From contig CAWKMU010000003.1 in NCBI GenBank assembly GCA_963850905.1, positions 2,912,001 to 2,976,000 on the forward strand: a DNA stretch of 64,000 nucleotides, in the 5' to 3' direction. The number at the start of each line of letters is the position of its first letter. Position 1 is the first letter of the stretch. This document shows positions 1-64,000 of this stretch, in pieces. The position numbers and the translations under genes are program-made. The DNA comes from an uncultured Gemmatimonadales bacterium. GTDB taxonomy: Bacteria > Gemmatimonadota > Gemmatimonadetes > Gemmatimonadales > Gemmatimonadaceae. The notes beneath the pieces are model-generated. The model worked only from the letters and a program-made list of their open reading frames with translations, had not been told where the DNA came from and ran no database searches.

Positions 1-39
1 GTCTGGCGGGACGGTGCGGCGGCTGTCGCGGCCTGCATC

Positions 40-1071
40 GTGGCCGCTGGACTGGTGACGCGCGCCACCGCTCAGCAGCCGTCGACGGCCGGCCGTGCAC
101 CTCGTTCGTCATCTGACACGACGCTGCGCGCGCCGGACACGACCGCGGTGGGTGCAGTGCGCCGCGTGTACGGACGGGTAGTGCGCCCGACGGCGCAGGT
201 ATTGGCTCCCATCGGTGGGCAGCAGGTGATACTGCATCGGGTGGGGTCCGACACGGCGGGTCCAATCGACTCGGCGCGCACCGGCGTTGACGGCCGGTAC
301 GCCTTTGTCTACCGCCCGCGTGGCGCCCGAGATGCCGTCTACTTCGCATCCGCTACGTACGATGGCATCGCCTATCTGTCGCAGCCGCTGTCGACGGCAG
401 TCGTTCGCGGGGATGAGGCAGAGATCATGGTGTATGACACGACCTCGCACCTGATCCCGTTGCGCGTGCGCGGTCGCCACCTCGTGGTCTCATCCCCAGC
501 ACCAACGGGAAGGCGATCCGTGGTAGAGGTGTTCGAGCTCTCGAACGACACCTCCGTCACTGTTGTGTCGCCAGGCACTGGCACCGATCGGCCGACGTGG
601 TCCTTGCTACTGCCGCCCGGCGCACAGGGCGTGCAGGTCGGACAGGGCGACATCAGTGCCGACGCGGTAACGGTCCAGGGAAATCGCATCGCCGTGTTCG
701 CACCGTTCGCGCCCGGTCTTAAGCAGATGTCGTTTTCGTACTCGCTGCCGCCGGCATCGTTCCCGCTCGCGCGGGTGCTGCCAAGCGGAGCCATCGTCTT
801 CGAGGTGCTGCTCGAGGAAGCGGGCGCGCGAGCGACTGGCATCGCGTTCCGGCCGGAAGCGCCGGTCACCGTAGAAGGTCGGATGTTTCGGCGCTTCATC
901 GCTCAAGATGTTCCGGCTGGAGCGGTGCTTCGCATTCGGGTGCCGGTCATCTTCACGAACAGCCGCACGTTGTACATCGCCGTCGTCGTCACCGTGCTTG
1001 GCGCCGTGATGCTTGGGAGCCTGGCGCTTGCGTTTCGTCGACGAGCCCCAAATCCGTCTCCGCTGTTGTGA
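40..1071 (+). CDS. Exported, C-terminally membrane-anchored hypothetical protein; last residues replaced by IS insertion; start may lie upstream
   Basis: 343-aa ORF with a carboxypeptidase-regulatory-like segment (RTGVDGRYAF) and a C-terminal TM helix followed by RRR. The stop codon lies inside the IS left end. Confidence 0.7.
   Translation: MAAGLVTRATAQQPSTAGRAPRSSSDTTLRAPDTTAVGAVRRVYGRVVRPTAQVLAPIGGQQVILHRVGSDTAGPIDSARTGVDGRYAFVYRPRGARDAVYFASATYDGIAYLSQPLSTAVVRGDEAEIMVYDTTSHLIPLRVRGRHLVVSSPAPTGRRSVVEVFELSNDTSVTVVSPGTGTDRPTWSLLLPPGAQGVQVGQGDISADAVTVQGNRIAVFAPFAPGLKQMSFSYSLPPASFPLARVLPSGAIVFEVLLEEAGARATGIAFRPEAPVTVEGRMFRRFIAQDVPAGAVLRIRVPVIFTNSRTLYIAVVVTVLGAVMLGSLALAFRRRAPNPSPLL
1048..1063 (+). 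repeat. Target site duplication, left copy (16 bp)
   Basis: ccaaatccgtctccgc, identical to 2670-2685. Confidence 0.92.
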
Positions 1072-2669
1072 GTCAGTGATAATGTCCCCTGGTGGCGTCA
1101 ATAGAACTGTCCCCTAACGTCTGCTCCTCCTCACGGAGGGGCAGGTGGAGCGGACAGCGATGAGCAGTCGAGAATTCAAGCGGGGGACCGTACTGGCGCG
1201 CGTGCGGGTGGGTGATGTGCCGGTGGTTGAAGCCGCCCGGATGCTGGATCTGTCGTACCGCCAGGCGAAGCGTCTCTACGCGCGCTACAAGCGGGGTGGG
1301 GCGAAGGCGCTGGTCCATGGCAATGCGCACCGGCGCTCGAATCACGCGCGCCCGATCCAGGAGCAGGAGCGCGTCGTCGCGCTCGTGCGGACGCACTATA
1401 GCGGCGGGGCCGCCAAAGGGCCGCACCAGCGGTTTGGTCCCACGTTGGCGGCCGAGCATTTATGGGAGGACCATGGCATCCTGGTGCCGGTGCCGACGCT
1501 GCGCCGCTGGATGCGCGCGGCCGAGCTCTGGAGTCCAGTCCGGCGCCACACGCGCGTCTTTCGCCGCCGGGAGCGTCGGGCGCATTTCGGCGAGCTCGTG
1601 CAGCTCGACGGCAGCTTTCACGACTGGCTCGAAGGGCGCGGGCCCGGCGGGTCGGCGGCGGGCTGCCTCATGACGCTCATCGACGATGCGACGGGGACGA
1701 CCCTCGGTCGGTTCCGCGACCAGGAAACGACGTGGGGGGCGGCCGGTGTGCTTCACGCCTGGATCGCGGCGTACGGCGTGCCGCGCGCCCTGTACGTGGA
1801 TGCGAAGAGTCTCTACGTGCCGCTCCCGACGGCGATGGAGAAGGCGCGGGGTGGCGTGGTCACCACGCAGTTCGGGCGGATGTGCGCCAAGCTGGGCATC
1901 GAGCTCATCGTGGCCAAGACGCCGCAAGCCAAAGGGCGCGTCGAGCGCATCCACGGGACGAATCAGGACCGGCTCATCAAAAAGCTCCGGCTCCAAGCGA
2001 TCACCACGTACGCGGCGGCGAATACCTATCTCGAGACGCGCTATCTGGCGGCACACAATCGGCGCTTCGCCGTGCGCGCGCAGAGTCCCGTGGATTACCA
2101 CACGCGCCGGGATCCGCACCTGAGCGATCGGGATGTCTACTGTCTCGAAACGACCCGGGTGCTCGGCCGCGATTGGGTGGTGCGCCACGAGCGCCAATGC
2201 TACCAAGTGCTCGCCCGCGGCGCCGCGCGACGTTACTGCGCTCCTGGAAGCCGCCTGCTCTTGCGTGAGACGGAAGATGGGATGGTCCGCCTCCTCGTGC
2301 GCGCGATCGACGGGCGGGAGTACGCGCTCGACTGGGAGCCGGCGCCGCTCGGCCCGAGCGTCGCGTCCTACTCGGTCCCCGCGCCACTCCCGACCGACCC
2401 TGCGCCGACACCGGCTCGCGCGGGCCGCTCCGCACCCACGCCGGCGCAACTTGCTCATCGCGCACGCCTGCGGGCCCAGGAGGAGGCACACATGGCGCAG
2501 CGCCGCGGCTTGCAGACGTACAACGCGCAACGCCGGGCTGCTGCATTGGCTCGGGCCGGGGACGCGTGACCCCCGGCGAGTAATCCAGAACGCACCAATG
2601 AAACTCTCTCACACCAAGGGGACATTTCTATTGAACTGAAACAGGGGACATTTCTATTGAACATTGACA
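1064..2669 (+). mobile_element. IS1202-family (ISNCY) insertion sequence, 1606 bp
   Basis: TGT...ACA termini; imperfect 26-bp terminal IRs (tgttgtgagtcagtgataatgtcccc vs tgtcaatgttcaatagaaatgtcccc); two subterminal repeats per end; flanking direct repeat ccaaatccgtctccgc. Confidence 0.93.
1145..2569 (+). CDS. DDE transposase, ISNCY/IS1202 family
   Basis: N-terminal HTH (LSYRQAKRL...LVHGN); catalytic motifs LVQLDGSFHDW, LYVD, PQAKGRVER. Confidence 0.93.
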   Translation: MERTAMSSREFKRGTVLARVRVGDVPVVEAARMLDLSYRQAKRLYARYKRGGAKALVHGNAHRRSNHARPIQEQERVVALVRTHYSGGAAKGPHQRFGPTLAAEHLWEDHGILVPVPTLRRWMRAAELWSPVRRHTRVFRRRERRAHFGELVQLDGSFHDWLEGRGPGGSAAGCLMTLIDDATGTTLGRFRDQETTWGAAGVLHAWIAAYGVPRALYVDAKSLYVPLPTAMEKARGGVVTTQFGRMCAKLGIELIVAKTPQAKGRVERIHGTNQDRLIKKLRLQAITTYAAANTYLETRYLAAHNRRFAVRAQSPVDYHTRRDPHLSDRDVYCLETTRVLGRDWVVRHERQCYQVLARGAARRYCAPGSRLLLRETEDGMVRLLVRAIDGREYALDWEPAPLGPSVASYSVPAPLPTDPAPTPARAGRSAPTPAQLAHRARLRAQEEAHMAQRRGLQTYNAQRRAAALARAGDA

Positions 2670-2685
2670 CCAAATCCGTCTCCGC
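2670..2685 (+). repeat. Target site duplication, right copy (16 bp)
   Basis: Identical to 1048-1063. Confidence 0.92.
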
Positions 2686-2714
2686 TTGCCGGTCCGACTC
2701 ACATCGCCTAGATT
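2686..2714 (+). promoter_or_regulatory. Putative sigma70 promoter of the cobalamin operon
   Basis: TTGCCG-17 bp-TAGATT about 30 nt before the riboswitch. Confidence 0.45.
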
Positions 2715-2745
2715 CGCCGCTACAACTGCTGGACAACTGTACGAC

Positions 2746-2894
2746 GCGGACGCGGGACCCGGAAACCGGTGTGATGCCGGTGCGGCCCCGCCACTGTATC
2801 GGGCGATTCGCGAACGGATCTGTACCACTGGTGCCATCCTGGCACTGGGAAGGTGGCGATCGCGGCCCGGAGCCAGGAGACGACCCTCGTCCGC
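2746..2894 (+). ncRNA. Cobalamin riboswitch
   Basis: GGAAaccGGTG, CGGCCCCGCCACTGT, CACTG, GGGAAGG and B12 box GAGCCAGGAGAC; closing stem gcggacgcggg/ccctcgtccgc; lies upstream of btu-like genes. Confidence 0.92.
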
Positions 2895-2924
2895 ACCACA
2901 CTGACAGTCCTCGGGGGAGGACTG

Positions 2925-4010
2925 GTGGCGACCGCCGGTTGCGTGACGCGTATCGATGCGCAACCACACCGGGCACCAGCGGCGCAGTTTGGCCGCCCGC
3001 TCCGGGTCTCGCGGCTCTACACCGGGCGACTTCCCCGAGGGAGGACGCCCGTTCGTTTGTCACCACTCGCCGATTATTCCGCTGGGACCGCGCACCGCAT
3101 CGCCGTCCGCGCGACGAAAGCGATGGCCACTGGCCTCGCCGTCGCGACGATCGCATGTCAGTCGGCCGCCGGCCGCCAAGGCTCGGCGTCCAGCGATGCG
3201 AAAGGCGTGGTGCGCGATGACTACGGCGACCAGGTCGTCACGACAGGCCCGGCCCCCACACGTGTCGTGTCGCTCAACCCCGCGACGACTGCCATGCTGT
3301 TTGCCATGGGCGAGAGCGCGCGCGTGGTCGGTCGGACGCGATGGGATACGTATCCGCCCGGGGTGCTCGCCATTCCGAGCGTCGGCGACGGCCTCCGGCC
3401 GAGTGTGGAGGCGGTACTCGCCCAGCATCCAGACCTCGTCGTACTGTACGCCAGCAGCGACGATCGCGCAGCCGCGCAAGCGTTCCAGCGCGCGGGAATC
3501 GCCACCGTCAGCCTGCGAGTCGACCGCGTCGGGGATTTCACCCGTGCGCTCGATCTCCTGGGCCTCGTGATGCACGACTCGGCCGCCGCTGCCACCGTCC
3601 GAGACTCGGTCCTCTCGACCATTGCGAATGTGCGCGCGCGAACGGCCGGGCTGTCCAAGCCGACCGTCGTGTGGATTCTCGATGAGTCCCCGCTCCGCGT
3701 GCTGGGCGCTGGCAGCTACTTGAACACGTTGCTCACCGACGCTGGCGGCCAGAACCTCTACGCAGACCTGGCCGATCCGGCGCCCCTGGTATCGCTCGAG
3801 GACGTGTTGCACCGCAATCCTGATGACCTGCTCGTCTCCCCCTCGGCAGCGTCGGCCATGCGAACGGATCCGCGGTGGCAGAGTTGGTTACACGACGCGA
3901 GCCATCGCGTGGTCGTTCCCGACACGGCGCTCGTCGGGATGCCGTCGGTGCGCATGGGGGAGGCGTCGGTGCAGATCGCCGCGCTGCTGCATCCAGCTGG
4001 AGCCCGCTGA
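2925..4010 (+). CDS. btuF: Cobalamin ABC transporter substrate-binding protein (start uncertain: 2925 or 3123)
   Basis: RVVSLNPATT, VVGRT, PSVEAVLAQHPDLV helical-backbone motifs; first gene after the B12 riboswitch. Confidence 0.8.
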   Translation: MATAGCVTRIDAQPHRAPAAQFGRPLRVSRLYTGRLPRGRTPVRLSPLADYSAGTAHRIAVRATKAMATGLAVATIACQSAAGRQGSASSDAKGVVRDDYGDQVVTTGPAPTRVVSLNPATTAMLFAMGESARVVGRTRWDTYPPGVLAIPSVGDGLRPSVEAVLAQHPDLVVLYASSDDRAAAQAFQRAGIATVSLRVDRVGDFTRALDLLGLVMHDSAAAATVRDSVLSTIANVRARTAGLSKPTVVWILDESPLRVLGAGSYLNTLLTDAGGQNLYADLADPAPLVSLEDVLHRNPDDLLVSPSAASAMRTDPRWQSWLHDASHRVVVPDTALVGMPSVRMGEASVQIAALLHPAGAR

Positions 4011-4014
4011 CCCA

Positions 4015-4998
4015 ATGCGCGTTCGCTTCTGGATCGTCGCAGTCGCAGCGCTCGCACTGGCGGCACTGCTCGGCGTGGCGCTCGGCGCTGTCCCGCTCTC
4101 CCCGGGCACCGTGTGGTTGGGCCTCATGGGGCACGCCGACCCGACGGTCGTCGCGATCGTTCGGTCCGTGCGACTCCCGCGCGTCGTGCTGGCCGCGTGC
4201 GTGGGAGCTGCCCTGGGGATGAGTGGCGCGGCAATGCAGGGGACGCTCCGCAACGCGCTCGCCGAGCCCTACTTGCTCGGTGTGTCCGGCGGGGCCGCGG
4301 TGGGAGCGGTCATCGCGGTTGCCGCGGGTGCGAGTAGCTCCGTGGGGGTGCCGCTGGCCGCATTTGGCGGAGCGGTTGTGGCAACCGCCCTCGTGATCGG
4401 TGTGGCCCGGGCCGCTGCCGGCGGACGAACGGATGTCCGGCTCTTGCTCATGGCGGGTGTCGTGGTCGGCGCATTCGCGAATGCCGCGATCATGGTGACC
4501 TATGCGGTCGCACCGCCGGAAACAGTGCGCGGCGCGCTGTGGTGGATGATGGGGTCTGTCGATTCGGCCGACTGGACGCGGGTGCGATGGCTCGTGCCGT
4601 ACGTGATCGTCGGGGGTGGCGCGCTCCTGGCGTGGGGACGCGAGATCGATGCGCTGGCGCTCGGTGACGAAGCGGCGGCGGGACTCGGCGTCGATGTCCA
4701 GAGCGCCGGCCGCCGCGCGTTTCTCGCGGCCGGACTGTTGGCGGCTGCGACCGTCGCGGCTGCCGGCCTCGTCGGGTTCGTAGGCCTCGTTGTCCCGCAC
4801 ATCGTGCGCGGAGCGGGCCTGCACCGGCACCGTCTCCTCATCGCCGGTGCCGCGCTCGTCGGCGGCACGCTCGTCGTCGCCGCCGATGTCGTCGCACGCG
4901 TGGCGCGGCCGCCCGCCGAGCTCCCGTTGGGCGCGGTCACCGCGATCCTGGGTGTGCCGTTTTTCCTCTGGCAGCTGCGGCGGATGGGCACGACGTGA
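4015..4998 (+). CDS. btuC: Cobalamin/iron-chelate ABC permease (FecCD family)
   Basis: VRLPRVVLA, RNALAEPYLLGVSGGA, GFVGLVVPH, ELPLGAVTAILGVPFF. Confidence 0.88.
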   Translation: MRVRFWIVAVAALALAALLGVALGAVPLSPGTVWLGLMGHADPTVVAIVRSVRLPRVVLAACVGAALGMSGAAMQGTLRNALAEPYLLGVSGGAAVGAVIAVAAGASSSVGVPLAAFGGAVVATALVIGVARAAAGGRTDVRLLLMAGVVVGAFANAAIMVTYAVAPPETVRGALWWMMGSVDSADWTRVRWLVPYVIVGGGALLAWGREIDALALGDEAAAGLGVDVQSAGRRAFLAAGLLAAATVAAAGLVGFVGLVVPHIVRGAGLHRHRLLIAGAALVGGTLVVAADVVARVARPPAELPLGAVTAILGVPFFLWQLRRMGTT

Positions 4999-5846
4999 CC
5001 CCGGGAGCGAGTAGCACCACGCGTGGCGTCGCGGCGCTCACGTTCGACAACGTACAGGTGCGGTATCGCGCCCGCGCATCGCTGGCGATCGCCGGTGTGA
5101 GTCTCGACGCGATGTATGGCGCCGTGACTGCGATCACTGGCCCCAATGGGAGTGGGAAGAGCACACTCGTGCGAGCGCTCCTGCGGCGTGTCCCATTGGC
5201 CGGCGGACGCATTCTGGTGGATGGCACACCATTGTCATCCGTGCCGTTGCGCCTTGCGGCGCGTCAAGTGGCCGTGGTGCCCCAACGCGAAGAGTTGGCG
5301 TTCTCCCTGTCCGTCCGCGAGTACGTGGCGCTCGGGCGCTTTCCCCACGGTGGGTTGTGGGGCGGAGCCTCGACAGACGATGCGGCCGCGGTTGCGGCCG
5401 CGGTCGAACGGACAGGCATCGGCGACCTGGCGCACCGACAAACCGACGAGCTGTCTGGAGGCGAGTGGCAGCGTGTCCGGATTGCACGCGCGCTCGCTCA
5501 GGGCGGTCGTACGATCGTGCTGGACGAGCCGACGACGTTTCTCGATGTCGGCCACGAAATGGCCGTCTTCGAGCTGCTCGCTGGACTGGCCACCGCCGGG
5601 ATGGCGGTCGTGCTCATCACACACCAGCTCAACCTCGTCGCGCGATTCGCGCACACGGTGGTCCTCCTCCACCGCGGATCGGTCGCGGCCGTCGGGCCGC
5701 CGCACGAGGTCATGGCGGGTGCGACGCTCGAGCGCGTGTACGACTGGCCACTCGTCGTCGGCCAGGACCCCGCCGTCGGCGCGCCGATGCTCATTCCGCT
5801 GCGATCACGAGACGTCCCACGCTCTTCTTCAGGACACCGCCCATGA
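4995..5846 (+). CDS. btuD: ABC transporter ATP-binding protein
   Basis: Walker A GPNGSGKS, signature LSGGE, Walker B VLDEPT. Confidence 0.88.
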   Translation: MTPGASSTTRGVAALTFDNVQVRYRARASLAIAGVSLDAMYGAVTAITGPNGSGKSTLVRALLRRVPLAGGRILVDGTPLSSVPLRLAARQVAVVPQREELAFSLSVREYVALGRFPHGGLWGGASTDDAAAVAAAVERTGIGDLAHRQTDELSGGEWQRVRIARALAQGGRTIVLDEPTTFLDVGHEMAVFELLAGLATAGMAVVLITHQLNLVARFAHTVVLLHRGSVAAVGPPHEVMAGATLERVYDWPLVVGQDPAVGAPMLIPLRSRDVPRSSSGHRP

Positions 5847-7942
5847 GTTCAGATAGCCCCTCCCTGGCACGATGTCTCGCACGTCGGGCATACCTCGCCG
5901 CGGTGCTGGGGGCCGCCCTGGTGCCGGCCGCGGCGCGGGCGCAGCTCCCAATTCAGCCGGCCTCGTCGTCGGCCGATACGAGTCATCTGCCGGCAGTCGT
6001 CGTCACCGCGACGCGTGTGCCATTCTCCGAGACGGCGCCGACCGCGTCGACGACGGTCATCACCGGTCAGGCGCTACAGGCCCGCGGAATCGTCTCGGTC
6101 GCGGATGCGTTGCGCGACGTCGCCGGTGCGGCGCCCGTCGAGACCGGATCGATGGGAGGACTCACGTCCTTGTTCTTCCGCGGCGGCCAAAGCGGCTACG
6201 TGAAGGTGCTGCTGGACGGAGTACCGCTGAACGAACCGGGTGGAGTCTACTACTTCCAGAACCTGACGGTCGCCGACATCGATCGCATCGAGATCGTGCG
6301 CGGGCCGACGAGTGTTCTTTATGGGTCGGATGCCATGACCGGCGTCATTCAGATCTTCACCAAGCGTGGCACCGGCGCGCCTGCCGGGTGGCTCGACGTG
6401 AGCGGGGGGAGCTACAAGTCGTACGACGGGTCGGCCGGTTTTCAGGCCGGCGCGGGTGGGGTCGGATTCTCCGTCGGAGGGACCCGCCAGACGACGGCCG
6501 GTATCCTGCCGTTCAACAACCAATTCACCAACGGCGAGCTTGGTGGGCGCTTGGACCTGGGACGCGGCACGTCGTCGTCGCTCGCCCTCACGGGACGATA
6601 CCACACCGCCGACTACCACTTTCCCACCGTCGGCGATGGGACGCCAGTGGACAGCAACCAGCATCGCCGCGATGAGGGATCGACGTTCGCCCTCGATGGG
6701 GCCCATACCTTCTCTCAGGCCCTCGATGGACACGTCACCCTTTCAGCCAACAACGAGGACGCGGCCGACATCAACCCACAGGATGGACCGGCCGACACCA
6801 TCGGTACCTTCGCCTCGTTCGATCGCGACGTGTTTCGCCGCTTGGGAGCGGACGCACACTTCGACGCCCGTTCTGGACGCGCGGTGGCGGTCACCTTCGG
6901 TGGCAGTCTCGAGGGTCAGACGGACCGAAGTCGTGCCTTCGACGTTTTCAACTTCGGCGGCATCGACACATCGGTCACGAGCCCGGCCGCCTATTTCCGC
7001 CGCATAGAGGCGGGGTACGCGCAGCTGATCGCCAATGCCGGCTCCCAAGCCACGTTCACCGCAGGCGGGCGCCTCGACCACAACAGCGCGTTCGGGACGT
7101 ACGGCACCTACCGGGTCGGCGCAGGCTTCATCGCGACGCCCGGGACGCAGTTCCATGGTGAGTTGGGGACCGCGTTCAAGGAGCCCACGTTCGAGGAGAA
7201 TTTCTCGGCTGTGCCCTTCGACCTCGGCAACGCTGCGCTCCGTCCGGAGCACTCGCTCGGGTGGGAGGCAGGCCTGACCGAGGCGCCCATCGGCTCGACC
7301 GTCGCCTTCACCGCGACGTACTTCAACCAGGCATTCCGCAACATCATCGACTACACACCCGCGCCGATCCCTGTGCCGGGCCGCCCCAGTGATAGCACGA
7401 ACTACCTCAACATCGCGGGCGCTACCGCCGATGGCGCGGAGGTCGGCCTGTCGGCCGGCCCGATCGACGGCGCGACCGCGGATCTGGAGTACACCTATCT
7501 CGATTCCCGGGTGACCGCGAACGGCGTCGATACGACCGGATACTCCGAGTACCGCGTTGGCACCCGTCTGATCCGTCGACCGACACACCAGTTCAGCGGC
7601 ACACTCGGGCAGACGCTGTCAACGCACGGCTTCTTCAGCGCGACCCTTCGATTCGTGGGCACGCGCGACGATATCAATTTCAATGCACCGACGGGCACAT
7701 CGGCTCGAGTCGTCCTGCCGGGCTACACCACCATCGACCTCGCTGCCCAATACAATCTGGCTGGCAATGGCCCCACGGGCCGCGGCTTTAGCCTGATCGC
7801 GCGCGTCGTCAACCTCCTCGATCGCCGCTACCAGGAGGTGTACTCGTACGATGCCCCAGGCCGGGTCATCTTCGTCGGATTCCGGATCCTGGCCAGTGGC
7901 GCCCCGGCCGCTAATACATCGGCGCGATCGACGGGGCGCTAG
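5843..7942 (+). CDS. btuB: TonB-dependent cobalamin receptor
   Basis: Signal peptide, VVVTATR TonB box, plug motifs (IDRIEIVRGPTSVLYGSDAMTGVI), NLLDRRY; in riboswitch operon. Confidence 0.85.
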   Translation: MSSDSPSLARCLARRAYLAAVLGAALVPAAARAQLPIQPASSSADTSHLPAVVVTATRVPFSETAPTASTTVITGQALQARGIVSVADALRDVAGAAPVETGSMGGLTSLFFRGGQSGYVKVLLDGVPLNEPGGVYYFQNLTVADIDRIEIVRGPTSVLYGSDAMTGVIQIFTKRGTGAPAGWLDVSGGSYKSYDGSAGFQAGAGGVGFSVGGTRQTTAGILPFNNQFTNGELGGRLDLGRGTSSSLALTGRYHTADYHFPTVGDGTPVDSNQHRRDEGSTFALDGAHTFSQALDGHVTLSANNEDAADINPQDGPADTIGTFASFDRDVFRRLGADAHFDARSGRAVAVTFGGSLEGQTDRSRAFDVFNFGGIDTSVTSPAAYFRRIEAGYAQLIANAGSQATFTAGGRLDHNSAFGTYGTYRVGAGFIATPGTQFHGELGTAFKEPTFEENFSAVPFDLGNAALRPEHSLGWEAGLTEAPIGSTVAFTATYFNQAFRNIIDYTPAPIPVPGRPSDSTNYLNIAGATADGAEVGLSAGPIDGATADLEYTYLDSRVTANGVDTTGYSEYRVGTRLIRRPTHQFSGTLGQTLSTHGFFSATLRFVGTRDDINFNAPTGTSARVVLPGYTTIDLAAQYNLAGNGPTGRGFSLIARVVNLLDRRYQEVYSYDAPGRVIFVGFRILASGAPAANTSARSTGR

Positions 7943-7961
7943 AGGGCTCTTACCTTTCATC

Positions 7962-8783
7962 ATGGCCCTCCTGGCGACCGACGCCGTCGTGTTGCACGCG
8001 TTCGACTATCTGGAGACGTCGCGGATCTATCGGCTCCTGACCCGCGAGGCCGGCGTGCAGTCGGTGCTGGCGCGTGGGGCGCGGCGGGCGAAATCGAGAT
8101 ACGGAAGTGCGGTCGACTTGTTCGCCGAAGGTGAGGCGCAGCTGTCGATCCGGCCGCACCGGGAGCTGCAGACGCTCACGGCGTTCGACGTCACGCGTGC
8201 CCGCGACGGGCTGGCTGGGTCCCTCGACCGCTTCACGGGCGCGGCTGCCATCGCGGAGCTCGCCTTGCGGTTTGCCCGCGACGATGCCCAGCCGGCGCTG
8301 TATGATGCCGTACGCGATGCACTCGATGCGATCTTGCGATCGGGCGATGAACCGGCGCGCCCGCGTGAGGCGGCGCTCGGCGGCGCGTGGCACATTGTCG
8401 CATGCCTCGGTTTCGCGCCGACGATCGACGCGTGCAGCACGTGTAACGCCTCGGTCCCGCAGACGGAGCGCGCGCAGTTCAGCCACACAGCGGGCGGCGT
8501 GCTCTGTGCCTCCTGCGGTGCAGTCCGACGCGGCAATCGCGTGCTCCCCGTGCCCGCGCGCGATGCGCTGCGCGCATGGATCCGCGGCGATCAATGGACA
8601 CTGACGGATGACGGCGACGGACGCGCGCATCAGCGGCTCCTCCGAGAGTTCCTGGCCGAACACCTCATGGAGGGGCGGGGTTTGCGAGCCTTCAATGTCT
8701 GGGAGCGGAGTGACTGGGGCATGACGCCGCAGACGATCGTGGTTGCAACACCGGACTTGGTGCCGCCCAGCCTCGCGCGGTAG
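7962..8783 (+). CDS. recO: DNA repair protein RecO
   Basis: TDAVVL..DYLETSRI..LLTREAG...LARGARR; CSTC...CASC zinc finger. Confidence 0.9.
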   Translation: MALLATDAVVLHAFDYLETSRIYRLLTREAGVQSVLARGARRAKSRYGSAVDLFAEGEAQLSIRPHRELQTLTAFDVTRARDGLAGSLDRFTGAAAIAELALRFARDDAQPALYDAVRDALDAILRSGDEPARPREAALGGAWHIVACLGFAPTIDACSTCNASVPQTERAQFSHTAGGVLCASCGAVRRGNRVLPVPARDALRAWIRGDQWTLTDDGDGRAHQRLLREFLAEHLMEGRGLRAFNVWERSDWGMTPQTIVVATPDLVPPSLAR

Positions 8784-8789
8784 GGCGGC

Positions 8790-10727
8790 GTGATCCTGGG
8801 CACCGCGGGCCACATCGATCACGGCAAGACGGCGTTGGTGCGAGCCCTGACCGGCGTCGATACGGATCGGCTGCCCGAGGAGCAGCGACGGGGCATTACC
8901 ATCGAGCTCGGATTTGCGCCCCTCCAGCTACCCGGCGTGGGGACGATCGGGGTCGTCGACGTGCCGGGACACGAAGCGTTCGTCCGCACAATGCTCGCGG
9001 GCGCCTCCGGCATCGATCTCGCACTGCTCGTCATCGCAGCCAATGAAGGCGTGATGCCGCAGACCCGAGAGCACTTGACTATCCTGGGACTTCTGGGCAT
9101 TCGGGCCGGGGTCATCGCACTGACGAAAGCGGATCTCGTCGACGATGAGTGGCTCTCGCTCGTGCGGGACGATGTCACATCGCTGGTGCGAGGATCGGCG
9201 CTCGAAGGGGCTCCTCAGATCGCGGTATCGACCGTGACGGAGTTGGGGCTCGATGCCCTGCGCCATGCGTTGGCCGTGGCCGCGGCCGCGGTGCCACAAC
9301 GCGACGCCGACGACCTGTTTCGCCTTCCGGTCGACCGCGCCTTCACGGTTCGCGGCACAGGAACCGTCGTGACGGGCACCGTGTGGACGGGGAGACTGCG
9401 GAAGGATGACGTCGTTCACATCCTGCCGTCTGGCCGGCGTGCGCGCGTTCGGGCGCTTCAAAGTCATGGGACCGCGATCGATGTCGCGGAACCGGGATCG
9501 CGGCTAGCCGTCAGTCTGGGCGGAATAGAAATCGCGGATGTCCCCCGCGGATCCACCCTCGTGACGGATTCCGCGTGGGAACCGGTGAACGTGGTGCGAG
9601 CCGACGTACAGATGCTGGATAATGCCCCCGACCTGAGCGCGCGTGCACGCGTTCGATTCCATCTGGGGACGCGTGATGTCAGTGCTCGCATCGTGCTCGG
9701 AACCGAAGCCGGACCGCCGCGCTCCGGACTCGCAACGTCGCCACTGACGCCGACCCGCATCGTTCTCGACGAGGCGATCGCTGCCCGCGGTGGCGACCGG
9801 TTCGTCGTGCGAGCCGGCAGCCCTCCCTCGACGATCGGTGGCGGCACCATCACCGACGCGGCGCCCGGCCACGCGCGCGTGCGCCCGTGGCGCAGAGCCG
9901 CACAGCCGGTCGCCGAGCGGATCTGGGACATGGTGCGTGACGCCGGGGCGCGCGGAGTCCCCCGCGAGGCGCTGCCGATTCGGGCGGGCCTCCGCCCCGC
10001 CGAATTGTCTGGGCTCACGCGCTCGTTGACAGATCGCACTGAGCTGATCGGCGGCGTCTTCTACGATCGTGAAGCGATCGTGGACATCGAGCGCCGTGTG
10101 ACAGACCTGGTAGCGGCACATCACGAACGCACCCCTCTCGAGGAAGGCCTCTCCCTCCAGTCGCTCCGTAGCGCGCTGAATGCCAGCCCCGTGTTGGCCG
10201 ATGTCGTGATCGATCGACTGATGGCAAAGCAGGCGCTCGTCACGGAGCGAGGGCTGGTCCGACGCCATGGATGGACGGTGCGGCCGACTGCCGCACAGGA
10301 GACGTTGCTCGGCGCGCTCGAGCGTGCCGTGGTCCAGGCCGACCGAGAGCCCCCGAGTGTCTCGGAGCTCGCCGCGTCCGGTATGGGCACGCCAGACTCG
10401 GTAACGACTCTGCTACGGTTGCTCGATCGGCGAGGGGTGATACGCCAGGTCGAGAGCGAGCGTTTCTATAGTGTAGGCACGCTGTCGCGCCTGAGCGAGG
10501 CACTCCGCTCGGGCATGGCACCGGGTCGGGAGTATGGGCCCGCCGAGCTGCGGGAATTCCTCGGGGTGTCGCGGAAGTATCTGATCCCCTTGCTAGAGTA
10601 CTTCGACAGAGTGGGTGTGACGGAGCGACGAACGAATGGTCGTGTGCTCATGGATCCGCAGCGGGGAGGGCAGGGTGGGGTGCCGGCACCAACAGGGGAG
10701 ACGGACAAGCGTTTCGAACCAAGCTAA
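8790..10727 (+). CDS. selB: Selenocysteine-specific elongation factor
   Basis: GTAGHIDHGKT, RLPEEQRRGITIELGF, DVPGHE; C-terminal winged helix SRKYLIPLLEYFD. Confidence 0.96.
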   Translation: MILGTAGHIDHGKTALVRALTGVDTDRLPEEQRRGITIELGFAPLQLPGVGTIGVVDVPGHEAFVRTMLAGASGIDLALLVIAANEGVMPQTREHLTILGLLGIRAGVIALTKADLVDDEWLSLVRDDVTSLVRGSALEGAPQIAVSTVTELGLDALRHALAVAAAAVPQRDADDLFRLPVDRAFTVRGTGTVVTGTVWTGRLRKDDVVHILPSGRRARVRALQSHGTAIDVAEPGSRLAVSLGGIEIADVPRGSTLVTDSAWEPVNVVRADVQMLDNAPDLSARARVRFHLGTRDVSARIVLGTEAGPPRSGLATSPLTPTRIVLDEAIAARGGDRFVVRAGSPPSTIGGGTITDAAPGHARVRPWRRAAQPVAERIWDMVRDAGARGVPREALPIRAGLRPAELSGLTRSLTDRTELIGGVFYDREAIVDIERRVTDLVAAHHERTPLEEGLSLQSLRSALNASPVLADVVIDRLMAKQALVTERGLVRRHGWTVRPTAAQETLLGALERAVVQADREPPSVSELAASGMGTPDSVTTLLRLLDRRGVIRQVESERFYSVGTLSRLSEALRSGMAPGREYGPAELREFLGVSRKYLIPLLEYFDRVGVTERRTNGRVLMDPQRGGQGGVPAPTGETDKRFEPS

Positions 10728-10844
10728 ACCGGAGACCAACGCCGACTTACGCCGCGCCGACGGGAACCGACTTGTGCGAGATTTGGTTGTCCTTGTAAGC
10801 TGTTGGAACGCGTGGTGCAGGGTGGGGTAGCTCATGGGGTCGGC

Positions 10845-10873
10845 TTGACAGAGTGGACAAATGAGCCTAACGT
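10845..10873 (+). promoter_or_regulatory. Putative sigma70 promoter
   Basis: TTGACA-17 bp-TAACGT. Confidence 0.5.
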
Positions 10874-10950
10874 TGCGGGCCGAACAAAACCCGTCGCTAC
10901 ACGCCCAGGAGCGTCTTACCGCACTTCTTTCGTCAGCCCGGAGTCTGTCC

Positions 10951-11499
10951 ATGCTGTCCCGTAAGGGGAACGCGCGCACTGAATCGCGCGGCCGACTGCG
11001 CCTGTGGCCGGTCCCTGGTTGGTTGAGTGGTTTTGCTGTGCTCTTCATGAGCGCGGCCGCGCTGTTTGCGCCGACGGTCGTCCGCGCGCAAACAGCGCAA
11101 CCGGGCTCGCCGCCCAGCGCCAGCAAGCACCAAGAAGGTGCCCTGCTCGCCCTCGGCCAGAACTACCCCAATCCGTTTAGTCCCGCCACGCGCATTCCCT
11201 TTAGCGTCGGCGATCCGCCCGTGTGCTCGGATCCGGCGCGCGTGTACCGCGTGAGCCTCAAGGTGTACAACCTGCTGGCCCAACCGGTCGCGGTGCCCGT
11301 GGTCGTCGACGGAACCGCGAGCTCCGCACCCATCGGCCAGCCGGTGCAGGCACTGGAGTTGCCCTGCGGTCAATACACGGCTTACTGGGACGGCACTGCG
11401 ATGGCGACTAATCGCGCGGTCGCGTCCGGGTTGTATCTCTACCGACTGGAGATCAACGGCAAGCCGATCGCCGCGCGGAAAATGCTGATCCAGCGGTAA
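10951..11499 (+). CDS. Secreted protein made of a single FlgD-Ig / T9SS type A sorting-like domain
   Basis: Signal peptide (VRA-Q); LGQNYPNPF, LKVYNLL, WDG, VASGLYLYRL, RKML motifs. Confidence 0.75.
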   Translation: MLSRKGNARTESRGRLRLWPVPGWLSGFAVLFMSAAALFAPTVVRAQTAQPGSPPSASKHQEGALLALGQNYPNPFSPATRIPFSVGDPPVCSDPARVYRVSLKVYNLLAQPVAVPVVVDGTASSAPIGQPVQALELPCGQYTAYWDGTAMATNRAVASGLYLYRLEINGKPIAARKMLIQR

Positions 11500-11604
11500 G
11501 CCGCGGCTCGCACCTGCACGCATCGCGACGCGACACCGCGCCGCTTTTTTTTGCGCGCGCTCGCCACTGACGTGCGCTTTGTCTACTCTCTGCTTTCTGC
11601 AGTT

Positions 11605-12117
11605 CTACTTTGTCGGGCCGCTGCGCGCCGCGGGGGCCGCCGTCATCGGCTTTGCGCCCGGAGATTTCGGGGGAGGCAGGGGAGCCGGAGGTTGGAACGG
11701 ATGTGGTGGCGGCGCGGCTTGGCCGAGTGCTAGGACCTTGCGATCGATGGCTCGCAGGATGTCGGATGCGCGCCCCGGAGGATCGGAGAGGTGACTCGCG
11801 GTGCTCTCGATCGTGGCAGGCGTCGCGTGGTACTTCCGCATGATCGAGTCGCGGATGGCCTGGCGACCTGCGCTGTCACGTGTAGTCTCGGGTCCGCCTG
11901 GCTGTACCGCGCGGCGCAGTTCGGCCATCACGGCGACGAATGCGGAGTCACTGAGATCGCCTGGCCGCGTCCGGTGCCCTCGACACCCCACCAATCCGCC
12001 GAACGCGACTAGAGCGGCGAGTTGCAGTCCGCGGAGCCCTGATTTGCGGCGACCCTGTCGAAGCCGGTGTGGCCGACGCTGATCCTGGCCCGGGGGGCGA
12101 TATGTTTCGATATCCAT
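11605..12117 (-). CDS. Hypothetical lipoprotein (DUF4296-like)
   Basis: Lipobox [13 protein letters not shown] helix; Pro-rich tail. Confidence 0.6.
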
Positions 12118-12138
12118 CGAGAACGGGATAGGCACGTG

Positions 12139-14817
12139 ATGAATCCGGACAGGCTGACGGTAAAATCGGGTGAGGCTCTCAACGCGGCCATCGCGCTGGC
12201 GCGTCAGAACGGCAACCCGCTCGTGTATGATACGCACCTGCTGCTTGCCCTGCTCCAGCAAGAGGAAGGAATCGTCGTCCCCGTCCTGCAGAAGTTGGGT
12301 GTCAGCGTCGCGGCCCTGCGCGAACAACTCGAACGCGAAATCCAGCGGTTCCCGAAGCAGAGCAACGCCCAGCCGACGCTGTCACGTGAGTTGAACGGCG
12401 TGTTGGATCGGGCCGAGCGCGAGGCCCAGTCGCTCGGGGACGAATACGTCTCGACTGAGCACCTCCTGCTTGCGCTGTCGGACGCGCGGGGGACGGAGAG
12501 TCGTACCTTGCTCGAGACGGCTGGGGCCAACCATACCAACCTGCTCGAGTCGCTGAAGTCCGTCCGCGGCTCCCATCGGGTGACCGACCAGACCCCCGAG
12601 ACGCAGTACCAGGCGCTCCAGCGGTACACCCGCGATCTGACCGATGCGGCCCGCAAGGGCAAACTCGACCCGGTCATCGGCCGCGATGAGGAGATTCGCC
12701 GCGTCATTCAAGTGCTGTCGCGGCGCACCAAGAACAACCCCGTGCTCATCGGCGAGCCGGGTGTCGGCAAGACCGCGATCGCCGAAGGGCTAGCACAGCG
12801 CATCGCCAATGGCGACGTGCCCGAAGGACTCAAGAACAAGCGACTCGTATCGCTCGATCTCGGAGCCCTCATCGCCGGCGCGAAGTATCGGGGCGAGTTC
12901 GAGGAGCGACTCAAAGCGGTGCTCAAGGAGATTACTGACGCCCAGGGGCTGTTCATCGTGTTCATCGACGAGCTGCACACCATTGTCGGAGCGGGGAAAG
13001 CCGAGGGCGCGATGGACGCGGGCAACATGCTCAAGCCGATGTTGGCGCGCGGTGAGCTACGCGTGGTGGGTGCGACGACGCTCGATGAGTACCGCAAGCA
13101 CATCGAGAAGGACGCCGCCCTGGAACGGCGGTTCCAGCCGGTGTACGTCGGCGAGCCCTCGGTGGAGAGCACCATCGCGATTCTGCGAGGCCTGAAGCAG
13201 CGCTACGAGGCGCATCACGGCGTGCGCATCACTGACGGCGCCATCGTGGCGGCCGCGACCCTGTCCAATCGGTACATCGGTGATCGGTTCCTGCCCGACA
13301 AGGCCATCGACCTGATCGATGAAGCCGCGTCGCACCTCCGCATCGAGATCGACTCGCTCCCACAAGAGATCGATGAAGTCGAGCGACGCATCATGCAGCT
13401 CGAGATCGAGCGCGAAGCGTTGCGCAAGGAGAAGGACAAGGCATCGCGGGAACGGCTGGAGTCTCTGGAACGGGAGCTCACCGAGTTGCGAGAGCGATCG
13501 TCGGGGATGAAAGCACAATGGCAGCGGGAGAAAGAGACACTCTCCCTCGTCGGCAAGCTGAAACAGGACATCGATGACGTGCGCGGACAGGCCGATCAAG
13601 CGACCCGCGCCGGAGACCTCGGGCGTGCGGCTGAGCTCACGTACGGACGTGTCCCGCAGCTGGAGCAGGAGATGCGGCGCGCCGAGGCCCAGCTCACCGC
13701 AGCGTCCGACGGGGGACCGCAGTTCCTCCACCAGGAGGTGACGGCGGACGACGTCGCCGACGTCGTCGCCAAGTGGACGGGCATCCCCGTGTCGCGGATG
13801 CTCGAGGGCGAGCGCGAGCGCCTGACGCGCCTCGACGAGGTGTTGGCGTCTCGGGTGATCGGGCAGCGGGAGGCGGTGGAGGCGGTCGCCGATGCGGTCC
13901 GCCGGGCGCGCGCGGGGCTGCAGGACCCGAACCGTCCGATCGGGTCCTTCATCTTCCTGGGTCCCACCGGCGTCGGCAAAACAGAGACTGCGCGCGCACT
14001 GGCCGAGTTCCTGTTTGATGATGAGAACGCAATGGTGCGCATCGACATGTCGGAGTACATGGAGAAACACGCCGTCGCACGGCTCATTGGCGCCCCGCCG
14101 GGCTACGTGGGCTTCGAGGAGGGCGGTCAGCTCACCGAAGCGATTCGCCGTCGACCCTATTCGGTCATTCTGTTCGACGAGATCGAGAAGGCGCACCACA
14201 ATGTGTTCAATATCCTCCTGCAAATCCTCGACGACGGCCGCCTCACGGATTCGCAGGGCCGGACAGTGGACTTCCGGAATACCGTCGTGATCATGACGTC
14301 CAATATCGGAAGTACCTACATCCTCGAGCATAGTGGCGCCGATTGGGCGGAAGTCGAGGCGCAGGTCCTCGCGGCGTTGCGCCAGCATTTCCGGCCCGAA
14401 TTCCTCAACCGGGTCGATGATATCATCGTCTTCCGGCCGCTCGGGGAGGAACAGATCGGTCGCATCATCGAGTTGCAGCTTCGACGGTTGGAGCGGTTGC
14501 TCGCCGAGAAGAAGTTGACCATCGAGTTGACGCCCGAGGCTCGGCGGGTGGTGGCCGTCGAGGGCTACGACCCCGCGTACGGAGCTCGGCCGCTCAAGCG
14601 TGCATTGCAACGCTTGATTCAGAATCCCCTGGCGCTCGGTGTGCTCGACGGCCGCTTCAAGGAGGGTGATCACATCCTGGTGACCGCTACGCCCGCCGGG
14701 CGGCTGGGATTCGAAGTGGCGGCCGATCACGCTGAGCGTGAACCAGCAGGGGTGGGATCCGATGGCGGCGGCACATCGGGGAGGGCTTCGGGCAGCCGCC
14801 CGAAATCCAAGCGCTAG
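12139..14817 (+). CDS. clpB: ATP-dependent chaperone ClpB
   Basis: Two AAA+ modules ([16 protein letters not shown]), coiled-coil middle domain, [19 protein letters not shown]. Confidence 0.98.
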
Positions 14818-14870
14818 GCCGCCGCGGCCATGCGGTACCGATCGCGGCAATCGCGCCCCGGACCTGGCCC

Positions 14871-15365
14871 ATGGTAGTCGTGATGCGACGGCCGTCGCCG
14901 GCGCTCGATCCGGACGCGCGGTGGATGGCCGCTGCCCTCGAAATCGCGGAGGCGGCCCAGGCGGCAGACGAGGTGCCGGTCGGCGCGGTGGTCGTCGCGC
15001 AGGGGACGATCATTGCCTCTGCAGCCAACCGGACCCGTCGTGATCGGGACGCGACGTCTCACGCGGAACTGCTGGCGTTGCGGGAAGCGGCCACGGGGCT
15101 GGGGACACCCGTCCTGGATGCCGCAACGCTGTACGTGACGCTCGAGCCGTGCGCCATGTGTGCGGGAGCCATCGTGCTCGCCCGCGTCTCGCGCGTGGTA
15201 TTTGGCGCGTGGGATGACAAGGCGGGGATGGCGGGGTCTGTGGGAGACCTCCTGCGTCACTCGCGACTCAACCACCGCCCTGAGGTGCTGGGTGGTGTAC
15301 TGGCGCAGGAGTGTGGGGCGATCCTGTCGGCGTTCTTTGCGGCGCGCCGCGAGGCGAACGCGTAG
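14871..15365 (+). CDS. tadA: tRNA adenosine(34) deaminase
   Basis: EVPVGAVVV, HAE, TLEPCAMCAGA, LNHR, FFAARR. Confidence 0.93.
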   Translation: MVVVMRRPSPALDPDARWMAAALEIAEAAQAADEVPVGAVVVAQGTIIASAANRTRRDRDATSHAELLALREAATGLGTPVLDAATLYVTLEPCAMCAGAIVLARVSRVVFGAWDDKAGMAGSVGDLLRHSRLNHRPEVLGGVLAQECGAILSAFFAARREANA

Positions 15366-15647
15366 GGCCTGGTCGCCGCTGTGTGATCGGCCTGCATCGG
15401 GGGCCGCGGACGGGGCAACCGGGCGCTAGCTGACCTATGGCCACTAGTGGGTGTCAACGATCCCTCCTAATCCTCCAACACTGTGCCGGGGTCTCATCAC
15501 GCGCCAGCGAAAGGGGGCTGCTGGTATGGCGGGGCCGAGCCCAGCCACCAAGCAGCCGATGAGGCGGGCATCGGACGGCCAGCAACATCCGCAGTCGACA
15601 ATCGACTCGGTACGCTCACGTAGCTCGAGCGGAGAGGAGGAATACAC

Positions 15648-16367
15648 ATGACCAGGCAATGCTTCGTCGCAGTGGCGTTTATCGTGGGAGGGACCGCGGC
15701 CCTCGCCACGGCGGCCGCACCGAAGGCCGTGGCGCAAGATCCAGCCGTGCAGCAGAAATTGGCTGCCGTTAAGCAGGCGGCGGCCGCGAATAAGCAAGCG
15801 CTCGCTCAGTACACCTGGCAGGAACTGCAGACCATAAGCGTCAAGGGCGAAGCGAAAAAGCAAGCGACGTATTCCGTCCGCCTCGGCCCGGATGGCAAAC
15901 CGCAAAAGACGGAGATCGACTCTCAACCTTCGGCATCACCGTCGGGCGGGCCGGTCAAGAAGCATGTCGTAGAGAAGAAAGAGGGCGAATATGAGACCTA
16001 CGGGAAGCAGATCGCCGCACTGGCGCAGAGCTATATGCAACCGGACCCCGGACGCCTGCAACAACTCTATCAGCAAGGCAAAGTCACACTGGCGCCGGGT
16101 ACGTCGCAACTGGTGATTCACGACTACGTGAAGCAAGGTGACTCAGTGACGATGACGTTGGACCCGGCCGCGAAGACGCTGAAATCCATTCAGGTGGGGT
16201 CGTATCTCAGCAAGCCCAGCGACGCGGTGACGATATCCGCTACTTTCGACCAGATCCCCAACGGGCCCAACCATGTGTCCGCGATGACCGTGGACGGGGT
16301 CAGTAAGGAATTGACGGTGCAAACGCAAAATTCCAACTATCAGAAGATCGGCTCGTCGAGTAGTTGA
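15648..16367 (+). CDS. Secreted hypothetical protein
   Basis: Strong RBS gaggagg, signal peptide (AVA-Q), Q/K-rich composition. Confidence 0.8.
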   Translation: MTRQCFVAVAFIVGGTAALATAAAPKAVAQDPAVQQKLAAVKQAAAANKQALAQYTWQELQTISVKGEAKKQATYSVRLGPDGKPQKTEIDSQPSASPSGGPVKKHVVEKKEGEYETYGKQIAALAQSYMQPDPGRLQQLYQQGKVTLAPGTSQLVIHDYVKQGDSVTMTLDPAAKTLKSIQVGSYLSKPSDAVTISATFDQIPNGPNHVSAMTVDGVSKELTVQTQNSNYQKIGSSSS

Positions 16368-16397
16368 GGCGTTGTCTATCCTCGGCCGCATGTTGAG

Positions 16398-16434
16398 CGC
16401 GGCGCCAAGATCCGAGAGCTTGGCGCCGCGTCTT
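16398..16434 (+). terminator. Hairpin, possible terminator
   Basis: Perfect 12-bp stem cgcggcgccaag/cttggcgccgcg with a weak U tract. Confidence 0.45.
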
Positions 16435-16509
16435 GCGAACGGGGGGCGGCGTGATCGCGCGGCGCCGTGCGATCACCAACGTGGTTGCGCGTGCCGGCCG
16501 CCGCACGCC

Positions 16510-16538
16510 TTGCCGCGCCATTCGACTGACGATAAGTT
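16510..16538 (+). promoter_or_regulatory. Putative sigma70 promoter for fluoride riboswitch 1
   Basis: TTGCCG-17 bp-TAAGTT, 16 nt upstream of the aptamer. Confidence 0.5.
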
Positions 16539-16554
16539 CAGCCTGAGAACCTGA

Positions 16555-16607
16555 GGGCGATGGAGTTCGCCCAAACCACCGCCGAATTTGGCGGTTGATG
16601 ACTCCTG
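16555..16607 (+). ncRNA. Fluoride riboswitch (crcB motif) #1
   Basis: GGCGATGGAGTTCGCC-AAACC-ACCGCC/GGCGGT-TGATGACTCCT; GGAG/CTCC pseudoknot. Confidence 0.93.
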
Positions 16608-16636
16608 TCTGGCTTCGGCCGGGCAGGGGTTTTTTT
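16602..16636 (+). terminator. Intrinsic terminator, expression platform of riboswitch #1
   Basis: cctgtctggc-ttcg-gccgggcagg followed by a T7 tract; overlaps the pseudoknot strand. Confidence 0.88.
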
Positions 16637-16664
16637 GCGTGTGTGGCAGCCACGGAGGGAGATC

Positions 16665-17891
16665 GTGTCATCGAATGTCTGGTTGATCGCGGCCAGCTGG
16701 ATGGCGCTGGCGCTGCTCGCGAGTCTCATCTCGATTCGCCTCGCGGTGTCGGTCGCGTTGATCGAGATCCTGGTGGGCGTGATCGCCGGCAACTTCTTCG
16801 GGCTCCATACGACGCCCTGGATCGATTTCCTCGCCACCTTTGGTTCGGGACTCCTGACGTTCCTGGCCGGCGCGGAAATCGAGCCCTCAGCGCTGCGACG
16901 ACACCTGGGCCCGGCGCTGGCGATCGGAGCAATGAGTTTCCTGGTGCCCTTCGCGTTCGCCCTCGCGTTCGCCCGATGGGTCGCTCAGTGGGACTGGCAT
17001 GCGGCCGAAATCGCGGGGATCGCCCTCTCCACGACGTCGGTCGCGGTGGTCTATGCGACCATGATCGAGACCGGCCTGAATCGGACGGAGCTGGGGAAGC
17101 TCATCCTCGCTGCGTGCTTCGTGACGGATCTCGGGACCGTGCTCGCGCTGGGCATCCTGTTCGCCACGTTCAACGCGTGGCTGGCCGTGTTTGTCGGCGT
17201 GACAGCCATCGTGCTTTGGTACCTGCCGCGCGTCACGCGCTACGTCATCGCGACGGTGGGCAACCGCGTGTCCGAACCCGAGGTCAAGTTCGTCTTTCTC
17301 GTGCTCTTCGCCCTTGGCGGGCTGGCGCAAGTCGCGAAGAGTGAGGCGGTGCTCCCGGCCTATCTCGTCGGACTCGTCGTTGCCGGCGTGTTTGTTCGGG
17401 ATCGCGTGCTGGTAGACCGCATGCGGAGCATCGCCTTTGCGATCCTCACGCCATTCTACTTTATCAAGGCGGGCCTGTTCGTGTCGCTCCCGGCGATCGC
17501 CACCGGTGCGCTGATCATCATCGCGTTGTTCGTCGTGAAGGTTATCTCGAAGATCGTCGGAGTCTGGCCGTTGACCCGAGTCTTTCGATTTGGGCAGCGT
17601 GAAGGTGCCTACACGACGCTGCTCATGGCGACGGGCCTCACCTTCGGGACGATCTCCGCTCTCTTTGGGTTGACGAACCACCTCATTAGCCAAAGCCAGT
17701 ACACGATTCTCGTCACGGTCGTCATCGGCAGCGCAGTGCTGCCGACGCTCGTCGCTCAGCGCTTCTTCCAGCCCGAAGCGGCGATCCCGGAGAGCGCGGA
17801 GGTCGTCGAGCTCGAGGAGGTGGAAGGTGCCCTCGACGCCGGCGCCGTTACGGCACGGCCGCGGCGCCCCTCGCGCGGAACTGCTTCCTGA
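16665..17891 (+). CDS. Cation:proton antiporter (CPA2/Na_H_Exchanger family)
   Basis: About 12 TM segments; FLAGAEI, LSTTSVAVV, AACFVTDL, PFYFIKAG; GTG start with RBS ggaggga. Confidence 0.88.
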   Translation: MSSNVWLIAASWMALALLASLISIRLAVSVALIEILVGVIAGNFFGLHTTPWIDFLATFGSGLLTFLAGAEIEPSALRRHLGPALAIGAMSFLVPFAFALAFARWVAQWDWHAAEIAGIALSTTSVAVVYATMIETGLNRTELGKLILAACFVTDLGTVLALGILFATFNAWLAVFVGVTAIVLWYLPRVTRYVIATVGNRVSEPEVKFVFLVLFALGGLAQVAKSEAVLPAYLVGLVVAGVFVRDRVLVDRMRSIAFAILTPFYFIKAGLFVSLPAIATGALIIIALFVVKVISKIVGVWPLTRVFRFGQREGAYTTLLMATGLTFGTISALFGLTNHLISQSQYTILVTVVIGSAVLPTLVAQRFFQPEAAIPESAEVVELEEVEGALDAGAVTARPRRPSRGTAS

Positions 17892-17900
17892 TCGCGGCGA

Positions 17901-18305
17901 TTATTCCGGAACCGCCTGCCAGCTGCCGGTGATGTCCATGGGCCACGGTTCCGCGCTTTCCTCGTCGGCTCGGTGCGGGCGGTACATGATGACCTTCGCC
18001 CGCTCCAGCGTCACGAGACCTCCGCCGATCATCTCATCGAGCTCAGGAAGGATCGCGAGGATCCGCTCTTCGGTCTCGATGCACTCGATCACGACTGGCA
18101 GGTCCAACGACAAGAACTCGAAGCGCTCGCTGCGGAGTTTGGCACTTGCGCCGAAACCCATGATGCCGCGGAACACCGTCGCTCCAGCGTAGTGTCGTTC
18201 ACGGAGGAGCTCGACGATGGCCGCATACAGCGACTTGCCATGCCACTTGTCCCGCTCGCCGATGTGAATGCGCATGAGAACGCGCTCGCCCTTGAAGCCG
18301 TGCAT
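17901..18305 (-). CDS. DUF190 (PII-like) protein
   Basis: LMRIHIGERDKWHGKSLY, GATVFRGIMGFG, LSLDLPVVIE, GLVTLE. Confidence 0.9.
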   Translation of the reverse strand: MHGFKGERVLMRIHIGERDKWHGKSLYAAIVELLRERHYAGATVFRGIMGFGASAKLRSERFEFLSLDLPVVIECIETEERILAILPELDEMIGGGLVTLERAKVIMYRPHRADEESAEPWPMDITGSWQAVPE

Positions 18306-18410
18306 GACAGGTCCCTCCGCGTGGACTCAACGACCGGGTGCTCGAGGTGCCGCCGCGTCTCCCCTGGGGCAATGCATACACGAGGGTACGAGGGGCGTCA
18401 ACGCCCGGGA

Positions 18411-18887
18411 TCATGGGCCGCCCCAGGGTGCGTCGGACGTCTGGTCGATGTCTGGGGTGGCATGCAAGAGGGCACGAATCGCGGCAAATGCCTCCCGGAA
18501 ACGGTCGAGGTCCGGCGCGAGAACCGCGTCGAGGTCTTCGGAAACGGCACCATAGCCGCGCAGCTGCTTCACGCCGCTCTCGTCCAGGCGGACGATCTGA
18601 GCCGAGATATGGGCTTCAATGCTGCTCGCCCGCGAGAACCCGTGCGAGTCGAGCGAGAATCGCTCGCTGAACACGGCGACATGAGCACGGACTTCGCCGA
18701 GAATCGGGCGAATACGTTCGGGGAAGCCTGCGGGCAGATCGGCCGCGTAGTGGGTGAGGATGGAGTCGCGGTCCAGATCAGGATCGAGGAAATGCTCGAT
18801 TTCGGTGACAGTGTCCTCGATGCCGGCTGCGAGGACCGAGAGATGCGCCCTCTGGGACTTGTTCACCAACGGGCGATGGGCCACCAA
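18411..18887 (-). CDS. Hypothetical helical protein downstream of fluoride riboswitch #2
   Basis: 158-aa ORF with RBS gggag; N.SQR.HL and LRGYG motifs. Confidence 0.75.
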   Translation of the reverse strand: MVAHRPLVNKSQRAHLSVLAAGIEDTVTEIEHFLDPDLDRDSILTHYAADLPAGFPERIRPILGEVRAHVAVFSERFSLDSHGFSRASSIEAHISAQIVRLDESGVKQLRGYGAVSEDLDAVLAPDLDRFREAFAAIRALLHATPDIDQTSDAPWGGP

Positions 18888-18913
18888 GAGACGCTCCCGC
18901 GTGCGAGGTCCAC

Positions 18914-18991
18914 GTAGGAGTCATCAGCGCCGGCGTTGGTGCCTGAGGAGGCAGCCGCGATCCGGTGCGGTTGAGGGCGAACTCCATCGCC
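18914..18991 (-). ncRNA. Fluoride riboswitch (crcB motif) #2 with an extended variable stem
   Basis: Minus strand reads GGCGATGGAGTTCGCC-ctcAACCGC-(38 nt)-GCTGATGACTCCTAC. Confidence 0.92.
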
Positions 18992-19001
18992 GACGAGTGA
19001 A

Positions 19002-19021
19002 CGTGGAATCTTGATTCCACG
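19002..19021. promoter_or_regulatory. Perfect 9-2-9 inverted repeat, candidate operator
   Basis: cgtggaatc-tt-gattccacg between a minus-strand TTGACC (19030-19035) and riboswitch #2. Confidence 0.55.
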
Positions 19022-19206
19022 ATTTGATCGGTCAAGGCACTGTGCACCGTCGAGAGGCCGCGGCCTGAGTGCTGCCGGCGACCTTAGCCGGGCCTTCGCG
19101 GCCCCTCCAATCCCCGGATCGGGTCGCCGCATTCAGGCTTCCAAAGCGCGGCACAGCATGCGAAACTTCCCGCGGGGCCGCATCAGCACGCAGTCCTGCA
19201 ACAGTA

Positions 19207-19296
19207 GGACGGGTGGCCGAGTGGTTGAAGGCACCGGTCTCGAAAACCGGCATACCGGTGAACCCGGTATCGTGAGTTCGAATCTCACCCCGTCCG
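19207..19296 (+). tRNA. tRNA-Ser(CGA)
   Basis: Acceptor ggacggg/cccgtcc, anticodon arm ccggt-ctCGAaa-accgg, long variable arm, TTCGAAT loop; CCA not encoded. Confidence 0.96.
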
Positions 19297-19484
19297 TGAC
19301 GGGCGCTCTGCGCCCGAGAAAGAAGCAAGGCGCAAAGGCACAACAGTGAAATCAGCCATGGACCGGTAGGGGCGACGCATTGCGTCGCCCGCCGTAGGGG
19401 CCCGGTCGGCGGAACCGGCTACGGACCGGGGTAGGGGGCGGCGCACTGCGCCGCCCACCGTTGCGACCCGGTTGGCACCCCCGG

Positions 19485-20560
19485 TCACGGCCGCAGGACG
19501 TCCGCCTCCACATCCTGCACCTGCGGCAACGGCGCCAGCGTCCTGATCGCGCGCTCGAGCGGCACGGCGCCACTGTCCGGATAGGCTGGAATTCGGACGT
19601 AGTAGTAGCGCTGCATGCGGGGCCCGCTCGGCGGAGGGTACCGGTTGCCGGTGCTGCGCAGCATGCCACCAACCACGATGCCATTGACCGCCTCCATCGC
19701 GGCCTCTCGCTCCTCCGCAGTCGCCGCACTGCGAAAGATCAGCCAGAGCTTGTCACGGACGACGCGCCCGGGGAAATGCGCATCGCCCGTGACGATATTG
19801 TCTGGAGACCGCGAAGCCTCCATTTCGTCCGGCGGGATCGCGTCCGGCGGCCGCCCCGGCACCGTGAAGACATGCGTCGCCGATGCGGTCAGTGTCACGT
19901 GCAGACGCGTCACCGTCGCTGGCATCCCGAACTCAATGGGCCGCGGGAGCGATGTCGCACCAGATGGTAGGACGATGGACCCGTCGGCTGCAATGACCGG
20001 CTGGCCGGTCGCCGACCGAAGCAGCGTGTCGTACGACCACTGTGCCATCACCTGGTCGTCGGGTCCTGGCACATTGGTGATGAGGCTCGCGCGACGAGCC
20101 ACGAGTCGCGCGGGAGCGTGCAACCACAACTTGCTCCCGTTCTGCAGGGCGACCGCAATCTGCACGGTACGACTCACGGCGTCGAACCGGGCCGTTCCGG
20201 ATATCACCGGCACTACGGGTCCGCAGTCCGCCGCCGTGGCCGGGGTCAGCGTCACCGTGCTGTTGCTGCCGATACGGAGGTCGAACGCGGTACAGCCCGC
20301 GACGGGGGCCGGCGGCGGAACGGACAGCGAGTCGGCAGACGACATCGGATGCGGACGGGCATGATGTGCGCCGGTGTCTGCATTTGCAACCTGGCCGCTG
20401 CTGATCGTTGGGCCCGCGGCCGCAGCGACCGCACACACCCAGAACGCCGCCCACCACGAGGAACGACGCCGGGCGCTACGCAGGGAGAGAGCCGGACACG
20501 CGCCAACCGCCCGGCGACTGGCCGCGATAACTCGAGGCCGCCTTCTGGCGTCTACCTGCT
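19485..20560 (-). CDS. Hypothetical exported protein, C-terminus resembles a subtilase prodomain (start uncertain)
   Basis: Long ORF with a signal-like hydrophobic stretch; LIFRSAATAEEREAAMEAVNG..YYVRI..LPQVQDVEAD. Confidence 0.55.
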
Positions 20561-20565
20561 CACCC

Positions 20566-22755
20566 TCACTCGCTCGGCCGAGCTTCGAGCGACATACCGA
20601 CGTGTGCGGCCGCAAAGGCGTAGATGTCCGCCGCCTCAGCGATCTGTCGGTCGAGCGGCCGGTACCCATGGCTCCCCTCGGCCTCGACGCGAATCAACGT
20701 CGGGCGGTCGCAGCCCGGAGCGGCCGCCTGCGCGGCCTGCAGCGTCGCCGCGAACTTGAACGAATGGCTCGGCACCACCCGGTCGTCATGGTCAGCCGTC
20801 GTGAGCAACGTCGCCGGATAACACACACCGCTGTGGATGTTGTGAAGCGGTGAGTAGGCGTAGAGGTACCGGAACGCCGCGCTGTCGTCGGCAGTGCCAT
20901 ACTCCGTGGCCCAGCCCCGTCCGGCGCTGAACCGGTGGTAGCGCAACATGTCCATGACGCCCACCTGTGGCAGCGCAGCGCCGAACAGCTCCGGACGCTG
21001 CGTCATCACGGCGCCCACCAGCAACCCGCCGTTCGAGGCGCCATTGATCGCGAGGTGTGCCGGGGAAGTGATCTTCTCGTTGATGAGATACTCGGCGGCC
21101 GCGATGAAGTCGTCGAACACGTGCTGCTTCTTCTCGAACATGCCCGCGTGATGCCACGCCTCCCCGTATTCGCTGCCACCCCGAATGTTGGCGGTCGCGT
21201 ACACGCCGCCGTGCTCCAGCCACGCGATGACGGGCTGCGAAAACGTCGGCGTGATGTCGATGCTGAAGCCGCCGTACCCATACAGCATGGTTGGATTCGC
21301 GCCGTCGCGCTGCATGTCCTTGCGATGCGTGATGAACATCGGAACGCGTGTGCCATCTTTGGAGTGGAAGAACACACGCTCCGTGACGAACGGACTCGGA
21401 TCGAAGGTGAGATGCGATGCCTCGAACGGCTGGCCCGTACCGCGTGCCGCATCGAAGACGTAGACCTCGGTCGGGACCAGCGGCGCGGTGAACGCGTAGA
21501 GCAGCTCTGGACGGTCGAACCGACCGACGACTCCACTGGCCGTGCCCAGTCCGGGGACGGGAATCGTCCGTTCCATATGGCCATCCAAACCATATAGTCT
21601 CATCACGGACGACACGTCCTCCAGCGTCAGGACGCTGATGCGACCGGCGACGAGCGATGAGCTCTCGATCGGGGTCGTGCCTTGCGGAATGATGTCCCGC
21701 CAATGTGGCGCCGTTGGTGTGGCGATCGGTGCGGCGACCACCTTACGGTTCGGCGCGTTCCTGTCCGTTTGGAGAAAGAGCTGTCCGTGCACAACGCCCA
21801 GAGGAGCGTAGTTGGCGTCCTGGCCAGTCACGATCGGCGCGATTGGCGCCGCGATGTTGGGTTGCTGCGGGTTCCCGAGATCCGCGACGTACAACTCGTT
21901 CTTGTCGGTGCCCGAGCTCGTCCGCACGAAGAGATAGCGCCCGGTCTCGTCCACGAATCCGTCCACGTACCACGTTGGGTGATCAGGACGCGCGTAGATC
22001 TTTACGTCTGACTCTTGCGGCGTCCCAAGTTTGTGGAAGTAGACGGTCTGGTCCCTGAGCGCTGTCTCGATCTCTTTGCCCTTGGGCGGCTCTGGATACC
22101 GGGAGTAGAAAAAACCGCTACCATCCTTCGTCCACGACGCCGACGAGAACTTGACCCAGCGGATTGTATCCGACGTGTTGCGACCCGTCGCAAACTCTCG
22201 CACGTACAACGTGACCCAGTCCGAGCCGCCCTGGCTCTGTCCGTAGACATAGTGCGTGCCATCCGGCGCGGGCGAGAAATCGACGAGCGCGACCGAGCCA
22301 TCGGGCGACAGCACGTTCGGATCGAGAAGCAGACGCTCGGGTCCGTGGAGTGTCTCGCGCGTGTAGACGACAGACTGGCGCTGAAGACCTGAATTCCGGC
22401 GGTAGAACCAGTGCCCGCCTTCCCAGAACGGGACAGAGACCCGTGGGTAGTTCCACAGCGCTGTCAGGCGCGCCCTGAGCGCGTCGCGACCGGGAATGCT
22501 CGCGAGGTAATGGGAGGTGAGTGCGTTTTCAGCCGTAATCCACTGCCCGACGTCGGGCGAGTCGAGATCCTCCATCCACCGGTATGGGTCACTCACCCGC
22601 GTGCCAAAGAAGTCGTCGACTTGATCGACGTGGTGCGCCGTGGGGTAGGCGAGGCGGGTGGAGGACTGCGCGCCCAACCCCGCGCCGACGAGGCTCACGC
22701 CTAGCAGGCCGCCACTCCCCCACGCGGCGCACCGTCGCGCCCAATGGTCGCGCAT
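20566..22755 (-). CDS. Prolyl oligopeptidase (S9A), secreted
   Basis: DPYRWMED, YGYGGF, NIRGGSEYG, GASNGG, DHDDRV and catalytic His (GSHG). Confidence 0.95.
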   Translation of the reverse strand: MRDHWARRCAAWGSGGLLGVSLVGAGLGAQSSTRLAYPTAHHVDQVDDFFGTRVSDPYRWMEDLDSPDVGQWITAENALTSHYLASIPGRDALRARLTALWNYPRVSVPFWEGGHWFYRRNSGLQRQSVVYTRETLHGPERLLLDPNVLSPDGSVALVDFSPAPDGTHYVYGQSQGGSDWVTLYVREFATGRNTSDTIRWVKFSSASWTKDGSGFFYSRYPEPPKGKEIETALRDQTVYFHKLGTPQESDVKIYARPDHPTWYVDGFVDETGRYLFVRTSSGTDKNELYVADLGNPQQPNIAAPIAPIVTGQDANYAPLGVVHGQLFLQTDRNAPNRKVVAAPIATPTAPHWRDIIPQGTTPIESSSLVAGRISVLTLEDVSSVMRLYGLDGHMERTIPVPGLGTASGVVGRFDRPELLYAFTAPLVPTEVYVFDAARGTGQPFEASHLTFDPSPFVTERVFFHSKDGTRVPMFITHRKDMQRDGANPTMLYGYGGFSIDITPTFSQPVIAWLEHGGVYATANIRGGSEYGEAWHHAGMFEKKQHVFDDFIAAAEYLINEKITSPAHLAINGASNGGLLVGAVMTQRPELFGAALPQVGVMDMLRYHRFSAGRGWATEYGTADDSAAFRYLYAYSPLHNIHSGVCYPATLLTTADHDDRVVPSHSFKFAATLQAAQAAAPGCDRPTLIRVEAEGSHGYRPLDRQIAEAADIYAFAAAHVGMSLEARPSE

Positions 22756-22809
22756 CGAGTCTCCCGTCGTGCAGTGTGGACCGCGACGCCAAGCGCTCGT
22801 CGCTCGATC

Positions 22810-24618
22810 CTACATCCCTCCGCGACGTGCCGCTTCGGGCGTCGCGAGCTCGCTAATCGCTGAGGCGAGCGATTTGACGCGATCGGCGTCCGGCGCACCC
22901 TTGGATTCCTCCTGCACGCGCTTCGCCAGCTTGCGGAGCGCGGATCGCCGCTGCGCATCGTCCAGGTGCTCGGCTTTATCTAGATCTCCGCGGTCGGCTG
23001 ACAACTTGTCACTGGCCAGGCCGTTGACGCGCTCGAGCTGATCGAGGTACGCTTGCGCGACCGCGATGTTCGCGGGCCACGTCAGCTTCGGTTGAGTCGT
23101 CGGATTGAACATCGCCAGATGCACAAGCTTGGCCGCGTCGATCTCATTCTGCGAGAGATACTGACTCGGCTTGAGCGCGAACACATCCAGACCCAGGCCG
23201 ATGTCCGAGCTATAGATGTAGCCGTTGTACCAGTAGGCACCCCACGAGCCGCCGAGCAGCAACCGGTTCGCGTCGAGGGGGCCTCGGTCGAAGTACGCGA
23301 TCTCCTTTGGATGGGCCGGATCCGTGAAGTCGAAGACGGAGATGCCACCTTGATACCAGCCCTGGACCAGGATGTCGCGGCCCGGAATCGGAATGAGCGA
23401 CCCGTTGTGGGCCACGCAGTTCTTCTCAGCCTGCTGCGGAGCGGGCAGCTTGTAATACCCGTCGAGGTGCAACGTGCGATCCGGCGCGATGGTAAAGATC
23501 GCGTCCGCACCCCACTTCGGCGGGTCGGTGGCTCGACACCTGGCGGCCCACCCGCCGCCCCACTCGTCCGTGAAGAGGATCTTCTTGCCATCGTTGGTGA
23601 ACGTGGCCGAGTGCCAGTACGCGAAGTTCGGGTCACTCACTTCAGCGATGCGCTTTGGGTCGGCCGGGTTGCGGATATCCAGCAGGATCCCGTTGCCGGA
23701 GCAGGCACCGGCGCCGAGCCCCAGGGCCGGATACACCGTGATGTCGTGGCACTGGTTTGTCTCGGCGGTCGCCTGGATGCCGTTCAGCGTGTCGCCACGA
23801 TTGGATTTGGCGAGTCCGTTGACCGCGCCGGTCTTCGCATCCGCAAAGAGGCGAGGGGTCGAAACCACTTGGGCATCCTGCGGAGCGTTCAGCGGGACGC
23901 GGATTACCTCGATTCGGAAAAGCGACGTATTGGGGTCCTGTTCCGGGCGAGCGGCCGAGCATCCGGCGAGTTCAGCCGCGGGACGAACGGGTGAGATGCC
24001 CTGCACGTAGACATACACGACGTTCTTGTCGACAGGGTCCGGCACGACCGTGTTCGTGTGCGATCCGCGGCACGTTTGCACCGCCGCGACCTGCTTGGGA
24101 TGGTCGATATCGCTGATGTCGAAGATCCGCACCCCGCGCATCCGCGTCAGACTCACGGACTCGTTGGTACCACCCGCTCCGCAATCGATCCGGCCGCTCA
24201 ACCCTTCGGTGGAGACGAATAGCAAGTTGCCGTAGACGGAGATGTCGCCCTGACCGCCAGGGCACGCCGTCGACGATCGGAGCGTCGGATTCTTCGGGTC
24301 GGAGATGTCCCAGATGAGGATCCCGTGCGAGTTGCCTTGAAACAGGTAGTTGTCGCGAAAAGTGATGTCCGTGTTTGAGAAGCTGAGATCGCCCCGGTTG
24401 CCGGGGTCCGAGAAGCCGGCGGGTTTGTCCCGGTGAGATACCATGTCGAGGTTGCTGATGACCTCGGCCGGGGCGACCCAGTGCCCACCGGGCAAGCCGA
24501 CCCGGGGATCAGTCTGGCTTTGAATCTGAGCGCACACGGGGCGGGCGCTCACCAATACCCCGAGTAGGATGCCGAGCGACCCGACGGACAGGGCCACCCG
24601 AGGCGCACGACGAGTCAT
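22810..24618 (-). CDS. LVIVD-repeat beta-propeller protein (paralog 1)
   Basis: Signal peptide; repeated (I/L)xDIS(D/N)PxxP; CPGGQGD, CRGSHT, CHDIT, WHSATF, DEWGG, CVAHNG. Confidence 0.85.
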   Translation of the reverse strand: MTRRAPRVALSVGSLGILLGVLVSARPVCAQIQSQTDPRVGLPGGHWVAPAEVISNLDMVSHRDKPAGFSDPGNRGDLSFSNTDITFRDNYLFQGNSHGILIWDISDPKNPTLRSSTACPGGQGDISVYGNLLFVSTEGLSGRIDCGAGGTNESVSLTRMRGVRIFDISDIDHPKQVAAVQTCRGSHTNTVVPDPVDKNVVYVYVQGISPVRPAAELAGCSAARPEQDPNTSLFRIEVIRVPLNAPQDAQVVSTPRLFADAKTGAVNGLAKSNRGDTLNGIQATAETNQCHDITVYPALGLGAGACSGNGILLDIRNPADPKRIAEVSDPNFAYWHSATFTNDGKKILFTDEWGGGWAARCRATDPPKWGADAIFTIAPDRTLHLDGYYKLPAPQQAEKNCVAHNGSLIPIPGRDILVQGWYQGGISVFDFTDPAHPKEIAYFDRGPLDANRLLLGGSWGAYWYNGYIYSSDIGLGLDVFALKPSQYLSQNEIDAAKLVHLAMFNPTTQPKLTWPANIAVAQAYLDQLERVNGLASDKLSADRGDLDKAEHLDDAQRRSALRKLAKRVQEESKGAPDADRVKSLASAISELATPEAARRGGM

Positions 24619-24787
24619 GGCTCACATCTCCTGTCGAGATCCGCGTTTATCACCACTGAACAACGATGTTGGCCGGGCGTCGAAGGTGGAAGGCGCGCCG
24701 GGTGTTGGCAAGTCCCACGTTGATGTCTTCGAAGCCACCTGCAATGCATCCGCCTGGCCCCGAGGATTGTCGTCTAGCGTCCAGCGC

Positions 24788-26131
24788 TTAGCCCTCAGAA
24801 ACGGGTTGGCGGGCGCGCGGCACCGTCAAGACCGACAACCCGGCTGCGACTGCGAGCGTCGCGATCAGGATGAGGCCAGTCGCGTAGGACCCGGTTCGCG
24901 TCGACAGATAGCCGAAAGCAACGGGGCCAGCAAAGCCCGCGACGCTCGCGATCGTGTTGATGAGGCCGACTGCTGCGGCTCCCGACGGGCCCAGCAGCTC
25001 GGTCGACAGCGACCAGAAAATCGGGACGAAGCAGAGCGACGTCGCCGAGACGATCGCCAGGAGGGTAACCGTGAGCGCGATGGAGCGCGGCTGCGTTGAC
25101 AGGCCGACCAGCGCCGCGGCCGCGATGAACTGTGGGATCGCGCAGTGCCAGCGCCGCTCCTGCGAGCGATCCGAATTCCATCCCATGATCACGACCGTCG
25201 CGACCGCGGCGAGATACGGGAGTGCTCCGAGGATGCCTACCTGCACATCCGGGAGGCTCGAGAGGCGCTTCAGCATGATGGGGAGAAAAAACACCACCGA
25301 ATATCCCATGAAGTACTGCAGGAACGCGGTGCCCCCCAACAGCATGACCAACGGGTTGAGCAGAGCATCGATCACCATGCGCATGACGCCAGCATCGGTC
25401 TCGGCCGGCGGTGCCTCCCGTTGCAGCGTCTCCTCGATCCAGCGCCGCTCCTCCTCGCCCAGCCAGGCGGCATCGCGCGGTCTGTCCGTGAGGTAGAGCG
25501 TCGCGATCGCGCCGAGGATGATGGCCGGGAATCCCTCCACTACGAAGAGCCAGCGCCAGCCCTGAATCCCGTGCCAGCTCTGGCCGAGGATCCAGCCAGC
25601 GACTGGCGATCCAATGGCGAGGGACAGCGGCACCGCGGCGAAGAAGTTACACGTTGCCTTGGCCCGGTCCGCCCTCGTGAACCATTGACTCAGGTACACG
25701 ACCACGCCCGTAAAAAAGCCACCCTCCGCGACGCCCAGCGCGAAGCGTGCGGCGTACAAATCGGCCGGTGTCCGGATCAGTGCGGTCAAGACGGTGAGTG
25801 CGCCCCAGGCGATCAAGATGAGTGCGATCACTCGGCGTGCGCTCCACCGCTCGACCAGCAGAGCGCCAATGACCTGCGTCGTGACGTAGCCCACGAAGAA
25901 CGACCCGGCGGCAAAGCCAATGACACGATCGCTGAACCCGAGGTCGCGCGACATCCCGAGCGCGGCGTAGGCTATGCTCGAGCGGTCGAGGAAGTTGGCG
26001 ACGAAGAGGGCGAAGAGAAACGGGAGCAGCCGGACTGCCGCCCGGTAGCGGGCCCGCCGGGCGACGCTACCGTCCGCCGCCGTCAGCGGATCGATTGGAG
26101 ACGCTGCCGCCACTGGAGCCTCGTTGTACAC
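24788..26131 (-). CDS. MFS transporter (anion:cation symporter family)
   Basis: RLLPFL, NFLDRSSI, LGVAEGGFF, GWRWLFVVEG.P, GLINTI. Confidence 0.9.
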   Translation of the reverse strand: MYNEAPVAAASPIDPLTAADGSVARRARYRAAVRLLPFLFALFVANFLDRSSIAYAALGMSRDLGFSDRVIGFAAGSFFVGYVTTQVIGALLVERWSARRVIALILIAWGALTVLTALIRTPADLYAARFALGVAEGGFFTGVVVYLSQWFTRADRAKATCNFFAAVPLSLAIGSPVAGWILGQSWHGIQGWRWLFVVEGFPAIILGAIATLYLTDRPRDAAWLGEEERRWIEETLQREAPPAETDAGVMRMVIDALLNPLVMLLGGTAFLQYFMGYSVVFFLPIMLKRLSSLPDVQVGILGALPYLAAVATVVIMGWNSDRSQERRWHCAIPQFIAAAALVGLSTQPRSIALTVTLLAIVSATSLCFVPIFWSLSTELLGPSGAAAVGLINTIASVAGFAGPVAFGYLSTRTGSYATGLILIATLAVAAGLSVLTVPRARQPVSEG

Positions 26132-26193
26132 CGTTCTAACATACCGGCCGCTAGTATAACCGTATCGGGCGCTCGACGGCGCCAGGACATCTC

Positions 26194-27882
26194 ATGCTGT
26201 GGAGTGATCTGTCTGTGACTGGATTTGTGACGCGGACACCGGGCCGACGCGAACTGAGACACATCGCCGGTTGGGCCGCATGCTGCAGTGCGGTCATGGC
26301 CCTGACTGGACGTGCGGTCGCCGCCCAAGGGGCGCCCGCGCTGGATTCGGTGCCACGCGGCTTCCCCACGGCCGATCCGGTCGTGCAGCGCATCTACGAT
26401 GAAGGGATGCACCATTCGCAAGTTGCGGGACTCGCCCAGGCGTTGATGGATTCGATCGGCCCTCGCCTGACAGGTTCACCCGCGAACCGTGCCGCGAATC
26501 AGTGGCTACTCGGTACCTACGCCGGCTGGGGCATTGCGGCCCACAACGAACAGTACGGCACGTGGCGTGACTGGACTCGCGGGCCCAGCTCGGTCACGCT
26601 CATCGCGCCTCGGTCGCGCGTGCTCGAGGCGACACAGCTCGAGTGGAGTGCGAGTACTCCCCCGGGCGGAACGATCGGCGATGTCGTCACTCTGCCGTCG
26701 GCGAGCGAGGTGCACGACGCTGCGGGCCTCGCGCGGTGGCTCGCCACGGCTGCGAAAGGGAAGTTCATCTTGATCTCGCCAGTGCAGCCCAACTGTCGTC
26801 CGGACTCGAGTTGGAAGACGTGGGCCGCGCCCGCTACCTATGGGGCCGTCCTGAAGTCTCGCGACTCGGTTCAGGCGGAGTGGGAGGCGTCCGTCGCACT
26901 GATCGGCCGCGGTCGCCGCGCCATGGCGGCCGCCTTCGCTCACGCGGGCGTCGCCGGACTGCTCAGCAACCAATGGTCGCACGGGTGGGGCGTGGACAAG
27001 ATCATGTCGCTGTACGCGACTGACACGCCCACGTTTGACCTGAGCTGCGAGGATTACACCCTGCTCGCGCGCCTCGCGCGCCACAACCAGCATCCGCGAG
27101 TGCAGGCCATCGCCCAGGCGACGGTGGCGCCGAAAGAATCGCCCGTGTACAACACGATCGCGGAGGTGAAGGGGACTGAGCATCCCGACCAATACGTCAT
27201 GCTCTCCGCGCATCTCGACTCGTGGGACGCAGGGTCCGGCGCGACTGACAACGGGACCGGAACCATCGTCATGCTCGAAGCGATGCGGCTTCTCAAAGCG
27301 GCATACCCGCATCCCAAACGGACCATTCTGGCCGGTCATTGGAGCGGCGAAGAAGAGGGCGAGATCGGCTCATCGGCGTTCGCGGTCGATCACCCCGAGG
27401 TGCTGCGAGGGCTGCAGGCGCTGCTCAATCAGGACAACGGCACGGGGAACATCGACACGGTCGATACGTACGGGTTTCTCGATGCCCCGGCGGCGTTCGC
27501 ACGCTGGATGGCGCGGGTGCCCGCGGACCTGACCGCGGCAATCACGATCGACGAGCCCGGGCTCGCGCACAACGAGGACTCCGACAGCGACCCGTTTGCG
27601 TGTCGCAACGCCCCAGGCTTTTTCCTCACGTCGGCCGATTGGGACTACACCGATTATACGTGGCACACCAATCGGGACACGTACGACAAGCTGAGCTTTA
27701 CCGACATCTCCCGGACCGCGACTCTCATTGCGCTGCTCGCGTACGAGGCGTCCGAAGATCCGCAACAATTGTCACGAGAGCGTCGCATTCCGCCGACGAG
27801 CCCGGCGACCGGCAAGGTGCTGGAGCCTCCGGAGTGCCCGCAGGTGCTGCGCTCCTGGGCCGAAGCGATCACGCGGCGATAG
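26194..27882 (+). CDS. M28-family metallopeptidase (carboxypeptidase Q-like)
   Basis: IGPRLTGS, SAHLDSWD, GATDNGTG, GEEEG, WHTNRDT. Confidence 0.9.
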   Translation: MLWSDLSVTGFVTRTPGRRELRHIAGWAACCSAVMALTGRAVAAQGAPALDSVPRGFPTADPVVQRIYDEGMHHSQVAGLAQALMDSIGPRLTGSPANRAANQWLLGTYAGWGIAAHNEQYGTWRDWTRGPSSVTLIAPRSRVLEATQLEWSASTPPGGTIGDVVTLPSASEVHDAAGLARWLATAAKGKFILISPVQPNCRPDSSWKTWAAPATYGAVLKSRDSVQAEWEASVALIGRGRRAMAAAFAHAGVAGLLSNQWSHGWGVDKIMSLYATDTPTFDLSCEDYTLLARLARHNQHPRVQAIAQATVAPKESPVYNTIAEVKGTEHPDQYVMLSAHLDSWDAGSGATDNGTGTIVMLEAMRLLKAAYPHPKRTILAGHWSGEEEGEIGSSAFAVDHPEVLRGLQALLNQDNGTGNIDTVDTYGFLDAPAAFARWMARVPADLTAAITIDEPGLAHNEDSDSDPFACRNAPGFFLTSADWDYTDYTWHTNRDTYDKLSFTDISRTATLIALLAYEASEDPQQLSRERRIPPTSPATGKVLEPPECPQVLRSWAEAITRR

Positions 27883-28028
27883 CGTCCCGGATCCCCTCAT
27901 CTGATGGATTTGACAGTCGGTCCTGTCGGCTGCCACTATCCATGGTCCTCGAGTGCACGCCGTGCTGCACGGTTGGAGCTATCTACGCCCGCGCGTTGAG
28001 ATGTCCCCCCATCGCCGTGGAGGAGTCC

Positions 28029-28514
28029 GTGAAGAATTCCCGCGAGTTGTACCAGGAGACCTTTGGTGCGGAAAAGCCAAAATTCGTCCGGGTCCTGAAA
28101 GCTGTTCCCGCCGACCAGGCCGCGTACCGCCCGCACGAACGATCGAGTTCGGCCGCTGACATCGCGTGGTTGCTCGCGAGCGAGCTACACGACGCCTGCG
28201 AGCTCGTCGAGTGCGGTCAGGTGAACTTCGAGGTGACGCCAGCGCCGAGCGTTCAGGAATCCGTGGCTGCGTATGAGAAGAACGCGGCAGAGCTGGAGAA
28301 GCGGATCGCCATGGTGGACGACGCGACCTGGGACCGACCGGCTCGGTTTCTCATGGGCGACAAGGTGGCGTGGGAAGCGCCGCTCGGCGACATGCTGTTC
28401 GGATTCCTCTTCGATGCGATCCATCACCGCGGACAGCTGTCGAGCTATCTGCGGCCGATGGGCGCGAAAGTGCCCTCGATTTACGGGCCATCAGCCGACG
28501 ATCCGGGAATGTGA
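28029..28514 (+). CDS. DinB family protein
   Basis: YRPHERSSSA, HHRGQLSSYLRPMG.KVPSIYG; RBS ggagga. Confidence 0.88.
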   Translation: MKNSRELYQETFGAEKPKFVRVLKAVPADQAAYRPHERSSSAADIAWLLASELHDACELVECGQVNFEVTPAPSVQESVAAYEKNAAELEKRIAMVDDATWDRPARFLMGDKVAWEAPLGDMLFGFLFDAIHHRGQLSSYLRPMGAKVPSIYGPSADDPGM

Positions 28515-28897
28515 TGGCGGCCGTGCACCAGGGGTCGGCGGATCAAGCGACCCGCGCGGTCGTGGATCAGTTCAACGACGCGTTCAACCGCCACGATGCG
28601 GACGCGGTGGGCTCGATGTTGACCGACGACACGGTGTTCGAGGATACCTCACCGGCGCCGGACGGGCGTCGCCTGGAAGGCAAGGGGTCGGTCGTGGCGT
28701 TCTGGCGGGGTTGGTTTGAGCGCAATCCTGACGCGCGTTTCGAGGCCGAAGACGTCATCGTGAGCGGCGATCGCGCGGTGGTGCGCTGGATCTATCACAA
28801 GCAGCGGAACGGCCAGCCCTGGCACATCCGTGGCGTGGACGTCTTCACGGTCCGCGCTGGGAAAGTGGCGGCGAAGCTCGCGTACGTGAAGGGCTGA
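28514..28897 (+). CDS. SnoaL-like/NTF2 family protein
   Basis: FNDAFNRHD, GDRAVVRW, GVDVFTVRAGKV; start overlaps the upstream stop. Confidence 0.85.
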   Translation: MAAVHQGSADQATRAVVDQFNDAFNRHDADAVGSMLTDDTVFEDTSPAPDGRRLEGKGSVVAFWRGWFERNPDARFEAEDVIVSGDRAVVRWIYHKQRNGQPWHIRGVDVFTVRAGKVAAKLAYVKG

Positions 28898-29014
28898 TCC
28901 TCGATCGCTCCTGCCCGCTTCGAGGTCCGCACTAGGGGATCAACGGGCGTCGGCGATCGTATCAGATGTGACTAAACCGGGAGAGAGTCAGACGGAAGGT
29001 TCCCGAAGGATTGC

Positions 29015-30023
29015 CTAGACCGGCAGGCGGAAGAGTCGCCGTGCATTACCCTCGAATATCTTCCGTTTGCTGCTGTCATCCACGTCCATCGCGTGCACCG
29101 CCGCGATTGTCTCGCGGTACACCCGCTCGCCGAGCTGGTTGTCATATGGCGCATCCGTGGCAAAGAGGACATGGTCCGGGCCAAAAAAATCGTAGGCACA
29201 CATGAGCGCTGGCGTGTTGCCCTGAATCGCCGTGTCGCAGTAGAACATGCGGTAGTAGTCGACCGGCGCACGAGTCAAGCGCTGTCCGTCGAAGCGGTAA
29301 CCCATCCGCATTCTCGTTGAAATCCCACGACAGTTGCACGCGTTTATGGAAGTACGGGATCATCCCGCCGGCATGGTGCGTAATGACGCAAAGCGTCGGA
29401 TACTTCTCGAGAACGCCACCAAAGGCGAGGCGTGCCATTGCCATGGACGTCTCATACGGCCAGCCGAAGTTGGTGTAGATGAGGTATCGAGACGTCTGCT
29501 CCCCGGGATAATCGGGTGTGGTGTTCGTGCGGCGGGGGTGCAGGAGAATGGGTAAGTTGTGCGACGCCATCTTCTCGAACAGCGGCAAGAACTCGGGACA
29601 GTCCAGTGGCTTGCCCTGAATGTTGGTGAACACCTCCACGCCCCGGAACCGCAAGTCGTCGAGCGCGCGGTCTGCCTCGGCGAGCGCGGCGTCGACATCG
29701 TTCATGGGCAAACACGCCGCGGCGCCTGCAAACCGGTCGGGATACTTCACCACGAGCTCCGCCATTTCGTCGTTCGCGATCCTGGCGCATGCGACCGCGT
29801 CCGCCGGATCGAGGACGCTCTCGACATTCGGACCGGCGATCGTGATCAGCTGCACGACGTCAGGGTACTTATCCATCGCTCGAAACCGTGCGTCGAGATC
29901 CGTGAGGCCCGGATTCGCGTGGAAGTATTTGCCATACTGGTTCGCCAGGCGGTTGCCGGCGCGCGCGTTCCGCTCCTTCAGATATCGCGGAGGCAGCACG
30001 TGACTGAAGACGTCAATGATCAT
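29015..30023 (-). pseudogene. Amidohydrolase_2 family protein with a +1 frameshift near 29312
   Basis: IDVFSH, ILLHP and HHAGG lie in one frame; FYCDTA and VLFATDAPY lie in another. Removing one A restores FNE-MRMGY. Confidence 0.8.
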
Positions 30024-30074
30024 GACTCTGCGACCCTCGAAGCCAAGGGAAGGACCGCTCGTGTCGTGCAACCA

Positions 30075-31451
30075 ATGTATAGCAACGCGCCAACGCAACC
30101 GCACGGTGCGGTCTCGGGGCCGACAGGCGGTGTGCAGCTTGCTCGGGCATTGCGTTTCACCAATGCGACGGCGCTTGTCGTCGGCACGATCATCGGGGCA
30201 TCGGTCTTTGTCCAGGCGTCGGAGATCACGGCGCTCGTACCGAGCATTCCGATCATCCTCTTGGCGTGGACTGTCGCCGGAATCCTGACGCTCTTCGGGG
30301 CGCTAGTGTGTGCCGAGTTGGCCACGGCGTTTCCGCGCGCGGGCGGGGTCTATGTCTTCTTGCGAGAGACCTTCGGCCCGTTGGCTGGTTTTCTCTGGGG
30401 CTGGTCGATGTTCTGGATCATGCATTCCGGGATCATTGCCGTCATGGCCATGGTGTTCGCCCGGTACATAGGCTTTTTCACGCCGCTCGATGATCGGGGG
30501 ATTCGAGCCGTGGCGATTGGGACGATCCTCGTGATCTCGGGGATCAACTATTTCGGCGTGAAGTTCGGGGGTAGGCTCCAGACGATGTTCACGGTCGGCA
30601 AGGTGCTGGCGATCGTGCTCCTGCTGGTCATCGGATTCACCGTCGGGTCGCACCTGCCCGCGCATTTCAGATATGCCGAGCCTGGGTCCACGTTCACGGC
30701 TGCCCCGGTCACCGGGGAAGGCTTTCTGTTGGCCTTGATCGCGGGTTTGTTCACGTTCGGTGGCTGGCACATCGTGACATACACTGCCGAGGAAACCATC
30801 GATCCGGAACGAACGATTCCGCGGGCGTTGATGATCGGCATTGGGGTGGCGACGGTCTGCTATGTCGCCCTCAACGCGGTGTACTTCTACGTGCTCCCGC
30901 TGGATCGCGTGGCCGCGTCCCCGCGGGTCGCCGCCGATGCGGCGGTCGCGCTGATCGGTAGCCGTGGCGGCGCTGTGATCTCTGGTCTGGTAGCCTTCTC
31001 GGCCTTCGGTGCCATGAGCGGGAGCATTCTCGCAGCGCCGCGGGTGTATTTCGCCATGGCGAGAGATCGCCTGGCGTTCCGCTGGATCGGGCACGTGCAC
31101 CCGCGGTTTCGGACGCCGCACCGTGCGATCGTGCTGCAGGCGGTGTGGGCGAGCGTGCTCGTCTGGACCGGCACGTATCGGCAGTTATTCAGCCGCGTGA
31201 TTTTCATCGAGTGGGCGTTCTTCGCCGTGATGGCAGCAGGCGTGTTCGTCCTCCGTCGGCGCCCAAACTATCGCCCGGCGTACCGGATGTGGGGTTACCC
31301 CTGGGTGCCCGTGGCATTCATCATCGCGTCGGCCGCCATCGTCATCAATCGCTTGCGATCGCAGCCCCTGGATAGCGTGCTCGGTTTGGCACTGGTGGCG
31401 CTTGGCGTGCCGGTCTATCTCGCCTGGCGGCAGCGTCGTCCCGAGGGGTGA
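30075..31451 (+). CDS. APC-family amino acid permease
   Basis: VVGTIIGASVF, AELATAFPRAGGVYVFL, GGW, EETIDPERTIPRA, PRVYFAMARD. Confidence 0.92.
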   Translation: MYSNAPTQPHGAVSGPTGGVQLARALRFTNATALVVGTIIGASVFVQASEITALVPSIPIILLAWTVAGILTLFGALVCAELATAFPRAGGVYVFLRETFGPLAGFLWGWSMFWIMHSGIIAVMAMVFARYIGFFTPLDDRGIRAVAIGTILVISGINYFGVKFGGRLQTMFTVGKVLAIVLLLVIGFTVGSHLPAHFRYAEPGSTFTAAPVTGEGFLLALIAGLFTFGGWHIVTYTAEETIDPERTIPRALMIGIGVATVCYVALNAVYFYVLPLDRVAASPRVAADAAVALIGSRGGAVISGLVAFSAFGAMSGSILAAPRVYFAMARDRLAFRWIGHVHPRFRTPHRAIVLQAVWASVLVWTGTYRQLFSRVIFIEWAFFAVMAAGVFVLRRRPNYRPAYRMWGYPWVPVAFIIASAAIVINRLRSQPLDSVLGLALVALGVPVYLAWRQRRPEG

Positions 31452-31694
31452 TCGTAGGGGACCGGGAGGGGACGGACTCGCGCTCAGCGGTCGATAGCCC
31501 GACTCCGATGCCGCCCACCGATCGGGGTGTCCGGCGCCGCAGCGGTCTAAGGCCTCAAGCCCCGGGTAGCGAGAAGCGGGTAGCCGCAGTGGAGCGGGAC
31601 TCGAATCGGTCCGGATATATCGCGGACGCGCGCAGCGGAGGACTTCGCTCAACGCGCCTGATGCGGTAGCGTTATTTTGCAACTGTTCGACCAA

Positions 31695-31781
31695 GGACGG
31701 GTGGCCGAGTGGTTTAAGGCGCACGCCTGGAAAGCGTGTGGGGCCGAAAGGCTCTCGTGAGTTCGAATCTCACTCCGTCCG
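31695..31781 (+). tRNA. tRNA-Ser(GGA)
   Basis: Acceptor ggacggg/tccgtcc, anticodon arm cacgc-ctGGAaa-gcgtg, long variable arm, T loop. Confidence 0.96.
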
Positions 31782-31800
31782 TGTAGTAACCGCTTGTGTT

Positions 31801-31838
31801 AAGGCCCGTTGACGCTTCCCTCGTCGGCGGGCTTTTTC
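31801..31838 (+). terminator. Intrinsic terminator after tRNA-Ser(GGA)
   Basis: gcccgttgacg/cgtcggcgggc stem followed by TTTTT. Confidence 0.7.
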
Positions 31839-31985
31839 ACGCGCTGGCGCGCGTGGTGTGGATTGGGGGTTGCGCTTTCATATCAGCTTGCGGCATCAGT
31901 TGCGTCGGACACCATCATGGCGCGTATGATGGCGACACTCTCTGATTCGAGGACCGCGCCCATGCTTGCCTCCTTCGGCCGTACC

Positions 31986-33389
31986 ATGCGGGTCCGTGAT
32001 TTGGTAACGCTCATCGCGACGACGATCGGCGCGGTGCTAGCCAGTGTGGGGTGCAGCTCCCACAGCGCGATTGGCCCCCCGTCGACGGGCAGCCTCACGG
32101 TCACGATCACTCAGCCTCCTCTTCCTGGGGTATCGGCCGACGTAAATGTGTTCGCGCCGGGTTCCCATACCGGTCTGCTGCTGGTCGCCACGGGCACGCT
32201 CACCGGTCTCGCCGCTGGCAACTACACGGTGACTGTGAACCCGGTGTGGAACGGCGACCCCATCGTCAACACGGTCTATCCGGGGAGCATTTCGGGGAGC
32301 CCTGCCTCCGTGACCGCCAACGACACGGCGAAGGCGAGCGTTACCTACCCCCCGCAGGCGGGCACGGGGGGCCTGTGGGTCGCGAATTCCGGATCGCCCG
32401 AAGGCCTGGACCGATACTCGTCGGCTCAACTCTCCAGGTCCGCGGCCGTTGCTTCAACGACCTCGCTCGGGACTGGCGATCCCCGGCCCTTTGGCGTTGC
32501 GTTTGACATCAGCGGCAATCTCTGGGTCGCGCTCGCTCACGGCAGTCGCGTCGCAGAATACGCCGTCAGTCAGCTGTCTGCCACCAATCTCACCGGCACG
32601 GCCGCCGTCATCCTGAGCGCGAACGCGGGCTCCTTAAGCCAGCCTGCGGGGATCGCCTTCGATGGCAACGGCAATCTGTGGGTCGCCAACGCGGCTGCCA
32701 ACACCGTGGTCGAGTTCTCAGCCAGCCAGCTCGCCGCGGGTGGAACCCCGACTCCAGCCGTCACCATCGGGGCATCGGCGGGGTCCCTGGATGGGCCCCT
32801 CGGCCTTGCCTTCGACTTCGGCAACAATCTGTGGGTTGCAAATGCGAACGCCGGCACCGTGGTGGAATTCGCCACCGGCCAGTTGGCCGCGAGCGGAACT
32901 CCCACACCCACGGTCACCCTGAGTGCCACCGCGGGCTCGATCGTTGGCCCGATCGGGATCGCGTTCGACGCCGGCGGCGACCTCTGGGTTGCCAACAGCA
33001 ACACCGGACATAACACGGTCGTCATGTTCGCCGCGGGTCAGCTCACCGGGAGCGGCGCGCCGATCCCGTCCGTCGTGCTGAGCGCGAACGCCGGCTCGCT
33101 CGCCTCGCCGGCCGGCCTCGCTTTCGACAACAGCCAGAATCTCTGGGTCGCCAACGCTGCTGCGCCCACAGTGGTCGAGTTCACCCCCGGCCAGCTCGCG
33201 TCGAGCGGGAATCCTGCGCCCAATGTCGTCGTCAGGACCCGCGCCAACTCGCTGGGCCTGCCGGTCGGAGTCGCGTTTGATTCGTACCCGGCGAATCTCC
33301 CAATGAGTCAGTGCATTCCCCCGCCCAACGACCCGTGGGACGACTACTGCCCGACGGCCAGCGGGACAACTAGAGTGAGGAAGCGTTAG
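31986..33389 (+). CDS. Lipoprotein with NHL-like beta-propeller repeats
   Basis: Lipobox SVGC; five to six repeats of about 49 aa, PxG(I/L)AFDxxGNLWVAN..TVVEF..QL. Confidence 0.85.
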   Translation: MRVRDLVTLIATTIGAVLASVGCSSHSAIGPPSTGSLTVTITQPPLPGVSADVNVFAPGSHTGLLLVATGTLTGLAAGNYTVTVNPVWNGDPIVNTVYPGSISGSPASVTANDTAKASVTYPPQAGTGGLWVANSGSPEGLDRYSSAQLSRSAAVASTTSLGTGDPRPFGVAFDISGNLWVALAHGSRVAEYAVSQLSATNLTGTAAVILSANAGSLSQPAGIAFDGNGNLWVANAAANTVVEFSASQLAAGGTPTPAVTIGASAGSLDGPLGLAFDFGNNLWVANANAGTVVEFATGQLAASGTPTPTVTLSATAGSIVGPIGIAFDAGGDLWVANSNTGHNTVVMFAAGQLTGSGAPIPSVVLSANAGSLASPAGLAFDNSQNLWVANAAAPTVVEFTPGQLASSGNPAPNVVVRTRANSLGLPVGVAFDSYPANLPMSQCIPPPNDPWDDYCPTASGTTRVRKR

Positions 33390-33977
33390 CGTTTGATCCG
33401 CACGGGGCGAAGGTTCCGCTGAAGCCATAGCGTCGCGGCACACCGTCTGACATGGGTGCCGGAGAAATCACGTGGACTGACCCACCTCGATGAGGTGGCC
33501 GTCAGGATCACGAATGTAGCAGCGGATTTCGTCCCGAGCGCGCCACGTCCCTGGAGACGATGAAATAGGCAAGCGCGATGCCTTTCTTGGGCGCTGGGAA
33601 TCCTGCCTTCTCGCTCTCCACTGCTTCAGGTCTCACGGTCGATGCTCCGTAACGTCGGTTGGTTTTCTTGTGGGGCTTCGGCCAACGCGCGACGCTGGGC
33701 CGCACGTCCCATGCCGAGCGCGACCTGCTCTGAGCGGTTTGATACGGCTCATGAGCCCGCGGCAAAAAACAAAAGAGTTGAAGGAGTGTGAAAAGTGGTT
33801 CCGTTTGTAGCTCCCTTTATTCCTACGACCCTGCGGAGGCCGGTCGGCGCGTCGTGCTCGTCGATTTCGATATAAGTCCAGGGTCTTAATTCAAGGACCA
33901 GCACCGAACCGCGAATGCGGCCGGAATCATGCGCATCTCAACTGGGCCTTTGAGAACTCATAATCCTGCGAGGATGC

Positions 33978-34740
33978 ATGTCCACTGCCACCGCTCCTGT
34001 ATCCACTCGGCGAGACCCGGAACTGCTCGGCCAGACGGTCGTCGTCATCGGTGCCAGCGCGGGCATCGGGCTCGAGACCGCCCGGCGAGCTCGCGCGGAA
34101 GGCGCCAGCGTCATCCTCACCGCGCGCAATCGCGCGCGCCTTGAGGACGTAGCGCACGAACTCGACGCGGAGCGGATCGCGGCTTTCGACGCCAGCGATC
34201 GGGCCTCCCTACAGTCGTTCTTCCAAGATCTCCCAGCCCCGATCGATCACGTGATGGTCACCGCAGGTGCTCCGCATTACGGGCCGCCCCTCGAAATGCC
34301 CGTGGAGGAGGCGCGACACGACCTCTCCGACCGCGCGTTGCTGGCCCTTGGGGTCGCACGCAGCGCTGCCGGCAAGGTCAAGCCTGCCGGCTCGCTGGTA
34401 TTCATGGTCGGCGCGGGCGCGCGCCGTCCACAACGGGGGCTCGCAATCGCCTCGACTGTCGAGGTAGCGTTCCCAACGCTCATCGCTAATCTCGCGCTGG
34501 AGCTTGCGCCGATCCGCGTCAATCTGATTGCAGCAGGCTTCGTTGATACAGGCCTCTCGGCGTCAATCCTCGGCGACGCCCTCGAGAAGCGGCGCGAAGA
34601 GCTGCGCACGAGACTGCCCATTCGGCGTGTCGTCGAGCCGACGGACGTGGCCGCGCTAGCGGTTCACATCATGAGCAACACGGCACTCACGGGTGCGACG
34701 TATGACATTCGACGGTGGCGAGCAGCTCGTCTTTTGCTGA
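33978..34740 (+). CDS. Short-chain dehydrogenase/reductase with an apparent +1 frameshift near 34709
   Basis: VIGASAGIG, LALELAPIRVNLIAAG; removing one base gives the canonical end GATYDIDGGEQLVFC-stop. Confidence 0.82.
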
Positions 34741-34809
34741 ACTGCTCGGACGGCGTGTCCGGGACTTGATAACAGGCGAGTATGGTCGCCGGACTCTTCC
34801 GATTCACCC

Positions 34810-35388
34810 CTATGTCGTTTTTGGTTTCGGCCTCGCCGTCGGCGGAAGGATCCCGTTCATCCGGAGATACATCGAAAGCTGGGCATAGTGGTCTTGCCAG
34901 TCCATGGGAAGCACAATCAGGGCGCGGGCCCGGGAGGCTTTTGAATTCGGCCCACCGAACCAGGGCACCTGTTCATCGAGCTTCGAATCGTCCACGTTCG
35001 CGAGCGCGGTGGCGCAATACTCGAATGAGCGCTTGAGGTGAGCCGACGCTTTGGGTCCGTAGCTCAGCCATCCCGCTTCGGTGGTGTCGTTAGGCCCAGG
35101 TTTGGGCTCGATGGGTGGCTTGGTCCCGGAGACCCATGAGCAGACGAGTTCGTTGAACTCCGCCGAATGTACCAACACGCCGCCGAAGCTGAGCTGCGCG
35201 GGCGTGGGCCGGTATCCCAGTTTGGTAACCGGCATGTCGTCACCAGCCGCGACCAGATTCACCGACAGCCGCTGCATGAAGGTGCGGACCGCGTCCGCCA
35301 CTGGCGCACCCGAAGGTGTCGCTTGCTGCGCCGACAGGGGAGACACCGTCAGCCCGATCAGCACTGCCACGGAGAACCCTCGCATCAT
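34810..35388 (-). CDS. Secreted DinB family protein
   Basis: RBS aggagg, signal peptide (LSA-Q), YRPTPAQLSFG..H, DHYAQLSMYLRMNGILPP. Confidence 0.85.
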   Translation of the reverse strand: MMRGFSVAVLIGLTVSPLSAQQATPSGAPVADAVRTFMQRLSVNLVAAGDDMPVTKLGYRPTPAQLSFGGVLVHSAEFNELVCSWVSGTKPPIEPKPGPNDTTEAGWLSYGPKASAHLKRSFEYCATALANVDDSKLDEQVPWFGGPNSKASRARALIVLPMDWQDHYAQLSMYLRMNGILPPTARPKPKTT

Positions 35389-35565
35389 TCCTCCTGTAAG
35401 GTTTCGATGAGGTCGATTTCTATCAAAGCACATCGAAGTACCATTAGAACCGTTCATCGGCTGGCGACGTTGCCGCGCGTCTGGCAACGCGCCGGGCTCA
35501 AGCCAGTGAGAGAATCGATGCTTGATCATCATGCGGTCTATGAAGCGCTGATTGGCGATTGGCCG

Positions 35566-36018
35566 CTACGTTGGCCGCACTGCGATGAGGTCGATTTCTA
35601 TCAAGGCGCCACGCCGAGCAGCGGGGAGGACCACCTGCAGTAACGTGTGTGCGGGCTTGTTGGGTTGATCCGTGCCGAAGAATTCGGCATACCCGGCTGA
35701 ATATCCGTCACGCCCGGCTTCGCTCCCGATGTAGGCATGAATCATCACCACGTCGCCCAGCGTCAGCTTCTGCGATTCGAGGAACTTTTGAAGGTCCTTG
35801 TAAACACCCACGGTTTGTGACTTCACATCGGTGTGTGTCTCCAGGTCCGGGTCGAGCCACCCACTCACAAACAGCAGGTTTCCGGCCCATACCGCGCCTG
35901 ACATATTTGGAAGGACACCCTGCGCCGCCGGGAGCGGAATTTGTTTGCTTTCCTGCGCCGAAGCCGTCAGGGGACCGATCAGCACGACTGCCAAAATGGA
36001 AAGGTGCTTGATCCTCAT
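35566..36018 (-). CDS. RidA/YjgF-family protein with signal peptide (paralog B)
   Basis: LFVSG, LGDVV, KPAHT, ALIEIDLIAV. Confidence 0.85.
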   Translation of the reverse strand: MRIKHLSILAVVLIGPLTASAQESKQIPLPAAQGVLPNMSGAVWAGNLLFVSGWLDPDLETHTDVKSQTVGVYKDLQKFLESQKLTLGDVVMIHAYIGSEAGRDGYSAGYAEFFGTDQPNKPAHTLLQVVLPAARRGALIEIDLIAVRPT

Positions 36019-36205
36019 ACAGTCTCCAAAAGGGGAAGATGCTCGATTATCGTGTGATCCAGAGCTACTCGCGTGGGTGCACGCCTTGATTCGTCGGGCG
36101 GAGCTCTTTCGATGTCCGTTGATCAGGATGCGTGTGCCCTCATTGCGACAAGCCCTTGCTATGTGATTCTCGGCTGCTATGAAGGGCGGATTTCCAATTG
36201 GCCGA

Positions 36206-36688
36206 CTACATCGGACGCACTGCGACTAGGTCGACTTCTATTAGTGCGCCGCGAGACGCAGCGGGGAGCACCACCTGCACTGTGGTGCGGGCTGGCTTGC
36301 TCGGTTGGTCCTTGGTGCCAAAGAACTGGGTATATCCGGCCATCATTCCGGCGAAATCCGGCTTGCCACCTGTCGCAGGATTGTTCCCGAGGAACACGCG
36401 CACCATGGCCACATCACCCATCGTCAGCTTCTGCGACTCCAGGAGCTTTTGGATGTCCTTGAAGATGCCTACGGTCTGTGACTTGGTGTCGGTGTCTGCC
36501 TTCATGTCCGGGTCGAGCCATCCACTGACATACAGCGTACTGCCGGCCCATGCAGCCGCGGAAATTGGAAGGTCAGCATTCGTGGGGTTTTGACTCGGCG
36601 GCAGCGGAATCTGTTTTGCTGTTTGCGCTGAAGCTGTCAGGGAACCTGTGAGTGCGACTGCCACGAGAAGGAGCTGCTTGATCATCAT
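36206..36688 (-). CDS. RidA/YjgF-family protein with signal peptide (paralog A)
   Basis: LYVSG, MGDVAMVRVFL, KPARTTVQV, ALIEVDLVAV. Confidence 0.88.
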   Translation of the reverse strand: MMIKQLLLVAVALTGSLTASAQTAKQIPLPPSQNPTNADLPISAAAWAGSTLYVSGWLDPDMKADTDTKSQTVGIFKDIQKLLESQKLTMGDVAMVRVFLGNNPATGGKPDFAGMMAGYTQFFGTKDQPSKPARTTVQVVLPAASRGALIEVDLVAVRPM

Positions 36689-36783
36689 GCCGTCTCCAAA
36701 AACGAGAAGATGCGTGGTTCATCGTGTGGTCAATGTAGAATTGGAACGGCATGGAGAAAGGACGGTCCGCGCACATTAGAGGA

Positions 36784-36801
36784 TTGTCATCTTCCTCTCA
36801 T
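36784..36801. promoter_or_regulatory. 7-4-7 direct repeat, candidate OmpR/PhoB-family binding site
   Basis: ttgtcat-cttc-ctctcat in the divergent ridA/response regulator intergenic region. Confidence 0.4.
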
Positions 36802-36845
36802 TGTGGCGGGTTGCCGAGCAGAACCACCTGGTCATAGGTTGGAGC

Positions 36846-37520
36846 ATGCAGGTTCTGGTGGTGGAAGATGACCGCAACTTGCGGCGGTTTTTGAGCAAAG
36901 CCCTCCGAGAAGAGGGCTTTGGCGCGGTCGAGGTCGAGTCGGGTGATCGCGCATTAGATCGCGCTCTCGACGCGAGCTATAGCTGCATCATCCTCGACGT
37001 CATGCTGCCTGGTCGCGACGGATTCCACGTCGTGACTGAGCTCCGGTCGCGGCGCGTGTTCACGCCGGTCCTCATGCTGACCGCGAGGGACGAATTGGAG
37101 TCACGCGTGCGAGGCCTGGAGGCCGGGGCAGACGATTACCTGACCAAGCCGTTCGACTTGGCGGAGCTACTCGCGCGGGTGCACGCCTTGATTCGTCGCG
37201 CTGAGCTCCACCACCAGGATGCGACGCTGAGCGTCGGGAACCTGATACTGGATCCGCTGACCCGGCGAGTCACGCAAGGCGGGCGGCGGGTAGACCTGAG
37301 CGCGAGAGAGTTCGCCTTGTTGGAGTTCCTGATGCGGAACGCAGGCCGCACGGTCTCTCGGTCTCGCATCGCCGAGGCAGTCTGGAACTACCAGTTCGAC
37401 CCTGAAACCAACGTCGTAGATGTGTACGTGAATTATCTTCGCAAGAAGCTCTCCTTCGAAAAGCGGACCACGGCGATCCAAACGGTGCGGGGCACCGGCT
37501 ACCGGCTCGAGGCGCGGTGA
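36846..37520 (+). CDS. OmpR-family response regulator
   Basis: VVEDD, ILDVMLPG, MLTAR, GADDYLTKPF, NVVDVYVNYLRKK, TVRGTGY. Confidence 0.95.
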   Translation: MQVLVVEDDRNLRRFLSKALREEGFGAVEVESGDRALDRALDASYSCIILDVMLPGRDGFHVVTELRSRRVFTPVLMLTARDELESRVRGLEAGADDYLTKPFDLAELLARVHALIRRAELHHQDATLSVGNLILDPLTRRVTQGGRRVDLSAREFALLEFLMRNAGRTVSRSRIAEAVWNYQFDPETNVVDVYVNYLRKKLSFEKRTTAIQTVRGTGYRLEAR

Positions 37521-38926
37521 CCGAGCCGCGTCTCGCCACCGTCCTCACGAAGCGCACGCAACGCGTCACGTGGACCGCCCTCACAGGGTTCGCGCTCCTC
37601 GTGGTCGTGGCGTTTGCCGTCGCGGGTGAGGTCGCACTGCAGCGCTCCCTGCAGCATTCCGCCAGCGTTATTCAATCACTCTTGAGAGCCTACACCGACT
37701 CCACGCGCGGACCCGGTGGCGTCATGCCCGCTGCGCTGGCCGACCGGCTCCTGAGCATGGGGGGACAGGTTCTGATCACCCGAACGACCACCGAGCCTGG
37801 CGGCATGGCCCAGGTCTACTATGTGAGCCCGGGAATGCCGGAGAAACGCGTGGAAGACCTGCCCGGAAGCGCCTCGCCCGAGCAGGTCCGGCAAATCCTG
37901 CTTGACGCCATCACGCGGCGGTCACGGTGGCGGTTCGCCGTGCTTCAGCGAGCGCGCGATCCCTTCGACGTCTACGTTGTCGCAAGCCGTGATCCCTATC
38001 TCATCGGGCTTGCGGCGCTGGTAGGTGTGGTTGCCCTGCTGCTTCCGCTCGCAGCGCTCAGCGCCGGCCGCGGCGCGCGCCAGGCTGTGGCCGCGACGCT
38101 TGGCCCCCTCGAGCAGATAACGGCGGACACGCAGGCAATAAGCCCAGCGGAGCTTGGTACCAGGATCGCGAGTCCCACGGGCCAGGCCGAGGTGACGGCA
38201 CTGGCTGACAGCATTAACCGGATGCTGGACCGCGTCGACCGCGCCCATCGGGCGCTCAAAGCGTTCACGGCCGACGCCAGCCACGAGCTCCGCACGCCGC
38301 TCACGCTCGTGCGCGCTCAGGCGCAGTGGGCTCTGGCCCACCAGCAGCAAGAGACGGAAGTGCGGGACGCGCTGATGGCCATCGAGCGGGAGGTTGAACG
38401 GACCACCAAGATGGTGGAGGAACTCTTGCTCATCGCCCGGGGCGAGAATCGACAATTGGCACTCGCGCGCGTTCCGTTCGACCTCAGAACCGTCGTCGAC
38501 GAGGTCAAAGAGATCACCGAGGCCATGGCGTTCGACAAAAGCCTTGCGGTGCGCGTCGAGCCGGCTGAACCGGCGTGGGCCTTGGGAGATGCCGACCGCA
38601 CCCGGCACATCCTATTGAATGTTGCCACCAACGCGGTGCGCTACACGCCCCAGGGTGGCATTAGCTTCCGTCTCCGGAAGGACGACAGCATGGTCGGCGT
38701 GTCCGTTCAAGACACCGGACCAGGGATAGCGCCTGAACATCTCGAGCTGGTCTTCGACCGATTTTTCCGGGTCGACCAGTCCCGCAGCCGAGAGCTGGGC
38801 GGCACTGGGCTAGGTCTCGCCATCGCCCGACTGCTGGCCGAGCTCCAGCAGGGCCGGGTCATGGTCGAGAGCACGCTCGGAGAGGGAAGCGTGTTCACGC
38901 TCTGGCTCCCCGCATCGACGACCTAG
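37517..38926 (+). CDS. Sensor histidine kinase (2 TM, HAMP, HisKA, HATPase)
   Basis: DASHELRTPL, NAVRYT, DTGPGI, FDRFFR, GTGLGLAI. Confidence 0.95.
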   Translation: MTEPRLATVLTKRTQRVTWTALTGFALLVVVAFAVAGEVALQRSLQHSASVIQSLLRAYTDSTRGPGGVMPAALADRLLSMGGQVLITRTTTEPGGMAQVYYVSPGMPEKRVEDLPGSASPEQVRQILLDAITRRSRWRFAVLQRARDPFDVYVVASRDPYLIGLAALVGVVALLLPLAALSAGRGARQAVAATLGPLEQITADTQAISPAELGTRIASPTGQAEVTALADSINRMLDRVDRAHRALKAFTADASHELRTPLTLVRAQAQWALAHQQQETEVRDALMAIEREVERTTKMVEELLLIARGENRQLALARVPFDLRTVVDEVKEITEAMAFDKSLAVRVEPAEPAWALGDADRTRHILLNVATNAVRYTPQGGISFRLRKDDSMVGVSVQDTGPGIAPEHLELVFDRFFRVDQSRSRELGGTGLGLAIARLLAELQQGRVMVESTLGEGSVFTLWLPASTT

Positions 38927-38998
38927 GTCGCGCACTTCTCGGGACAATGTGGCGTGCGCGCCGGTGGAACTACCGGCGCGCCGCGGTCACGACGCACA

Positions 38999-40909
38999 CT
39001 ATCCAGCCGCGAGCTTGCGAACCGCGTTCGCGAGGAGCCGCACCCGAGCGGCATCACCCGCGGTCGCCGCGTCGCCGTCGAGCTTCGTCGCCAATGCCGT
39101 GAGCGACGTTTTGCGCTCGCCGCCGCTCAGCTTCTCTGCCGCCGCGAGACTGCGGGCCACCGCGGCGCGTTTATCCGCCGGCAGGCCATCGTTGCGTCCC
39201 AACTGATCGAGATACGCGCGCGCAAGCGCGAACGTCGCCGGCCAGATGATCTTCTTCTGGTTCTGGGGGTTGAAGACGTCAAGATGCACCGAATTGGCCG
39301 CATCGATCTCGTTCTGCGAGAGGAGGCCACTGGGCTTGAGCTCGAGAACGTTTAGGCCTCGCGTGATTTCGGAACCGTAGATGTGGCCATTATACCAGTA
39401 CGTCGACCAGAAGCCCCCCATCGTCACCTTCGTCGAATCATTGGCGCCGAGATCGTAGAACGCGATCTCCTTCGGATGCGACGCATCGCTCCAGTCGACC
39501 ACCGAGATCCCCCCTTCGTACCAGCTGTACACGGCGACGTCACGGCCGGGGATGGGGATCAGAGAGCCGTTGTGCGCCGTGCATTCCGCAGTGGCTGCCA
39601 GCGCCGCCGGGATCTTGTAATAGCTCGTGAACTGCATCCCGTCGTTTGCGAGCCCATAGATCGAGAGGCCGCCCCAATCCTTGTTGTCCGTCCCCCGGCA
39701 GTGCGGTCCGCCCCACTCATCCCCGAACACGACTTTCTTCCCGTCGTTGCTGAACGTGGCCGAATGCCAGACCGCGATGTTCGAGTCGGCCACCGCCGTG
39801 ATCCGTTTCGGATTCGCAGGATCACGAATGTCGAGCAGCAGCCCGTAGCCAATGCATGCGGCGCCGGCCTTCCCAATGGACGTATACGCCGTGATGTCGT
39901 GGCAATACATGACAACCGGGGTGATAGCCGTATGAGGCGGCCCAGCCGGCGCCGCCGGGGCACCATTGGCAGCGGCCGCAGCGGCCCTGGCGGCCATGGC
40001 TGCCGCGCGCCTGGCCTGGTCCTCCGGAAGCGGAGCGTGGTAGGTCACTGGTGCGAGCTGGTTAAGGATTCGCGGAGTGCTCACGACCTTGGCCTGCTCG
40101 GGGTGCGCCACCGGCACTTTGATCACTTCGATCATGAATCGCGGTGCGTTCGGGTCGTCGTCGGCCGCGGTTTCCGAACACCCCGCGAGCTCGCTCGATG
40201 ACCGAGACGCGGCGTTGCCCGAAGAATAGATGTAGATGTTGGCCTTGTCGTTCGGGTCCTCCACCAGCGTGTTGGTGTGCGACCCGCGACAGAGCTGAAC
40301 GCCGCCGATCTGCTTCGGGTGCTGGATGTCGCTGATGTCGAAGATGCGCACCCCGCGGAACCGCTCCGCGCTGACGGTGTCCGGTACCCCTCCGGTGCCG
40401 CAGTCGACACGCCCGGCCAGATCTTCCACTGAGAGGAAGAGCAGATTGTGATACACGGACACGTCACCCTGCCCACCAGGACACACGGACACGCCGGCAA
40501 TGCGTGGCTGGCTCGGATTCGAGACGTCCCAGATCTGGAACCCTTTGTAGTTACCCTGAATCACGTACTTACCCTTGAAGGCCAGGTCGCTGTTCGTGCT
40601 GCGAAACGTGGGTCCCGGGCCCTTCGGATCGAAGAACGGCTCCGGCGGTCGTACGGCGGCATCGAGCTGCATGTTCCACGACGCTTGCCCAGCGTCCGGC
40701 CAGCCTGCCTTCAATGCGTTGCGCGGATCCGGATTGGGCGGCGTGGTGGACATGTTGACCACCGCCACCGATTGGCGTTCGTCCCCCGATTGCGACCACG
40801 CGCGCGACGCCAGCATGAGCGAGGCGGCGACGAGCGCCAACGTGGCCGCAAAGACCGCGGATGCAGTGCGGCCCGGGCCGCGACGGGTTGCTGCGAGATG
40901 ACGGGTCAT
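38999..40909 (-). CDS. LVIVD-repeat beta-propeller protein (paralog 2)
   Basis: Same Cys/His motifs as paralog 1; follows DUF305 on the same strand. Confidence 0.85.
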   Translation of the reverse strand: MTRHLAATRRGPGRTASAVFAATLALVAASLMLASRAWSQSGDERQSVAVVNMSTTPPNPDPRNALKAGWPDAGQASWNMQLDAAVRPPEPFFDPKGPGPTFRSTNSDLAFKGKYVIQGNYKGFQIWDVSNPSQPRIAGVSVCPGGQGDVSVYHNLLFLSVEDLAGRVDCGTGGVPDTVSAERFRGVRIFDISDIQHPKQIGGVQLCRGSHTNTLVEDPNDKANIYIYSSGNAASRSSSELAGCSETAADDDPNAPRFMIEVIKVPVAHPEQAKVVSTPRILNQLAPVTYHAPLPEDQARRAAAMAARAAAAAANGAPAAPAGPPHTAITPVVMYCHDITAYTSIGKAGAACIGYGLLLDIRDPANPKRITAVADSNIAVWHSATFSNDGKKVVFGDEWGGPHCRGTDNKDWGGLSIYGLANDGMQFTSYYKIPAALAATAECTAHNGSLIPIPGRDVAVYSWYEGGISVVDWSDASHPKEIAFYDLGANDSTKVTMGGFWSTYWYNGHIYGSEITRGLNVLELKPSGLLSQNEIDAANSVHLDVFNPQNQKKIIWPATFALARAYLDQLGRNDGLPADKRAAVARSLAAAEKLSGGERKTSLTALATKLDGDAATAGDAARVRLLANAVRKLAAG

Positions 40910-40976
40910 GGCTGGACTCGTGAAAAGGAAAGCGAGCGCAAGCGAAACAGCGTCGAGATCTGACAAGTGGATCCCA

Positions 40977-41621
40977 TCATTGGCCCGGCGTGGTGGGCGG
41001 CAATGCAGCGAGCATTCGCGTCATCCGCTCGATCTCCGCGGACTGGTTCGCGTTCACATCGGTCGCGAATTGGAAGAGCAGCGGGTCCTGCGCCGCGCCG
41101 TAGGAGTGCATCAGCTCTTGCACCATTGTAATCGCGCCCTGGTGATGCATGATCATGTCTTCGAGAAACAAGCGATCGAACGCGATCCCGCGCGCCTGGT
41201 CGAGCGCGGCCATCTGCTCCGGACTCAACATGCCTGGCATGAGCATCGGGTGATCCATGCCTGCCATCGTGAGGCCATGTGGATCCGCCTGCGGCACCGG
41301 CTCGTGCCTGTCGGCCAGCCAAACCTGGATGTACTTGATCTCGTCTTTTTGCGAGACCGCGATCCGGTCACACAGCGCGAGCACCGCTGGCGACGCCCCG
41401 TGCGATTGCGCCCATCCGGCCATGACCACGGCCTGGGCATGGTGGCCGATCATGCCAGACATGAAATGCACGTCTGCCGCGGTGGGGGGTTGCACGCCCG
41501 GAGCGGCGTGCTCGGTCCCCTGTTCGTTCCCACTTCCGGACCCGGGCGTCGGAGTCTGGCCTGCGATCGCACTGGCCGACAGGAGGCCGGCGAGCATGGC
41601 CAACTGAAAAAACCCGTTCAT
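40977..41621 (-). CDS. DUF305 (ferritin-like, CopM-related) exported protein
   Basis: ADVHFMSGMIGHHAQAVVMA, FDRLFLEDMIMHHQGAITM, Q..EI..M. Confidence 0.9.
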   Translation of the reverse strand: MNGFFQLAMLAGLLSASAIAGQTPTPGSGSGNEQGTEHAAPGVQPPTAADVHFMSGMIGHHAQAVVMAGWAQSHGASPAVLALCDRIAVSQKDEIKYIQVWLADRHEPVPQADPHGLTMAGMDHPMLMPGMLSPEQMAALDQARGIAFDRLFLEDMIMHHQGAITMVQELMHSYGAAQDPLLFQFATDVNANQSAEIERMTRMLAALPPTTPGQ

Positions 41622-41980
41622 CGCCGGGACTGCTGCACGCGTTCCCGCAAGATGGGGTTCGCCGCTACAACGGCGGATCCCGAAAGGGAGGGTATCGAAA
41701 TCGTCGGCCTTTTCCATGACTCAACTGCCTGCGTGTAGGGTATCGACCCCAAATCAGTGCAGTGCCTGATGACGTCGGTGGTCTGGCCCTCTCACTGTCG
41801 CGGAAGTGTCGGTTGCGCCAAGCGTGTCTGCGCTCGGATCGGCGATCCCGACGGAAATGTCAACATGCGGCAAAACGATAGCGCTTCCAGCACCAGGCAC
41901 AAGGGGCAGCAAGTGTCCGCCCAGATCCGGCGAAGCCAGAAGGTCAGGAGTCGCGATGCTGGGTCGCGCCGACGGGTCGT

Positions 41981-42085
41981 TGACCCCCGGCGACTGATAC
42001 GAGCACACGTGATCCCCAACCACACAACCCAAAGGAAACATTTCTATTGAACTGAAACAGGGGACGGCGGACCGAGATATTGACA
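41981..42085 (+). mobile_element. Orphan right end of an IS1202-like element
   Basis: tgacccccggcga, a 28-bp block (42038-42065) identical to 2622-2649, and terminal attgaca at nearly the same spacing as in the intact IS. Confidence 0.85.
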
Positions 42086-42224
42086 AACGACCTGGTCGAC
42101 GTATTATCGCAGTCCAAAATTGACAGGCGCACCGGGGGCGGTCTGAACTTGCCTCCGGAAGTTTTTGCGCCCGCCGTTCGAATCACGACGTGCCCAACGG
42201 GCTCCCCCCAACTGGAGGCGCGTG

Positions 42225-45200
42225 ATGCAACGTGCAATGTGGGTTCGCGGGAAGGCCACACCGGTGGCGGCGGCGCTCGGGATGATCACTCTCCTGGCCG
42301 CGTGGCCGATCTCGGCGCAGGCACCCACAAGAATCACCGGCCATGTGGTCGACGCCGGCGACCAGGCCCCCATCCCTGCCGCGACTGTGGTCGTGACAGG
42401 GACGACGATCGGTACAAGTTCGAACGACAGCGGGGCATTCACGATCGCGCTCCCGGCTGACGCCCGGAGTTTCACTGTCCGACGCATCGGCTTTCTCGCC
42501 AGAACGGTTCCCGTCTCGGGGGCCCAGACCGCGTACACCGTGGCGCTCTCTCGCGACGTGCTTCGCCTCGAGGCGCAGGTCGTGACCGGGGTGGCGACGA
42601 CCGTCTCATCCCAAAGTGCAGCCAACGCCGTCGCGGTCGTCAACACGCAGGAAGTCAACGAGGTGCCCGCTCCGACGGTCGAGAACGCGATCCAGGGGCA
42701 GATTCCCGGCGCTCTTATTCAGCAGAACAATGGTGGCGCGCCCGGTGGCGGGATGCAGATCCAGATCCGCGGGACCACGTCGATCAATGCCAATGGCTCG
42801 CCGCTCTATGTGCTCGACGGGGTGATCATCGAGAACGACATCCAGGAGCCGGGGAACGAAGCCCTCACCGACGCCCTCGGCATCGGCGTCGCACCAAACA
42901 ACCAAGATCTGGGCGTCAACCGCATTGCGGATATCAACCCCGAGGACATCGAGAGCATCGAGGTCTTGAAGGGTGCGTCGGCGTCGGCCATCTATGGCTC
43001 CAAGGCATCGGCCGGTGTGGTGATCATCACGACTAAGAAGGGCAAGGCGGGAAAACCGCTGTGGAGCCTGTCGCAGAAGGTCGGACAGTTCGCTGACGCC
43101 GCGACGCTCGACATCCGGACGTTCCCGACGTTGGCCAGTGCGCAGGGCTGGTATAACAACGACATCACCGGTGCTACCACACCCGCTGAGATTGCCGCAA
43201 ATAACGCATTCATTTCGAGCGTCTACGGCGGCCCGCAGAATTATCAGACCACCGTGTTCGGCAACGGCCAGGCCTCGTACGAGACGGATCTGAGCGTCAG
43301 CGGCACGCAAGGCGAGACTCAGTTCTTCGTGTCCGGGCTCTCGAAGTACGACAACGGCACGTTGCTCAACACCGGTTACAACAAGCAGTCGATCCGGTCG
43401 AACGTCACGGAGCAGTTTGCGAGCCGCCTCTCCGCCACCGCCAACCTTTTTTATTCGCACAGTGTCACGCGCCGTGGCCTCACGGGCAACGACAACAACG
43501 GCAGCAGCCCATACGACGTGTTCTCGTACACGCCGCAGTTCGTGAATCTCAATCATCAGAACGCCAATGGGTCGTGGGCGTTGAACCCCTTTGGACCGGC
43601 CAATCCCTTTGCTGACGCCTACGACATCGGCACACCGGAGACGACCCAGCGGTTCATCGGCGGCGGCAATATCAACTGGACACCGTTCCGGACCGAGCAC
43701 CAATCTCTGCAGGTGCAATTGATAGGCGGAGTCGACATCGCCCACGTGCTCGACGATCTGTACGCTCCGGCCTCTCTGCAGCTCGAGCAGAACCTGGTCT
43801 TACCGGGTGTCTCGACCACGCAGACGACGGACAACCAGTACATCAACTACTCGATCAATCTGATCCACCACTACACTGGGCTGTCGTGGCTCGATGCGAC
43901 GACGTCGGCAGGGTTTGTGCGCGAGCGGCGCGACCTGACCAACCCGGAGACGGTCTCGCAGAACGTGCTGGCCGGTCTCAACAACCCGGCCACCGGCACG
44001 GTGCAGACGAACTTCTTCAACCGCACCGCGCAGCGCGACCAGTCACTCTATGGTCAGGAGCAGATCCTCGCGCTTGACTCGCGGCTCTCAGTGACCGCGG
44101 GGGTGACGGCCGAGCGGACGACGAACGACGGTGACATCGGCAAATTTTACGCTTATCCGCGGTATTCGGCCTCGTACCGCATCCCGCAGTTCGTGGGTTT
44201 CCTGGACGAGATCAAGTTGCGAGCCGCGCTCGGGTCATCGGGGACGCAGCCGCTCTACGGCGTCCGGTATAGCCCGTTTGGAACGACGCTCGGTTCGGGC
44301 CTTCCCGGTGTGGCAGCCGACACCGTGGTCGGCGATGCCAACGTCAGGCCCGAGTCGGAGACCGAGTTCGAGACCGGATTTGACGCGACGATGTTCCACT
44401 CACGGGCCCAGTTCACCTTCACCGTCTACCAGAAGCGGGTCACGAATCTTCTCCTGGAAGCAGCGGTCAACGCCTCGCGCGGTTACGACGTGCAGTGGCT
44501 GAACGGCGGCGAGTTCACGAACCAGGGGGCTGAGATCTCGCTGGCCATGACGCCGGTCCAGCTTCGCAACGGATTCACCTGGGTGAGCACGACTAGCTTC
44601 TACCGCAATTACAGCGTCGTGAACGCGCTCCCAGTTGCGGGTTTCAATGAGATTTACGTCGGCCGCTCGATCACGGAGGACGTGAACGGCGCCTTCATCG
44701 GTCCGAACGGAATTCCGGAGCAGACAGGCGACGGGTCGCCCTCATTCACTATGGACTTTAACGAGGAAGTGAGCTGGGGGCCGCTGCGGCTCGCGGGGCT
44801 CCTCGATTGGAACCGGGGCGGCAACGTGGGCAATGGCGACGACGACTACTTCAAGTTCGGCACTCTCTGGGGCGATTCGGCGAATGCGGCAAAATTTGTT
44901 CAAGAGGAGTTCGCCAACTTGAGGCCGGACCTTCAAAGTGCTACGGCTGTCAAGCTTCGGAGCGTGTCCCTGAGCTACACGCTGCCCACCAGGTGGCTCA
45001 ATCGGGTGGCGAGCGGTCGCGTCTCGAGCGCTCGCCTGTCGCTGCTCGGTCGCAATCTGTTGTACTGGTACAGTAAGTATTACGACGGCCTGGATCCGGA
45101 AGTGAGCTCGGCTGGCAGCCAGGACGTACGGCGCCCAGGCGACGTCACACCGTACCCACCATCCCGCAGCTTTTTCCTTTCCCTCGACCTGGGCTTCTGA
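42225..45200 (+). CDS. SusC/RagA-family TonB-linked outer membrane protein
   Basis: CarboxypepD-like N domain, PLYVLDGV, DINPEDIESIEVLKGASASAIYGS..GVVIITTKKG; terminal Phe. Confidence 0.93.
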   Translation: MQRAMWVRGKATPVAAALGMITLLAAWPISAQAPTRITGHVVDAGDQAPIPAATVVVTGTTIGTSSNDSGAFTIALPADARSFTVRRIGFLARTVPVSGAQTAYTVALSRDVLRLEAQVVTGVATTVSSQSAANAVAVVNTQEVNEVPAPTVENAIQGQIPGALIQQNNGGAPGGGMQIQIRGTTSINANGSPLYVLDGVIIENDIQEPGNEALTDALGIGVAPNNQDLGVNRIADINPEDIESIEVLKGASASAIYGSKASAGVVIITTKKGKAGKPLWSLSQKVGQFADAATLDIRTFPTLASAQGWYNNDITGATTPAEIAANNAFISSVYGGPQNYQTTVFGNGQASYETDLSVSGTQGETQFFVSGLSKYDNGTLLNTGYNKQSIRSNVTEQFASRLSATANLFYSHSVTRRGLTGNDNNGSSPYDVFSYTPQFVNLNHQNANGSWALNPFGPANPFADAYDIGTPETTQRFIGGGNINWTPFRTEHQSLQVQLIGGVDIAHVLDDLYAPASLQLEQNLVLPGVSTTQTTDNQYINYSINLIHHYTGLSWLDATTSAGFVRERRDLTNPETVSQNVLAGLNNPATGTVQTNFFNRTAQRDQSLYGQEQILALDSRLSVTAGVTAERTTNDGDIGKFYAYPRYSASYRIPQFVGFLDEIKLRAALGSSGTQPLYGVRYSPFGTTLGSGLPGVAADTVVGDANVRPESETEFETGFDATMFHSRAQFTFTVYQKRVTNLLLEAAVNASRGYDVQWLNGGEFTNQGAEISLAMTPVQLRNGFTWVSTTSFYRNYSVVNALPVAGFNEIYVGRSITEDVNGAFIGPNGIPEQTGDGSPSFTMDFNEEVSWGPLRLAGLLDWNRGGNVGNGDDDYFKFGTLWGDSANAAKFVQEEFANLRPDLQSATAVKLRSVSLSYTLPTRWLNRVASGRVSSARLSLLGRNLLYWYSKYYDGLDPEVSSAGSQDVRRPGDVTPYPPSRSFFLSLDLGF

Positions 45201-45201
45201 C

Positions 45202-46770
45202 ATGCGCGAGACATATATCTGCGCCGCAGGCGGGTGTCCGCGCCTCGTGGAGCGGCGCGTTAATCAGTGGCGCGCGGTCATGTTCATAGGGGGGGTGGCT
45301 CTCGTTGCCGTGACGGCATGCAAGGACACCGCCGTCCCGTACTTCAATGCGCCGACGAGCATTCCGTCCTCGCCGACAGGTGTGCAGAACGCAGTGACCG
45401 GACTGTTCTCGGCCACGCGGATCGACGTGAATTGGGACGTGTGGTACGTGGGCTCGTTCGGGCGCGACATCTTTTGGTTCCTTGGCGCGAGCTCCAACGT
45501 GCTGGTTGACGTGTCGGGTCTCATCGCCCCGACCAGCCACAGCAACATCGACGCAGTCGAAGAGTGGGACAACGAGTACGCGCAAGCGAAACAGGCCAAC
45601 TACATCATCGCCAACTTGGCCAAAGTGCCGGCGTACTCGGCGGCGCAAGTCGCGGCCGTCACCGGCATCGTGCAGACGATCAAGGCGCTCAATTTCATGA
45701 TGTTGGCGGAGACCCGAGATTCGATAGGTATCCCGATCTACTCGATCGGCAGCAATCCGACCGACCCGCCCTACTGCATCAAGGACGTGTGGGCGTACAT
45801 CGTCGCGCTACTCGATTCGGGCTTCAACGATCTCAACGCCGCTGGATCGATCCCGTTGCCCGTCAAGCTCCCGGCCGGTTTTATGTCGGTGGGACAGACG
45901 GCGTCCCCGAGCACTGCGCAGGGGTCATTTGCCGCATTCAATCGGGCGCTGGCCGGGAAGGCTGGCCTCGAGTATGCGTATGCCATCGCCCGCAACAAAC
46001 CCAGCACACATCCGACGCCAACATCGCCCGGCAATCCCGATCCCACGGCGCTAGCGCGCGCGGATAGTGCATTAACAGCGTCGGCACTGTACAACCCGAG
46101 CGTGATCGCACCGCCGGCCGCGGGCAACTTCGCGCTCGACCAGTACGGGGTGTACCACACCTTCAGCGGCCAGTCCGGCGATCTGCAGAACGCGGTCCTC
46201 GAGTACTATTACTTGTTTGACGCAACCTGGGACCTCTACTACGACGTCGACACGGCCGACTTGCGGTACAAGAACAAGTTTGTACCAGATCCCTTTCCGG
46301 TCCAGCTAGCCTCGTATGCGGGCGTCTCCAACGGCCTCAATTACCTCCCATACGCGCAGGTCAACAGCCCCTTCCCGATCGTGCGCGCGGAGGAATTGGC
46401 GCTCGTGCGAGCGCAGATCCAACTGGGGTTAGGCAATTTCGCCAACGCGATCACGCTCATCAATCAGGTGCATATGCAGGCGGGCGGTTTCGCGACACCC
46501 CTCTCGATCGCTCTTACGTACACGGCGGTGCGTGACTCACTCCTGAAGGAGCAGCGCATCTCGACCGTCTTCGAACCGAGCAACGACCGCGCGATCGCGC
46601 TTCGCATGTACCACCTCGAGGCAGTCGCCGACACGACGTGGCAAGCCACCGCAGGCCCGGACGCAGCCACCGCCGCGGCGTTACACAGTACCGACTATCA
46701 CAATACGGTGGCCAACGTGCCGCTCGTAGAGGTCACGGCGCGAGGTGGGTGGAATTTGACCTGCCCGTAA
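45202..46770 (+). CDS. SusD/RagB-family lipoprotein
   Basis: Lipobox VTAC; PIVRAEELALVRAQ, INQVH, LLKEQR; directly follows susC. Confidence 0.82.
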   Translation: MRETYICAAGGCPRLVERRVNQWRAVMFIGGVALVAVTACKDTAVPYFNAPTSIPSSPTGVQNAVTGLFSATRIDVNWDVWYVGSFGRDIFWFLGASSNVLVDVSGLIAPTSHSNIDAVEEWDNEYAQAKQANYIIANLAKVPAYSAAQVAAVTGIVQTIKALNFMMLAETRDSIGIPIYSIGSNPTDPPYCIKDVWAYIVALLDSGFNDLNAAGSIPLPVKLPAGFMSVGQTASPSTAQGSFAAFNRALAGKAGLEYAYAIARNKPSTHPTPTSPGNPDPTALARADSALTASALYNPSVIAPPAAGNFALDQYGVYHTFSGQSGDLQNAVLEYYYLFDATWDLYYDVDTADLRYKNKFVPDPFPVQLASYAGVSNGLNYLPYAQVNSPFPIVRAEELALVRAQIQLGLGNFANAITLINQVHMQAGGFATPLSIALTYTAVRDSLLKEQRISTVFEPSNDRAIALRMYHLEAVADTTWQATAGPDAATAAALHSTDYHNTVANVPLVEVTARGGWNLTCP

Positions 46771-46938
46771 CCGCAAATGGGCAGGGAGAGAAACGAGGAC
46801 GACGGGCGACAGTGGTCGGGAAGAGCAGCCGAGGCCAGTTGCGGTGCACCGTGACTGGCCTCGTGGTTCGCTAACGGCTGCCCGCTGACGGCTGAACAGT
46901 CATCGCTTCACGTTCCTGGCATGAAACAGCTCGTGAGG

Positions 46939-47080
46939 ATGGTGCAGGAGACTCATGCGCACCCACGGTGCTGCGCAAGAACCGCTTCTATTCCAATTCG
47001 CCACCGACGTGAACGCCAACCAAACCGCTCAAATTCAGCGAATGAATCGAATGCTCGCGGCCATGTCCCCGCCGACATGA
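46939..47080 (+). pseudogene. 3' fragment of a second DUF305 gene
   Basis: MVQE(+1)LMRTHGAAQEPLLFQFATDVNANQTAQIQRMNRMLAAM matches the C-terminus of 40977-41621. Confidence 0.85.
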
Positions 47081-47154
47081 GCCATCATACGACCCGCGTA
47101 TCAAACCCGATTGCCGTCTCACCATCGCTCCCTGGCCTTTCCAGGAGTTCAGTC

Positions 47155-49056
47155 ATGACCTCCCATGTGGCAGTAACGCCGCGCGGTCTGGGCCGCACAT
47201 CCTCGGCTGTCCCGCCGCTCTCAGCAGCGCTCCTGGCTTGCTCGTTGACGCTGACGCCGTGCGCGTTCGCGCAATCGGCGGGCAACGGTTCTGGATCACC
47301 GCAGGCGATCGACATGTCCCTGACGGCGCCCAGTCCCGACCCACGCGATGGGCTCAAGGCAGGCTGGCTCGATCCTGGGCAAGCCTCGTGGAACATGCGC
47401 CTGGTGGCCGCGGTGCGGCCAACTGAGGGGTTCTTCGATCCGAGTGGCCCCACAATGGGCAAATCGAACACCGACCTGGCCTTCGAGGGCAAGTACGTCA
47501 TTCAGGGTAACTTCAACGGCTTCCAGATCTGGGACGTCTCGAATCCGAGCGAGCCGCGGCTCGCTGGCTCGTCCGTCTGCCGCGGAGGGCAGGGCAATGT
47601 GTCCGTGTATCGCAATCTCCTCTTCGTGTCGGTGGAAGAGCTGGCCGGTCGTATGGACTGCGGCGTCCAGGGTGTACCGGATACTGTCAGCCAGGATCGG
47701 TTCCGCGGGGTGCGGATTTTCGATATCAGTGATGTCCAACACCCAAAAGAGATCGCCGGTGTTCAAACGTGCCGCGGGTCGCACACCAACACGCTGGTCG
47801 AGGACCCGAACGACAAGGCCAACATCTACATCTATTCTTCGGGCAACGCCGCGTCCCGGTCATCGAGCGAGCTCGCGGGGTGTTCCGAATCCGCGGCAGC
47901 CGACGACCCGAACGCACCGCGATTCATGATCGAAGTGATCCGGGTCCCCCTGGCGCACCCCGAACAGGCCAAGATCGTGAGCAGCCCGCGGATCCTGGGT
48001 GGGCTCGGAACGGTCACGTATCACGCGGCGGATCCGCAGGACGAGGCGAGGATGGCGGCAGCGTTCAAGAGCGCTGCGGCGAAGACCAAGAGCGGCGGAG
48101 GCGGTGGCGGGTCAGGGGCGCCGGGACTCTTTGGCCCGACTGTCAGGTACTGCCACGACATTACAGCCTATCCGGCCATCAAGCGAGCCGGCGCCGCGTG
48201 TATCGGCTGGGGACTGCTGCTCGATATTCAAGATCCCGCCCATCCGAAGCGAATGGCGGCGGCGGCCGATTCGAACCTCGCGGTCTGGCATTCGGCCACT
48301 TTCAGCAACAATGGATCGAAGGTTCTGTTCGGGGATGAGTGGGGAGGACCTCACTGCCGCGCGACGGACAATAAGGACTGGGGTGGCCTCTCCGTCTATG
48401 GGCTCGCGAACGACGGCATGCAGCTCAAGAGCTATTTCAAAATGCCGGCGGCGCTGGCCGACGTAGCGATCTGCACGGCTCACAATGGCTCGCTGATCCC
48501 GGTCCCTGGCCGGGACATCGCGGTTTACAGTTGGTACGACGGTGGGATCGACGTGGTCGACTGGTCCAATGCCTCCCATCCCAAGGAAATCGCTTTCTTC
48601 GATCGGGGGCCCGAAGACTCGACGAAGATAACAATGGGGGGAACCTGGTCCGCGTACTGGTACAATGGCTACATCTACAGCTCCGAGATCACGCGCGGCC
48701 TCAATGTGCTCGCGCTCCAGCCGAGCGGCCTGCTCTCGCAGAACGAGATCGACGCGGCCAAATCGGTCCATCTCAATGAATTCAACCCACAGGACCAGCC
48801 GAAAATCGTCTGGCCGGCGACGTTTGCGCTCGCGCGGGCGTATCTCGATCAGTTGGGACGCGACGGTGGCCTTCCGGTGGCTCGCCGCGCCGCGGTGACC
48901 CGCAGTCTCGCGACCGCCGAGAAATTGAGCCTCGGCGCGCGGCAGCAACGTCTCATGACCTTGGCCACAGAGGTTGAGGGCGATGCCGCCAGCGCCGGCA
49001 ATGCAGCTAAGGTGCGGCTCCTAGCCGATGCAATTCGGAAACTCGCGGCCATGTAG
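47155..49056 (+). CDS. LVIVD-repeat beta-propeller protein (paralog 3), close inverted paralog of 38999-40909
   Basis: RBS aggag; long near-identical blocks, e.g. 47782-47940 vs reverse complement of 40121-40279. Confidence 0.88.
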   Translation: MTSHVAVTPRGLGRTSSAVPPLSAALLACSLTLTPCAFAQSAGNGSGSPQAIDMSLTAPSPDPRDGLKAGWLDPGQASWNMRLVAAVRPTEGFFDPSGPTMGKSNTDLAFEGKYVIQGNFNGFQIWDVSNPSEPRLAGSSVCRGGQGNVSVYRNLLFVSVEELAGRMDCGVQGVPDTVSQDRFRGVRIFDISDVQHPKEIAGVQTCRGSHTNTLVEDPNDKANIYIYSSGNAASRSSSELAGCSESAAADDPNAPRFMIEVIRVPLAHPEQAKIVSSPRILGGLGTVTYHAADPQDEARMAAAFKSAAAKTKSGGGGGGSGAPGLFGPTVRYCHDITAYPAIKRAGAACIGWGLLLDIQDPAHPKRMAAAADSNLAVWHSATFSNNGSKVLFGDEWGGPHCRATDNKDWGGLSVYGLANDGMQLKSYFKMPAALADVAICTAHNGSLIPVPGRDIAVYSWYDGGIDVVDWSNASHPKEIAFFDRGPEDSTKITMGGTWSAYWYNGYIYSSEITRGLNVLALQPSGLLSQNEIDAAKSVHLNEFNPQDQPKIVWPATFALARAYLDQLGRDGGLPVARRAAVTRSLATAEKLSLGARQQRLMTLATEVEGDAASAGNAAKVRLLADAIRKLAAM

Positions 49057-49197
49057 TGAAGTTCGATTCTGGCCGGCACAAATGCCAATGGGTGGGAGTT
49101 TGACGGCACCGCGATTTCGTGTCAGAACGTCCCACTGGGCAACCAGACGATTGCACCGCGCCGCTCACGTGGCGCGGTCAGGCACAGAGCATCACCA

Positions 49198-49362
49198 TCA
49201 CGGGCACGGCCCGCTAGGCGCCTGGCTCGGAGACAAGTACGCGACTACGCTGGCCGACAGAAGGCCGACGAGCACGGTCAGGTGAAAAAAAACGTTCATC
49301 GCCAGATCTGGTGCACGCGCGCGCGCGCGATTGGGTTCGCCTCTACGACAGCGGACCCGAAA
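49198..49362 (-). pseudogene. 5' fragment and upstream leader of a second DUF305 gene
   Basis: MNVFFHLTVLVGLLSASVVA vs MNGFFQLAMLAGLLSASAIA; about 60 nt upstream also aligns with 41622-41685. Confidence 0.8.
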
Positions 49363-49496
49363 CATGGGGCCATCGCGCGAAGCTACCGCCCCACGGGACG
49401 AGCGATCGACTCACGTGGCGACGGCGGCGCGGCAGTAGATCGGATCCTGACGCTACCCGGCGAGCGTTGCTCAGCAGGCGCAACCGGCGTCGAAGC

Positions 49497-50417
49497 CTAC
49501 TTCTGGGATTTCGTCCGCCGAAGCGTTTTGAGATGGTTCACCGCAATGGCGTAGGCAAGATCTCGCTCGGCTATTGCACTCGCTTCAGGCTCACCCACGG
49601 CACCAGCATACGCTTTGGCAATGGCATGAATGACGAGCGGAGGATTGTCTTTGAAAACGTAGTGCCCGCTTCCGTAGGCGGTGATGCTCTCCCGATTCGG
49701 CTGGGCAGCCGCAAACTGCTTGTGACAATCCTTCCATCGGACGATATCGGCGCTGTCAGTGAAGGGTGGGTGCTCTGAGACCAGGTCGATCACCGGTATC
49801 GCCGGGGGGAACGTCACCCTTCTCATGATCGCCACGGTCGTCGGCAAATTGGCGGACTGATAATACATGCCGAGGTTCGCCGCTTTCGCTTTGGCCGTAT
49901 CCTCGCTCTTCCTCGCATTCACGAAGTTGCTCAGAAAGGCATCGTCGAACCAACACGCGGTGCTGGCATCGACGAACACCGCCGCTTTCACGAATGTGGG
50001 GTTCCTGGTCGCGTACAGCGTCGCATAGAGACCGCCGTACGAATGCGCGACGAGCACAATGTTGCCGCCGTAGCCCAATTTGCGCAGCCCCGCCTCCAGA
50101 CCCGCGACACCATTGAGTATGCCGTGCTTGGCGATATCGCGCTCATTGGCATCGATCTCGCTCTGGCCGAAGCCGGCCCGATCATACGTGATGAGGGGGG
50201 CGCCAGTAATACCAGCTATCGGATTGAGCAGACTGTCCCATACGGTGCCGTCGTCCCCTCCACCGGCATCAAACAAGATCGGTACGCCGCGCCCCCTCAG
50301 AATGTGAAAATGGAGTCGATACCCTCCCACATCGACCAGTGTATCCGTTGCCTGGCAGCGAGCCGCATGCGTCAGCGGTCCGAAAATGGCGAACGTCATG
50401 AAGAGGTATTTGTGCAT
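49497..50417 (-). CDS. Secreted alpha/beta hydrolase
   Basis: YDRAGFGQS, nucleophile AHSYGG, GSGHYVF. Confidence 0.88.
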   Translation of the reverse strand: MHKYLFMTFAIFGPLTHAARCQATDTLVDVGGYRLHFHILRGRGVPILFDAGGGDDGTVWDSLLNPIAGITGAPLITYDRAGFGQSEIDANERDIAKHGILNGVAGLEAGLRKLGYGGNIVLVAHSYGGLYATLYATRNPTFVKAAVFVDASTACWFDDAFLSNFVNARKSEDTAKAKAANLGMYYQSANLPTTVAIMRRVTFPPAIPVIDLVSEHPPFTDSADIVRWKDCHKQFAAAQPNRESITAYGSGHYVFKDNPPLVIHAIAKAYAGAVGEPEASAIAERDLAYAIAVNHLKTLRRTKSQK

Positions 50418-50565
50418 GATTCGTGAAAGCTAGAGCGCTTCTGGCTGCCGGGCGCCGTCGCGCGACCGTAACCGGCGCGACGCTAGTTCGTCCACCTCGG
50501 GACGATAAAGCGATCGGGAGGCGCCGTTCGCACCGAAAGTGACCTTCACGAGTTACGGAATCCCA

Positions 50566-51219
50566 ATGAACCAATGCTACGCTGTGACGATGAGGCTGCT
50601 GACGGTTGGCTTGGTCTCGATGACCGCCGCGTGCAGTGGGAAGGATGGTGCGGCGGGTGCAACTGGCCCTCAGGGATCTACGGGGACGCAGGGGCCGCCA
50701 GGGCCGGAAGGAAACGCCAACGTGCAGGCGGACACAATGACCCTGACGAACAGTGGGTGGGCGTGGAATTCCCAATATGCGTTCCAGACCTCGCCCACCT
50801 CGTATACCGAGTACTTCACACGCTACCACGATGCGGGCGACACCACGATCACATCTGCCGTTCTGATGCAAGGGATGGTTCTCGTCTACTTCACGCCGTC
50901 CCCCACCACCAGCACGGTCCAGTGGCTGCCCCTTCCGTATCAGTTCACGGATGGCTCTGGCAATTTCAATTACGAGATGACGTTTGAAACGATGCCGGAC
51001 ACGGTCCGTCTCCATTATTTCTTCGTCGCGTTGAACAGCAACCCGATTCCGACCCTGTCGACCTACGACATTCCGACGTACCAGTTCAAGATCGTGGCGG
51101 TGACCGGCACTCTCGCCAATGCGATGCGGGCGAGCCACGTGAATCTGAAGAGCTACGAGGCGGTCAGCAGCTTCATCGCTCGAGCCAAGCGGTCCGAAGA
51201 GGTCCACGTCGGGGCCTGA
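50566..51219 (+). CDS. Lipoprotein with a short collagen-like (GXY)8 segment
   Basis: Lipobox TAAC, GKDGAAGATGPQGSTGTQGPPGPEGNANV, VLVY...WLPLPY. Confidence 0.82.
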   Translation: MNQCYAVTMRLLTVGLVSMTAACSGKDGAAGATGPQGSTGTQGPPGPEGNANVQADTMTLTNSGWAWNSQYAFQTSPTSYTEYFTRYHDAGDTTITSAVLMQGMVLVYFTPSPTTSTVQWLPLPYQFTDGSGNFNYEMTFETMPDTVRLHYFFVALNSNPIPTLSTYDIPTYQFKIVAVTGTLANAMRASHVNLKSYEAVSSFIARAKRSEEVHVGA

Positions 51220-51355
51220 CCCGGCAGCAGATCAGTCGGACGTCAACAGCCGCCCGAGAGGCGGCTGTTGGCGTTTGCGTCTCCATCGCGCGCGGCGATG
51301 CATGAGAGTGGCACACGCGAGGGCTCGCCATGCAATGTGCAAGCCCTCACTTCCC

Positions 51356-52168
51356 TCAGGAGGTCGAGGTCGGCTTCTCCGCGAGATACGCGTACCGCGA
51401 GAGACGTCTCTCGACGGAGAGCGCGTGGACGCATTGCAGGAACCGCTGCAGGCCCTGGAAGTTTGCCTCGCCCTCTCTGGCCACGAGCGCGCCACGGTGG
51501 CGCGCTCGCGCATCGTGCCACCGCGAGGCCACCGCAGCCGCCGCGGCCGTGACATCCTCGACCGCTCGGACCACGAACCCCGCGTCCCGGAGCAGCGCCT
51601 CGTTCGTGCCCGGCGGAACAAAGATGTAGAAGCCGATCGAGCTCCGCGTCGCGATCTCCTCATGCGAGACGGGGCCCGTCACGACCATCGCGTCGGTAAA
51701 GAGCGCGCGCCCGCCAGGTCGCAAAATGCGGTGCCAGTCACGGAGCACCGCGGCGCGATGCGCAATGTGGCACATCGCGTCGTTCGATACGATGGCATCG
51801 AAGCACTCACCCACGAAGGGCAGGGGCTGGCTCGCATCGACCGCTTCGAAGCGGACCCGCTCGGACAGGCCCAGGGCGTCGGCGAGTGCCCTGCCGTTTT
51901 GCACGCCATGCTCGTTGACGTCCACACCGGTCACTCGGCACCCGCGCTTGTCGGCCAAGTACACGGCCGGGCCGCCGGAACCGCTGCCGACCTCGAGAAC
52001 CTCGGTCCCGTCGCTGACACGGAGTTGATCGGCGAACCCGAGCCACTCCTGGGCGGTCATCCAGCTGCTCTGGCCCAAGTCCTCGCCGTACGTCGCCTGC
52101 CGCACTGCGCGCTCGGCGTCGCCGGCAAAGTCGGCGTACACGTTGTCATACAGGTTGACGGAGTTCAT
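51356..52168 (-). CDS. Class I SAM-dependent methyltransferase
   Basis: VLEVGSGSGG, VTGVD, FDAIVS, LRPGG. Confidence 0.9.
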   Translation of the reverse strand: MNSVNLYDNVYADFAGDAERAVRQATYGEDLGQSSWMTAQEWLGFADQLRVSDGTEVLEVGSGSGGPAVYLADKRGCRVTGVDVNEHGVQNGRALADALGLSERVRFEAVDASQPLPFVGECFDAIVSNDAMCHIAHRAAVLRDWHRILRPGGRALFTDAMVVTGPVSHEEIATRSSIGFYIFVPPGTNEALLRDAGFVVRAVEDVTAAAAAVASRWHDARARHRGALVAREGEANFQGLQRFLQCVHALSVERRLSRYAYLAEKPTSTS

Positions 52169-52367
52169 CGACCCAACTCCTCCGTAAAGGTCCCGGGGGC
52201 ATGCCTAGCCCCAATATATCTTTATCGTCGCACCGCCTCCGCGGCGCCGCGTGCTCAGCGAGGTTCTCCGCCCGCTGATTCCGTCGGTGGTCATTCATAT
52301 CTTTGTGGTACCGGGGTGTCGCGTTGCGATGACGAGTGGTCCCACCCAAGAAACGAGGCGACTGCCG

Positions 52368-52985
52368 ATGGCTGTTCAGGTGCGCGACATCGTAAAGGCC
52401 GTTGACGCCGCGATCGCCTTCTACAGAATGCTGAACCGCATCGGACGGACGAGGTCACCAATCATCACTGGCATTGCGCTCGTCGCCGCGGTCTCCACCG
52501 TGTTAGGAGCGCGTCGGCACGCCGTGGCCCCAGCCCCGGCGCCGACGTGCACGCGGCCTGAGTATCACCAGTTTGACTTCTTCCTTGGCGACTGGGATGT
52601 GTACGATGTCGGCGCGTCAACCGTGAAGGCGCACAACGCCGTCACGCGCATGCTGGCCGGGTGTGCCGTGAGGGAGGTGTATCGTCGGGCAGACGGTTAC
52701 GCGGGAGAGAGCTTCAGCATGTACGACGCGCCGCGTGGTCGCTGGCACCAAAGCTGGGTCACAAATCGCGGAGAGCTGTTGCTGCTCGATGGAGGATTGA
52801 AGGATGGGACCATGGTGCTCACAGGATCTGAGGCAGCCGCAAATGGCGCTGCTTCGTTGATCCGGGGCGTCTGGCTGCCCGAGGATGACGGCTCAGTGCG
52901 CGAGACGGCGAAACGGTCGACCGACGGCGGGAAGTCGTGGACTCCCGAGTTCGACATTGTGATGCGACGAGCCGCGCGACGGTAA
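52368..52985 (+). CDS. Hypothetical exported protein (DUF1579-like), preceded in frame by a VOC-like N-terminal fragment; alternative start 52428
   Basis: C..PEYHQFDFFLGDWDV, WHQSWV, STDGGKSW. Confidence 0.7.
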   Translation: MAVQVRDIVKAVDAAIAFYRMLNRIGRTRSPIITGIALVAAVSTVLGARRHAVAPAPAPTCTRPEYHQFDFFLGDWDVYDVGASTVKAHNAVTRMLAGCAVREVYRRADGYAGESFSMYDAPRGRWHQSWVTNRGELLLLDGGLKDGTMVLTGSEAAANGAASLIRGVWLPEDDGSVRETAKRSTDGGKSWTPEFDIVMRRAARR

Positions 52986-53031
52986 GCCGACGAATTCGCC
53001 CCAGTTGCAAGCTTCCGAGATTAGCGACTGG

Positions 53032-54285
53032 TTAGAACGCCTCGTTGAGTCCCAGCCACAGACCGTGGGAGCCGTCTTTGCCCCAGCCGAAGTCGAACCG
53101 CACGTTTTGGTCGGTCACCTTGTTGAACTTGAGTCGGAGACCGAGACCGTACCCTGGATCGAGCGAACTCAATCGTTGGTCAGTCGGGTTCGCGAAACTG
53201 CTTACGTTGAGGAAGAACGCCAGTCCAATCAGGCCGTTGGCCGTCACTGGCATCCGCTCCTCGCCCTCTCCGTACACGAACTGCGACCCGCGGATCCGTC
53301 CCTGAGGGTACCCGCGTCCCACGAGGGCATTTTGGTCCCATCCGATCGCCGGCAGCTCCATGTACGGCGGACGCCCCACTGTCAACCAATCGTAGTTGCG
53401 CAGTGCCAGAATCCCCGGCCACCATTTGGCCGGATGAAGGTACATCCGCAGATCGACGACCATCGTCGCCCAGTCCGATGAGCTGCCAAGCCACGTCGGA
53501 TACCCGACAATCCTCACCCCCAAGTACGAGCCAGAAGTGGCGTTAATCGGGTTGTTGCGACTGTCATGCAGCGCGGCCACCTCAGGCCCAGTCGCGACCG
53601 TTTGCGTGACAGGCTGCCCATTGTTATAGGCGAGAAATGGTGTGACATGCCCGGCGGTGTCGGCCTTGTCATCGATGCGGACGTAGGCGTCGTAGTCATA
53701 CCCGCCGCCCACATAGAGATGCGGGCCGATTCTCTTCATCAGCGCCTGCTGGAATCGAACCAGGTCAAAATCCATGTTGCTCTGATTCGCCGTCGGCTGA
53801 ATGCCGCCGAGCCCGTACGTGGGCTGACTGGTGTTGAGGTAGCGCCAGTCAGCCTGGAAGAGCAGCCTGTTGTTGCGCGTGTAGACTGAGCCGTAGGTCT
53901 GCACGCCAAACTGTTTAAGCGCAGTGAAGAAGGCGAGGCTGCTGATGACTGACAGCGTCGTGCCGGGCGCCTGCCCCGCGCCGAACGACACCGCCGAGAC
54001 GACGCCGAGCAGCAGGCCAGTCGTGGGTGTCACGGAAATCGCGGGCAGAAGGGCAATGTGAAACCCCGCTATCTGCGCGGGCGTGATGACGGCGGTGTTA
54101 GGCGGTTTCCCAAGGATGCGCGAGATCAGATCCAGGACATCGACCTGCGGAACGCCCGAAGTCGAGTCCGCTCTTGCCGTCGTGTCCGCTGACTGAGCGG
54201 CGACACGACGGATTGGGGCGAGCGCGAGAGCGATTGCCAGGCTCGCCGCCAAGCAACGCTTTACCCAAGCGTCTAGTTCGGGCAC
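53032..54285 (-). CDS. BamA/TamA (Omp85-like) barrel protein without evident POTRA domains
   Basis: GRGYPQGRIRG lid motif, GYGLGLRL, RFDFGWG, C-terminal NEAF. Confidence 0.8.
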   Translation of the reverse strand: MPELDAWVKRCLAASLAIALALAPIRRVAAQSADTTARADSTSGVPQVDVLDLISRILGKPPNTAVITPAQIAGFHIALLPAISVTPTTGLLLGVVSAVSFGAGQAPGTTLSVISSLAFFTALKQFGVQTYGSVYTRNNRLLFQADWRYLNTSQPTYGLGGIQPTANQSNMDFDLVRFQQALMKRIGPHLYVGGGYDYDAYVRIDDKADTAGHVTPFLAYNNGQPVTQTVATGPEVAALHDSRNNPINATSGSYLGVRIVGYPTWLGSSSDWATMVVDLRMYLHPAKWWPGILALRNYDWLTVGRPPYMELPAIGWDQNALVGRGYPQGRIRGSQFVYGEGEERMPVTANGLIGLAFFLNVSSFANPTDQRLSSLDPGYGLGLRLKFNKVTDQNVRFDFGWGKDGSHGLWLGLNEAF

Positions 54286-54429
54286 GAGATCTCCTGAAGC
54301 AGCTGGCGATCAGGCCGTTCGCTGCCCCTCGATCAGGGTAGGGGCTGCCGGTTGGAGCGACCAGTGCCCTTTGGGCTAGGAAAGCGCCCGCCAATCTCCA
54401 GCGCGATGCTGTGTGGGCACAGGCGCGGT

Positions 54430-55851
54430 CTAGAACGCGTAGCTGAAGGCGATCGCGGTGACGACGTTCACATAGCTCTCGTTGAGCGGCGGCAGCGCCG
54501 GGAGGCCGGCAGCAGGTGCCGCGAGCAAGTTCACGTTGTTCTCTGAACCCCACGACGTGTCGAAGCCCAGGATGAGTGCGGCGGGGCCGATCTTGCCCTG
54601 CACACCCAGATTGATGTGCCGCAGGTCCCAGTTGATGAGTGTCCCGACCGGCCTCACGCCCGGCGGGATCGACGTGAGATCTGTGCGATAAGCCAGGAAT
54701 ACATCGAAATGATTGGAGAGCTGCTGTCGAGCACCCACCCCCCAGTTGAACAGGGAGCGATACTGCGCCGTGAGCGCCATCGAGATCGGCGCACCACCGG
54801 TCTGCGGCACAAACGGCAGCGCGGGGATGATCGTGAACTTCGGCACCGCTGCGAACCACTCGGCTGACACACCGAGGTCCGTACCTCCCCAATGGTGACC
54901 GACGCCGGCACCAACGGAGAGCGCCGAATAGTATGTCGCACTCAGCTGCGACTGATAGTTCGTCGCGACCTGGGACGTAGGCGCGCCGGTGCTCACACCC
55001 TGGTCGATGTACGATTGAGTCGCGCCCACTTGTGAGCCGCCGAAGAGGTCGAGCCGGGGCGTCGTGACCGTCAACCCGGCCGACCAGCCGGCGTCCTTGT
55101 ACTGAACGCCCGCCTTGAGCAGCACCGCCCAGTTGTAGTAGGAGAAGTCGTATTCGTTGGTGCCGATCGCGCTCTCACCAGTCTCGTTGACAGCCTGTGC
55201 GCTCAGTGACTGCGAGTAGGTCTGGCTGCGCACCGCCACGAAGAGGCTCGAGCCGAATCCCCAGTGGGTGCCACTGGCTGTTGCGTAGGTGAGCCCCACC
55301 CACGTCTCACTCAGCGATTGGTTGGCCAGCACATTGCCGACCGACGAGGTGACCGGGACCGGCGGCGGCGGAGCGAAGCTGTCGAGCGGAATGGCACGGA
55401 TCTGCGCGCCGAAGTTGTACCCCTGGCGCGTCAGCAGGGAGTAGGCGAGCCGCTGCGGCGAGTCCTTCCCTCCAATGCGGATGGCGCCCGCAAACATGTT
55501 GGGCAGGGCGCTCCAGCTCGAGTTGGTGGGGATCTTCATGGGAACCTGGGCGGTCGAGAAGGAGAGCGTCGAGTACTGCAGCGCGTTGAGCGAGACAAGG
55601 AGCTGGACGTCCTTCTCGAGGCCCAGGGCGCCGGGGTTGTAAAACACGCTGCTGATGTCGTGATCGTTACCGATTACCGTGCCGCCAAGCAGCCTGGATT
55701 GGGTGCCGTACGCCGCCGCCCAATACTGGGTGTCCTGCGCGGCCAACCGCCCGGCGGAGACACCAAGTCCGAGCGCAATTGCCAACGTGAATGCGCCTCG
55801 CGTGCTGCGACAGCCCAGGGACGGCGACACGGGCTGATAGTCTAGCGACAT
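54430..55851 (-). CDS. FadL/OmpP1-like outer membrane beta-barrel
   Basis: Signal peptide, SSVFYNPGAL hatch motif, terminal FSYAF. Confidence 0.65.
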   Translation of the reverse strand: MSLDYQPVSPSLGCRSTRGAFTLAIALGLGVSAGRLAAQDTQYWAAAYGTQSRLLGGTVIGNDHDISSVFYNPGALGLEKDVQLLVSLNALQYSTLSFSTAQVPMKIPTNSSWSALPNMFAGAIRIGGKDSPQRLAYSLLTRQGYNFGAQIRAIPLDSFAPPPPVPVTSSVGNVLANQSLSETWVGLTYATASGTHWGFGSSLFVAVRSQTYSQSLSAQAVNETGESAIGTNEYDFSYYNWAVLLKAGVQYKDAGWSAGLTVTTPRLDLFGGSQVGATQSYIDQGVSTGAPTSQVATNYQSQLSATYYSALSVGAGVGHHWGGTDLGVSAEWFAAVPKFTIIPALPFVPQTGGAPISMALTAQYRSLFNWGVGARQQLSNHFDVFLAYRTDLTSIPPGVRPVGTLINWDLRHINLGVQGKIGPAALILGFDTSWGSENNVNLLAAPAAGLPALPPLNESYVNVVTAIAFSYAF

Positions 55852-56184
55852 CGCGATCTAATCAGGATTCGCCTTTGGCCCCCCACCGGCGAGACTGCCA
55901 CGCATTCGTGCCGGCACGCTGACCGCAAGGCGACGTGGAGGTCGCTCGCTGGCGTGGTGCGCCGACCTCGAGCGGCGAACGGCTCCGGTTCAGGCGGTGG
56001 CGAGCGAGACAAGACGCTCATGCCGACCTTCTTATCCGTGGCATTTCTTAGGCATGGTCGGGCCCGCCGGGCGAGGAGGCTAGCGAGTACGAAGACCTTC
56101 GGACCCGCGCGTGATGTGAACCAAAGACGACGCGCATCGCTCGGCGACATCGACCAGTATCACAAGACCGTGTCGCTCCGCCAA

Positions 56185-56982
56185 GTGTCACGCCTCGCGG
56201 GTCTCGCGCTGGTGGCGATCGATGTGGCGTCGCTGGTGGCCCAAGGCCCTCCAATGTCGACGCGGCCGCCGGGCAAACCGGACTCCACGATTCGACCGTC
56301 GCCGACGAAATCGCAGAAGAAAGAGCCTCCGCCCTGGGTCCAGTTCCGTGCCGACCTGGGATACGTTGACGCGTCCGGCAATTCCAGTGTCGGCACGCTC
56401 AGCATCTCTGACGCCGTGCGCCTGTGGACCAGTCACTCGAACAAGGTCAGCCAGGACTTCGGCCTCACGTACGGTACGAACGAAGGCGTAGTGGAAACCA
56501 ACTTGTGGACTGCTGACCTCCAAGACGCGTATACGATCACCAAGGCCATCGGGTTGTATGGCGTCTTCTCGTTTGATCGCAATCCTTTTGCTGGCATCGA
56601 CTACCGCTTCGAGCAGGGGGTCGGCGCCGAGTTGGTCGCCGTGAACAGTGGGCGAAACCGGCTGGATTTCGACGTGGGTCCATCGTATGTGGAGCGGCGA
56701 TCGACGGCCAACGTGGAGTTGCGGTACCCTGCCGGACGAGGGGCGGTCGTATATCGGTACACGTTCGCCAAGAGTGCCTACTTCGAGCAATCAGTTGTAA
56801 CCCTTTCTGATCTCACGCGAATCGCGAACTCCCTGGTCAACTCGCAAACGATTCTCGCAGCGCCTCTCTCGAAACACGTCTCCATTAAGGCCAGATATGA
56901 AATCCGCTATTCCAGCGAGCCCCCGCCGGGTTTCAAGACGACGGACCGGATACTGACCACGAGCCTGCAGTTCAACATCTAG
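56185..56982 (+). CDS. DUF481-family outer membrane beta-barrel (start approximate)
   Basis: LGYVDASGNS, RNPFAGIDYR, KTTDRILTTSLQFNI. Confidence 0.75.
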   Translation: MSRLAGLALVAIDVASLVAQGPPMSTRPPGKPDSTIRPSPTKSQKKEPPPWVQFRADLGYVDASGNSSVGTLSISDAVRLWTSHSNKVSQDFGLTYGTNEGVVETNLWTADLQDAYTITKAIGLYGVFSFDRNPFAGIDYRFEQGVGAELVAVNSGRNRLDFDVGPSYVERRSTANVELRYPAGRGAVVYRYTFAKSAYFEQSVVTLSDLTRIANSLVNSQTILAAPLSKHVSIKARYEIRYSSEPPPGFKTTDRILTTSLQFNI

Positions 56983-56990
56983 CGGGCGGG

Positions 56991-57827
56991 TTACGGGTTT
57001 CGCGTTCCTGTGGAAGCAGCGGGCCCGCGCCGCAGAGTAAGAGCCAACGCGATGCCAAGGACAACCATGCCGATGCAGAGAAGCTGACCCATGCTGAGCG
57101 GGCCGAGGACGAACCCCAGCTGCGCGTCCGGCTCTCGTGTGAACTCGAGGAGGAAACGGGTCACGCCGTATAGGAGGAGAAACGCAGCCGTCAGCGTGCC
57201 CGGGCGATACCATCCGGAGGCATGGCTGCGCCGGTCAATCCACCAGACGATCCCGGCCACGAACAGACCCTCGCCGACGGCCTCGTAGAGTTGTGATGGA
57301 TGTCGGGGCAGCTGTGTCGGATCGGTCGGAAAGATCATTGCCCAGGGCACGTTGGTGACGCGGCCGTAGAGCTCCGCGTTGATGAAGTTCCCGATCCGAC
57401 CGAAGAACAGGCCGGGCGCTCCACATACAGCGATCGTATCGACAACACCCAGCCACGGCAGCTTCTCGCGGTGCGCGAACACAGCGCTGGCGACGGTCAT
57501 CCCGAGGATCGCTCCGTGAAACGAGAGACCGCCATGCCAGATCCGCAGCGCCTCCAACGGGTCGTGCCGGAGATCGAGGCGCCCGTAGACGAGGATGTAC
57601 ACGACGCGTGCGCCGACGAGCATGCCGATCATGGCGTAGACCAAAAGGTTGTCGATCTGCGGACGCGTGAGCAGCGAGCGGCCCCGCCGGATGCGGTGGC
57701 GTGCCAACACGTCGCCGACCATGTAGCCGATGACGTACATCACCGCGTACCACCGAATGCGGATCGGGCCGATGTGGAGGATGTCGGGCGAGATACGCGG
57801 AAAGCGGAGAGTCCGGGGCAGTAGCAA
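56991..57827 (-). CDS. lgt: Prolipoprotein diacylglyceryl transferase (start approximate)
   Basis: IRWYAVMY, WHGGLSFHG, GRIGNFINAELYGR, RHPSQLYE, RFLLEFTREPD. Confidence 0.95.
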   Translation of the reverse strand: MLLPRTLRFPRISPDILHIGPIRIRWYAVMYVIGYMVGDVLARHRIRRGRSLLTRPQIDNLLVYAMIGMLVGARVVYILVYGRLDLRHDPLEALRIWHGGLSFHGAILGMTVASAVFAHREKLPWLGVVDTIAVCGAPGLFFGRIGNFINAELYGRVTNVPWAMIFPTDPTQLPRHPSQLYEAVGEGLFVAGIVWWIDRRSHASGWYRPGTLTAAFLLLYGVTRFLLEFTREPDAQLGFVLGPLSMGQLLCIGMVVLGIALALTLRRGPAASTGTRNP

Positions 57828-58212
57828 CGTCAGTCCTGATATAGGGCCGCAACGCATTGTCGCCACGCGCTCGGCCACGGGGCGACTCACGGGAGGTTGT
57901 TCGGCAAGCAACACATCGGGCGTCGAGGGCGCCGGCAGAAGCTGGCATGTCAGAGCACACGACCGCAGGACTTGGAATGTACGGACGTGCATCGACGGTT
58001 GGCAGCGCGGCCAATGTGCGGTCGACGCAACGCGTCGAGTGGATCCGAACGGCCGATGAATGGTGGCGCGCCTCTTCACCGCGTCCTCGCCCGCACGTCC
58101 CGTGCGGCCACCCCCATGGCGTCACGTTCCTCGGCAGTGCACGCTCGCGACCGGCCGGTTGTGCGTCACAATGCCTGTGTTGTGATTGTGACGCGGCATT
58201 AGTCGTCGACGG

Positions 58213-59115
58213 ATGATGAGAGTGCCTCGCTGGACTCACCACCTCCGTCGTGTCGCGCGTGTGTCCGGGTGCACGCTCGTCGTCGTCCCCGACGGCAGTG
58301 ATGCCCCACTTACCGTTCACATCTCGGGGCGAGCGGCGCACGCGTTGGGCGTCTGCTTGGTCGTAGCGGGGGTGCTGCTCGGCGCGGCCGTTCTATCGAT
58401 TGGTCTGGATTTGACTGGCCATTCTCCGTTCGCCGCCGCTGGCGTGCGGCGCCAGGCTCGCGTGCTATCGTCGCTCCGCGCGCAGGTCCTGACACTTCGG
58501 GACACCGTGGCTCGCCTGGCCGCACGCGAGACGGAAATTCGCACGCTCGCTGGACTCGAGACGGTAGATTCCCTGATGGCCGTCGATTCGACGTCGACCG
58601 CGATGCCGGCTGGCGACATCGATGCGCTCATCGAGCGAGCGTCAACCCTGGCGACCAGATTTGCGGAGGCCTCGGCCGCGCTCCATCGCGATGTGGACCG
58701 GGCTGCCCGCACGCCGTCCATCATGCCGACGACGGGATGGCTGTCGAGTCAGTTCTCTCTGAGTCGATTCCACCCCATCCTCCACATCAACCGACCACAT
58801 GAAGGCATCGACATTGCGGCTCCCTACGGCATGCCGGTGGTCGCACCCGCCGCCGGGACGGTGTCACGGATCACGGTCCAGAATGGGTATGGGCTCGTCC
58901 TGGAACTCGACCACGGCAACGGTATCATGACGAAATACGCTCACCTGTCGCGAACATTGGTCCGCGCCGGGCAGCGGGTAATCCGAGGCGATCCGATCGC
59001 GGCTGTCGGCAACAGCGGCCTGTCCACGGGGCCACACCTGCACTATGAGGTCCACGTCAACGGGAAAGTGGTCAATCCGCTGACCTATGTGCTGCCCGAA
59101 TCGATTCCTAACTGA
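58213..59115 (+). CDS. M23-family metallopeptidase with TM helix and coiled coil
   Basis: HEGIDIAA, YAHLS, STGPHLHYEV. Confidence 0.92.
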   Translation: MMRVPRWTHHLRRVARVSGCTLVVVPDGSDAPLTVHISGRAAHALGVCLVVAGVLLGAAVLSIGLDLTGHSPFAAAGVRRQARVLSSLRAQVLTLRDTVARLAARETEIRTLAGLETVDSLMAVDSTSTAMPAGDIDALIERASTLATRFAEASAALHRDVDRAARTPSIMPTTGWLSSQFSLSRFHPILHINRPHEGIDIAAPYGMPVVAPAAGTVSRITVQNGYGLVLELDHGNGIMTKYAHLSRTLVRAGQRVIRGDPIAAVGNSGLSTGPHLHYEVHVNGKVVNPLTYVLPESIPN

Positions 59116-59147
59116 GCGCCGCTAGGCGAGTCAGCCACGCGGCGGGT

Positions 59148-59900
59148 TCAGGCGAAGCGTGCGGCGACCGCGGTTGCCGCGAGCGCGAGGGCGGCGAGTC
59201 CCAGCCGTCGGACCCGATCAGCACGCGACGGGGCGTCCAGGATCGCGCTCGGCGCAACAGACACAGCGATGTAGAGAAATGTCCCGGCGGCGACGGGGAG
59301 CAGGGTCGTGGCGGCGCCGGCCGTGCGCGCGCCAATGCGGAGCGTGAGTGCCGCGCTCGCCACAGCGGCAATTCCGGTGAGCCCGTTATACCACACGGCC
59401 CGCCGCACGGACAGGCCGCCGTGCATGAACACCCCGAAGCTGCCGAGCTCGCGCGGGATCTCATGCAGCACGATCGCGAGCGTCGTCACGACGCCAACGG
59501 TCGGCGTGGTCAGAAACGCGGCGGCGATGATGCTGCCGTCGACGGCATTGTGCAGGACATCGCCGATGAAGTTGAGCGCGACGATCGGATGGGTCGGGCG
59601 AGGCGAGTGGCGGGCGTCCTGGCTCTGGGCTGCACGGTGGAGTCCCCGTTCCAGCAGCCAGAACCCGGCGAACCCCGCCACGACGCCGGCGGCGATCACG
59701 CCATACCCAGCGTGACGTGCGATGGCTTCCGGGATCAGCTCGAAGAGCGCGCCGCCGGCGACCGCGCCCGCGGCGAGGCTCGTCAAGAGGGGCACCCACG
59801 CCCGCACGCGCCGCTCGTCGACGCCGAGAGTCAGGAGCCCAAGCAGCGAGAGTGCGCTGACGCCGACGACGGCGAGGCCAGTGTTTACGGCGGCTGACAC
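59148..59900 (-). CDS. ZIP-family metal transporter
   Basis: LIPEA, GDVLHNAVDG, LHEIPRELG, AAGTFLYIA. Confidence 0.9.
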   Translation of the reverse strand: MSAAVNTGLAVVGVSALSLLGLLTLGVDERRVRAWVPLLTSLAAGAVAGGALFELIPEAIARHAGYGVIAAGVVAGFAGFWLLERGLHRAAQSQDARHSPRPTHPIVALNFIGDVLHNAVDGSIIAAAFLTTPTVGVVTTLAIVLHEIPRELGSFGVFMHGGLSVRRAVWYNGLTGIAAVASAALTLRIGARTAGAATTLLPVAAGTFLYIAVSVAPSAILDAPSRADRVRRLGLAALALAATAVAARFA

Positions 59901-60430
59901 CCGCCTCCAGCCCGCGTGGTCACGGTGACATCGACGAGGGATTCACTGCGTCGGACGGTCGCCGGATTGGCGCCGGTTGGCAACCCGACAGCGACGAACG
60001 GTCCGCCATGTCCGATAAACGGGCATTGGGCTCCCCTCTGACACGCGTACGTCGGGTGGCCCGGGGTCCCTGCATTTGGCCGCGAGCCCGCACCGTCTAC
60101 CTAGGCTATCCGCCGGTCGTGCGGCAAATGCGTTCGTTCATTGGATTCGCCTAGGCGACTTGATCGCTGGACGGCACGCATTCATGACCCGCATCCGCAC
60201 ACCGGGATGCGCAGCGATCGGCGGGCGCTCATGAGGGAGAGCGCCTGCAAGCGACCACGCAACTAGAACCTGTTACGTTGGGCCTTTTGCATGTCGATAG
60301 CGGTCCGCCTCCCGCAGCTTGTGTCGCTCGCTCCTCATTCAGGCCGCTCAATCAAAGCGTGAGCCGATCGCGTGTAGGAGGCGTAGCGCGGCGCAGCCAG
60401 CACTCCGGCGGTGGCGGCGCGTCGGCGTCA

Positions 60431-61384
60431 ATGGTGCCTCGCGTGTGGGCAGCGGCATCTCGCGCCGCAACTGCGACGGCCCTGGTCGCTGCGGGGTCGG
60501 CAGTGGCCTGGATCCTGTGGCGCAGCCGGGTCGACAACACCGTTGGGTACGAAGGAAAGAGCGCGGCGGACTGGGTTTCGGCGAGCGCGGCGCGAGACCC
60601 CGCGACCAGGGCCAAAGCCGCCTACGCCCTGACGCAGGTCACGTTCCCAACACTTGCTGAACGGCGCGCGGCGCTCACGGCGGAGGCTCACCTTCTGAGC
60701 GATGCCGAAGATGATGTTCGGAGCGAAGCCACGAATGCCCTAATCGACGTTGCGCAAAAGGATGTGGACGCTGCCAGCGTCGTCTCGATCACGGCTGAAT
60801 ACCTGCGAGGCGGCACACCGCCTGACACGCGCGTTGCAGCGCTTCGGGTGCTGCGGGCAATTGGACGTCCGGCCAGAGTCGCCGAACCCACGATTGCCGA
60901 TCTCCTCTACGCGTCATCTTCCTCCATTCGCGCTGCCGCGATCGTCACCCTGGCCAATGTTGGAGCCAGCGACTCTGGAACGATCTCGGCAGTGGCAAGC
61001 ATGGTCAGTGATCACGACAGTCCCGTACGGGAGGCGGCGCTGAGTGGCTTGATGCAGCTCGAGGCGGCTGCCTCCGTTGTGCTGCCAGTCGTGATCCCAG
61101 CGCTGGCCGATAGCGCGCCGTCCGTGCGCGAGCAGGCCGCGTACACCCTCGGCGCCCTGCGTCCGGTGCCGGACGCCGCCATCCCTCCCCTGGGTCGCGT
61201 CCTCCGGGATCCCGTGTGGGGCGTTCGTCTCGCGGCCGCCGATGCGCTCGGCCATGCGCTGCCGGCCGAAGCCGCGCGCGACGCGCTCGAGCGGGCTGCT
61301 CGAGATCCCGACTCCGCTGTGGGTGCATCGGCTCGCTCGGTGCTCGTCCGCTCCGGAGCGATACCTCCCGGCTCCAGCCAGTGA
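60431..61384 (+). CDS. Membrane-anchored HEAT-repeat protein
   Basis: N-terminal TM helix; repeated L.D....VR..AA.ALG units. Confidence 0.82.
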   Translation: MVPRVWAAASRAATATALVAAGSAVAWILWRSRVDNTVGYEGKSAADWVSASAARDPATRAKAAYALTQVTFPTLAERRAALTAEAHLLSDAEDDVRSEATNALIDVAQKDVDAASVVSITAEYLRGGTPPDTRVAALRVLRAIGRPARVAEPTIADLLYASSSSIRAAAIVTLANVGASDSGTISAVASMVSDHDSPVREAALSGLMQLEAAASVVLPVVIPALADSAPSVREQAAYTLGALRPVPDAAIPPLGRVLRDPVWGVRLAAADALGHALPAEAARDALERAARDPDSAVGASARSVLVRSGAIPPGSSQ

Positions 61385-61456
61385 TGGTGCGGGGCGACCG
61401 TTCGTTGGAAATAAAGGCAGCTTTCGTCCGTCGGGACTACTTCGCTCAAGTGGCAG

Positions 61457-61669
61457 TTGCTGGGCAGCGACCTCGGCGCCTTCGTAGAGACGGCGCGGAT
61501 CGCGCATCGGTGCCGGGCGACCATTCGTTTCAACTTTATCGGAACCCTGTCTGTCGATGCCTTGGGCGTGGCCCTCGCCGCCTTTGGCCGTCTCAATCCG
61601 CTCATGGCCACGTTCATCCACGTGACCTCTGAGCTCACCTGCATTCTGAACTCAGCCCGGCTCCTCCCC
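61457..61669 (+). pseudogene. C-terminal fragment of a heavy-metal P1B-type ATPase
   Basis: LLGSDL...RATIRFNF...ALAAFGRLNP...HVTSEL..ILNSARLL; no upstream ATPase domains. Confidence 0.78.
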
Positions 61670-61697
61670 TCGGCCCCGCCTTCGGCGTCGACGTCGG

Positions 61698-64000
61698 TCA
61701 CTGCTGGAGGGTTACCCGCAGGTTGATACTCCGCGGTCGTCCGATCGACGGGCCGCTCGTGAAGGCACCTTTCAATATGTAGTGGAGGTTGAATAGGTTT
61801 TCGACGGCGAGCTCGGACCGCACGCTGGTGCGGCCGACGGTGAGGACCGTGCCGACGCTCGGGTTGAAGATCGTGCTCGGCGCGACCTTGACGGCTGGGT
61901 TGAAGTCGAACAGGCCGGTGTGGTTTGGTGCTGCCGTGGGGTCGCCGCTGGTCAAACCGGATCCGAAGATTACCGTCATGCTCGCGTATCCCCAACGCCA
62001 GTTGTAATCGCCGTCGGCGGTGATCGACAGTCGCTGGTCGTGGTCCTGGTCGAACCAGCCGGTCGGGTATGCAGTGGGGAAGAATCCGCCTGTGATCGGT
62101 CCATGCGCCGACGCGTGACTGAGCGCGGCATTCAGGTAACCGGACAGCGGTCCGCCTGGGTGGACCTCGATCACCGACTCGAGCCCGGTCACGTGCACGA
62201 GTCCGATGTTCACAGTCGTGGTGAGCGCCGTTCCCGGCAGTGTATTGTCGTCGATCGCAGGCGAATCGTCGCGGAAGTAGCCGACGAATTTCGTGACGAC
62301 GCCACTCGGAAACCGGTGCGCCAAACCCGTCTCATAATACGAATCGCGTTCGGGCACGGTCGGCAGACCCACCTTGCCGGTGTCCGCTGCAGACGCGAGC
62401 ACGTGGAAGTCCTCGACGTTGGATGGGATGAACAGTCGACCGAAATACGCCCACACGGTGGTGCCTGGGGACGGGAACCAGTTGAGGCGAATCCGTGGGC
62501 TGACTTGGTGGATGTCTCCCGCCAGCGGCGCGACGTGGTGATCGAGTCGTACCCCGGTCCGTAGCTCCCAGTTGGGGGAGGGGTCGAATACCGATTCCAC
62601 GTACCCGCCGGCGTCGCCGCCTCGCACGTTCGCATTGACCGATGGGCCCGGACGCTCGAGGGAATCAACAGTGTTGAAATCTTCGCGTCCCTCGACCAGC
62701 GACGCATCAAACCCGGTCTGGACCCTGAGGATTCGGGGGACGACAGGGAAAGAGAGATCGCTCTTGAGACCTACCGTTGTCGCCGAGCGTCGTTCACTCA
62801 CATTGTAGCGGTCAGTCGTGTCCGGATAGAAGATGAAACTGGCCGAATCGTTCGCGCCCGGCACATAGTTGAGAGTGCTGCGCCGCAGGTACAGGGCCGT
62901 GAACAGCTGCGCACTGTGCGTCACCACCGGCCCCCCGCTGGCGTCCGTCGCGAATTGGTGGCGCCACGCAAGGTTCGCGAAGCCGTTCTCGTCGGTCTGG
63001 TTGTCGTTGATGACACCAATGCTCGAGTCGAACGGCACCTGAAAGTGCGTCCGTGACCCGTTGAGATCGAGCGTCACGAGGTCGCGCGCGGATGGCGTGT
63101 ACTGGACCTTGCCAAACCCGAACTCATCTTGTCCCGCATTGTGGAAGTTGATCGGCACGTTCCCAGGGCCCGCCTGGACCGGCTCTCGACGCATCTCGGT
63201 TTCCTGTCGCGTGGCCGAAAGCAGGAAGCCGAGTGGCCCGCTGTTCGTGCTCACGAGCACCGTCTGGCCATTACTGGCAAACGAGCCTTGGTAGGCCGAC
63301 AGCTCGGAGTGCCACCCGCCAGTGGGCACGCGCGTCGCCACGTTGATGACGGCGATGTTCTTGTTGCCGTACTCTGCGTCCCACGCGCCCGTCTGGAAAT
63401 CGATCCGGTCCACGACTGTCGGGTCGAACAGCTCGTTCAGAGTGCCCGAGATGCTGGCCGGCACTGGGACTCCGTCGATGTAATAGGTATACTCCGCGTG
63501 TTGCCCGCGGATGTGTACTTCGCCGGTCGGCGCACGCGCCGCACCGGCGATCGACTGCTGGACGATCTGTGAGGTCGTCGTCGTTGGCGCGCCATGGAAG
63601 TCGCTCTGCTGGAACGTCTGGTCGCCAGTGTGCGTATCGACCGCGACCGAGGCGCCCGCGGTGACCGTGACTGGCGAGAGTTGGGAGGCGACCGATACCA
63701 GGCGCACATCGACACGCACGAGGCGCGCGGAGTCCGTCAGGGCGATCGTCCGCGTGGCAGCGGCGTAGCCCAGCCTGCGGGCGCGGAGCTCATACGCGCC
63801 GCTTCGTGCGGCACGCAGGGCATAGTTGCCCCCCGAATCAGAGCGCGTCGTGACCACGGTTGCGCCCTGACGCGACAGAGTGATGATCACCGAACTGACG
63901 GGCGAGTTCGAGGCGCTATCGCTCACCCGGCCCGTGATCCGCCATTGGCCCGACGGGCGAGTCGCGGCAGTACCGCCAGACGCTTGTTGGGCCCTCGCGA
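61698..64000 (-). CDS. TonB-dependent receptor, 5' end beyond the window
   Basis: Carboxypeptidase-like N domain, plug (HIRGQH, YYIDGVP, TGAWDAEYG), ENLFN, PRS; frame open to the window edge. Confidence 0.88.
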   Translation of the reverse strand, partial: ARAQQASGGTAATRPSGQWRITGRVSDSASNSPVSSVIITLSRQGATVVTTRSDSGGNYALRAARSGAYELRARRLGYAAATRTIALTDSARLVRVDVRLVSVASQLSPVTVTAGASVAVDTHTGDQTFQQSDFHGAPTTTTSQIVQQSIAGAARAPTGEVHIRGQHAEYTYYIDGVPVPASISGTLNELFDPTVVDRIDFQTGAWDAEYGNKNIAVINVATRVPTGGWHSELSAYQGSFASNGQTVLVSTNSGPLGFLLSATRQETEMRREPVQAGPGNVPINFHNAGQDEFGFGKVQYTPSARDLVTLDLNGSRTHFQVPFDSSIGVINDNQTDENGFANLAWRHQFATDASGGPVVTHSAQLFTALYLRRSTLNYVPGANDSASFIFYPDTTDRYNVSERRSATTVGLKSDLSFPVVPRILRVQTGFDASLVEGREDFNTVDSLERPGPSVNANVRGGDAGGYVESVFDPSPNWELRTGVRLDHHVAPLAGDIHQVSPRIRLNWFPSPGTTVWAYFGRLFIPSNVEDFHVLASAADTGKVGLPTVPERDSYYETGLAHRFPSGVVTKFVGYFRDDSPAIDDNTLPGTALTTTVNIGLVHVTGLESVIEVHPGGPLSGYLNAALSHASAHGPITGGFFPTAYPTGWFDQDHDQRLSITADGDYNWRWGYASMTVIFGSGLTSGDPTAAPNHTGLFDFNPAVKVAPSTIFNPSVGTVLTVGRTSVRSELAVENLFNLHYILKGAFTSGPSIGRPRSINLRVTLQQ

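Follow-up and report, generated by a model that had tools for sequence, protein, structure and literature searches.

Two facing fluoride riboswitch aptamers bracket a predicted cation/proton antiporter, a DUF190 protein and an unnamed protein in a Gemmatimonadales genome

What does a fluoride-controlled locus do for its cell when it contains no gene for a fluoride exporter? The question is raised by a 64,000-nucleotide stretch of the genome of an uncultured Gemmatimonadales bacterium (the window), in which two fluoride riboswitch aptamers face each other across genes for an antiporter, a DUF190 protein and a hypothetical protein (HYP). The initial annotation had described the locus as lacking a gene for a Fluc or CLC-F exporter, and neither the locus nor the window contains a crcB or CLC gene. 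Antiporter genes controlled by fluoride riboswitches have been known as a class since 2012 (Weinberg 2010, PMC2864571; Baker 2012, as cited in the relevant part of PMC11139923), and the same part of that review ranks Na+/H+ antiporters second in frequency among the gene classes under fluoride riboswitches. The arrangement of riboswitch, antiporter and DUF190 is ordinary, and the locus is a variant of the regulon described in 2012. It is probably a fluoride-inducible accessory module of two convergent units, without the channel gene that is carried by the module of related bacteria; the antiporter would be an exchanger, and fluoride would be exported through a distally encoded crcB/Fluc channel.

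Aptamers and expression platforms

The features of the locus are listed by their position in the window.

16547..16614, plus strand: fluoride riboswitch aptamer 1 (crcB motif, RF01734); 51.0 bits over the full model, with the same match in the whole-genome search
16600..16638, plus strand: intrinsic terminator with a 14-pair stem, a 4-nt loop and a U-run; terminator scan (16600-16631 plus T-run) and minimum free energy (MFE) fold
16665..17891, plus strand: NapA-like CPA2 cation/proton antiporter, 408 aa; PF00999, E 5.5e-38
17901..18305, minus strand: DUF190 protein, 134 aa; PF02641, E 8.4e-36
18411..18884, minus strand: HYP, 157 aa, predicted to be soluble and all-helical, of an unnamed family; no Pfam or NCBIfam family
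18894..18920, minus strand: helix sequestering the Shine-Dalgarno sequence; sequence and MFE fold
18908..19000, minus strand: fluoride riboswitch aptamer 2, 93 nt, with an enlarged P3 region; 48.6 bits over the full model

The covariance search of the whole window (cmscan, Rfam 15) matched both aptamers to positions 1-64 of the 64 positions of RF01734, with scores of 51.0 bits for 16547-16614 on the plus strand (E 3.3e-11) and 48.6 bits for 19000-18908 on the minus strand (E 2.1e-10), above the gathering score of 34. The aptamer spans proposed from the sequence at the outset, 16555-16607 and 18914-18991, fall inside these matches. The description of two canonical, inward-facing aptamers that bracket exactly three genes is confirmed, and the reading frames of the antiporter (plus strand), DUF190 and HYP (both minus strand) are intact. 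A search of the whole assembly, which comprises 4.49 Mb and is only 82% complete, found these two fluoride aptamers only. Aptamer 2 scores 53.4 bits with a purpose-built model (R1); tried on 14 held-out Rfam hits, this model detected all of them, and it produced no hit in three control loci. The counterpart of aptamer 2 in a relative from the same genus (L094) is 96 nt long.

Judged by sequence and predicted fold, both RNAs appear to be true fluoride aptamers, each with a recognizable expression platform of the ON type. In aptamer 1, the 3' pseudoknot strand shares nucleotides with the terminator at 16600-16631, and the platform is predicted to be a transcriptional ON switch of the terminator type. 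Among the relatives displayed, the Gemmatimonadota loci L009, L010, L011, L017, L020 and L034 have the same type of hairpin and U-run, with compensatory changes in the stem. In the MFE fold of aptamer 2, a helix joins the 3' CUCCUACGUG tail to CACGCGGGAG, and the latter includes the GGGAG Shine-Dalgarno sequence (18898-18894); the CUCC of the tail is the strand that pairs with GGGAG. The platform of aptamer 2 is predicted to be a translational ON switch, and of 16 further HYP leaders displayed, most have an equivalent hairpin between tail and Shine-Dalgarno sequence. Like aptamer 1, many members of the motif have a terminator-type ON platform, as stated in the corresponding part of PMC2864571. 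The locus differs from the fluoride riboswitch regulon in that two facing aptamers use two different platforms (terminator and Shine-Dalgarno-sequestering), the module no longer includes the channel gene, and one of the controlled genes, HYP, belongs to no named family.

The antiporter, distal crcB and CLC genes and a possible mechanism

The antiporter belongs to the Na_H_Exchanger family (PF00999), with a score of 131.2 bits against a cut-off of 26.2 (E 5.5e-38). Its GTG start is positioned 5 nt after a GGAGGG Shine-Dalgarno sequence and is backed by orthologue alignments that begin at residues 1-3. The protein has the carrier aspartate at motif position 7 and the basic TM10 residue at position 8 that characterize CPA2 antiporters, and position 5 is A150 (Ala in 78/81 sequences) rather than the glutamate of the CPA1 type. 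Its score with NCBIfam TIGR00932, a CPA2 subfamily, is 109.2 bits, under the cut-off of 238.3.

The best match of the clade profile among solved structures in the PDB is NapA (4bwz, E 6.2e-13). NapA of Thermus thermophilus (PDB 4bwz, 5bz2, 5bz3) and the antiporter share the x-T-S-V motif of TM4, the second aspartate of TM5 and the lysine of TM10: T-T-S-V aligns with A-T126-S127-V128 of NapA, T154-D155 with D156-D157, and K296 with K305. However, the acidic residues D156 and E333 of NapA are replaced by threonines in the clade, the basic R331 is replaced by glycine, and two invariant lysines, K268 and K292, are specific gains of the clade. D155, K296, K292 and K268 are each kept in 81/81 sequences. 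Position 154 is threonine in 75 of the 81 and asparagine in the other six, and none of the 81 is acidic at motif position 6, as electrogenic CPA2 antiporters of the NapA/NhaA type are. KefC of E. coli (PDB 8bxg), a K+/H+ exchanger, is a distant match (E 6.4e-8; 2.1e-7 with the clade profile) with the same CPA2 fold and TM10 lysine, and a polar residue precedes the TM5 aspartate in both proteins (Q-D in KefC, T-D in the antiporter). Unlike KefC, the antiporter lacks a C-terminal regulatory domain, and its TM4 motif follows NapA rather than the Kef-like L-S-S-T given in the part of PMC6181914 that deals with these motifs. By the rules set out there (Masrati et al. 2018), electroneutral cation/H+ exchange is expected where D7 and K8 occur with a position 6 that is not acidic. 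Because it has this combination, the antiporter is predicted to be electroneutral, whereas NapA is an electrogenic Na+/H+ antiporter.

The antiporter is part of a tight clade, and its orthologues were surveyed in the 80 best loci, which carry 12 phylum labels. In 72 loci, the antiporter gene is preceded on its own strand by an RF01734 aptamer that reaches the gathering score; in 62 of the 80 the distance is no more than 300 nt, and model R1 detects weaker aptamers directly upstream in five of the eight loci without such a match. The clade therefore appears to be dedicated to fluoride, in 72 to 77 of the 80 loci. A crcB gene is located within 4 kb in 36/80 loci, often on the strand of the antiporter. 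Since this fluoride-linked clade is often found near crcB, has NapA as its nearest solved relative and keeps the aspartate and lysine in 81/81 sequences, the antiporter is read as a cation/H+ exchanger. It is most likely an electroneutral one and not a fluoride exporter.

The genome-wide search for fluC and eriC that the initial annotation had called for returned one crcB gene and two CLC genes. The single crcB (C3:3019175-3019513) is separated from the locus by about 88 kb, outside the window, and scores 108.5 bits with PF02537 and 105.1 bits with TIGR00494 (cut-off 80.45). No aptamer was detected within 1.5 kb on either side of it (Rfam at E<=1; model R1). The CLC genes, both CBS-tailed, are about 1.8 Mb away, and no aptamer was found near them. 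CLC-F proteins are marked by the replacement of the helix-D serine by asparagine or methionine, with a co-segregating threonine or valine near the gating glutamate (PMC4113899). The two CLC proteins of the genome have the motifs GMNVP/GSEGP and GHGIP/GAEGP, and the canonical helix-D serine is absent. Both are closer to ClcA (E 4.1e-32 and 1.9e-29) than to CLC-F (6d0j), against which the first has no hit at 1e-5 and the second has E 2.8e-16. Another genome of the same genus (G004) also combines a riboswitch-HYP-DUF190 unit without crcB and a distal crcB without a riboswitch. In L020 and L036, the layout is RS> antiporter> <DUF190 <crcB <RS, where RS is the riboswitch. The L020 gene between riboswitch and crcB is a member of the HYP family (hhalign probability 99.9%, E 1.9e-31), and L020 therefore has the layout of the window plus crcB. 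The proposal of a self-contained fluoride-response module thus survives in part: the aptamers and platforms agree with a response module, but the crcB of the genome and the L020 layout argue against its being self-contained.

The following mechanism is consistent with these features. When fluoride binds aptamer 1, the pseudoknot would retain the 3' strand of the aptamer, so that the overlapping terminator would be blocked and the antiporter transcribed. Fluoride-bound aptamer 2 would free the Shine-Dalgarno sequence for translation of HYP; DUF190 is downstream on the same strand and presumably on the same transcript. We infer that the antiporter exchanges one monovalent cation (Na+, Li+ or K+) per H+; the 1:1 ratio is predicted because the carrier aspartate and TM10 lysine are kept and threonine replaces the second aspartate of electrogenic exchangers. 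Fluoride would leave through the crcB/Fluc channel encoded 88 kb away without a riboswitch. Fluoride toxicity arises when the external pH is acid, since HF then enters the cell and F- builds up in proportion to delta-pH. Under acid conditions, the electroneutral exchanger would probably run with H+ in and cation out, which would lower delta-pH and therefore F- accumulation. The lowered delta-pH would also let respiration move the proton-motive force towards membrane potential, the driver of F- exit via Fluc. The opening of Kef systems acidifies the cytoplasm and protects against electrophiles, in parallel with the direction favoured here.

It is possible, although doubtful, that the exchanger operates in the textbook direction, with cation in and H+ out, relieving the cytoplasmic acidification driven by HF. 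A role for the antiporter in handling the proton load of HF stress is plausible and is the standard published reading; the 2024 review, in its part on these genes, has such antiporters counteract acidification (PMC11139923), the opposite of the direction favoured here. The sequence evidence for a cation/H+ exchanger applies equally to both directions. However, for an electroneutral exchanger to drive H+ out, the cation gradient directed inward would have to be larger than delta-pH, a demanding condition at the acid external pH at which HF is toxic. Furthermore, work cited in that part of the review indicates that lower intracellular pH is protective against fluoride and that fluoride-acclimated yeast tolerates it.

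DUF190 and HYP

The DUF190 protein (PF02641, 122.6 bits against a cut-off of 23.4, E 8.4e-36) is the only one encoded in the genome. It is a clear homologue of PH1503 (2dcl, E 9.7e-22) and TM0021 (1o51, E 1e-17), solved members of the DUF190/UPF0166 family, which has no known function. The family has been described as PII-like and likened to GlnK-AmtB; a DUF190 protein that docks on the antiporter as its regulator is conceivable but unlikely. DUF190 is encoded within 4 kb in 45/80 antiporter loci, 11 of them without crcB, and the sole DUF190 of the genome is at this locus; in L049, L064 and L068, DUF190 is fused to four CBS domains beside the antiporter. However, 35 of the 80 antiporter loci have no nearby DUF190, whereas 34 of the 36 that contain crcB do have one (34/80 loci with both genes within 4 kb); DUF190 is tied more closely to crcB than to the antiporter. 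In Gemmatimonadota, moreover, DUF190 is on the strand of HYP, and of crcB where present, opposite the antiporter. This is the case in the window and in the convergent relatives L009, L011, L020, L036 and L197, with HYP and sometimes crcB. DUF190 is also the most frequent neighbour of HYP (30/54 HYP loci).

Actinomycete fluorinase clusters contain a cation:H+ antiporter, flH, together with a DUF190 gene, flJ (PMC9173684, PMC3999930, in their parts on these clusters), which counts in favour of DUF190 as the regulator of the antiporter. As in the locus, antiporter and DUF190 are tied to fluoride biology there, but the context is biosynthesis rather than stress response, and the likeness described here is one of gene annotation. 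The literature search on DUF190 and fluoride returned only the fluorinase papers as relevant, and none that links the fluoride riboswitch with DUF190.

HYP is the new element of the locus and appears to belong to a widespread, unnamed helical family with a confidently predicted fold. Its open reading frame ends at 18411 and has 157 or 158 codons, depending on whether the GTG at 18884 or the alternative TTG at 18887 is used; the start was chosen from the homologues P0001 and P0002. The family has 640 cluster representatives at E<=1e-3 and 149 at E<=1e-10. The 84 members scanned match no consistent Pfam or NCBIfam family and gave single chance hits only. The AF2 model has five helices, with a mean pLDDT of 91.2 and a pTM of 0.73. 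Foldseek found no match in the PDB at E<=1e-3, a wide structure alignment with VIA-align found only generic helical hairpins (best Z 7.0), and in the Atlas only unnamed clusters were matched.

A fluoride aptamer is located near HYP in 21/30 Gemmatimonadota loci and 20/24 metagenome loci, and the usual gene order is riboswitch-HYP-crcB-DUF190. The most frequent genomic partners of HYP and DUF190 are each other and crcB. From these associations, we infer that HYP and DUF190 may be soluble accessory proteins of the fluoride response.

The antiporter clade and fluoride export

The antiporter was found in only one of 40 relatives, and its identity across phyla is 60-87%. Transfer between phyla, which these values suggested, was rejected on a quick tree, in which all 24 Gemmatimonadota copies form one clade (SH-aLRT 100) and 13 changes of phylum label are needed against a minimum of 11. 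The L016 and L034 antiporters seem to contain stop codons, but these are natural gene ends inside the tblastn ranges.

The initial annotation had considered the antiporter as a fluoride exporter that is neither Fluc nor CLC. A clade that itself moves fluoride, for example by F-/H+ or cation:F- transport, would add a third type to the known fluoride exporters, and this is highly improbable for the antiporter. No crcB was found anywhere in 25 of the 44 assemblies without crcB beside the antiporter, and no CLC gene either in 14 of these 25 (14/80 overall), all being MAGs of unknown completeness. With a known exporter not found in these 14, the antiporter does not always seem to work beside one, and in 12 of the 14 its own aptamer is the only fluoride aptamer found. 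Furthermore, 22/80 loci consist of just a riboswitch followed by the antiporter, and the loss of the acidic residues of NapA and the gain of K268 and K292 have altered the core of the clade. However, the cation/proton carrier pair of D155 and K296 is kept throughout, cation/H+ exchangers are the closest relatives with solved structures, and the host genome has a crcB. In the 36 loci with crcB within 4 kb, a second exporter would be redundant, and the cell would gain protection from a lower delta-pH even with no exporter. It is similarly improbable that the riboswitch-run CPA2 clade provides an exporter-independent fluoride defence, possibly as a third class of fluoride-carrying transporters, and that HYP, separately, is a core member of the fluoride regulon that had gone unrecognised.

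That the module is a decaying remnant, with non-functional leftovers of an operon that holds crcB in 10/30 related HYP loci, is hardly credible, given three intact frames, both aptamers well above threshold with their platforms kept, the recurrence of the crcB-less form in L094 (same genus), L099 and L115, and a crcB elsewhere in the genome.

For an accessory module that acts together with a distal channel, the binding-site signature of the clade, T-T-S-V, T-D and K with two extra lysines, provides a precise biochemical target for the role of riboswitch-linked antiporters. About one-sixth of the antiporter-bearing assemblies show no known exporter, which bears on fluoride tolerance without export. 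HYP, which is usually encoded directly behind a fluoride aptamer and before crcB and DUF190, would be a candidate partner for Fluc and DUF190.

Architecture of the fluoride locus

The window contains two fluoride aptamers that face inward over three genes, as the initial annotation had described. That observation is correct, including its coordinates, because a covariance-model scan of both strands of the whole window finds both aptamers above the RF01734 gathering score of 34, with three genes, two of them assigned by Pfam, between them.

Features of the locus (window coordinates)
16547-16614, + strand: aptamer 1, RF01734, 51.0 bits, E 3.3e-11, full model
16600-16638, + strand: terminator of leader 1, 14-pair stem, 4-nt loop, U-run
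16665-17891, + strand: antiporter (Na_H_Exchanger), PF00999, E 5.5e-38
18305-17901, - strand: DUF190, PF02641, E 8.4e-36
18884-18411, - strand: HYP, 157-aa ORF, no matching Pfam or NCBIfam family
19000-18908, - strand: aptamer 2, RF01734, 48.6 bits, E 2.1e-10, full model

A search of the entire 4.49 Mb assembly identified only two RF01734 aptamers, both at this locus. The stop codons of the convergent antiporter and DUF190 genes are spaced by 9 nt, and a terminator scan found no terminator-like site between them (17889-17903). The two transcripts should overlap or collide when both switches are on. In L011, another antiporter locus, the tblastn matches of the two genes overlap by 16 nt.

The 3' end of aptamer 1 extends into the stem of the terminator in leader 1. 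The antiporter starts with GTG at 16665, preceded by a GGAGGG Shine-Dalgarno sequence, and both are positioned 3' of the terminator. Judged from its sequence, leader 1 is predicted to be a classic terminator-type ON switch. Leader 2, on the minus strand, contains no U-run. Its CUCC-containing aptamer tail pairs with the segment that holds a GGGAG Shine-Dalgarno sequence, located 6-9 nt ahead of the TTG/GTG start of HYP, and leader 2 is predicted to be an ON switch that sequesters the Shine-Dalgarno sequence. Antiporter leaders from the displayed Gemmatimonadota relatives retain the terminator hairpin and its U-run, and their stems carry compensatory changes; the tail-Shine-Dalgarno pairing is present in most of the 16 further HYP leaders displayed.

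A tRNA-Ser(CGA) gene (19207-19296, +) is located about 200 nt past aptamer 2 and is divergent to it. The window also contains a second long-arm tRNA (31695-31781, +) and a cobalamin riboswitch (RF00174, 2736-2903, +, 72.8 bits). Genes for tRNAs flank the antiporter or HYP in L010, L035, L036, L057, L061, L069, L070, L079, L130, and L138.

The antiporter clade

Only one of 40 close relatives has an antiporter orthologue, and scanning species-representative genomes gave 326 relatives. The analyzed loci are the best 80 of these 326, which share 59-87% identity and belong to Gemmatimonadota, Chloroflexota, Verrucomicrobiota, Binatia, and others. Of these best 80 loci, 72 have an RF01734 aptamer upstream of the antiporter in the same orientation, 62 have it no more than 300 nt away, and 13 have at least two aptamers. 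A covariance model, R1, was built on 68 Rfam aptamer hits; of 14 Rfam hits that had been held out it found all 14, gave none in three control loci, and detected weaker aptamers directly 5' of the antiporter in five of the eight Rfam-negative loci. A crcB gene is found within 4 kb of the antiporter in 36 of the best 80 loci and a DUF190 gene in 45. The two co-occur in 34, so that DUF190 is present in 34 of the 36 crcB-containing loci, and without crcB in 11.

The riboswitch and antiporter stand alone in 22 of the best 80 loci. Other common gene orders are riboswitch-antiporter-crcB-DUF190 (7/80), riboswitch-crcB-DUF190-antiporter (6/80), and riboswitch-antiporter with a convergent DUF190 and crcB beyond it (7/80). 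Two loci, L020 and L036, have the convergent two-riboswitch layout of the window, with crcB within the minus-strand operon. In L020, a HYP-family gene (hhalign 99.9%) is positioned between the minus-strand riboswitch and crcB. Because L020 shares the layout, HYP member included, the window can be described as an L020-type module minus crcB. The antiporter frame of L036 (4001-6304) is open for 768 codons, through the convergent DUF190 gene; the probable cause is a run-on in GC-rich sequence or a frameshift in the assembly, and the L036 row was omitted from alignment A5. MFS transporters, each immediately 3' of a fluoride aptamer of its own and adjacent to the riboswitch-antiporter pair, are a recurrent second transporter class at these loci (L041:2221-3462(-), L052:2124-3395(-), L067:4316-5530(-), and L038:2588-3817(+)). 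In a quick tree, all 24 Gemmatimonadota antiporters form a single clade (support 100), with that of the window beside L009 and L010, and no claim of cross-phylum transfer is made.

The best solved match of the single antiporter sequence is KefC (E 6.4e-8), and the clade profile matches the Na+/H+ antiporter NapA best (4bwz, E 6.2e-13), with KefC behind. Residues were compared using the eight-position CPA motif and the rules of Masrati et al. 2018 (PMC6181914).

Conservation of antiporter residues over 81 clade sequences
TM4 motif: T-T-S-V (123-126), invariant; NapA A-T126-S127-V128
Position 5: A150, 78/81; non-Glu, as in CPA2
Position 6: T154, 75/81, Asn in 6; NapA D156
Position 7: D155, 81/81; NapA D157
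Position 8: K296, 81/81; NapA K305

The antiporter is assigned to CPA2 because position 5 is not Glu. These published rules predict that exchange is electroneutral, with one proton per cation. The clade differs from NapA in having Gly and Thr in place of R331 and E333, and its invariant K268 and K292 correspond to Met and Ala in NapA.

Fluoride exporters and the role of the antiporter

The genome is not without a fluoride exporter: a crcB gene is located at C3:3019175-3019513, on the same contig about 88 kb from the locus (PF02537, 108.5 bits; NCBI CrcB equivalog, 105.1 bits, cut-off 80.45). Neither Rfam nor R1 finds an aptamer flanking this crcB. Besides crcB, the genome has two CLC genes, at about 1.10 and 1.16 Mb of C3 (L002:1138-3093 and L003:775-2808), with the motifs GMNVP and GHGIP. 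Both proteins have C-terminal extensions, with a CBS-domain match for the second, and are nearer to ClcA-type exchangers than to solved CLC-F; the canonical anion-coordinating Ser (criterion of PMC4113899) is absent from both. Within the genus, G004 combines riboswitch-HYP-DUF190 without crcB with a distal crcB that has no riboswitch nearby, and the crcB of G003 also has no aptamer nearby. The riboswitch is retained at the crcB of G009 and at one of the two copies in G006.

Of the 44 assemblies that have an orthologue but no crcB next to it, 19 encode crcB at another position, and none was detected in 25. Long CLC genes are present in 11 of these 25; the remaining 14 without detected crcB or CLC are MAGs of unestablished completeness, in which non-detection does not equal absence. 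Nevertheless, the exporter-negative fraction seems larger than MAG incompleteness alone would lead one to expect, and exporter-independent fluoride defence by the antiporter clade is kept alive.

The results are compatible with the antiporter being a cation/H+ exchanger, induced by fluoride, that deals with the ionic effects of HF entry. Fluc, where present, would remove F- while the antiporter copes with the ionic side. The accumulation of F- is proportional to delta-pH. At acid external pH, the electroneutral exchanger would admit H+, which would lower delta-pH and therefore F- accumulation. The proton-motive force would then move towards membrane potential, which would drive F- through the Fluc channel. 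Such lowering of delta-pH would account for stand-alone occurrences of the antiporter. Operation in the opposite direction, relieving acidification, is the published reading (PMC11139923), and is a less probable, although serious, alternative. Direct transport of fluoride has low odds. In 12 of the 14 exporter-negative MAGs, no aptamer other than that of the antiporter was found. The retained carrier Asp (D155) argues against an anion substrate.

HYP, DUF190, and the fluoride regulon

A word-based search found 10 HYP relatives. With a full profile search the number rose to 640 cluster representatives at E<=1e-3, of which 149 reach E<=1e-10; nearly all profile-search relatives are 140-170 aa long. 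No Pfam family is consistent across 84 members. The AF2 model calculated from 84 sequences has five helices (mean pLDDT 91.2, pTM 0.73), and structure searches with it found no informative neighbour. Among the near-invariant residues are Q-R at the beginning of helix 1, the motif D-L-P, and the Y-G of an R-G-Y-G motif.

HYP is present in 34 of 301 Gemmatimonadota genomes. Aptamers are located within 1.5 kb of HYP in 17 of 30 Gemmatimonadota loci and within about 6 kb in 21. At the latter distance, 23 loci have a fluoride marker (aptamer, crcB, DUF190, or antiporter) and seven lack all four. The most frequent order is riboswitch-HYP-crcB-DUF190 (10/30); a version without crcB is present in the window, L094 of the same genus, L099, and L115. 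In metagenomes, R1 finds an aptamer in 20 of 24 HYP loci (24-47% identity, several being near-duplicates), and Rfam supports 15 of 20 scanned. There, HYP also follows, on the 3' side, a riboswitch-controlled dynamin-like GTPase (L138-L141), MFS transporter (L128, L129), or HEAT/zinc-ribbon protein (L135). Dynamin-family GTPases directly 3' of fluoride aptamers are located at L138:777-2474(+) and L062:7327-8403(+). Beyond their riboswitch-antiporter pair, L197 (G192:C10) and L196 (G095:C28) have HYP and DUF190 as a convergent unit, which in L196 comes with crcB; in neither locus was a further aptamer detected that would serve this minus-strand unit.

The database gene call of P0003, a 225-aa HYP homologue, begins within the aptamer, so that its N-terminus is translated riboswitch; its string AMEFALNRTGS can also be read in one frame across aptamer 2 of the window. 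P0003 is an example of ORF callers swallowing riboswitches in GC-rich DNA.

DUF190 is the most frequent neighbour of HYP (30/54 loci), followed by crcB (21/54), and HYP is proposed as a candidate soluble partner of DUF190 and/or Fluc. DUF190, a single-copy gene in this genome, is homologous to PH1503 and TM0021, which are solved but uncharacterised. Three Binatia-type loci encode DUF190 fused to four CBS domains (L049:2169-3503, L064:2178-3488, and L068:1544-2866), with an aptamer ahead and crcB and/or a second aptamer and antiporter downstream.

Actinomycete fluorinase clusters contain flJ (DUF190) and flH (a cation:H+ antiporter) (PMC9173684, PMC3999930). That fluoride riboswitches are associated with Na+/H+ antiporters has been on record since 2012, according to the summary in PMC11139923. 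The present analysis adds a description, with counts and at the level of residues, of a CPA2 clade dedicated to fluoride, and assemblies in which this clade is the sole detectable fluoride gene. It also adds the unnamed HYP family as a member of the fluoride regulon, which is considered the new part.
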